From: Haliotis cracherodii
Lineage: Eukaryota
Assembly: GCF_022045235.1 (NCBI RefSeq)
Contig: NW_027266266.1
Span: 5,084,001 to 5,148,000, forward strand
DNA length: 64,000 nucleotides
Direction: 5' to 3'
Below the pieces are notes generated by a model, which did no database searches, was not told the origin of the DNA, and was given only the letters and a program-made list of their open reading frames with translations. Position 1 is the stretch's first letter; each line of letters begins with the position of its first letter. Shown here one piece after another: positions 1 through 64,000 of the stretch. The translations under genes were made by a program, and so were the position numbers.

Positions 1-1434
1 AATTACCTTATATCTCTATCAGAGTATATATCATACGTTAATTAGCGCATAGGAACAACTACATTGTGACATTTCAGTTTTGATTTGGTTGGTTGGTTTG
101 GTGTTTTACACCGCACTCAGCAATATTCCGGCTATATGACAGTGGTCTGTAAATAATCGAGTCTGGACAAGACAATCCACTGATTGTCATCATGAACATC
201 GATCCACCCATTCGGGATCACCCGATCCCATTAGTCGCCTTTTACGGCAAGCATAGGTTGCTGAAGACCTATTCTACCCCAGATCTTCACGGGTCTTTCA
301 TTTTGGAAACATATAGAAGTAAATATATTGGTAGTGATTCCGTGGCTTTTGTACAGTTGCATTATATCTCATTTTTCGACCCCAGCATTCAAATCTTTAC
401 TTTTACCCAACAAAATTTTCAAGAAAATGTTTACCTCAAAATAAATAAAAGTCTACAAACAAGAAGAATGAGATTGCAAAAAAAGCAGTCATTATTTTAG
501 ACAATTTTCGGAAATGAGTGCTATTGAAATTATAATAATTCATGATATTATATACGCTGATCACAGTATTGACAATAAATGGTTTGGGCAGTGTACTTCG
601 ATTATGCTATTATCGGCATATCTGTGGTTGTCCCTGCCCTGGACAATGCTGGAAGAAGTGGCAAATATAAAATCCTAAACATATAAATAATAAACATATG
701 TCGCCACAGTCGGGGTCTATCCATTTGTGAATATGGCTGCACCTATCTACCTATCTCCGCCTCTAAACACTGTGCACTCCCAAGCTTGTGTGTCAGTGGA
801 CAGTGCTTTGTCCAGGCAGTAGGTACATGATTCTGCTTATAAACGAAGGTGTTGACAGGGTGAAAGATTTTACAAATGGATCAAATTAGTACAGTACTTG
901 AGCAAAGACACTGTGACAATTAGATTGCCAATTTTCTGATTCTACCACATGACCACTAGGCTACTATTACATAAAGTTCCTCAAAATAGCAGACAATCGT
1001 CCAAATCTGAATCTAGCTTACTGCTGAGCCTAACATGTTAATGACTACGGAGTCTATAATATTCACTAATACACACTATGTAACGACGAATATAATAACA
1101 CTCAGGCATATTACCAACAATGACTTTTCAATCGTCAGTCCACAGGAGATTTGTCGTCTCTTTTTCTGTCGCCACTGTATATCTGGGGTCGAAGGCCTAA
1201 CAGGAACTTGTATTCACCATGTTGATTGATTGACGTCACATGAAAACGAGAGTTGTCTTTCCTTGACAACCAAACGCACCTTCTAGACTTGCCGCGGCTC
1301 TTTATTTCCTTGAATGGTGACAATTCTATCGCCGCACGCTTATCCGTCGCAATACGACTAGACGCAATATATCAGCCATTAAAGTATAAGGTTAACTTGT
1401 GTAATAATGTTCCAGCAAGTTACATCGTAAAACG

Positions 1435-1677
1435 ACCCGTGAAGATCCGGGATAGAATAGATCTTCAGCAACCCATGCTTGTCGTAAGAGGCGACTAACG
1501 GGATCAGGTGGTCAGGCTCGCTGTCTTGGTTGATACATGTCATCGATCCCAATTGTGTGGATCGATGCTCATGATATCAATCACTGGATTGTCTGGTCCA
1601 GACTTGATTATTTACAGACCGCCGTCGTAGAGCTGGAATATTGCAGAGTGCGGCGTTAACCAACAAAACCAACCAAC
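1435..1677 (+). mobile_element. SINE-like family A, full-length copy (non-tRNA head). Other copies: 86-294(-), 8255-8450(-), 16840-17069(-), 21141-21361(+, chimeric), 25927-26120(+), 26270-26472(-), 43808-44047(+), 57635-57742(+), 61616-63530(nested)
   Basis: About ten copies in both orientations, consensus ACCCGTGAAGATC...GCTTGTCGTAAGAGGCGACTAACGGG...GTCTGGTCCAGACTCGATTATTTACAGACCGCCG...GCTGGAATATTGCTGAGTGCGGCGTTAAAC plus (AACC/AAAC)n tail; 12-bp target duplication around the 21141 copy. Confidence 0.88.
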
Positions 1678-3094
1678 ATCGCAAAGAAATGCCAGGGTTG
1701 TAGAGAAAATGCTATTTGGGAAAACCGACACCAAGTAGACCGCGTACTACAGGTCTATATTTCCATGATTATGATTCGCACCTTATTGTGCTAATTGGCT
1801 CAGGCTGACGGCTGTGGCTCTCGCTTCATTGATCTCGCCTGCCGCTTCCATGTCTTCGATAAACGGGGTTAGTTGTGTGGGATGCGGTGAAATCGAAGAC
1901 ACCGCCAACTCGTCGTCACAAATTACATGACAAACCGGGAGTGAAGCCTGCGAGCACTTACATATATATGGTGGTGACAAACCAAGAATCTTAATCAGGG
2001 CGAATCTGGGATTCGAACCACTATCATATATGTGGGACGCACTACCGCACAGTGGCTTGGGGTTGTCCGCACCCCAAAGCTGATATCATCATGTCTTTGT
2101 GTGAGGATGGGGTTGAAGACGCACATTGACAACTATGGTATTAGGGAGGCTACTCTTGTCAGCCTATCTCATAAGGATTTTATTGTTGAAAAGTCAGTTG
2201 GCCACCAGAGGAAAAGAGGCTTAGTTTAGACTTTCGTTCCCACTTTTTCCTGTATACCTACAACCTTTTCTTTTGCATAAAGAAGGTATCTGTAATTGAA
2301 TAGGTTATTCGCCTAAAACTTGGGAATGGATTAGTTATAGAGTTTTCTATATTAGTAGTAAATGTCTGTATTTCTGTTTGTTTGTTAGTTTAACGCCGCA
2401 CTGTAGGCCGTTGATGCTCTGGGGGTGACTCAGGCGTGGTCGGATGGGGGCGGGATCCGATTCCAGTATGTATTCCTACACCTGGAATGTTTATCAGTCT
2501 CGTCAGTTTTGTCTGTTTGGATATATGCAACTGTTTTTTGTTAAACTATTGTAGATAAAACATGTTTTACGTTGTCGAATTTAATTTTAAGCATTTGACT
2601 GTGTAATTGTTTCAGTTCAGTGAGGTATGAATCGAAAAACCGACGCATCAAACAAGGGTCAGCACTCTTCGATGACGTCACAATGTGGCCTGCATCACAG
2701 GGAACTGATGTTAATGTGATGACCAGGATCTGGAGTATTTGGACACGTTATGGCTCTTCAGAATAACAGACTTAAAATCAAGGCATTACGTGTATACATA
2801 CACTAAAACATCCAGTGTTCTGTACATTATGTATTGCAGTTGTTCCTGAAAGAGGTAAACTTCCAACTACAACGTCAAACTAACCTGCTATTGAAATGGA
2901 TATAAAATATGTCACGTGTAAATAATTCTCCATTGAATTCCTCAAGTAAAACCAATATAACAGTTAAGGGAATTAGCGATAGGCACTGACAAATCTCTGG
3001 CAACTGAAAATAACCCGAAAAGATCACAATGTCAGAAACAAGAATCCACCACATGAATAATTTAAACATAATGCATTAATTATCTACCCCTAAC

Positions 3095-3595
3095 CAATCT
3101 CATGAAAATCAGATCTTAGTTCTCGCTACCGCTAAACAAAGATCTGAGGACATCCCATTAGGGGTCACGTCAGATCGACCTTTCATCCGACCAATCAGAG
3201 CGTCGCTTACCAGATCATGAATGTGACAGTCGGAATGTGATTTCTAATCATGCAGCCTCGAAAACGTTAAAACGGGGTATACCGAACGATAGTTACGGGC
3301 TTCACGGCTGTATCTATACAATCTAGACCATATATTAGCCATTCTAGAACTTTTTTTGTTCAGGTGTCAAATTTTTAAGCGAGAATTTGTCAAAATATGT
3401 TTCGAAGCGTAGTCGCCAATTCGAAATTAGTGCCGTAAAGCACGAGAAAGCTGCCTTCTGATTGGCTAATGTCGACAGTAATTCCATTGGTTGATCAGAG
3501 TTTGCGAAAGGTCGGTCTGACGTGACCAATAATGGGATGTCCTCAGATGTTTGTTTAGCGGCAGCGAGAACTAAGATCTGATTTTAATGAGATTG
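3095..3595. mobile_element. MITE with long TIRs; second partial copy at 15407-15790
   Basis: CAATCTCATGAAAATCAGATCTTAGTTCTCGCT...GAGGACATCCCATTA mirrored at 3530-3595; internal sequence recurs inverted at 15407. Confidence 0.85.
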
Positions 3596-4419
3596 ACCGG
3601 TAACTGAATAAAAACTGTCGAAACACATCCTTCAACAAGTGCACTCACTTCCTGTCCAGCCATTTTGTTGTGAAAAGCGCTTTCATACAACAAATTATAC
3701 CTATATCAGTTGAGTGTATGGTATAGCTGACACGAAGACTCAATTCTCATGTCAGTTCATCATCACACAGACACGACAACTGATATCGATGTTAACTGTC
3801 TGTCATTCATTCCTTCATTCATTCCTTAATTCCTTCCTTCCTTCATTCATTCACAGGGAACGTAATGTTACAAATACCTACAAGACACTTAAATCCTTAT
3901 AAGAAGAAAGTATAGCTGTCAAAATACTATACAAAATCAGAAATACGCGTATTTATGGGTTAAAATAAATTTATTGGTGAGTATGATGTGCATGCAAATA
4001 TAAGATAAAAATAAGAAGCACAAATGACCAAAGTTATTGGGATGGGTAAAAATGCACGATAGATATTGTTCTAATCTGCTCAAAAGTAACCGTTCTGACA
4101 CGCGTAACAGAGATGGATATTGGCGGTGAATATCGTTCTAGTCAAGTGAAGGAAACAATGCTGTGACACATCAAATACAGTCCTCGGTAACATATACATA
4201 CTTTTCCAAACGGTTTTGACACATACATCAGTGATGGAGAGGTATTGATAACTTAAAAGTTAAGTTTGCAAAATGGAAGTAATTCAAAACCCATTTTGTT
4301 TGACTGATGTTGTTTCTTAGCAGTTGTTGCATATAAACCCATCACACCAGTTACAACGTATAAACCAAGAACGAAAATGGGTACCCGGATGTGCATCCCA
4401 GTTCCACTTTAAAATGGGT

Positions 4420-5970
4420 TGTAATAAAAACTAAGTGGAGAAAAATAAATAGAACCTGCAAATATAAAAAAGATGATATACAAAAATGTTACGCAAAATT
4501 GGTGACTTGCTAAATGTTGAACAAGACGCTCTCAATAAAATATATAAATTGTCAGCGCAAGATAATAACCCATTTAGATTATCAGCCCAAACAGATTCCA
4601 TTTAAGCTTTTGGGAATTGAATTTGATGCAGACTCAGATGAAATGACTCAACTTAATTATCAAGAAAATCCGAAAAGATAAGAAGAGAAATGAACATCGG
4701 GGACAAATGTTGTACTGAAATCATTATTATTATTATCAAAACTTTCAAAAACAAATTCTTCAATTCCAAGCCGACCAGAACAACTAAAGTTCAAATATAA
4801 ACAGATGCTATAAATTTATCTGGAAAGGAAAAAGTGGTAAAATTAAAAGAAACACTGTGCATTTAACACCTGGATATGGAGGTGTTAGTGTTCCAAATGT
4901 TAAACATATATTCAACAAAAACCTTACATGGATAGACAGAATATTCATAATACATGGCGGATTCATAATACACGGCTGAAATTATTGTACTTAATATTTT
5001 AAACAAATTTTAGCAAGATGTATTTAATAGGTGGTCATGCTATTTGGAAAAAAGCATGGTAATACAAAAAAACTAGGCAGAATTAATAAACCAGTCAATA
5101 TGGTACAACAATAACATTACCGTGGATAATAAAACCACAACATAACATGATTTACATTATTGGGAAAAAAGGAAGTAAGATGTTTTACCAATCACTACGT
5201 AACACATGTTTTGTTAAAATTCAAGACCAAGACATGTGGGAAAAATAATGGGTAAGAAATATGAAGAAACTGAATGGATGAATGTTAATCTTAATTCACA
5301 TAGATACACTACAAGGGTAAAAANNNNNNNNNNNNNNNNNNNNNNNNNNNNNNNNNNNNNNNNNNNNNNNNNNNNNNNNNNNNNNNNNNNNNNNNNNNNN
5401 NNNNNNNNNNNNNNNNNNNNNNNNNNNNNNNNNNNNNNNNNNNNNNNNNNNNNNNNNNNNNNNNNNNNNNNNNNNNNAAAAATAATTAAAAAATACAAAA
5501 TATCATAACAGCAAATGTGTTCTTATACAAGATAAAAATATATCGACTCTCCATCCTGCACGTTTTGCAAAGGTACAGATGAAACAATAATAATCTATTA
5601 TGTGAATGCAAATATGTTGAAAAAATATGGAAAGATATGTCAGTATGGCTATATACCGTTAGTGAAGGAAAAATAATGTTGACTCAGGAAAATATAATAT
5701 TTGGCTTTAAAGGTAAACATAATAATCCTTTGAATACTACAGTTTGGAGAGGAAAACAATTTATATACAATATGAGTAGAAAAAAGAAAAGACAACTCTT
5801 AAGACAAATTCAAAGAGAAATTTCAGAATTCTATTCAATAACAGAAAAAAGATCCTTTGTAAACTGCAACCAAGTCAGTTTTGTTTCATATTGGTCATCT
5901 TTCCATACTCTGTTTGCAAATACAAAAGATGAGGACAGTTTCTCCAAACTGATTTTCTTGGGATTTTAGT
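4420..5970 (+). mobile_element. Degenerate 3' part of an L1/Tx1-like LINE ORF2 (spans an assembly gap)
   Basis: A-rich strand with remnants FKLLGIEF, YKFIWKGK, GGVSVPN, IWYNNNI, ANVFLYKIKI and zinc-finger-like CTFCKGTDETI...CEC. Confidence 0.65.
5324..5477. other. Assembly gap
   Basis: Run of N. Confidence 1.
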
Positions 5971-6332
5971 GAAGTTTTCGTATTCTCGGTACATTTTTAA
6001 AAAATTATGTATAACATTTGAATATCTTCAAAAGTCCGGCTAAATAAATGTTATTAACATCATCTCTCAAAAAGAAAATCGACCAATATTCTAACAAACC
6101 TGCATGTGTATATAAACACTATTGGTATGTTGGTATGAATACCCTCTGATCTACATGAAAATGCTGATGGTGGTATGAATACTCTGCGATGTATATGACA
6201 TAAGTACTGTATATGTACATATATACGGGAAATAAAAAAGAAGAAGAAGAAGTAAACCAAAAATAATATGAAAAAAAGAAGAAAAAGATTCCATTAGGCG
6301 TAAAGTGCAAAATAGCTGTGAAAATTATATCA

Positions 6333-6420
6333 ATGGATCACTGAAGACCAGTGATGACACCAGGTGTTCGCGAAAGGGTCAGCATGTCCTGCCCCACCGG
6401 TTTCACCCACCATTCATACA
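6333..6420. repeat. Dispersed repeat, probably the 3' part of the Penelope-like element (also ~6575-6690, 8470-8560, 18185-18280, 21618-21670, 27490-27600, 32115-32150, 34131-34175, 63655-63710)
   Basis: Shared GGATCACTGAAGACCAGTGATGACACCAGGTGTTCGCGAAA...CATGTCCTGCCCCACC; one copy directly follows the Penelope-like RT end at ~8220. Confidence 0.6.
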
Positions 6421-7639
6421 GTTTGCGTGAAAAGAAAGTAATTATTGACGCTGCACAGCTGTAAACCTACTAGTAGTCGTAAGGCAATGAATTACAGCCA
6501 GTTGAATGAAAAGAAAACTCAATTAGTTAAACTGAAAATAACTTTTTCGGAATTGTCACTGATTTTAGCGTGAAGCGCTCACCTTGTCGCGAACACCTGG
6601 TATCATCACTATTTGATAGTGATATGTAAACACATGCTCATGACATAGTCGGAATCGTACAATGGACTCCGCTTTTAGCAGGGATTTCTATTTAAAATGG
6701 AAAGAGTTTTGTCGCTTTTATTTAACTGGCATTGATGAGATGATTTAATGGGAAGACACAATTCTTGGTGCTTTGTTTGTGGTGACGTTTCACGGTTACT
6801 TCTTACCCATCATCATGTGCATTCTTGAATGGACAAGAATTAGCCTTGAAACGCCCTAAGGGAAATAAAGGATTTCTTATCCATAAAAGGTTAGCTATCC
6901 TCAGCATAGTCTCTGTACCGCCAAGTAGATTCATCATGTTACATGCATGTTTACTGTGTATTCCACAGTTTCGTGGACTTTATAATGTTGCACCAAATAT
7001 GCTCGTTTTGATTTACAATTCCTTCTCATCTATTACATTATGTCACACAAATTATGTTATTTGTATCGTTGACGACGTTTGGATCAGTATGTTGCATATT
7101 AGCGCGTAATGTTGTGGTTTCATATAAACTTTCCCTACAGTAATCGACCAAAGATCCGTCCAATTGATATTCGGGGTCGGGGGTTGATGTGTGTTTAGGG
7201 AGTGGGGTATCTGACTTGGTTTGGATATGTGACGTGGTCTGTTTATAACAACAGCAATAGGAGTAAAAAACAGCAACAATGACAACTGAGGCAAGAACAA
7301 AACAATTAATTAATATAGAAATTAAGCAAGATTAGATGGTAACACATGGGTGTTTTTATGATACAAAGCATAAATTCGCATACACGGGTTAAATAATCAC
7401 AAACGTAAAGGGAACAATGTAGTTGGACCCAGTGTGACAACGGTAGCACTCAAGTATCGTAATTCCTATACTTTAACACAGACTTACGACTGTCGGTCTG
7501 TGAAACGGTACCTGGACGCACGAGCATGAAATGGCATCAGTGTTTTCCACTTGTGACAGTGAATTCGAATAACTTTTGTAGCCCCTAAATCGTGTTTCAT
7601 GCGCATGGGGTATATTTAAACACTTAAATTCCACACAAA

Positions 7640-8255
7640 TCCTCACAATGAGATATAAGAGTTGCTAGGTCCAGCAAATGTACCACCAAATCTCTGTCTC
7701 AAAGATTAACTACTATTGTTCATACAATTAAGCAAGGTCTTTCTATATTTTCAAAGAAAATGTTTGATACAAATAAATCAATACCATGTTAATTTTCGTA
7801 ATTCTTTGCAATCTCAGAAAAGACACCAGTGCAATTCTGTTAAAATATTAGATTTTTCACCACTAGTGACAAAAAGACTCTCAACAAGACTGTCTGTCGA
7901 GACGGAGGACTTCATGCCGAGCAATATTCCAGCAGCTCTAGCCTTTGTCTACATTTGACAACTTTTGAAGAACAGTCGACTATACTGTTTCTATGGTGAT
8001 TTAAGAAAGCGCCATACAACTCTTGCACAAGAGATGTGTAACCAGGGTTACAACATTCAAGGACCCAGAAAAACCTTCAAAACGTTTTATGGAGGACATT
8101 TCGTATCAGTATCACAAATTATGTCTGAATAAATTCCCTATTTTGACTTGTACCATATATACCTGTGTTTTTTAAGGTGAACAATTGACTTGCCCTTGCA
8201 TGTGTTTGTTATGTATGCCCCTGGTGGGGCAGCTCACCTTTTCGCCAACACTATG
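7640..8255 (+). mobile_element. Penelope-like retroelement RT fragment
   Basis: RY-VARSSKCTTKSLSQ at ~7650, homologous to 51700; C-terminal NQGYNIQGPRKTFKTFYGGH. Confidence 0.55.
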
Positions 8256-10308
8256 TTTGTTTATTGTTTAACGCCGCACTCCAGTATTTCAGCTATATGC
8301 CGGCGGTAGAAATAATCGAATCTGGACCAAACAATCCAGTGATTGACATCATGAGCATCGATCTACAAATGAGGATACGATGATATACATGAACAAGGTC
8401 AGCGAGCCTGACCAGTCGATCCCGTTCGTCACCTCTAACGACAAGCATAGTCGCATCCTGAGATAAGAAATGGGTCACCTGATACAATCACTAATTGATA
8501 GTGATTCCTATTAAACTCGAAATCGTACAATGGACTTTGCTTTTAGCAGAGAATTCCTCTGAATATGGCGCATTTATTATGTGTACTTCATGCTTATTAC
8601 ACACAAATCACACTTTGTGTTGCACTCGCACGCAGGATATCTGCACAACAGTCTACGGTATATAAATGGTAGCATTCTGTTGACAACACGTTACACAATT
8701 GTATTTTCAACATTACATTGCATGCATAATTCTACAAAGATAATGAAGTTTCATTGATACGAACTGATAACATCTTCCAACAATCGTGTGTTATTTAACT
8801 TAAGATATCTTCAACATCAAACTAATTTTCCTACACAGTACATTATAGTTTGTAGCAGTTTGTGCCCACTGATTACGTTTTGGAAATAATCTTTCAGAAA
8901 ATGAATATCATTTTTACTAGAATGTGAAGCTTATTCAGTGCTTTGAAATAAATATCTAAATGCTCAATATAATGTTATCCCTTAGCATAAAAATATTGAG
9001 GTATTGTCATCATGTAAATATATCAGCAGCTTTGTCACAATTATTGTATTTCACTTTTAAATGCCACTTTGCAATGCATAAATGACATACATGGCATTAA
9101 CATCCATTGTTATTTATCATAATTTGGTATGGAATTTTTAATAGTGCAATCAACCTTATATATATGTAACTTTTCTTCAAATGCACTACTTTGTACAAAC
9201 TATTGTGTATATGTGTTCATTGGGCCAATTGCCTGAAACCTCATGAATAATCTAATCACATACAGTACAATGTTGTGAAAGGTCTAATTCAAGTTAGTAG
9301 CTCACTCATTATAAAGCCTATTCCCACCTCTTATCACTTTGTCTGCTTCTGATAAGTCGAATGGGATGCATCGCATGTTTGGTTAACTTCACATGAAGGT
9401 TCAGTGTGATTTATCCCAAAGGATAAAAAGGTATATGTCAACTGGGGATGTATGGACATTTCAGGATACATATGCAAATATATAAGGTCAGGTAGGTACT
9501 ACTTCATTGTTTACAAACAAATATGGTGTCGCCCTGGTCTATTGGTGGTCGAGTCATAATTGACGATCGGACAAATTACTGGAACAATTGTTATCGTTAT
9601 CAACCGTGTCTGAAAAGGAGTAGATGAGGCCTTTCAACAGTGAAGGCAGCTTTGGATTATAAATCGTGAAGAAATTTGGCAAGGCAGATATAGCGGGATC
9701 AGTTTCCATATCTGTGCTTTACCCTTTATGGTTTCTCGCTGTTTGGGAAATCTGACTTCATTTTGTAATCCTGTTACAAAACGTTAAAACGCGAGCCAGA
9801 CTAGAGTAGCTTCCCTTTTGTGACTCTGTCTGTTTAGTTCCCAAATTACAACGTTTATTCCCAATACAGCACATTGACTATCGCAAAACACTTTTGAGTG
9901 ATAACCTCTATCTGTTAATAATAGTTGTTTTTGAGTGAGTCAGTGAGTATGGTTTTACGCCGCATTTAGCAATATTCCATCAATATCACGGCGGAGGACA
10001 CCAGAAGTTGGTTTCGACAATGTTCTATGTTTCGAAAGTTACAATATAGATAGTCATATGTAACCACTTAAACTGTTATATTTTGGTAATATCATCTTGA
10101 TAAGAAATTTTCAGAACTTATTGACACAATGTAAGGGGGCCCTTACTGTGAAGACTTCGTGCGAGGGTACTACTAGTATATGTGAAACTCATTCTTGCTT
10201 CCCAACGCCATAATATGTCTGCAAGAACGCCAACATCGGCGTAAAACCCAACTTACGCACTATTGTGATTCATGAACGTTCAACAGGATAGAGTATCACT
10301 GGTCGGCA

Positions 10309-13300
10309 TTACATATGAAGGTCTTCTAGTGTTTCATACACGGGCCCACATACATCATCTTCCTCAGGTGTATTCTGGGAGATGTTGTGAACCATGTCTC
10401 TTCGCGCAGCAGGCAATCTGGTATAGTTGTCCATTTCAGTAGCATGGTTGGCCACGCCAGACAGTTCCTGATTTGGGGGTGTTCTTCGCTGCCCATACTT
10501 TATGCAATGACAGACGATCCTAAAAGTAAATATTGACATTACGTATAACTGCATCTCTAATGCATGCTTTCTGAACTGCCATGTTACTTTACCTTACGAT
10601 ATCCTTTCTGCCACCTTTTCTTCAATGGTACGCTATGTGAAGTAGGCGTATGCTATCCTTTGTAACTAGCAGATTTGAACTAAGGCACATGAGGGGGGTT
10701 ATGTAATACAGGGATGGGTGGGATGAAGATTCAGCCTGATTGTGGTCACCGGTTTATAAGCACGATACCCATGCTCATATTAATTACCAGTTTGGTATAA
10801 GACTTCGGCGAATACTCAATATTTTGACTACACTGTGTAGCCGAGATACACTTTAGAGAAGAATACCTACCAGACAAGCGACGTCAGCACGATGGAGGCG
10901 ACAGAGGCGATGATTGTGTACATGAAGTGAATTTGTGTTGAATCTGAAAATGTTAACCATGTTGTTAAATATACTAAATAATAGTGCGTATGACATTACA
11001 TTCCTGAAGTTTATATATTTCAGCAGTAAGTAACTTGATTACGATTTAAATTAAATTATTCAAACCAAGTTTCTTTTGTTCATAGCAGTCGATAATTTGC
11101 TGCAGCATTTGCCATACAGCTGATCAAAACTGGCAGTATTCTGACATTACATATTGACAGTAGTCTGGCATGAGTGAGTGTGTTGGGTTTTACGCCGCTT
11201 TTAACAGTATTCCAGTTATATCACGGCGTGTCAGCTTAATGTGGGAGGAAAGCCCCAAGTGATGCAGGTCTCAGACGTTTACCACTTCGGTGAAACCCAC
11301 GAGCACGGGTATGGTGCTGACAATCCTAGAAACATAATCGGGGCGAACCGGGATTCGAACCCACACTCATAGGTTTCTGGCGTGCCCAAGGGACGCAACT
11401 CTGCACAGCGAATCGCGTCGCCTTAGAGGACTGGGCCACCCGTGCCCCCTATTCTGGCATGACCAGGTTAGTTACATACTATATGTACTAACATTATTGT
11501 GACTGGCCATAGCAATTATATATTGTATGTACTGGTAGTGATGTGACATGATCATGGTAGACATAGATAACGTATGCTGACAGTATTCGGGCATTATAAG
11601 TAACTGTTCCACATTCAACCCACCTTTCACTACAAATAGGTCACATTGTTTCACGTCTACAGTTTCGTGTCTCTCTCGATTACACTGGGCGTAACACTCG
11701 TCTTCCTTCTGCCCCACACGACAACAGAGGGATCGTTGTCTCGTTACTTCTCCGTTCTCGGAACCATTACAAAGTCCCCATGGTTCCCACATCGCCCAGG
11801 TGCATTTGGAACAATTGTCATGTGTTGCCTCTGAAATGAAATTAGCTTTGATTTATTAAAAACAACCATGATGCGATGAAGATTTGATAAGAATATTATT
11901 ATTGTCGCTTCTTCGTGTTCAGATATACTACCAAGTTAATTATAGTCAGATATACTTAAAGTACCCCACTGTTATCAATTACCCTTTTCTGTTATATAAG
12001 CGTTTGAGTCGCTGTGGGCCAAATATATTTTGTATCCCAGTTCACACTTCGCGATCAACAGAAACACATGGAAAGATAGAGAAGCATCCTACCATCAGAG
12101 CAGCAGGATCCAGAGTAGCCTCGTCCAGAGTCACAGATGCTGCTTGAGAAACTGCCGTTGTTGAAACAAACTTCATTGCAGCTCTCGGACTCAACTGTGT
12201 CATTCTCAGACAGGCTGCAGTCGTACAGGCAGTCCTTAACGGTTTGTCCTTCACAGCAGCAGGGTGACCGTGACCTTGTCCTTTGACCTCCTCCACATGT
12301 CTGGCTACAGCTGCTCCATGGCTGCCACGCGTTCCAGGAACAAAGGGGGCAAGTCCGAGTCCTGTCTAAATGGATGTTGTAATAATTGCAGTGAAAATAT
12401 TTTTTTCAACGTTCTGTTCAATTTGCCAAGCTTAGGTGAAATTCATTTTTCTCTGTTCATCAGTTCTAAAAAAACATTTATTATAAAAACACTTATGTCA
12501 CTATTGTGTTTCATACTTGAACCAGCCTAGGTCAGTCAATAGAACGCAAAGTCACCTAACTCTCTTCATCCGGCGAATGGATTACAGGAACTATATTTGC
12601 ACTACGTGATATGAAACCGTTTGACACCAGCCACAGATATAGAGGTTATCACGCGAGCTGAATACATCGTGTTTATTCCTAATACAGGATAGTTACCACC
12701 CCCAAACACACAAGCGTGATAACCACTTTAACATATAATGTCATTCTTTAATTCTGTTCTTGAAAATCGCTTTCCCTCTCACAAACATTACCTAAACATT
12801 GCGAGTTTTCCTGGAATGCGCCAAATCCAAGTATTTTAATTTGTGGAAAAGATTTCAAGCTGCACAGATATCGCTACTGATCCCGCTGATGCCCTCGCAA
12901 AACTGTTTCGAAATTTATGTCTCCAAAGTTGCCAAAACCTATTAAATGTCTTAGCTACGTCACAGTTAGACACTGATTTTAAGTATATTAGACTGTTCAT
13001 TTGATAATGATAGCAATTATCCCTGTAGTTTATCCAGATTCCCGATGGTTAATTCTGACTCGATTGCCGAATGACAAGGGCGACACCATGTTTGTTTATA
13101 AACAGTGAAAGTAGTCCCTACTTGAGCTTTGATATTTGCATCTCTATCCGCATATGACCCCAACAGATATCGTTTTTTATCCGTTGGCTTTATCCTGCCG
13201 AGACACCTACCCATTATATGATAAAATAAAGATATGACTCAATCCTGTTCTGTTGAGATTGTGTTCATGTCATACATCATGTCAAACCTTTATTAATTTT

Positions 13301-16300
13301 CAACATAAGTAGTAATAAGTGATATAACTGGAGTTAAAGTGCAATCATCATATTGCAGGCCAGAAGCAGATACTTCATAACATCACTGCTATTTAAATCA
13401 TCACATTGGAGGTCAGTAGTAGATACCATCAGCATCACTGCTATTCAAATCATCATATTGCAGGCCAGTAGCAGATACCAAATTATTATAGCATCACTGC
13501 TATTCAAATCACCATACAGGAGGTCAGGAGTTGATACCAATAGCATCACTGCTATTCAAATCATACTGCAGGTCAGGAGTTGATACTAATAGAATCACTG
13601 CTATTCAAATCATCATACTGCAGGTCAGGAGTTGATACCAATAGCATCACTGCTATTCAAATCATCATATTGCGGGTCAGTAGCATATACCAATAGCATC
13701 ACTGCTATTCAAATCATCATACTGCAGGTCAGGAGTTGATACAAATAGCATCACTGCTATTCAAATCATCACATTGCAGGCCAGTAGCAGATATGCCGTA
13801 ACATCACTACTTTTCAAATCATGTTATCTCGGGCTAATAGGAGATACTTCACTCCATTACTACTATTCAAATCATTATAGTGCAGGCCAGTGGCAGATAC
13901 CTCCTAACATCTCTACTGTTCAAATAATCATATTGGAGGATAGTTGCACATTTTATGCTCGCAGTGCGGGTGTTCACAGGCGTCGCGGGGAACGTTATGC
14001 ACGAAACTGCATAGAGGAAGTGGACAGGTTTGATGGTGTTATTGTGATGATGGGGGAAGATATTCCCTACGCTAGTAGAACAGTCTTGGTGCAAGTTTTG
14101 GGTGAATTTAACGGCACAACGTTTCGGGGATGAGATTCTTCGGCCACACGTCCTTCCGATGATGCGGCAAGCTAACGTCATTTTCGAACAAGACAACATC
14201 CGACCCCACAGGGCAAGACTGACAACAGTTTTGTCCATGCATCACAAGATCCAGGTCCAGCCATGGCTCTCCTTGTCTCCAGATTTTAACCCAATCGAAC
14301 ATTTATGTGACGCACTGGATCAACGACTGCGAGCACGTCAGCAACAACCACAGAACCTCCGACACTTTGCAAAAGCACTGCAGACAGAGTGGGAGAACAT
14401 TCCTCAGGCAACAATTCGGAATCTGATTGTTCCATGGGTACAACTATGCCAGTCAGTTTTATACTCTGATGGTGGCCATACAAGATATTGATTAATAGAC
14501 CTTTACCTTGAACATGCAAAGCTCCATGTTCCATATGGAGCCTAGGTCAGTGACAATGATGTGTGTCAATTTTGAACAGTCGATCACCATTTGTCGATTA
14601 TTTATTTGATGTATTAACTGTACATCTAAATTCACTTTTCCGTTTCTTTTTTTTTGCAGAGTATATAATTCTAACATGTTTGTGAAGGAGGATATCAAAA
14701 GGAGAAGGCTATAAACGAATTTGACAAAATGATGCTAGGTGGTGAAGTGAAGAAGGCTTAAGAAATGGAGCTAAATGTTATGACCATTTTTATCATTGAA
14801 ATGGCTTTTCTGTCGCACTGTGTAATACAAATTATCTTTGTACTCTACCATGACAATAAAGATTTTGCAAGAGAAACATCTGTTTCTGTATTTTAGCCTT
14901 TTCACACAAAACACGTGCGTATGAATACATCGATAGCCTACATATTGATCCATAACAAATGGCTGCAGATCACCGATAAGAACTGCATACCGTATCGATA
15001 ATTTAATCTGTTCAGTCATACTCCCGTTCATTTGGTAATAACCACGTTGTACCAGCAGCCTCTTCCCAGTAAATCTACAGGTTAATGTTGAACAACATCA
15101 TAGATCGGGGTTGTCATCTTGCTTCGTGTGACACATATTGTCAGAGGCACGAATCGAGGCAATCTGTCACCCATACAATGGGCGATGGCATATTCGATTT
15201 CCAAGAAATGACAACAAGTTGCGATGAATTTATATTATAACACATGTCTTTGGGATCAGTTTGGAGGGTAACTTCTTTTTGAAAAACTTTTGTGTTTTGG
15301 ACCCTTATTATGAAGTAGTCGAGAACATGTGCATTGTAATGTTTAACTCATATAATATTTGTTACATTTATAACTACCTATGACCCCTTTTCGGAATGTT
15401 CTAAGACAATCTCATTAAAATCAGATCTTAGTTTTCGCTACGGCTAAACAAAGATCTGAGGACATCCCATTAAGGGTCACGCAAGAACGACCTCGCGAAT
15501 TTTGACCGTTCAATGAAATGACTGACAAGAAATAGACATTAGCCAATCAGAAGGCAGCTTTCTCGAGCTTTACGACACTAGTTTCAAACTGGCGACTACG
15601 CTTCGAAACATATTTTGACGTATTCTCGGTTAAACATTTTAAAACTGATAAAAAAAACACATTCTGGAATGGCTTACAGATGGCCTAGATTGTATGGATA
15701 TAATCATAAAACCCGTAACTGTCGTTCCGAATACCCGCTGTTAAATATTTCGTTGCATAGGTTGCATGATCAGAAAACACATTCCGTCTGTTTCCTTTCA
15801 TGGTAAATTGAGATAAACCTATTGTGTTTTTCAATTTGGCGTTGTCCTCTCACTAGAGAGTAGACAGCGATCGGACTACATCAAACTTCAAAACACAGTA
15901 GGTTCATCTCCTAAATGTCTCTTTCCTGGAAGGTTTCAGTTAAGTGTACAATTAGATCGTGATGATGAAGGATAAATCTCACTTACAAACCACTTACAGT
16001 ATAATCATTACGTACCATTTACTAACAGTCGGGTAGCCTAGTGGTTAAGGCGTTCGCTCGTAACGCCAAAGGCCCGGGTTCGATTCCTGACATGGGTACA
16101 ATGTGTGAAGCCGATTTCTGGTGTCTCCCGCCGTGATATTGCTGGAATATTGCTAAAAGTGGCGTAAAACCTCACTCACTCACTCACTCACTACTGACAG
16201 TCCAAGGGAATCCCTAGATATTACCATTCTTGGTGCACAAATTGGTGCAGACCCTCACTTCAGTGCTGTTCCCCCGGAAGTTGCAGTCCTCAGTACAGTT

Positions 16301-19300
16301 ATTCCCTTTCACCGACGTTTGACAGCAGCGCCATCTTTTCCTGGTTCGCGTTCCACAGCCACAGCCTGTGCTACAGCCTCCCCATGACAACCAGTTGACC
16401 CACGTGCAGTGTCGGGCACAGTCACCAAATGCAGTTGTCTCGCCTGGTAAACATATAAATGCGAAGTTCGTTATGTCAACCTAATATCTTCCATAACAAG
16501 GATAATCCTACTTACACTTGTTGCTGCTCAACCTACCATTGTCCAAGCCCTGGTTATGTTATTTACCCAACAGTGAGTGAGTGAGTGAGTATGTTTTTAC
16601 GCCGCTTTTAGCAATATTCCAGCAATATCACGGCGGGGGACACCAGAAATGGGCTTCACACATTGTACCCATGTCGGGAATCGAACCCGGGTCTTCGGCG
16701 TGACGAGCGAAAGCTTTAACCACTAGGCTACCCGACCGCCCCATTTACCCAACAGAGTGGAAACAAAAGCAGTGTGCGATACACCCATCTTCCTATGAAT
16801 ACAATGTTGTTAAATAATACACACATGGTATCTTTGGGGTTTTTTTTACGCCGCACTCAGCAATATTCCAGCTATATGACGGCGGTCTGTAAATAATCGA
16901 GTCTGGACCAGACAATCCAGTGATTAATATCATGAGCATCGATCCACGCAATTGGGATCGATGACATGATCACCCGATCCCGTTAGTCGCCTTTTACGAC
17001 AAGCATAGTCACCTTTAACGGCAAGCATGGGTTGCTGAAGATCTATTCTACCCCGGAATCTTCACGGGTTGTATCTTTGGGGGATTTGGTTGTTGACTTT
17101 AGTGAGTAACGTATTACAACATTACAACTAACCCATATGTTTTTAACAGAATAAGACCGCCTCCGTGGTCCTGTGGTAGAGCGTCCGCCCGGAGAGCGGA
17201 AGGTCCAGGGTTCGATCCCGGGCCGCGTCATACAAAAAGACGTTAAAAGATAGTACTTGTTGTTACCCTGTCTGGCGCTCGGCATTAAAGGGCTAAAACA
17301 AGGACTGGTCGGCTCGGAGTCAGTATACTGTGTCTGAGTGGGGTATTCATGTTAAACTGCGGCATGGTATCTCAGTGAGCTAGCACTATAAATCGGCATC
17401 AGTCCGGACTAGTACAAGCAGCCACACACACACATACACGTGCATGCACGTCGCTATATAAGTGCAATAATCTTGGACGCGACGTTAAACCCAATTTCAC
17501 CTCACCTTTAACAGAATAGCGTCGCAGATAACTTGCATTCTGGCACCTGTATGGTCAATTGAGGCTTAACTGGCTTGTTTGTTTGTTTATGTATTTGTTT
17601 GTTTGTGTGTTGTTTAAACTGGTGACGTCAGCCGGAAGTCCGTCATGTTTTGTCTTGCCATGAACATGATAAAGCATGGCCACAATACTGACGCTGCATT
17701 CTTGTTTTCTCGCGACTCAGGGTTGGCTGGACCAAAGAACTGGCAAAGTTCTATGCGAACATTTGTGATAAATATAAAATAACTTTTGTCGTTGTAGTAA
17801 TGACGAAATCTAGGCATCTTCGCGGGTCGCATTAATAATGTTAATGACGTTTTGATAAGCCACTTGCTTGGTATTCTGCGATTGTTTACGTAGTATCTCA
17901 ACCTTTCATAGAGGAACAGAATCATGTCTTGAATAAAGACACAGTTTATACCCACAGAAGTATAAAGTCAGTGTTAGCAAAAGTTTAAATACGACCCCTT
18001 TGAGGGCAGTCTTAGTGTATCGGTCAAACTAATTCTTTTGCAGTTGTCTCTGCATAATTAATACACGCGATAAAACAGAATCATGGACCCAATTCAAGTA
18101 AATATTAAACGCCAACACCTGAGATTGTCCGTCGAGACAGATTTCACTTGGACTAAAGGCCATAACAGCGGTGACAAGTTAATCAGTGGATCACTGAAAA
18201 CCAGTGATGACACCAGGTGTTCGCGAAAAATGTAAGCATGTCCTGCCCTACCGGAAGCATCCGCCACTCACGCAATTTGCATAAAAAGGTATGTGTTTGT
18301 TGCCTGACATCAGACTTTTTGTAATGGAATCGTGAACGATTTCTTTTCATGATGCTGTTCACATATTTTTGTATCTGTGTTCTGCGTGAACTTCTGCGAA
18401 ACTTCAGTTAGAACTGTTCACATGTGCAATCTTCAAATGGAATGTAAAACATTATCATGATTGGATCATATTTTGGACATTCAAGACTAACTCGGGGGCA
18501 CGGGTGGCCCAGTCGTCTGAGGTGCCGCGATTCGCTGTGCAGGGTAGAGTCCCTTGGGCACGCCAGGAATCTATGATTTTGGGTTCGAATCCCGGTTCGC
18601 CCCGATTATATTTCTAAGTTTGTCAGCACCATACCCGTGCTCGTGGGTTTCACCGAAGTGGTACACTTCTGAGACCTGCATCACTTCTGGCTTTCCTCCC
18701 ACATTAAGCTGACACGCCGCGGTAGAAATGGAATACTATTAAAAGCGGCGTTAACCTCAACTCACTCACTCACTCACTCAAGACTAGCTCAATATTCTAA
18801 CATTATGGTATGAGTGAGTTGGGTCTGACGCTGTATGGGATAGGATGAGTATGGCCCACGATCTTGGATATGAAACCGGAATTTGAACCATGCACGATAT
18901 GAGGTTTCCTCTGCACAAGGAAATGCGGAGACTCAGACGACTGGGACAATCATTCCTCGCCACATTCACATGAAGAAATTAATGACATATCATTGACATA
19001 ACAATGATATAAAATTGACATTTTATCCCATACCAGCACGCGAATGAGATGTTTGGCAAACCCAGTGACAAAACAAATATTAATACAATACACATGCCTC
19101 GTTCACAACAAACTCCATATCTGAGAGGAGGACAGTGACAGTAGCCATCGATGAAGCTTCCACCATTAGGGCAGTGTGTCTCACAATATTCCGTCTCCAC
19201 GGACGCGTTTGGTCGGTGACATTTACCGATACAGTCTGGAATATGAACTCCACAACACATCTTTCGTGTTCTGGTTCTCAGCCCAGCACATGTTCTGGTA

Positions 19301-19413
19301 CAGGAGCTCCACAAACCCCAGGACTCCCACTCACAGGCCTGAAGACCGGGTTCACACACACAGTCCACCACCAGGGGCAGCACCACGGCGACGTACACCC
19401 TCAGGCGAGTCAT
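10309..19413 (-). CDS. Type-I transmembrane protein, 432 aa: signal peptide, TSP1-EGF-TSP1-TSP1-EGF-TSP1, TM, cytoplasmic tail with two YxxL motifs. Exons: 19413-19098, 16443-16225, 12365-12093, 11830-11624, 10943-10871, 10519-10309
   Basis: Six exons join in frame (316+219+273+207+73+211=1299 nt; intron phases 1,1,1,1,2) with pyrimidine-AG acceptors and GT donors (first donor probably GC). Hydrophobic N-terminus MTRLRVYVAVVLPLVVDC. Four WxxWxxWxxC...RxR motifs: WESWGLWSSC, WVNWLSWGGC, WNAWQPWSSC, WAMWEPWGLC. EGF-like CPNGGSFIDGYCHCPPLRYGVCC. TM FMYTIIASVASIVLTSLVWIVC. Tail contains NYTRL and VYETL. Acceptor at 19460 implies an upstream non-coding exon that I did not locate. Confidence 0.85.
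13340..13945. repeat. Minisatellite, ~52-bp unit, about 11 copies
   Basis: AAATCATCATACTGCAGGTCAGGAGTTGATACCAATAGCATCACTGCTATTC repeated; runs directly into the Tc1 fragment. Confidence 0.9.
13950..14670 (+). mobile_element. 5'-truncated Tc1-family transposon in an intron of the TSP1 gene
   Basis: RRRGERYARNCIEEVDRF, QDNIRPH, SPDFNPIEHLCD, GGHTRY-stop at 14491; 3' boundary approximate. Confidence 0.88.
16027..16190 (+). mobile_element. SINE family B copy
   Basis: Near-identical to 28836-29001. Confidence 0.9.
16574..16742 (-). mobile_element. SINE family B copy with target duplication
   Basis: Reverse complement of family B; 13-bp duplication ATTTACCCAACAG at 16561-16573 and 16743-16755. 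Confidence 0.92.
17155..17506 (+). mobile_element. tRNA-derived SINE family D (Meta-domain-like centre). Other copies: 57759-58042(+), 26720-26940(-)
   Basis: A/B boxes GTGGTCCTGTGGTAGAG and GGTTCGATCCC; central TACTTGTTGTTACCCTGTCTGGCGCTCGGCATTAAAGGG; 12-bp duplication TTTAACAGAATA. Confidence 0.85.
18494..18780 (+). mobile_element. tRNA-derived SINE family C (Leu-like head, V-SINE-like centre). Other copies: 11171-11449(-), 23650-23918(+), 39329-39605(+); fragments 1975-2070, 21196-21305, 58745-58880
   Basis: GTGGCCCAGTCGTCTGAGG A box, GGTTCGAATCC B box, GTGGGTTTC...GGCTTTCCTCCC resembling the V domain, (ACTC)n tail, duplication TCAAGACTA(A/G)CTC. Confidence 0.88.
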
Positions 19414-22241
19414 GTCAGCAGTGTGACTGAACCCAGTATCCTGTGATGGCAACACTTTCCTGAAAAATAGGAAAACAGTGTTATCTCATTGTTTATTCAA
19501 ATGCGATTGCCGTCGCTGCATGACTGATGCGTGATGTTTGTGTTTATGGCCTTCTGCAGATAAAATGAGTATAATTGAATAATTGGTTAAACAAAACTAT
19601 TTAAAAACTCTGTTTGATCATACTTTTTATAATATCGCAATCAGATATTACATTTTATTCTCAAAGGTAAAAGAGTGTGAGTGAGTTAATATTTTAAGTC
19701 ACGTCAGCAATATTTCAGCCATTTGGTGACTAGACAAGATAATGCGTTTGATGTTATAAGGCGTACCGTCAAAGGAAGTAAAACAAGAAAACAGCGTTAT
19801 CATTAACCCGACGTAAAGAGAACAAAATTTCGTTCTAATTCGTCCCTCAAACGAAGTTCAGCTGTTTCTGAGAAAACTTGCCCCTATTGCAAAATAACAT
19901 GGATCGAAGGCCGTAACTCAGTAAACAATTAATTGACGGGACCAATTTTGGAACTCAGTCTTGACAAGTATCTCTTGATAAAACACAAGTTCAAAATCAC
20001 GGAGCAAGGGCAATAACCCTGTACAAATTTAATTTACGACTGCTGTCAAGTTTGGCCGATAATTAAGACATACAAAATTATATTGCGATTAAAAACGTGG
20101 TAGCCATAAAAATACTGGCAATGATGTATAGGATAAAGCACGCCTCCGAGGTTTGGGTTGAAAATATTTAAAAAAACGCCAGTGAGGGAAAGCTTTCCCC
20201 GAGGTCAAGGTTTTACTTTTCCAACCAAAACCGAGGAGGCGTGTTTTATCCAACTTATGAACCGACTAAATGCAAGAAAAACACAGAAAAAAAGAAAACA
20301 TCGAAATACCTTACAGTGAAACAATACAGTGTATCGCAGTATAAAAGGAATTTGATCAAAGCGTGCTAGAGAAAAACCACGTGCAGCATGGACTAGCTGG
20401 AGTCATGACATGATGAACTTGACAACTTCTGATCACCTGCCCTGGTAGCTCAGTGGTAAACAGCGGTTACAAAACTTAACACGATATGAGTTTTCAGGTT
20501 TGATTCAAGTCATGGAATTTTTCACATTTAACAACTTTGGCTTTTAACCAATCATCAATCACAATTGTGTTCACATCAAGAATAAAGTTAACAAAACGTT
20601 AATTTGAAACCTAGGTATTTCAATTGAAATGTATTCATCAGGTCACGTGAATTACTCCGGAACGCTTTTTTGCATTGTTGGTATTGCCTTCCTTGTAAGG
20701 TTATCAACATTTAGAAGAACTTTCTGTTACTGTTGTGTGACGTCATCAGAGGTTTATAAGTGGTCTTATGTGCCCTCTCGGGGTCAATGGTTTTACGATA
20801 TATATTCTTCAACCCCTATCGAGGAATCGGCCTCTTTAACCTTAGTTACTGATTTCTTCGTCCAAATTAAAACGCATTCAATTTATACAAAACAATATTA
20901 AAATTTGTGAATAAATTCAAGTTTTTAAAAAAAATAATAAACAATTAAAAGAATGTTTGTATTTCTAAAAAGATCCATCAATGAAGATGCTTTGAAAACA
21001 TTATCACTTGTGTTGGCAAAATCAACAGTCAAGCAGGACATTTTTGACCGTGATTCGTTCATCACAAGGGATACAAAATTGAGGATAATAACCTTTCAAT
21101 AAATAATCATGTAAAATCGTCCTCTTTACATCTGGACTGGACCCAGGAAGAGCCTGGATAGAATAGCTCTTCACCAACCCATGCTTGCCGTAAAAGTGAG
21201 TGAGTGAGTTGGGCTTAACGCCGCTTTTAACAATATTCCAGTTATATCGCGGCGTGTCAGCTTAATGTGGGAGGAAAGCCCGAAGTGATGCAGGTCTCCG
21301 ACGTTAGCCACTTAGCTGGAATATTGCTGAGTGCGGCGTTAAACAACAAAACAACCAACCAACATCTGGACTGACAGCCTAAGTAGGAGTAACAAGGTAA
21401 AAGACGATGAATATTTTGCACTTTTCAATAAATTCCACTCAACCGGATGTCGCGTTTTCTGCAATGAAATAAAGAATATTCGGTAGAAACTGCTTTAAAT
21501 GTTCTCTAAAAGAAGGCAGATATCCAATCCCATACCATTGCAAGTCCAAGAAGTCTTTGGAAGTGCAGGGTTAAGATAAAGCGATACGGCCCTTTCCTTC
21601 TCTGCCAAAATCTCTACCAGGTGTTCGCGAAAAGGTGAGCGTATCTTGCCCCACCGATGACACCCGTCACAAACACATGCAAAGGCAAATTAATTGTTCA
21701 CCTGGAAAAACACGGGAACATATGGCACAAGTCAATCACGCCAAGTGAAAATGATAGATGACGTGCCATGGGAACGATCGCAACCTGACGTCGCACTTCA
21801 AAGAAACGTCCACGGGAACACTATATGACACTTATGGCAACAGAATACCCACGTCAGAGACCGTTCCCAGGTAGTGGCCACCAACCCCTGATAATCCCTC
21901 GCCAAGACATATGGATTCGAAATATTGTAAAATATTAGTATGAAGATTATCATGCACGTTCTAATGGCTGACATTTAGCCAAAATCTTAAAATCTAAATT
22001 TGAGCAAGAGCAATTGTTGGCGACGTCATAAATACAACTTGCTTTTCGCTGTTCTGTAACCAGGACATATACTCTTTCAATAAAGAAACGCAAAGCCAGA
22101 TTTGTGTGAGGTAGGAAAATGCATCTTTACGAGGAACCGTACAAAGTATTGAGCCAAAATGTTGTGGAGAGAACACTTGGTGATTGTAGTCATCTCAGTT
22201 ATGGGAACATAGGAAAAGTCCAGGGTGAAGGCCAGCTACCA

Positions 22242-23216
22242 TCAATAACGCTTATGTTCCCCGTTGGGATCGATAGCGCCCTGACGTCTCCTGGAAGAGA
22301 CGTGTATGAGAATCACATCCTGGTGATGGTAGCCCACTCGGCCTGCGACGCAAAAGCCAACTGCTGCAACGTCTGGTTCTATCCAATTCATCCCACAGGT
22401 GCTCTGTTGGGTTCAAATCCGGGGATCTGGAGGGCCAGGGGAGAACATCAACGTTGTTGTTGTGTAGACAGTCTCCTGTGCTCCGTGCTGTATGAGGTCG
22501 GGCGGTGTCCTTCTGGAATACAAGGTTGCCGTGGCTGCAATTGGAAGGACGTGTGGTAGGAGACTTTTTCGTTGCTGTGTCGTTGAGTCGTAAGATTACC
22601 CTAGATATGGATTAAACCTGTCCCGCCATGATGAGAGATATCCGCTTACATCATAACGCTACCTCTTCAAAACCTGTCCACTTCCTGTATGCAGTTTCCG
22701 GCGTAACGTTCTCCCTGAAGTCTGTAGACCCGTGCTCTTCCATCCCCTCGACGGAGGAGAAATCGTGTATCGTCCCTGAACCAGACATCTCTCCATCGAA
22801 GTTGAGGCCATACCCTCTGTTGACGACATCAATGCAGTCGTTGTTGACGATATTGTCGATTCAATATGACGCATCGAACAGGACGTCTCGCTCGTAGACC
22901 TGCTGCTCCATACGGTTTCTTACGGACTGCTCGGATATTTTGCGCAGTCCGGGTATTTGGAATGTGGTTGAAGTGGTTGTGGTCTTTCTTCACGTAGGTG
23001 GCGCAGTCGGATGTAGCGATCCTGGACGGGGGTGGTTACTCTTGGTCCTCCCGACCTTGGCCGATCACGTGTTAACCCATGCTTTTAAAACCGATCCCAT
23101 AGCCTTGTGATGGTGCTGGGCGTTATATTGAAAACCATGGCTACAGCTGATCGTGTTTCCCCTGCCTGCAAGCGGCCTATGGCGTTGTTTCGTTGCACTT
23201 TTGTTAATCTTGGCAT
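22242..23216 (-). mobile_element. Tc1-family transposase pseudogene
   Basis: Starts MPRLTKVQRNNAIGRLQAG at 23216; remnants of RYAGNCIQEVDRF, QGHRPTS, PDLNPTEHLWD; ends GEHKRY-stop; many frameshifts. Confidence 0.85.
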
Positions 23217-24804
23217 GTTGTTGAACTGTCACTGTTCGATCGACGCCGATGCAAGGCAATAAAAAAACCCTGCACTTTAATACCGTTCATAGTGAGCTGC
23301 ACGTGCAGTACGTGCAGCTCCAAGGCCCTTTTGTTAATACACTGGGTGCGGTATTTTACGTGGGTCGTTAACGTTGTTCATACTTTCAACCATGGGCTTC
23401 TAGAGCCAACCTCAAGAGTTTACATGCGTGTCTTTATCTAATTTGCACTCAAATCAGAGTAAGGGTTAGCAGCAGTAAATATATGTCAGATTATGCATAA
23501 TTCAACACGTGCTTTTACTGCATTCTGATAACTTCTTTCAGTGGCATTCTAATAGTTTATCTAAAAATGACGTTCATAGACAGAGAAAGAATCAAAGCTG
23601 GCTACGCTAATGATACCAATACCAAAGCAAGCTTCATTATTGATATTTTGATGGCCCAGTCGTCTAAGGCGCCGCGATTCGCTGTGCAGAGTTGCCCTCC
23701 GTTGGGCACGCCAGAAACCTGTGATTGTGGGTTCGAATCTCGGTTCGCCCCGATTATGTTTCTAGTTTTGTCAGCATACCCGTGCTAATGGGTTTCACCG
23801 AAGTGGTAAACGTCTGACACCTGCATCACTTCGGGCTTTCCTCCCACATTAAGCTGACACGCTGCGATATAACTGGAATATTGTTAAAAGTGGCATTAAA
23901 TCCAACTCACTCACTCACTTCATTATGTTTCGAATGCTCATAGCAACACCAAAAAAACACAGGCATTTTCTTTATGCGCCATTACGAGTTCTTTATGCTA
24001 TTTTACAAACAAGTGCTTAAATAATATTTTCTAAAGAAAAAAAATCGTGAAAGAACTGTTTGCTCTTTTTTTCCAGTTTGAGCTAGAATTCATCCGTTCA
24101 TCAATCCACCTGTACGTCCGTCCGTTAGCAATGAACAGCAGCTTATTCTATTCCATCACTGCAGTGCACATATCACTCTTTAACAACATACTGCATATGT
24201 CCCTTAGAACAAGAAGGGATCTAAAAGTGATCGATAACAGAGCAAAGTTGCAGATGACACAGATGAATAACACATTGTTCACACCGTCCATGTCTGCTTT
24301 GAAACTATTTCTTGTTTTGAGACATTCCAAGAATGTGTACTATAAGACCGTATCTTTAATACAGTATTGGTGGAGGGATAGCCAAGTGGTTAAAGCTTCA
24401 CGCCGAAGGCCTGTGTTCGATTCCCCACACAGGTACCATGTGTCAAGCCAGTTTCCAATGCTGTTATTTTACCAGGGTATTGCTAAAATCTGCAATATGG
24501 TTTTCAATATAATGACTTGCTTCATCATTAAGTATTGGATGTCTTATAATCCCTATTGGTGTTGTACTTAACAGTCGCATCACATTGCTTCATACCAGAA
24601 ACATACATCTCGTGTCATTATCGACTAGCTATATGCTTCGAAGCTGGATCATGAAGTTCGGAACAGCGAGGATCTGTTGTAACCAAACCTCTCGTTGATA
24701 TTGATATAGCATGAAAACAAACAAACCCTCATCCTACGTCTCCAAAACCTCTTCATCCTTTCTGAGTCTTCTGTCCAACCCTTCCCTCCTCACCTGGCAC
24801 CACT

Positions 24805-25258
24805 ATGACACCAATAAGACACCAATCAGAAATAAATAAGACACCACTAAGACACCAATAAGACACCAATAAGAGACCAATCAAAAATAAATATGACACC
24901 AATAAGACACCAATAAGACACCAATCAGAAATAAATAAGACACCACTAAGACACCACTGAGACACCAATAAGAGACAAATCAGAAATAAATAAGACACCA
25001 CTAAGACACCACTGAGACACCAATCAGAAATAAATAAGACACCACTAAGACACCACTGAGACACCAATAAGAAACCGATCAGAAATAAATAAGACACCAC
25101 TAAGACACCAATAAGATACCAATAAGAAATAAATAAGACACCACTAAGACACCTATAAGACGCCGATACGACACCAATAAGACACCAATAGAACGCCAAT
25201 AAGACACCAAAAGGAAATAAATAATACCCGCTAATACACCAATAAGACACCAATAAGA
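24805..25258. repeat. Minisatellite, 11-12-bp AAGACACCAAT-type unit
   Basis: Direct reading of tandem units. Confidence 0.9.
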
Positions 25259-26472
25259 AGCATAGGTTTGTCAAAGCCAGCTAAATAGTGAATGCAGCAT
25301 TGGTTTATTTATTAGAATATGTAAATTTTACATATTTATGAATCTGATACATTTGTCGCAAGGATTGACCTTTCGTGTAAAACTGTGGTCGTCTGGTTGA
25401 AGGATACAGTTATTCCTGAGCGGTGATGCAGTTTCTTGAATGTGATTACTTTAATACACCACTTAGACGTTTTATCACGGAACTGTAATGCTCGCCAGCA
25501 ATAAGCCACGCCATTTATGAAGTATGAATACAGGTTATCAATACTATTTCTATACTGCTGTAACTTCCCTGTCACTGGAAATATGGACCGGAATATAAAC
25601 AATGCCTTTTATTCGTAAATGTCAATTGTTTAAATCCTCTCCTTTATACGCATCGTGTAACGTTCACTGTAACACGTTGCTGAATAGCCTTGTTAGTACC
25701 GAGATGTTCTTTTCATCATATATTGTGTTTTTATTTCCTTCTTTAAATTTAGTAGCTTATGAGTGTTTCATGGTTTCATGTTTTTTCGTTTTGACAATGT
25801 CTGTCAGATTCATCACACATGCATTGAATCCCCATACATCCACGAAGACCCCTTCTAAACAGTGCATGCTCTGAGACGATAATTTGGTTGTACATTTGTT
25901 GCATATACCATAATAAAACAGTGAGTACCCGTGAAGATCTGGGTTAGAATTGGTGTTCAACTTGTCGAAAGGAGCGACTACAGGCTCCCTGACTTGGTTG
26001 ATACAGGTCATTGTATGCCAGTTGCATAGATCGATGCTCATGATGTCAATCACTGGAATTACAGACCGCCATCATATAAATTGAATAATACTGAGTGCGA
26101 CGTTAACCAAGCAACCTACTAATGTATATATATAACAATAATCGGGTGACCGGACTCGGATTATGAAAATGCACACATAGGTCCACACAGTTACAGGAAG
26201 TGGGGTGAAATGGCGTTTAACGTTGCATTTATGATTATTTCACTTATTTAGCGATGTTTTCCTGTGTTTATGTTGTTTAACGCCACAATCAGCAATCTTA
26301 ATCTTGCAGCTATATGACGGTCGTCTGAAAATAATCGAGTCTGGACCAAACAATCCAGTTATTGGCACCATGAGCATCGACCCATGCAATTGGATACGAT
26401 GACATGCATCAACTAAGTCAGCGAGCCCGACCAACCGATCCCGTTAGTCGCCTCTTTCGACAAGCATGGGTC

Positions 26473-38587: not shown

Positions 38588-41500
38588 ATGAATTCTCTTC
38601 TTCTTGCTACAGCTCTTGCTTGCCTGGGTCATGTTCTTTTGGCTCAAACAAGTCCTGCGGTGAGTTAATATATTTTCGTAATTGGATATTATGTAAAACA
38701 TGTTCCATTGCATGATTGACAGCAAACATTTAAGTTCAATTATTAGAATGTTATGAAACTCAAACTATTTATATGCCAGAAAATACTGTAATTATATAAA
38801 ACCTGGTCTTGTATCTGACCTCGGTGTTATATCTGACCACGGTGGACCTACAAGGACAATTAATGAAAGTTTCATCGGCATGTGCGTTACGGGTCACTGG
38901 ATGTTCTAGTCCATCACTTGATTGTCACGATTGTTTACATGCAACCGTTGCATGGCAGTAGCATCACTGTTGTGTTAGTCGGGCAACAAGCACAATTGCT
39001 GTAACATGCACTGTGTGTGGCGGGTGCTTCCAGTATGGAAGGACATCAAGGACTTTCAATCATATAAATTTCACCGCGAATCTGTTTCAGCGTATAATCA
39101 AGATTGGTTATTCTCTGCCATTGACGTTTTGTACGTACAGTAAACTACGGTTATAACGAACACGCTTATAACGAACTAACGGATATAACGAACTAACTTT
39201 TTAGTCCCGACTATATGCTGTAGTTATGCTGTATATATGCTTATAACGAATTACGGTCAAAACGAACTAAAATTAGTAGTCCCTTTGAGTTCGTTACAAT
39301 CGTAGTTTACTGTATATCCGTCCCTTGTGGGGGCACGGGTGGCCCAGTTGTCAAAGGCAACGCAATTCGCTGTGTTGAGTTGCGTTCCTTGACCACGCCA
39401 GAAACCTATGATTCTGGGTTCGGTTCCCGATTCGCCCCGATTATGTATCTAGGTTTGTCAGCACAATACCCGTGCTCGTGGGTTTCACCAACGTGGAAAC
39501 CTGCATCACTTCGGACTTTTCTCCCACATGAAGTTAATGGGCGTGATATAATTGGAATACGGTTCAAGGCGGCGTTAAGCCTCACTCACTCACTCACTCA
39601 CTCACGCAACGAGGTCAGAACATCTAAGCCATCGTTATCTTGGCGTTGAAAGAAACCTGGCGTTTAAAATAATTATATAACTACATATTTTCATTTTTTG
39701 CCTATTTTAGGCGAGCATAAAGGCGTCATGGACTCGGGTCGTGACTCCAACCGTAACAGCAAAGGAAAGAGCCGTTATAAACGACGCTGCCAAGACCATC
39801 AAATTCGTCGCTCCATCCAGGGCTCTGGCATCTGTTGGTCTGAAAAGCAACGCCGAGTATATTGAATACAACACGGTACGTGATTCGGGTATACTATGAG
39901 ATGTAAACAAAAGCGAATGTGTTTCATCGGAAAAGGATTCCTTATTGTTTAATGTCTATTTGATATGGACCTATGTAGTAGACTGTGCTATATTATTTTC
40001 AGACGTACATATCACGGATGTTGATCTCAGTAAGCGACAACGTATCATAAACACACACTATTTACATCTTACTGGGAAGGTGATCGATAACTGGACTGCT
40101 CGTTACTTTCAGGAAATGTTTGCTGTGAAACTTTTCGATCGGCCAGTTAAGACTTGTTTCATTTTCAACGGTACCAACGTGCTTGATACATTCTCCGCCA
40201 CAAGTGCTGACTTGCAAGCCCGAGTTGTAAGTTGTCAGTCATTACCGGTTCTGTTTGTTTTTTCTCAAATATTCAACTGGCAAGAATGATACATGTAACA
40301 AATGTCATATTTGGGATAAGACTTTCTTAGTTAAGTACAGATTCCTTTTGGGTTGAGTCCCGTCCGGGACTCGAACCCACACCGCCAGAGTGAGGCAACT
40401 AATCGCCAGCACACAGAGTCAGCGATCTAACCCACTCAGCCACCGAGGCCTCTACAAAATTGAAACTGGTAGTCTAGATCACGTACTTTGTGTACCCCTC
40501 TGACAAGTGTATGATACATACAAGAATGGTACATTTTACAAATATAAACATGATTTTATGTCGGGATTATTGTGGGATTCTATTGGCACGCCCGCCCACC
40601 CGCACACACTCGCTGTTTGAATCCAAGCTTGTTCTAAATGAAAATAAAATGATAATTGTAGAGAGAATAACCGTGACATATTTTTTAATTATAGCAAGTG
40701 AATCCAGGGATGGAGAAGCAGTTTATGACCCTGACAACGCCAATGGACGCAGCAAGTCAGGCCACCTTGAACACGGCCAATCCATTCATCGCAACAGAAT
40801 GTGCAGCCACAACCTACATTGACACGACAGAGTTGTCTGCAGGTGAAGCAATGTTGCAATGTGTCTTGTCTGCGTGAACAATCGCCCCAACTCAATTTAT
40901 ATCCTTATAATTAAGTTGTCGTTGTGTGCATTGATATTCCTGCATTCTGATTAACTGAATTGGTCACGTGTTATTGCATTCATTTCCCGATGAACGTAAA
41001 CAATTAAGCCACGCCCACCGAGGCGCACTACTTTTTTTACTGCGGAATCCCGGGGAATCCCAATATTACAGTTGAGGGAATTTCCTTTCTGCTCACGTGT
41101 ATCGTCATGCACAGGACATTTAGCGACTTTCATGCATATTCATTGTCCAAACTACCCTTTGAAACCGAAGGCCGAGAATGAATGAAACAGCAAACGAACA
41201 GGCTCGCTCGCCTGTTTTTTTTCCGATCGCCCCGTTCAACTTTCATGTCTTCGGGTTTCATTTCTGACCAGCCTTTTTTTCCTACTGTGTTTTACCGTAA
41301 TCAGGGAAGTAATGTTTGAATCTGGCGGTAACTGACCATGTTATTTGAAACAGCCGCCTTCTCCCGGACATATTTCTTCCGGTTCTTTACAGTCTGACTG
41401 TTGCAGTTCTTTTCGCCTCTTGCCATAATTGACAGGTCCAATGAACATAGATTTGATCCTACTTTCCGTTGATTGGCTACTGACTGTGTAGGCGTGTCAA

Positions 41501-44500
41501 GTTGTGTGCATAAATTAAACGATCCCCTGATTCATGTCACGCCAAAGTGTATATTCCTACACCTGGAATGTTTATCAATCTCGTCATTTTTGTCTGTTTT
41601 TATATATACAACTGTTTTAGTTAAACTATTGTACATAAAACATGTTATACGTTGTCGAATTTAATTTTAAGCATTGACTGTATTTATTTCGGTTCATTGA
41701 GGTATGAATCGAAAAACCGATGTGCGGATTCTTACAAATGTTTGCACATCGGTTTTTCGATTCATACCTCAATGAACCGAAAATAAAACAGTCAATCCTT
41801 AAATGATTATTCTTCGGCTATTAATTTTACAGTTGGTGTCTAAAGTATAACCTTTAAAAACGTAGAGAGTGCTCCATCATCCCGAGGCAAGAGAGTTAAC
41901 TTTACTTTAAAGTCCAGTTTCCACACTTGCCGAACTAGACTGGTATTATGGAGTTATATTTTGGCTGGACTATAAAGTCTGTGCATAGTCCAATCATAAT
42001 TGCGAAATGAAATCGATATCCGGTTCGTAAACTGCCGTGCAGATTTCGATCGATTGTAGGATTTGCAAAGCATGTGTACTGCCAACTCGGCGTCAACAGA
42101 TATTTCCCGAATCCTTTCAAACTTTTAATCAAGGTTCTTTCGTGATTTGATCCACTTCGCGAAGTAAGACCCGTTTTATCACTTTTAATCTTGATTTTCG
42201 ATAGGATCGTCTTGACTGGGCGCCTCCATTTTGTTTGAAGCAAATGCAAGTGATATGCGAGGTGGAATTTGGTTGGTCAGTTGTGGGGTTATCGGAGGGA
42301 AATAACTCGTAATAGCCACTGGTGGCGCTAGGTTCGGCAAGGATGGAAACTGGACTTTAAGAGTCAGTTGACGCAGTTGCCTCGGGAAGATGGGGGTAAC
42401 TTAATATTTCTAAATTGTGAGACACATTATTTTCTAGTAATAGTTGCATGATAAGAATAAACGAAGTTGGACTAGGTAGTGAAGTATGACAGTAGATGGT
42501 ATGACTGCCAACGATCTTGAAGGACCATATAGGTAAGATGGGAAATTTCAAAGTTGACGTTTTTGGATCAGTAGTGCGTAATACCGCCAAGATTTGTCAA
42601 AAATTCATTCAATCGACGAGGCATTCTGCCCCAACGTCTCCCAATGGCAATTTGGAGGTCTGTCTCATTCCTTTGCAACCCTTCGCCAAGTTCAGCTGAC
42701 ATGATCACCAGTTGACGTTGATGCGAACGTCTCCCTATCGAGTCCTAGACGTGTTCAGTGGGGGGCCATCTGGGCTCATTACTGGACATGGCATTCTAGG
42801 GATGTTGTGCTGCTGGAGGTGAGCCTTGACGATTCGTGCACGGTGGGCATGGGCGTTGACGTCCTGAAAGACGAAACGTCGACCCACACGTCTTGCAAAC
42901 TGGACAACAAATGGTTTTAGTATATTTTCCTGATAGTACTGTCCAGTGACAATTGCTTGCACGATATGAAGTGGGGTTCGCTCATTGAATGGTGATGCAA
43001 CCCCTGCCAAGTGCAAAGTGAATCGGGACTCATTTGAAAGCATGACACGTGAACAGCGACGTTTACCCAAGTTTCGACTGTCTGTACACCGTTGCGTCTG
43101 TAGGCAATATGACGATTTGTAAGGGGCGACACAACACGTGGTCATCGAGCATGGAGACGAGCTGTATGTAGACGATTTCTAATCGTGTGACCCGTAATTC
43201 GTACTCGAGTAGCGTGAAGAACGTTTGCGGAAATTTGATTCACCGTTCGAGCTCGATTTCGAAGAGCCTGGACCGCCTCTGTGGCCTGGTGTTAGAGCGT
43301 CCGCCCGGAGAGCCTGGACCGCCTCTGTGGCCTGGTGTAAGAGCGTCCGCCCGGAGAGCCTGGACCGCCTCTGTGGCCTGGTGTTAGAGCGTCCGCCCGG
43401 AGAGCCTGGACCGCCTCTGTGGCCTGGTGTTAGAACGTCCGCCCGGAGAGCCTGGACCGCCTCTGTGGCCTGGTGTTAGAACGTCCGCCCGGAGAGCCTG
43501 GACCGCCTCTGTGGCCTGGTGTTAGAACGTCCGCCAGGAGAGCCTGGACCGCCTCTGTGGCCTGGTGTTAGAACGTCCGCCCGGAGAGCCTGGACCGCCT
43601 CTGTGGCCTGGTGTTAGAACGTCCGCCCGGAGAGCCTGGACCGCCTCTGTGGCCTGGTGTTAGAACGTCCGCCCGGAGAGCCTGGACCGCTTCTGTGGCC
43701 TGGTGTTAGATTTTTTTTATAATAACCATTTGATAATATTAAGCTTAAGTACATGTATAAGGCAAACGATGTGGTCTTATGGTTACGTCTTGGTCTTAAT
43801 AGATGCAACCCGTGAAGATCCGGGGTAGAATAGTTCTTCAGCAACCCAAGCTTGCCATAAAAGGCGACTAACGTGATCGGGTGTCAGGCTCGCTGACTTG
43901 GTTGATGCATGTCATTGTATCCCAATTGCGTAAATCAATGCTCATGATATCAATCACTGTATTGTCTGGTCCAGACTCGATTATTTACAGACCGCCGTCA
44001 TATAGCTGGAATATTGCTGAGTACGGCATTAAACAACAAACAAACAAGCATTTCTTAATAGATGCCTTTGTATATTATTTGATGACTTGATGCCTTTTTA
44101 TTTCAAACTGTATTGAATACGTGCATACTATTTGATGAAGACAATTTCAATTGGAAGATAGTGTTTAGGACTCAATGTGATCATATTAGTAATGGTCTTG
44201 AATGCATGTATCCTACATGCTGATAATGATATTGACTACATGCATACTACATTAAAGTATGGTTATAACGAAGTCAAAGGGACTACTAATTTTAGTTCGT
44301 TATAACCGTAGTTCGTTATAAGCATATATACAGCATAACTAAAGCAAATAGTTGGGACTAAAAAGTAAGTTCGTTATATCCGTCAGTTCGTTATAAGCGT
44401 GTTCGTTATAACCGTAGTTTACTGTATTTGCATACGAAAATGTTTTTATAATGGTGTTCCAGGGTCCACTGCTCCCGCTAACAGTGAAGTTGTGACGTTC

Positions 44501-44539
44501 CCGACGCTGTGGGGCAAACTAACGCTGTACATCCTGTAG
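38588..44539 (+). CDS. Secreted BRICHOS-like protein, paralog B, 191 aa. Exons: 38588-38659, 39711-39875, 40113-40226, 40695-40842, 44463-44539
   Basis: GT-AG introns, phases 0,0,0,1, 576 nt open frame. MNSLLLATALACLGHVLLAQTSPA / ASIKASWTRVV...YIEYNT / EMFAVKLFDRPVKTCFIF...LQARV / QVNPG...NPFIATECAATTYIDTTELSA / GSTAPANSEVVTFPTLWGKLTLYIL-stop. Aligns exon by exon with paralogs A and C. Confidence 0.85.
39138..39312. mobile_element. Tc1/mariner-type MITE; inverted second copy at 44250-44424
   Basis: TA-CAGTAAACTACG...CGTAGTTTACTG-TA ends; internal TTATAACGAAC repeats. Confidence 0.85.
40320..40452 (-). mobile_element. tRNA-derived SINE, fifth family (single partial copy)
   Basis: Minus strand GGTGGCTGAGTGGGTTAG A box and GGTTCGAGTCCC B box with no closing acceptor stem. 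Confidence 0.55.
41550..41802. repeat. Foldback (palindromic) dispersed repeat; homologous segment at 2470-2650
   Basis: 41667-41802 is a hairpin with ~60-bp arms; 41550-41720 matches 2470-2643. Similar short foldbacks at 20131-20251 and 57235-57289. Confidence 0.75.
41874..42393. mobile_element. MITE with ~65-bp imperfect TIRs; second copy from ~63770 to the window end
   Basis: CCATCATCCCGAGGCAA...AGTCCAGTTTCCAC-ACTTGCCGAAC mirrored at 42330-42393; the left end recurs at 63781-64000. Confidence 0.75.
42600..43260 (-). mobile_element. Highly degenerate Tc1-family fragment
   Basis: VMLSNESRF, FQDVNAHAHRARIV, MSPD...PLN in ORF 42735-43145. Confidence 0.75.
43264..43710 (+). repeat. Tandem array, 46-bp unit x ~9.7, derived from the SINE-D head
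   Basis: GAGCCTGGACCGCCTCTGTGGCCTGGTGTTAGA(G/A)CGTCCGCCCGGA, near-identical units. Confidence 0.95.
43808..44047 (+). mobile_element. SINE-like family A, full-length copy in intron 4 of paralog B
   Basis: Matches the 1435-1677 copy end to end. Confidence 0.85.
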
Positions 44540-45362
44540 GCAACTGGTTCCGCCGTCATCTGCCTCGTGGTTTGGGAAAATATCCCTTTATGATGTGTAC
44601 TTATGAACATATTAAAATATCATTTTCTTGACTCTCTTAATTCAAAATTTATTTCCCAAATATAATGGACAACTTTCACTTACTATTACGCTTTGATTCA
44701 ACCTACTGTGTGAGTTCGTAAATGAGTTGGGTCGCTTTCAGCATTATTTTATAAATATCACGGTAAAGACGGCCAAAGAGTTCCACACATTGTACCCATG
44801 ACAGGAAGCGTAGCCAGGCCCGAGGTTATAAAACTTCATGCTCAAATCCGGTTTCTGGCTGAACTTAAATCTAAGACTCAATAAACGGAGGTTATGAATA
44901 ATCTGAGTACGTTTTCGTGCTCAACTTCAGCATGAAATACGTACGATCTCAAGTACGCTTTGGACCGTGCTCAACGCTGAGTTCGATATCAACAATGGCA
45001 GCCCACCTGCGTCAGACTCGACACACCACTTCCTTTTATTTCTGCAAACAGAAGTTGTTCTCGTTGGATCACCTCCTGGACAAGACACACTTCCTCCGCC
45101 TGTGACCGCCTTCTTGACTCGGGCACGCTCTTCGTTGCCATTGGAAATAATCGGACGACAACATCCGGGTTGTTTTCTTACCTTTCTCGACGGAAGAGTT
45201 CCAAATTGTCGCTTGTTTCATAAACACAGAGTACTTTGAGCATGCTCAAGCCGAGCGTGAGTAGTGCTCACCTGAATATGAATGATGTTTATTCTCGTAA
45301 ATCACGGCAGTGATACAAAGATGTAATTGGACACAGGAAAAAGATACGATGAAGAAAACATG

Positions 45363-48300
45363 TCAGTGGAAAATTTCCATACATGATCTTATATAACTTG
45401 CCAGTTTTAATAGAGTTGGCTTATAAGTAATGGACATCAAATGAGAGAATTTTACGGCAGAAGGATACATACAGTAGTATTGAGGCAAAAACTTGTTTCT
45501 AATTTCTGAGAGTTTTGGACATTCTAATAAAAAGTGCATTTCATCACATATAAAATTTTTACACAATGTACATTTTCTTTCCTCTCTCACAATATTATAC
45601 CATCTTCCTGTTTCAATGGGTAATCTATGATTTGCTGTTCTAAAACGAGCAAGAGAGATGCGTAAGGTGATTGGTAGTTCTAGTAAATAAGGTTCTAGAG
45701 ATGGTAACTCTTTAAACATGTTATAATAGTAACCTTTAGATGAATTTTCCTTTGATTCTCGCCATCTTTGCAGAAAATTATCAATGAGAACATGTTTCAC
45801 ATTTTGTTTCAACCATGCGACACTAATAAAGGTTTGAGACAGCCAAATGTAATTAAAGCCTATATTTTGAAGAATGCATTTTACTTCTTTTAATAGTGGG
45901 AAATGGTAATCTGGATTTGCAATGGACATTTGAAACATAAGTTTATATACTATACTAGAAAGGCTAGTTTGTGATGATGTTAGCTTGCACCAATATGAAA
46001 TCATTCTTATCTTAATGAAAATGCTGAGAGGATACCTCCCTAGTTCACCATATACCATGTAATCGGGTGTTGACTGTTTTAACTTGAGAATATATTTACA
46101 AAATTTAAGATGTACACGTTCAATGACAACAGTATTTTCAAAACCCCACACCTCAGATCCATATAACAATACTGGCTGAACAAGTTGATCAAATAATTTC
46201 AGTTGACAGTCAATAGGAATTTCTAATATTCTAATTTTACGAAATACAGCGTACATTGCTCTAGATGCCTGATCTGTCAGTCTCTTTAGTGCCTTACAGA
46301 ATCTACCAGTGTTTGTAAATAAAATACCAAGGTAAACATATTCTTTAACAACATGAAGAAACGAGCCATTTAACATAAACTTGAAGACTCTATTTGTGGA
46401 GCGCTTGGCAAAAATAACTACTTTCGTTTTGCCAACATTGACTTTAAGTTTCCAGATAGTACAATATTCTTCAAATATAGTGAGACACTTTCTTAAATCT
46501 TCTGGGCTTTCGGCCATTAAAACAGTATCGTCGGCATACAAAATGAGAAAAAGTTTTATGTACAGTTCAAGTGAATCTATTAAAAGGTTATTTACATGAT
46601 GCAGTCCTTCAAAGTCATTTTCAGATAAAAATTGTTCAAGGTCATTAAGGTACAAAGCAAACAGGAAAGGTGACAAATTTTCACCTTGTCTTACACCAAT
46701 TTGACATGGGAAGAAACCTGACACCTTGTTATTGTGTGTAACACAAGATTTGATATTTTGATATATATTATATATGACATTAAAACATTTTCCTTTGATA
46801 TTAGACTTTATCATTTTTGACCACAGACCACACCTCCATACTGTATCGAAAGCTTTGCTAAAATCGACGAAAACACAATACAACTTCTTATTAAGGTTTC
46901 TATAGATATCAATGAGAGCTTTAAGAATAAACATATTGTCAATTGTTGAGTATTTTTTTCTAAATCCTGCTTGCGCTTCGCTTATCAGATTAGTCTGAAC
47001 TGAGTAAGCTTGTAAACGATTATTCAATAGTGTAGTGAACAATTTACCTAAACAGCTTAGGATAGAAATACCTCTGTAATTGTCTGGGTCAGCTTGGTTT
47101 CCTTTGTTTTTGTAGATTGGTTTTATTTTGCCAACAAGCCAAGCTTCAGGTAAAACCCCAGTGTCAAAAACGAGGTTAAAAAGCCTTACGTAAACCGGCA
47201 TCATAACATGAATAGAGCTTTTAATGTACTCATTGTAAATACCATCCAACCCACAAGCCTTATTGTTCTTCAATGCACGGACAGCTGACATAATTTCTTC
47301 TTCTGTAATCCTACAATCTAAGATATCATCATGATTATCGTAATTTGTGTTATTGGCAAAAACATCGTCATTATCATCAGAACTTTGATTAAGATCTTTA
47401 AAAAATTGAAAAAAATTGTCAATACTGATTTTTTTCTGCTGTTTTCTTTGGTTCAAATGATTTTAAAATTTCCCAAAAATTCTTAGGGTTACTATCCTTA
47501 CATTCCCTCAGTTGTTGGGACACATTTGTCTATGTCTTAAATGCCTTCTTTAGGGTTTTACTATAAGCTCTACTAGCTGAAATGTACATAGCTTTGCTAT
47601 TACTGTCTTTAGTCCTTCCATATATACGTTTACGCTTGTGGTAAAATCTACGTGATGATTTACATTTTTCATCAAACCAGGGTTTATGCTTGTGCTTATG
47701 TACAGAATGTCTAGAATTTCTTACAGTACCTGGAGTAGTTTCAGCCGCAGTAACCAGCGTCTGAGAGGGTTTATTTACAATTTGGTTAATGTCATTTCGC
47801 TCTATTTGGTCTTTACATGCATCTAATTCTGTACACTGATGGGTAATGGCAACCTTATCGATATTACATAAAAATGTTTCACTTTTATCAGGAACCCATC
47901 TTTTTACAACTTTATGTACATGTACATCCTTGTCATCATCTATAACTGGAGATAGTTGTTGTGCTGTACAATCTAACGTTAACGATAAGCCACAGTGTAC
48001 ATCGGACGAGATCGGATCAAACTCCTGTACATGTACCTCAAAATCTATTGATAATGGGAATGTTTCTGCTGATGCAATACAATAATCGACAACACTGGCA
48101 TTTCTGCATGTCAGTTTACCAATACCCTTGTCTTTGCCTAATCTTCCATTCACAATATACAGCCCGTTATTTTTACATAAATCCAGGAGTTTATACCCGT
48201 TACAGTTTGTTTCAGTATCCATTGATATTCTATCTAAATTTACACCGGTGTCAACTAGAAGTTGTACATTTGAAAACAATAATTCCTCGTCAATAATATC

Positions 48301-48800
48301 ATTGTCACATAAATATTCGTCCAAAATGATAAAATCCGGAAGATTTTTAGTACGAAAATTCATATCACCAACAATACACATGTACTGTGAGCAGTTTGAC
48401 ATACGAATGATATCATTTTCTAGTGTTGTAAATATTTCCGGTGAATGAAATCTACTTTGCTCTGGTGGTATATACACAGTTCCTAGGATAAGGTCATCGT
48501 TAACATGCAGGAAATCACTTGGTATCTTACACCATAAAACAATATCATGCATCTTTTCGATGACGCTGACCTTGTCAAATAGTGTCTCTTTGATGGCTAC
48601 AATGATCCCGCCAGATACACGTGTGTTCAGTGCGTTAGTTCCGTTATTCATATGAACTGAGAATCCTGGGATTTTCACAGCATCTAAATCACACGTTTTA
48701 GTTTCAGTCTGACACAGTATATCGTATCTGGACACATCGTTCACAAAATCGGGGTTCAACAGCTTTGTCCTAATCCCACACACATTAAGAGACAGTATCT
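45363..48800 (-). pseudogene. LINE ORF2 (AP endonuclease, reverse transcriptase, C-terminal CCHC), interrupted in the linker
   Basis: APE motifs LSLNVCG, QTETK, VYIPP, GDMN, SVVDY, SDVH; RT motifs NYRGIS, QAGFR, VDFSKAFD, GVRQGENLSP, LYADD, YLG; C-terminal CTLC...EMHFLLECP. An in-frame TAG at 47530-47532 and a frameshift near 47458 split the ORF. Confidence 0.9.
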
Positions 48801-48870
48801 TAAGTTTCTCGTGGGAAGTTACGTTTTCACTGTTAGGCGACTCACGGGTTTGCTGACCTCCGTTATTCTC

Positions 48871-49812
48871 CTACCGCGGCCTGTTTTCTCCCGTGTCCTC
48901 AGTCCTGGCCATCTTGTTGGGTTGTCTGTTGTCTGACCGACCGAAGGCACTCGCGTATGATCTCCTGCTGGGGGGAGGGTCTCGTGGGGTGAGATCTATA
49001 AACGGGTCGTCTCCTGGGTACACACGTCTCCCGTCTATATACAGTCTGTCTACTGTGAGGTTAGACTTCAAACCACGCCTCCTTGCTTCCTTGAAAATGG
49101 GGAGTAGATATCTCCGTCTCTGCACAATCTCTTGAGGAAACTGTTCACTAACACCGAATTGCGTTTCTCTCAGCTGTCTTGTGTTAGTCAGGATTTCCCA
49201 CCGTTCGTCTGGATTTGCAAATTTTGCCACTATAGTACGTGGTCTGTTAGATAAGTGAGGGCCAATCCTATGTACACGTAAGAGGTGAATGTCTGTGTCA
49301 CACTTCATTTCTTTCTTTAAGAAACCTTGAATTACCTCTTTAGGTTCTTCTCCAGGCATTTCCGGGATCCCGTGAAAGAGTAAATTATCTCTCATAGAGC
49401 GTGTTTTCAGGTCAATGACATATTCTTTCAGGTCTCGCTGTTCCTGGTATATGGAGTCTATGTCATAAAACACGTCTTCTACATCTCTCGACAACCTGTC
49501 CCGATCATCGGTACTCTGTTCTGTCAGCTCCCGTACCTGTTGTTTCAGCTTTTTGTTTTCTGATGCAGTCTCTCTCACACAGGCTTCAAGCTTATCAACG
49601 CGAAGTGTTGTCTCTATCATTGTAATGTCGAGAGATGTCAGCTTATTGTCAATCATAGTTAATTTACTGTCAATGCTATCAACACACTGCATCCTCTGGT
49701 TTATGGAATGAACCATGGTAGTCAAGTGCCTCATTTGATCAAATAAGGTTTTAATCCATTCTGCGTTGTCAACACTGGACAACATGGCCTGGTTGAAAAT
49801 CCGTGTTGGCAT
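48871..49812 (-). CDS. LINE ORF1 protein (coiled coil plus L1-type RRM/CTD)
   Basis: Heptad-rich N-terminal half, then RSMRDNLLFHGIPE, VHRIG, PRTIVAKF, VSEQFP, LTVDRLYIDG motifs typical of L1-type ORF1. Confidence 0.85.
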   Translation of the reverse strand: MPTRIFNQAMLSSVDNAEWIKTLFDQMRHLTTMVHSINQRMQCVDSIDSKLTMIDNKLTSLDITMIETTLRVDKLEACVRETASENKKLKQQVRELTEQSTDDRDRLSRDVEDVFYDIDSIYQEQRDLKEYVIDLKTRSMRDNLLFHGIPEMPGEEPKEVIQGFLKKEMKCDTDIHLLRVHRIGPHLSNRPRTIVAKFANPDERWEILTNTRQLRETQFGVSEQFPQEIVQRRRYLLPIFKEARRRGLKSNLTVDRLYIDGRRVYPGDDPFIDLTPRDPPPSRRSYASAFGRSDNRQPNKMARTEDTGENRPR

Positions 49813-50254
49813 TCTGATGTTGTGAATGATTTTGGACGAAATGCGCCTCCATCACTGCACATCAATAATAAGATTTTCGCATATATTTATACAATGTCTG
49901 AATGTAGACTTACAGTTTGTACATGTCAATCTTGTTCGTGTCTCAATTTCTCGGTTAGCTATCAGGGCTATCAGAGCTCTCGAATAAACACGTCCCCATG
50001 CTACGAACCCAAGCTGTGTATCAAACTTAAGATGTTTTATAACCTCTGTTTGAGTACAAATCTCAACTGAGTACGAACTTGAGCATGAGCATGAAACTGA
50101 GTTGAGCACGAATTGTTTTTATTACCTCGGGGCCAGATCTTCAACGTGTCCGTGCTTTACCTTGGCTAAGCCATCGCTCAATGTCTTTGGATATCTTGAA
50201 TTTGATTGGTCAATCAGCGTTATCATGTCAAAGTAACACTCTTCTACGTGAATC

Positions 50255-50850
50255 CTATATGATGTAGATACATATAATGTAGATATAAATAATGTAGATA
50301 TACATAATTTAGATACACATAACTCTAGATACACATAATGTAGAAACATATATTATAGATACACATAATTGAGATACACATAATTAAGATACACATAATT
50401 AAGATATACATAATGTAGATACACATAATGTAGATACACATAATGTAAATACATAATTATAGATACATATAATGTATATATACGTAATGTAGAAATGAAT
50501 AATGTAGATACACATAATGTAGGTACACATAATGTAGATACACCTAATTTAGAGACATATAATGTAGATGCACATAATGTTGTGAACAATACTTCTCAGA
50601 AAGGAATATCAGTAGTGAGCCAGCACAACTTCACATTTATCGTTGGGCCATGTTCCCCTGTATGGATAATTTCTACCGATAAGGATAAAGTACGGATTAT
50701 TTCTAATGATATGGATAAGTATAAGATAATTTCTACCGATAAGGATAACGTATGGGTGATTTCTACCTCTATGGACCATTTCTAATGATATGGATAAGTA
50801 TGGATCATTTCTACCGATATGGATAAGTATGGATCATTTCTTCCGATGAC
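50255..50850. repeat. Two adjacent minisatellites (15-bp GATACACATAATGTA; longer GATATGGATAAGTATGGATCATTTCTACC-type unit)
   Basis: Tandem units at 50255-50580 and 50660-50850. Confidence 0.85.
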
Positions 50851-51689
50851 GGAATCCAATTTTGTTCAAAATCACACTCAAATACACTCGGCACAGGGAT
50901 AAGTTACAACATTTAGGTGGCAGCCTGAAGGTGAAGAGTACACCATTTCCAAGGCATACCGCCCAGGGCGCTCTCACAATTAGAAATAGGGGGCTCTTAT
51001 AAGAATATTATTCTGGCGGGAAAATACAGAGTTGAAAGATCGTCAATTTCGTGGTTTATGCTGACAGCTTGAATTTTTTATATACGACAGATATATTTTT
51101 CCAGAATTTAATTGCCCATAATTATGGGTGCAAATAACACACGAGTGCGTATTATACACGAATAAATAAGTCCATAAATTGTGTACATTGATCAATCGGA
51201 AGGGGTGCTAATAGGGATTGTTCACTAGCCAATATATCAGCAAATATCGCTGTGGGCGGTTATTAGAGCGGGGCGTCAAATACGATAATAGTGTCAAAGT
51301 TGTGTTTCCTATTTTAATTATCTTTACACCAACATAACATCAATGCACGTAAAACTTAAAGGGAAATGAAAGTAGTTCTGAGTTTATGTGCTTCTAAAAA
51401 CACATAATAAAACAAATAATACATAATAACGGATATATTTTAGTTTAGTTTTAGAAATCTTTCGATATGACTAGCTCTTTAAACCACTGGATTGGAAATT
51501 AAATTTATCATGTGTGATGCCAAGACCATTCTTCTGTGACATGTGAAGACGTTTGATGACAGCTCTACTGATAACTGAAACCAGTTTCAATACATAGCCC
51601 AAGCATAATCACCACATGCACCAGCTTTGACCAATCCATCCCCATGTCGCCCAACCTCACTGTATACAACGTGATAACAAAGCTTCATT

Positions 51690-53490
51690 TAATCCGTACA
51701 GAGAGATATATTGCGGGGTCCAGCAAATGTACCACCAAATCCATGTCTCAAAAATAAGCCATTACACTGAACTCAATAAAAAAAGTTTTTTTTATATTCA
51801 CAAAAAGTATTTGAGTCAAGTGGAACCAATGCATTGTGGAATCCCATAAACTCACAAGATTTGCTGGACCACTTTTGCAATATCAGCACAAAACAGGTTC
51901 AATTCTGTGAAACCGTTTGATTCTTCAACTGCGTCCACCTCTAATCCCACTCGACAAACTAAAGGGAAATCTTTCTTCCTTAACCCATGGGGCATTTAGA
52001 AATAGTTCTTTTAATTCGACGCTAACACGATATACGGCTTCTCCATTGGACGAGAGGTCGGTCACATGACACATAAGTGTATGAACGGCACAATTTGGCG
52101 TTCATACGTCTATTTTTTACAAGACCGTGTTCTTGAAATGACGTAAACACTGACGGACTACTTACACATTCCTTGGGGAACCCCGAGGAAGTCCCTAGCT
52201 CAAATACACACAGAAGCGATCTTTCTGACCATTTGGACCCTTTAGTCTAGAACTCAGCGTTTTAATATTCATTGAGAAACGTCAGATGGTTTAAATGCAT
52301 GATTCGTTCTATGAATTTACCTTAGTGTCTATTTGACACATTTTAATCACTTTTCAATGATCGGCCCATTTGTTTAATGATGACTAAAGCATGTAACCGC
52401 CACAGGTTCATAAACCACTCGAAATCTCTTCCGTCACGTTTATCGTGTCGGCCACTTTGACATCTTGTACTTGATGTACATGTATTACGTATTGCATTGT
52501 CATTCTGACTGATTTACTGACGTAGCTCTTGACAGACCTTTCTCATCAAATGGTGATATTATTTGAATAATGTGTTGTGTCAAATGTTTCTGAAGAGCAA
52601 TGTGTGCATACATCCGCTAATGTCACCTCTCTCTTTGGGGAACTATTTTATTCCTCGATACAACTGGTTGTTGTATGGCTGTCAGTGTAAACATGAAGTC
52701 ACACGCACTAAATAAAATTGTGCATAGATCTAGGCCTGCATCCTTTGAGGTAACAAAATGTGATAAAAAAATGATAAGAATTGACTTTCACTTTGTGTGA
52801 GTCATTTCCTAACTAAAAGTCGTGACCAAAGATACAGTTGCAGATCTATCTTCAGAGGTTCAGGACAGTTTTTCAAAATTGAAAGCAAATGCCATCTGAA
52901 GTTTACTGAGAAAACAATATGTGATATGCAGGATTTCCTCATAAATAAAATCTATCTATGTATCTATGCATATCTAGGTAAGACATTTAAGCTAAAAGTA
53001 GGCATCCCCATGGACACCAAGGGTACTCCCCTTCCTGCTGATCTGTTATTTTCTCTATGCTATGAATCGGCATTTCTGCTCTGATTGGCAAAGTTAAACC
53101 AAGGTGATTAGGCCAAGAAGTTTAACTTAAGCTGCAAGTATAACGATGATCTGATATCGTTCAGTTACTTTCAAGGTGCCAATTCCCTTCCACTGATTTA
53201 CCAACCTGAACTAGAAATAAAGGAGACCAGTGAGACGGCATCGTGTTTCATATTTAGATCTATGCTAATAGATTGAGGATGATAAAAATCTATCCACAAG
53301 GCTGTATGACGAGAGGGATTACCCCAACTTTCCAACGGTCAACTTTCCCTTTATGTCAAAGAGTATTCGACCATCTCTTTTGTGGTGCAATCGATCATGC
53401 TCTTTCTACTAAGATTTCAAAGAGCGTCATACTACTCTCGATCAAAAGTTGTTTGATCAAGGTTACAAGGTTTTCTTCACTAGAGTGAGT
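51690..53490 (+). mobile_element. Penelope-like retroelement RT remnants (51690-51960 and 52800-53490)
   Basis: RYIAGSSKCTTKSMSQK, VGIPMDTKGTPLPADLLF, YNDDLI, IYQPELEIKET, STRLYDER, FDQGYK; many frameshifts. Confidence 0.7.
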
Positions 53491-53797
53491 AGTAGCAAGA
53501 ATATTCAATCCTGGGCAAGCAGTCAAACACTTTCATTTGTTTTGTTGTCTGGTTTAAAATCAAAGTATTGGAGTTACAAGTTTGTTGTTATGGTTGATGC
53601 ATTACTCAGTCACTCAGTCACCCATCTCACGCCTCTCTTATTCCTCTAACTGCCTTTGTATTATATATACTTTGTCAAATGTAAAACAAATTGGCTCAGG
53701 CACTGCCTCGTATCACATAAAAGTACAAAAGAAATACACAGAGCTGAGCGATCACATTACTTTATTCTGAAGACATACACGATGCTGTGGACAGCGT

Positions 53798-56700
53798 TTA
53801 AGGAGGGGTGGCAGTGGTGGTTGTCACAAGACCAGTTGACCGAAGGATGTAGAGATGCACAGTCCCCCACGAGGTGAAAAAAGTGAACTTATCACTTGCA
53901 GCTGGGGGAGGGGCTCCTGAAAAGTGGACATCATCATCAACATTCATCATTATCATTAAACAGATTCATCAACAACAACATCGTCATCAACAATCATCAT
54001 TATCATTGAACATCTTCATCAACAACATCCTAATTAACGATCATCATTATCATTAAACATATCCATCAACAACAGCAACATCATCACCAACAATCATTAT
54101 AGTCAATAAACACCACCATCAGTAACAATCATCATTATCATTAAACACCAATAAAAGTGAATAAAAGTCAGTAAATCGACATAATAAGCCCCTACAATAA
54201 TCCACATCATCATCTTTTCAAGTATTCATCAACATCATAAAGAATCAGCAGCAGCCACAAATTCATCTGCAAGAATCTCAACCATCACACGTGAATATCT
54301 TGACGCACTTACAAAATCGATGCTTCACAGGAAAATAAAGTATACTAAATAAATAAGACAAAACACTATTACCTGCGGCCATTTCGGTGGTCGCCACGTA
54401 GTTGTTTCTTCTGTCGGAACACTTCTTTTGAATGAAGGGATGTTTCAAATCGAAAGCACTTTGACTGGCTGCGTCCATGATAGCTCCATCTGTCTGGTAG
54501 CTTTTCTCCACAGTCGTGTTTAACAATTTCTGAAATTATGAAAGTAGTAAAGATTATATACCACAATAATGTTCGTTAAGACAGTTCACTTATCTGTCTT
54601 CAGAAGCAAGGCTTAAAGGTATCTGCTGTAGATAACATGTTGTGACGAACACAACATTATAAACACAACTTTTTAAGTCAGGAAATACTTGACAGTGTGC
54701 GTTACAGTTAACGCCGCACTATATTTCAGCTACCGTATTGGACGTAATAAGCGCCCCGCTCTAATAAGCGCCCAAGGCGATATTTGCTAATATATGACAA
54801 GTGAACAATCCCAATTAGCATCCCTTCCGATTGATCAATGTATACAAGACTTATTTACTCGTGTATAATACGCCCTCGTGTGTTATATGCACCCTTAATT
54901 ATGGGCAATTACATTCTGGAAAAATATATCTGTCGTATATAAACAGTTCAGACTGTCAGCATAAACCACGAAATTTATCTTTTAACTCTGTTTTTTTCAC
55001 CAAAATAATATTCTAATGAGAGCCCCAATTTCTAATTTTGAGAGCGCCCTGGGCGCTTACTACGTCGAATACGGTATACAACAGAGGCCTGAAAATAAAC
55101 TAGACCAGACAATACGAAGACCCACAATGAAACCTTGACATTGAACATCACCACCCGTTCCATCACGAGTGAGTGAGTGAGTGAGTGAGTGAGTTATGTG
55201 TAACATATTTCAGATGTGGGGGCCTTCTTTCTGAAGCATAAAAGAACATCGAACTAAATCATTTGTTGACATGTTTGCAAAAACAAGTGACTAATGTTTC
55301 ACCCTCACACCTATTTTATTTTAAACGCAGCCCCTTTGCCAAACCGCTGCTACTCATCCCCACCATCTGCCCCACCCAAACACTTTTCCACAAAGCTGTA
55401 TCCGAGTGTGGCTATTACTTACAAGCGCCTGCAAAGCGGTGCTTGTTGCACTGAAGGTACCGATAAGGGCAGGGGTGACGTCGAGAAGGAAGCACGTTCT
55501 ACCAACATCCCCTCGAAGCTTTGTTGCGACCATAGCCTGAAAATAAATAACAAACAGAAGATGTTTACCTACAGATTAGGGATTGGAAGAGACGTGTCAC
55601 ATTCAATGAGTGAACATATGGTTGTGACCGTGACAGTATATTCCAGCAGCATTAATGATCGAGTGAAACGATACACAACGAAGCAAATAACAGTTAATCT
55701 TCACTGGTTGGCTCATACGACAAGAATTGAACTGGGGATATTCTTCACGAAATCAGGACACGCCGCGCCCTCTGATCCAAATTCAGAATAGCAAATAATT
55801 TTTTTCTTTCAGTGATCTACTAAACGTATTGTCAGTTCGTGGTGTTATACTGCAGTGTAATTTATTGTTAATCAGTGTTGTATTATATTGTTTCCGCTGC
55901 GATTCAGCAGAAGTTCATAGCATTATGTTTTGACAATAATTGGTTGTCTGGAATGTGACACTATTTAATGTAAGCAGTGGTGTGGAAGTTACTATATTTA
56001 GACGCTTTTTGGAGTTACAACATCTGGGGTAATCTAGCATAGAACAGAACCTTCCAGGAGGTTTTTAGACAATATTATGGGGCACGAGAATGTCTCTATC
56101 ATCTGACATTACATGTCATATTACATCAAGATCAGCTGTTGTCTGAAGATAGTATTTTTAGCCTGGATATCTATTTTGTAAGCTTGACCCCTGTTGCTAC
56201 TAGCCAAATATTATCATCACTGAATTTCTGCTTTCACCACCACTATTGTATTAAATGCTGCCATTGTAATTCTACTGCCATTGATCTTTGTACTGCCACT
56301 CTAATGTGTACGGCCATTGTAATAACTTTGTAGGAATTTGTATTGATTTGTAAACCTATTTAATTTTAATATACAATTGTATGTCATTTCCTTATTGTTT
56401 GTTGGTTTTACATTGAATACTTTTACGCATAGATTTCTGTGTTAGCGTATTGTTTTAATTTTGAATTCGACACATAACAGTGGAAGTAAAAAAAAAAGGA
56501 ATCAACAAAAAATGTTTTGGAAAAACGTCAAAGGCTTGATTCCCTTCCCTTACTGTTTCATATTGAAGTTTGGAATCACTTAAATGAGTTAAAAGAATCG
56601 TTGGTAAGAATACAAACAACAACAAAAACTTTTATGTATTTAATCTTATTTCACATCTTTGAATTTTTGGTAATTAAAACCAACGCCTTACACTGCTGTA

Positions 56701-58154
56701 ATCTGTGTAGGTGCGGCTCCTAGCGATGCCAGTTCCGACCAGGTCACTGCTTCTGGAGCTAAAGCTGATGCCGGAATCAGCATTCCATATGTACGCACTC
56801 TGTTTGACTTCAAGCGAGTCGCTGACTACCCGCAACCACTCCGCCCTTATGGAGCTTTTCTGAAACAAGGTTATTTTACGTAAGTGTTAGTTTACACTGT
56901 TGTCATCAGTTTATTTCTCCGAATAACCACCAACGGTGCTACAAGAGTTTATCACCCAAAACTGACTCCCACCGGAGATTGCGTTTGGGTGAGATCAAGC
57001 GATATCTACATTGTAGATATCGCTGCAATGAAATGGCATCACAATGCTTTGCAGACCATTGTGATGTCATTGGTTATCACTAATAGCTCTGGTACTGAAG
57101 CTGTTAGAAGTACTTTTTACACTTAAGACACTGCTTATTAATGTCCACAAACTGTAAAAGTTGGAAGAGTGATGTTGGATGATTAATAAAATCTCACCCT
57201 CGTGTCTTTTGATATCAAATATATCAACACTCGTTGATAAAAGTGGAAAATCGCCTCGGCAAGCCTCAGGGCTTTTTCCACTTTTATCACGCTCTCTCTC
57301 TATACAACATATACTATGTATTCAATGAGGATGAAGATAGTAACATGCTTAAATGAGTGAGTGAGTTACAATTTAACGACGCATCGGCATTATTTCAGCC
57401 ATACAGCGACCAATAAGTGATTTAGCCACTTCAACATAATGAATGTATTTAAATGTTCAATAAATCTGGACAGATGTTTCAGAGCGGATGAAAATTTAGG
57501 TGATAATGTTTCACGTAATTTACACATTTTTGGACAGATATAACAATTCTTTGGGATATAAACAGCCATACCCACAGCACTCTGTATATAGTCGTGTCTG
57601 TGACAGGCAAGCTAAACACGCCGTCACGAGGACATGCTCATGATATTAATCACTGGATTGTCTGGTCCTGACTCGATTATTTACAGACCGCCGTCATATA
57701 GCTGGAATATTGCTCAGTGCGGCGTTAAACAACAAACCAAAAAAATCCTTCAGTATACGACCGCCTCCGTGGTCTAGTGGTAGAGCGTCCGCCCAAAGAG
57801 CGGAAGGTCCGGGGTTCAATCCCCGACCGCGACTTACCAAACAACGTTAAAAAAGGATACTTGTTGTGACCCTGTCTGGCCCTCGGCATTAAATGGGCTA
57901 AACCAAGGACTGGTCGGTCAGTAAACTGTGTCTGAGCGGAGTATTCATGTTAAACTGCGGTATGGTATCTCAGTGAGCACACACACGCTATATAATTGCA
58001 ATAATCTTGGACGCGTCGTTAAACCCCATTTCACCTCACCTCCTTCTGTATACTCTGCATTATCTAGCACGCTAAGACTTACCTGTCCCGGCCACTGTGT
58101 ACAACCATTTGCCACCAGACTCACGAATACCGCGAGGCAGGGGAAGTAACTCAT
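53798..58154 (-). CDS. Secreted BRICHOS-like protein, paralog C, 209 aa. Exons: 58154-58083, 56859-56692, 55536-55423, 54529-54373, 53916-53798
   Basis: GT-AG introns, phases 0,0,0,1, 630 nt open frame. MSYFPCLAVFVSLVANGCTQWPGQ / KSSIRAEWLRVV...YTDYSS / AMVATKLRGDVGRTCFLL...LQAL / KLLNTTVEK...HPFIQKKCSDRRNNYVATTEMAA / GAPPPAASDKFTFFTSWGTVHLYILRSTGLVTTTTATPP-stop. AATAAA on the minus strand at 53761-53766, about 30 nt after the stop. Confidence 0.85.
53928..54270. repeat. Degenerate (CAT/CAA)n low-complexity tract in intron 4 of paralog C
   Basis: Direct reading. Confidence 0.8.
54733..55074. mobile_element. pogo/Tigger-like MITE; inverted partial copy at 50958-51290
   Basis: TA-CCGTATTGGACGTAATAAGCGCCC ... 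GGGCGCTTACTACGTCGAATACGG-TA. Confidence 0.85.
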
Positions 58155-58245
58155 GATGTCCAAGCGTTTTGCCAACCGGTAGATAAAATCAGAACTTCTC
58201 AAGTGGTTGTCGATGTCAGCTGATGTGACACAACATGGACTGCTC

Positions 58246-58252
58246 TTTTATA
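58246..58252 (-). promoter_or_regulatory. TATA box of paralog C
   Basis: TATAAAA on the minus strand about 90 nt upstream of the ATG at 58154. Confidence 0.5.
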
Positions 58253-60799
58253 TTGTTTAAATGCGTCACTGATTTAGTCCTTGTCACGAATGTCATTGGA
58301 AATGTGACAGACAAGAGCGAATAAAACAACAAGAATATCATTTGAAATAATTCCCATGTCTTATTTTTAACGACAACTGGTCTATATTTTAACCTACAGG
58401 AATTAGCACGGCTCATCGTATGTTCAGCGTATGTTGGGGGAAAAAACATATGCTAAACATAACGGAACCCTGAATCTTGCTGACAAATGATGTGTTCCAG
58501 ATGTTTGCACACGTGACCGGGAGGTTGATTACATGTACATAAATTAACGTATTTCATAAGATTCACATGGAAACATCAGTTACATAAAGTAATACATGAT
58601 TCATCTCATGCAACTTATGAAACGTATATATTTTGAAACTTTGGGCAGCTTGATAACATTAATATAAATTTAGGTAATTGATGACATGATACACCATATG
58701 TATTACAATTCAAACAGTTCAGTAATTAAGAACAACTTTATACGATCTAGCGGCCCAGACGTTTACAAAAAAACACAATTCGATGTTCGGAGTTGCGTCC
58801 CTTTGGCATGCAAAAGACCTATCATCATGAGTTCGATTCCCGGTCGCCCTTGATTATGTTACCAGGTTGTCAGCACCGTATCGTGTGTCCGTCAGTCAAG
58901 TCCTAAATCACCGATATTAGCAAAGCAAATGAATCCTGTCCAAATAGGTGTTAATTCATATTCACAAATTTACACGGAGACGTACTGATTCCATGGTCCT
59001 ATATTTACTGGATCAGGCCCTGTTACATTATTAATGAATGTACATTATCAATTGACATATGATAATGTGGACCAAATGACTGTGCGGGTTAACTAGCCTG
59101 TAGTCTGACATTTATCACATCAAACCAGGGAAGCTTTCAGTCGTTTTCATGCGAATTGGGATAAACACTCAAATTGTCTTGCTTAAGTTAAACATTAAAA
59201 TGAAGAAAAAACCGTCAGAGCTTCATGTAAGTGTTTAATTATAAGGAAGCCTAATGGTGCCCCTTTCTTGGCATAATTTTATTTTTCCTAAATCTAAATA
59301 TCTTGTTACATCAATCATTTTCCCGAAATTTCGAGTTCTTTCTCGTGACTTCGAGTTTTTCTCGTGACTTCGATTATTTTCTCGTAATTTCAATTTTCGT
59401 CTCTCGTTTAATACAACACTACGAACAAGTAATTGACATGTGAATAGAATAAACACATATGGCTTTACACTTGCAAACTTAAGAAATCTTAATTGAGACT
59501 GTACTCTAATGTTCTAAATATTGTCAGTCATGAAAAAATTACATTAAAAATGTCACGAATACAATATATACTAAAAACTCGATATGATCTACTTGCCTCA
59601 GAATAGCGAGCGTGACACTGACCAAGGCGGAATTCGAAGTGAGGAGTGTCACGTGGTCTCAACGCCGAATATAGGACTATAGGACACCCCTTCTCTCCGC
59701 CACTCCCACGTGCAGTCGCTGTTTTCTTATCTTCGGGCCCATGTTACTAATTAAGTTAGTAGAATTTGCTGAACTATTTTTTAGAGCATGAAATCACAAA
59801 CATTGTATTTGTATCCATTTTTCACCCTTCCAAACAACACAGAAAGATAGATCTAGAAAATCCAAAATGTCTTCGCTCGTATTCCGTCTAAAGTTAAAAA
59901 AGTCCTCAGAATGATTTTTCCTGACGGTGCAATGTTTTCCCTACCACTAGCACGATCCGCCGAATCCGACATTTTGGCAAAGAAAGTACACTGCTTCAAC
60001 TGATACACTGTAATAGTGACTCTTACTCAGAGAAATGCTAGAATAATATAACAATATTACATCACATAATCCGAAATTAAACGACGACCTTCGAATGGAA
60101 TTGAAAAAGTAAAACATGTTTATAATATATGAATAAGTTCATATTCATGAAATTTCATATTTTTTGCCAGGTTTTATTTGAAATGGGTTTGAGGTAAACA
60201 AAATGTGTTTTTATTTCAATTATTTTAACCTGATGTTTCCGAAATACATGAACGTCCATCTGATGCAGCAACTGCCTTTTTTAGAACATTAATGTCCATC
60301 AGCCATGGCAACTGCGTTTTGTGTACGTATATGTCCCTCTGGCACAGCAGCTGCGTTTAATGTAGGAACAAACATGTTGGATGTCACAGGTCAGCTGTAA
60401 GGACGTCCAAATCAGGTCACGTGATGTAGCTCTCATGCGAAAACGAAATTATTAATTAAAGACCAAAGTCTTACACGAGTGCAGATTATTCGCCGTACTT
60501 CGTGGTACTTGACTCAGCCTTTAGACGTCAGATTATTCAAATGTAATATAATGCACGTCGTTAGAAACCTGTCCAAAATCCACAACAGTTTTAGATTCAC
60601 GACAGTTTTTGTAATTAATTAGTTCTTACAGATTATCTTAAGGGGTTGGTTAATGTCTGATCAAACGGATATATTTAAAGTTCTGTGCTGCGTATTTTTG
60701 ATTACATTACTTGGAGGACTATTTGTTAATCCGTCTCATGAAAAGAACATAAGTAAGAATGTAAGTAGTGCTTAACCCACTGGATGCCATTTGGACATA

Positions 60800-61160
60800 T
60801 ACTGACCGCAAAAGAAACGTCACCCCAAGTAGCATTGCAAGTTGTCATTTAGATATCTGGGTAATTTTTGTCAAAGTTTCTAAAATTAAACATTACTTTG
60901 TCCAAAGAAATGAAATTTGATGATAAAAAAAGTAGATGACAATAAAACCGATCGCCCAAACGCATCACGGCAACGGCCATGGTAACCCGATGCACGTGAG
61001 TTCCGTGCAAATTGTAATGCACATGTGTTCCCCCATTTCTTGCCCTATAAAAATCCACCCAGATCGGATAACATTTATTCGTTATTGAATTGCTACCACA
61101 TGCCAAGATTGACAATATACCGACACCAAGCCCTTGGACAAACCGCCCGGCAAGCAGCCA
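60800..61160 (+). mobile_element. 5' fragment of a Tc1-like element
   Basis: TIR-like TACTGACCGCAAAAGAAAC resembles the 35004 TIR; TATAAAA near 61046; ATG at 61100 reads MPRLTIYRHQALGQ, like the 23216 transposase start. Confidence 0.5.
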
Positions 61161-61244
61161 ATGCAGAAGGGGGCATATATGTCAGGTTAAAATAATGTTA
61201 GTAAAGACCATCCTGATCACCCCAAGCCTTTATCAAATGCTCAG

Positions 61245-61610
61245 GTACTCGTCTCACGTCACAGCCTCACTCATCTTACACGTTTCGGTCATTCATCTCA
61301 TATCATTCAGTCACTCGTCTCACGTCACTCGGCCATTCGTCTAACGCCACTCAGTCACTCGTCTCACATCACACGTCTCACATCACTCAGCCACTCGTCT
61401 CACGTCACTCAGTCACTCGTCTCACATCACACGTCTCACATCACTCAGTCACTCGTCTCACGTCACTCAGTCACTCGTCTCACATCACACGTCTTACCTT
61501 ATTCAGTCATTTATCTCCCATCACACAGTGCCAGTTCACAGGGTCTCTGATCTCACCTAACTAAGTCATTCATCTCTCCCTACATACCCTCATCTTACAT
61601 CACACACCTA
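61245..61610. repeat. CACTCAGTCACTCGTCTCAC(G/A)T minisatellite, resuming at 63530-63600
   Basis: Same unit on both sides of the nested SINE/Tc1 insertion. Confidence 0.8.
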
Positions 61611-61747
61611 TCATTCGGTCGGGTTAGAATCGATTGTTTGTTGTTTAACACAGCATACGAGGGCATACATCAACCCAGTCACCGAAACTTACCACCCTGT
61701 CCCCGTTAGTCGCCTATTTACGACAAGCATCGGTTGCTGAAGACCTA

Positions 61748-63289
61748 TACTACTCAAAATTTGATAAGGATCGTAGATATTTTTCTTAATAAAAAAACAA
61801 AATAACTGCATAACTGGCAATATTGCGTTCAAGTGAAATCAAAAACGTCTCCAACACACTTGCACGTGCATTTCATGCCATGGGAAATGCGTTTCACATC
61901 ACAGTTCATGCTTTTGCTACCATTGCACGATTTCCAATCAGGCAACGGTGTCTGATTCATTCTGAAACTTTAAACTCAATTGAGTGTTTACACTACGTTT
62001 ATCTACGCAATGCCCCCTCAACGTGTAAGGCGTCGCCTGACGACAGAACAACTGGGCAGATGTATTGGAATGCTTGATGCTGGCTATTCACAACGTGACG
62101 TTGCCAATGCACTAAACGTCAGCCAGAGCGTTGTAAGCAGGGCCTGGTCCCGACAGCAAACTTTTGGTACAGCAGCACACCGACATGGGGGTGGTCGTCA
62201 GAGGTCGACAACCCAACGCCAAGATCATTTTGTGGCTCTTCAGGCACGACGTCATCCCTTCTGGACAGCAACCAGCCTACGTAACGACCTCCTGAGCGCT
62301 TCGGGGGTGATGTGTCCACTCAGACGATACGGAATCGTCTTCACAATGCAGGTCGCTACTCGAGAAGGGCATGTGTCCGAATCCCCCTGACTGTTCGACA
62401 CCGGCGGGAGCGATTGGAATGGGCTGAAGATCATGTCACTTGGACACGGAACGATTGGGTTCAAGTTCTGTTCACCGATGAGTCCAGGTATTGTTTGGAC
62501 TTTACAGACAGGAGGCAGCGGGTGTGGTGACGACAACGTGAACGTTTCCATGATGCCAACATCAGTGAACATGACCGTTATGGTGGTGGTTCCATCATGG
62601 TCTGGGGTGGAATCAACAGAGATGGAAGGACAGATCTTCATGTCCTGGAGAGAGGAACAATGACGGGGGTGAGGTACCGGGATGAGATCCTCGATGTGTA
62701 CGTCAGACCCTACGCTGGTGCTGTTGGCCATGAGTTCATCCTGATGGGTGATAACGCCCGTCCTCATCGCGCCAGGGTGGTTGAGCAGTACCTTGAGCAG
62801 GAGACAATTGTCCGCATGGATTGGCCAGCGCGTTCGCCGGACTTGAACCCGATTGAGCATGTCTGGAACATGCTGCAGGTTGCCCTTTCACGCCGTAGAG
62901 CACAACCCACGACTTTGGCAGAGCTCGGACATGCCCTGGTGGAAGAGTGGAACAACCTTCCCATTGGGAACATCGGGGTGCTTATTGACAGTATATCTCG
63001 ACGTTGTCAGGCCGTCATTGATGCAAGGGGAGGTCATACTCGATATTGACACTTCATCGACTAAGTGTAATGATGGACTATCCCTCATAACTGTGTAATT
63101 CTTTCTCTTGTTTGCTGTTAACATTTTTTAATGAAATGCCTTTTGGTGTTGATACAAGTTCATGCCGTTCATGAATTTTCATTCATAACATGATTAAACA
63201 CGTTTCTGAGTCAGAGTCATGTCTTTTGTTATGTTTGTGGTAACTTACACACATATCACCTAGTGATCCTTATCAAATTTTGAGTAGTA
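61748..63289 (+). mobile_element. Full-length Tc1-family (DD34E) DNA transposon; transposase 62010-63049 has two lesions
   Basis: Perfect 25-bp TIRs TACTACTCAAAATTTGATAAGGATC, TA target duplication (61746-47, 63290-91). LFTDES, MVWGGI, GDNARPH, SPDLNPIEH with 34 residues between D and E. Frameshift near 62310 and TGA at 62528-62530. Confidence 0.95.
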
Positions 63290-64000
63290 TATTTTAACCA
63301 GGGTCTTCAAAGGTTCTTCAACGATCCATGTTTGTCGTAAGAGGCGACTAACGGGATCGGATGGTCAGTTTCGCTGATTTCGTTGGTGCATGTCATCTGA
63401 TCCCAGTTGTGTGGATCGATACTCACGATATCAGTCACTGGATTGTCTTGCCCAGACTCGATTATTTACAGACCGCCGTCATTTCGATGGAATATTGCTG
63501 GGTGTGGCGTTAAACAACAAACAAACAAAAACATCACACACCTCGAATCACACAGTCACTCATCTCATATCACTCAGTCACTCATCTCACGCCACTTACT
63601 CGTCCAACTGCATTTGTAGTGGACATTGCAAGTTGTGTGAATTGCGGGTGTACCGGTAGGGCAGGACATACTTCTCCTTTTTCACCTTGATTTTCAATGA
63701 TCTATTCATATAATTTTCAAATCAATTTTGCCTTTTACACCCGACAGAATTTGTTTCTTCGGATAATCGCATATTCTCTAGGCAAGTGAGTTAACTGACT
63801 CTAAAAATCCAGTTTCCACCCTTGTCGAACTAGACTGGAGTTCCCGAGTTACAGTTTGGCTTGACTAACGAGTCTATGTATGGTCCAATGAAAATAGCGT
63901 AACGTACTAGACATCCTAGCCGTAAAACTCATGTATTTCAACGAGCAGACTTCGGTCGACTGCAGGATTTGCAAAGTATGTGTACCGTCAAATCGTCGTC

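Follow-up and report, generated by a model that had tools for sequence, protein, structure and literature searches.

Two predicted pseudoknots in series at the 5' end of a Haliotis SINE: a fold common to LINEs and RNA viruses and a possible exonuclease-resistant RNA

In 2016 Matetovici and colleagues reported on the LP-SINEs of Haliotis (Hdi_LP, Hmi_LP; 255 bp), the head of which, approximately 70 bp long, was presumed to be a promoter (Matetovici, 2016; PMC4758252). According to the accessible part of that paper the same head is found in Nimb-17_LMi, I-3_DR, RTE-9_CPB and the MESC SINEs of scallops. In contrast to the present analysis, the accessible part gives no RNA structure for the head and no viral copies, and a ribozyme is brought in only by analogy to Pr77.

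With HDV-like ribozymes, too, non-LTR elements that are otherwise unrelated begin exactly at a small structured RNA (R2, L1Tc with Pr77, RTE and Baggins, as given in the accessible sections of PMC6765202). The fold described here differs from them in topology and lacks a free catalytic C.

Viral exonuclease-resistant RNAs (xrRNAs) are described, in the accessible text of the respective papers, as lying in 3' UTRs, often in tandem, and as depending on pseudoknots and a ring of 15-16 bases (PMC8374639). Those of class 3 stall Xrn1 'precisely at the base of P1' (PMC12397905), xrRNAs occur in tombus-like and noda-like viruses (PMC10520033), and frameshift pseudoknots do not stall Xrn1 (PMC10321173). 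The accessible text of a 2021 review still listed a cellular xrRNA as unfound (PMC8374639).

The fold resembles the viral xrRNAs (flavivirus classes 1 and 2, plant class 3 and coremin), as far as these descriptions go, in its place in 3' UTRs, its tandem copies, its pseudoknots and the proposed end of the product at the base of P1, and coremin is found in the same loose virus groups. It is compact and lies upstream of the RNA end to be protected, in viral 3' UTRs as well as at the 5' end of elements. It differs in having two pseudoknots in series, in being present in cellular retrotransposons and in that its resistance is predicted. Compared by the published descriptions, in their accessible parts, its secondary structure is none of class 1, class 2, class 3 or coremin: there is no three-way junction, no class 3 layout and no YGAD/YGNNAD loop. 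In the shortest forms the P2 loop together with its closing pair comprises 14-15 bases, as against the 15-16 bases of the xrRNA ring, which is suggestive only.

The SINE copy at 1434 and its family

The window, a stretch of 64,000 nucleotides from Haliotis cracherodii (contig NW_027266266.1, positions 5,084,001 to 5,148,000), contains at 1434..1675 on the plus strand a full-length SINE copy of 242 bases, composed of head, body, LINE-like tail and CAAA/CCAA repeats; copies with a duplicated P4 module are longer. The copy is bordered by likely target-site duplications at 1422..1431 and 1676..1685 (plus strand, both read from the sequence), which match in 9 of 10 bases, two extra bases preceding G1434. 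The tail at 1628..1660 (plus strand) resembles the 3' end of the HDV-headed LINEs in the same genome, with about 75-80% identity over 34 bases to several LINE copies; the match to one decayed LINE copy was not above that of shuffles.

The initial annotation had listed five starts at ACCCGTGAAG (294 on the minus strand, 1435, 17069 on the minus strand, 25927 and 43808) and a sixth at ACCCAGGAAG (21141), all of which are present in the window. It had let the element begin at 1435, which is one base too late. Sixty evenly spaced 10-kb pieces (600 kb) of the 1.18-Gb genome yielded 124 matches to the SINE body, of which 45 extended to the 5' end of the head, 50 had a partial head or none and 29 were cut in the body; by extrapolation from these 124 matches the genome harbors roughly 240,000 SINE fragments. 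In 32 of the 45 sampled heads with a 5' end ACCC is preceded by G, the bases further upstream being mixed, and in 20 of the 23 SINE copies having a target-site duplication (12 further copies have none) the duplication ends at most one base from this G. The start of the element is therefore G1434, the 5' boundary of the family, and SINE copies begin sharply two bases before P1. On a SINE copy three small-RNA runs with a related label gave 7, 41 and 3 reads without a pile-up at the 5' end, the reads being too few and too short to carry weight.

Searches of the head revealed neither a tRNA or 5S head nor clean A and B boxes, in agreement with the initial annotation. The head is common with the 5' end of LINEs, from which it is derived, and spans about 70 bases; target-site duplications, a terminal tandem repeat and a length of about 250 bases (255 for Hdi_LP) are further features common with LP-SINEs. 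In the accessible part of the supplements (Fig. S2 of PMC4758252) the scallop head has the same core, AGAAU and, by eye, the P1, P2 and P3 pairings. Size, layout and the scallop head thus fit a member of the LP-SINEs, the consensus of Hdi_LP being absent from the supplements searched. The scallop elements, as printed there, start raggedly inside the C-run of P1 and lack the initial G.

With a covariance model the window gave 9 matches to the head or to pieces of it. A second head lies at 221..297 (minus strand, 69 bits). Four heads were also matched by their start: one with a duplicated P4 module at 16973..17072 (minus strand), a truncated head with a compensatory change in P2 at 21138..21203 (plus strand), a degenerate head at 25924..25991 (plus strand) and the head of another full-length copy at 43805..43881 (plus strand). 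Heads truncated at the 5' side were found by the model at 61696..61772 (minus strand) and 63293..63361 (plus strand). Among 60 SINE copies 37 have a single P4 module, 19 a double and 1 a triple one, 3 being unscored; in the double ones the first module usually has the TTGCC form. At loci L068, L037, L084 and L085 whole heads stand in tandem, including heads of a different family directly before the SINE head. At L354 and L097 a tRNA-like head directly precedes a partial head and the body of the SINE, reflecting either head exchange or nested insertion. The tRNA-Trp called by ARAGORN at 62828-62903 of the window (minus strand) may be the head of another SINE family. A satellite (G000:C23:27097890-27100431) has as its repeat unit 34 bases constructed from the head's P4 core.

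Two predicted pseudoknots in place of a four-way junction

Homologues were collected with an exact 22-base pattern (42 metagenome loci), a 17-base pattern (11 viral loci) and a gapped pattern (7 genome loci); the invariance of the core is in part built into these patterns, while the rest of the head was unselected except for AGAAT in 7 loci. After 16 near-duplicates, 2 short or SINE-like loci, 2 likely chance matches, locus L266 and 4 chance viral matches had been left out, 38 representative families remained (22 metagenome, 7 viral, 6 genome and 3 own). Pairings were scored in a hand-picked alignment of 16 rows with equal spacing, 4 of them from one LINE family, in 68 rows fitted by the covariance model, and by pairing strands across families; since the families are related, the permutation counts given below are not true probabilities.

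P1, the first pseudoknot, pairs CCCG 1436-1439 with CGGG 1448-1451 (plus strand, as for all helices below) inside the loop of P2. In the 16 rows 82.5% of its cells are paired, with two-sided changes in 3 of 5 pairs, and its own-family pairing was reached by 0 of 20000 cross-family permutations. P2 is formed by 1440-1447 and 1460-1467, its loop ending in the conserved AGAAU at 1454-1458; AGAAT is exact in 26 of the 31 families not selected on it. The P2 cells are paired to 87.5%, with two-sided changes in 7 of 8 pairs (16 rows) or in all 8 (68 model-fitted rows), and again 0/20000 permutations reached the own-family pairing. P2b, GCA 1468-1470 with UGC 1476-1478, carries the 5' strand of P3 in its loop. 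All three of its pairs are formed in 22 of 33 families and at least two in all 33; 11 of 20000 permutations reached its own-family pairing, and all three pairs show two-sided change in the 68 model-fitted rows.

P3, the second pseudoknot, pairs the strand before GCUU with the strand after CUAA (CCC 1472-1474 with GGG 1500-1502; 3 bp here, 4-8 bp in most homologues). Its own-family pairing was reached by 0/20000 permutations, as was its length: at least 4 bp are found in 23 of 33 families, where 11.9 are expected from cross-family pairing.

The P4 hairpin, GUCG 1481-1484 with CGAC 1492-1495, has a 7-base loop and is followed by UAA. Its register was read from 46 LINE heads, which represent about five subfamilies: the flanking outer pair is G-C in 30, U-A in 9, G.U in 6 and U.U in 1, and the next, closing pair G-C in 39 and G.U in 7. 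CUAA occurs in 7 of the 46; its C, which is base-paired to G, is replaced by U in 7 of the 46. These variants favor the GUCG/CGAC register over that of the initial annotation, TTGTC/GGCGA with a free CUAA, and with it the proposed likeness of CUAA to J4/2 of HDV disappears. The TTGCC variants cited there do suit the earlier register and are found in 16 of the 37 single-module SINE copies, while the LINE heads do not back the register itself; a switch or a relaxed constraint in the SINE is therefore possible. About 15 bases of P4 are near-invariant, which comes in part from the search patterns.

The initial annotation had rightly recognized a conserved, covarying and unclassified RNA fold (38 families, no match in Rfam), and its helices GAAGATC/GATCTTC and GCA/TGC are supported by the homologues. 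The four-way junction into which it had placed them is the minimum-energy nested fold of this single copy (z -2.47) and does not hold across homologues. Its closing stem CCCGT/ACGGG is paired in 46% of the cells and scores lower within than across families (18998 of 20000 permutations reach it), and its loop-loop pairing ACCC/GGGT is reached by 17435 of 20000. As P1 and P3 are supported and these two are not, the partners of the two CCC/GGG pairings had been swapped. The compensatory GAAGAGC/GCTCTTC of the copy at 21141 was confirmed and turned up in one further genome copy (2 of 95 heads); in 2 more of the 95 the G of GAAGAGC is present without the compensating C. The G.U state of the 294 copy, listed by the initial annotation as a change, is the majority state (64/95 heads).

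The head is thus predicted from sequence to consist of two pseudoknots in series, the second with the P4 hairpin in its last loop, and both would form at once. Judged by sequence comparison, the element boundaries, P1, P2, P2b, P3, the register of P4 and the placements in viruses and LINEs given below are very probably correct. In Rfam the fold matches no family (hammerhead, twister, pistol, hatchet, HDV and others), on which ground identity with HDV, twister, pistol, hatchet and hammerhead ribozymes was rejected. The nested double pseudoknot of HDV (P1-P2-P3-L3-P1.1-P4) was sought with a descriptor written from general HDV features and loosened after its first version had missed the controls; 0 of 80 instances of the fold and both of two upstream HDV controls fit it. 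The unpaired, invariant catalytic C of HDV J4/2 is absent from the fold.

The fold in LINEs and viruses

The initial annotation had suggested looking for an autonomous LINE with the same 5' end, and one that has the fold near its 5' end was found in this genome by a search with variant cores. In alignments the head matches the 5' UTR of full-length LINEs of the I/Nimb type (the clade name was taken from PMC4758252 and the domain order), the ORF2 of which carries APE, RT and RNase H domains. One young family of these begins at a separate, compact HDV-like ribozyme of 57 bases directly upstream of the fold. This ribozyme fits the HDV descriptor in full and is matched by Rfam RF02682 with 29.4 bits, below the gathering score of 44 bits (E 0.001 in a 351-base search); a weak HDV_ribozyme match (26 bits) extends 33 bases into the fold. 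Six copies (G000:C80:9136950-9144450, which is L474, and L473 and L475-L478) include intact elements of ~6.2 kb; ORF2 has 1230-1235 residues and is unbroken in 5 of the 6, and target-site duplications of 12 bases adjoin the first G of the ribozyme (4 of 6 copies by the 3' end shown). Several subfamilies have a common 5' end and diverge inside ORF1; copies taken for internally deleted LINEs proved to be such diverged subfamilies, and that interpretation was withdrawn.

A 5' query selected 30 LINE copies, all of which begin at the HDV site. When 30 copies were picked by downstream sequence only, all 29 readable ones started there and none at the fold; one of this second set is the query and several overlap the first set, and the copies are the best-scoring ones rather than a random sample. 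The fold nevertheless still covaries in the HDV-headed LINEs. Among 76 heads tested an HDV-like ribozyme lies upstream of 2, both of the same LINE family. No paper linking Nimb elements and ribozymes was met in the literature search beyond that on LP-SINEs. The LINE-family pattern has 672 matches, and 73 of the first 100 listed lie within 0.9 Mb (G000:C2:20.83-21.74 Mb), possibly a centromeric or heterochromatic region.

Eight viral records carry the fold, namely six distinct RNA-virus records, two records being one virus, and one DNA-virus record. In 6 of 6 RNA-virus records the fold follows the last long ORF on the coding strand, close to the 3' end of the contig, the last complete core being 17-122 bases from that end and the records being intact across the 5' edge of the fold; in 2 of the 6 it stands in tandem. 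Their domains are RdRP_3, RdRP_4, S-domain and a nodavirus-type or A21 capsid (L468 has a capsid match only), and in the tombus-like and toti-like records the fold is in the 3' UTR. In the 212-kb DNA-virus record it is intergenic, 124 bases before a long ORF. Looser viral scans gave, among the matches listed, one more record, and 50,697 phage records gave no match.

Occurrence in bacteria was considered and rejected. There were 7 matches on genome contigs, of which two bacterial-looking ones (L267, L272) are SINE-like pieces at contig ends, with ACC-repeat tails and one copy per genome, most likely from chimeric assembly. Sequence of eukaryotic SINE or LINE type inside or at the ends of bacterial assembly contigs (L267:1-560, L272:1-250, L271) likely reflects contamination or chimeric joins.

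A possible exonuclease roadblock and its rivals

The covariation and the occurrence in RNA viruses indicate that the fold acts as RNA. A ribozyme or an internal promoter, the two readings offered by the initial annotation, are both weakened because 29 of 29 readable LINE copies start at the upstream HDV-like ribozyme and because the fold is found at the 3' ends of RNA viruses, which have no DNA stage. If the DNA of the fold were an internal Pol II promoter (the 'LINE promoter' of Matetovici, 2016), the initial G being a copied cap and the RNA structure secondary, its occurrence in unrelated LINEs and SINEs at their 5' ends (PMC4758252, accessible part) and the extra G would be understood; yet four helices show compensatory changes, the HDV-headed LINEs start elsewhere, RNA viruses have the fold and the scallop elements, as printed in that paper's accessible supplement, lack the G, and we regard a promoter as very improbable. 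A new class of self-cleaving ribozyme cutting just 5' of P1, the earlier idea with the corrected structure, is also unlikely in our opinion. Such an enzyme would produce the sharp start at G, a double pseudoknot with many fixed bases is what small ribozymes have, and by the accessible sections ribozymes are known at LINE 5' ends (PMC6765202) and, including tandem pairs, in UTRs of linear RNA viruses (PMC13725137). However, the absence of LINE starts at the fold (0/29), the lack of a conserved base at the would-be cut site across families and the failure of all 80 instances to fit the HDV descriptor speak against it; cleavage within a viral 3' UTR would separate the genes from the 3' terminus, and the ribozymes published for viruses mostly lie before ORFs, according to the same sections (PMC13725137).

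A signal for replication or packaging read by the element's own proteins (ORF1 or ORF2 protein of the LINE, RdRp of the virus) would be expected near an RNA end, where the fold always is, and might be duplicated, as it is in some families. But the fold is common to unrelated polymerases (RT, RdRP_3, RdRP_4) and lies at opposite ends of their RNAs, which points to a host target and renders such a signal improbable. A host target is retained if the fold is a cap-independent translation enhancer or a docking site for a host factor, 3'CITE-like in viruses and IRES-like in LINE leaders, kept by the SINE to reach the ribosomes that make LINE proteins. This would agree with the near-invariant hairpin, with the 3' UTR position in the tombus-like and toti-like records, with retention behind an HDV-like ribozyme, whose product is uncapped, and with the intergenic position 124 bases before a long ORF in the DNA virus. 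By itself it leaves the exact start of many element families at P1 unexplained, and 3'CITEs are described, in the accessible part of PMC12397905, as specific to plant viruses; we hold it to be rather doubtful.

The four properties to be explained, namely action as RNA, a host target, the marking of the 5' end of several families and no role at the 5' end behind HDV, are all accounted for by an exonuclease roadblock. We therefore tentatively favor, with somewhat less than even confidence, that the SINE head is an xrRNA that sets and protects the 5' end of the element RNA. A SINE copy would be read through from a neighbouring promoter, and the host transcript, once decapped or cut, would be trimmed by a 5'-3' exonuclease (XRN1/XRN2) that would stall at the base of P1, a three-dimensional ring having presumably formed around the 5' end. 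LINE proteins would then reverse-transcribe an RNA starting one or two bases before P1, and RNA viruses would obtain a stable subgenomic RNA of their 3' part by means of the same fold. XRN1 requires RNA with a 5' phosphate. That no LINE copy starts at the fold although the fold covaries is therefore expected of an xrRNA preceded by a 5'-OH end, and is not expected of a ribozyme cutting at the 5' end or of an internal promoter in active use.

The viral occurrences found amount to only 6 RNA-virus records and one DNA-virus record, which counts against the xrRNA reading, and the strong conservation of P4 and the retention behind HDV are only partly explained by it. Since frameshift pseudoknots do not stall Xrn1 (PMC10321173, accessible part), P1 and P2 alone may not suffice. 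The constraint on the fold persists in HDV-headed LINEs, which seem to have less need of a 5' block, and so hints at an additional function, and the near-invariant bases of P4 suggest a protein site or a catalytic pocket. Alternatively, the start at a single base, G, could stem from a copied cap or mark a site of cleavage. LINEs beginning at the fold would have an uncapped RNA that must still be translated, which counts against the xrRNA reading.

The sequences of the SINE family and of its head have been published; no account of the structure or of the link to viruses was met in the literature searched. The core strings occur in none of these papers, and on the head only the LP-SINE paper was met, though Repbase, subscription papers, figures and bioRxiv supplements may hold a description. 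It is possible, though we would put it below an even chance, that the fold represents a new structural class of xrRNA and the first xrRNA of cellular genomes. Such a portable double pseudoknot would provide LINEs and SINEs with a defined 5' end in the absence of a promoter or ribozyme, would be exchangeable for the HDV ribozyme in this function and would have passed back and forth between retrotransposons of animals and RNA viruses that are unrelated. In this genome the HDV-headed LINE family serves as a built-in natural control, and the same genome supplies the support for a second pseudoknot and for the register of P4. The fold is short and has many natural variants.

The SINE is very common in this mollusc genome, and its head is also found near the start of some full-length retrotransposons. 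The precise 5' ends of promoter-less non-LTR elements have so far been explained only for the ribozyme-headed ones. A fold common to the 5' ends of LINEs and SINEs and the 3' ends of RNA viruses points to a third route to a 5' end and, should it prove to block Xrn1, would count as a cellular xrRNA.
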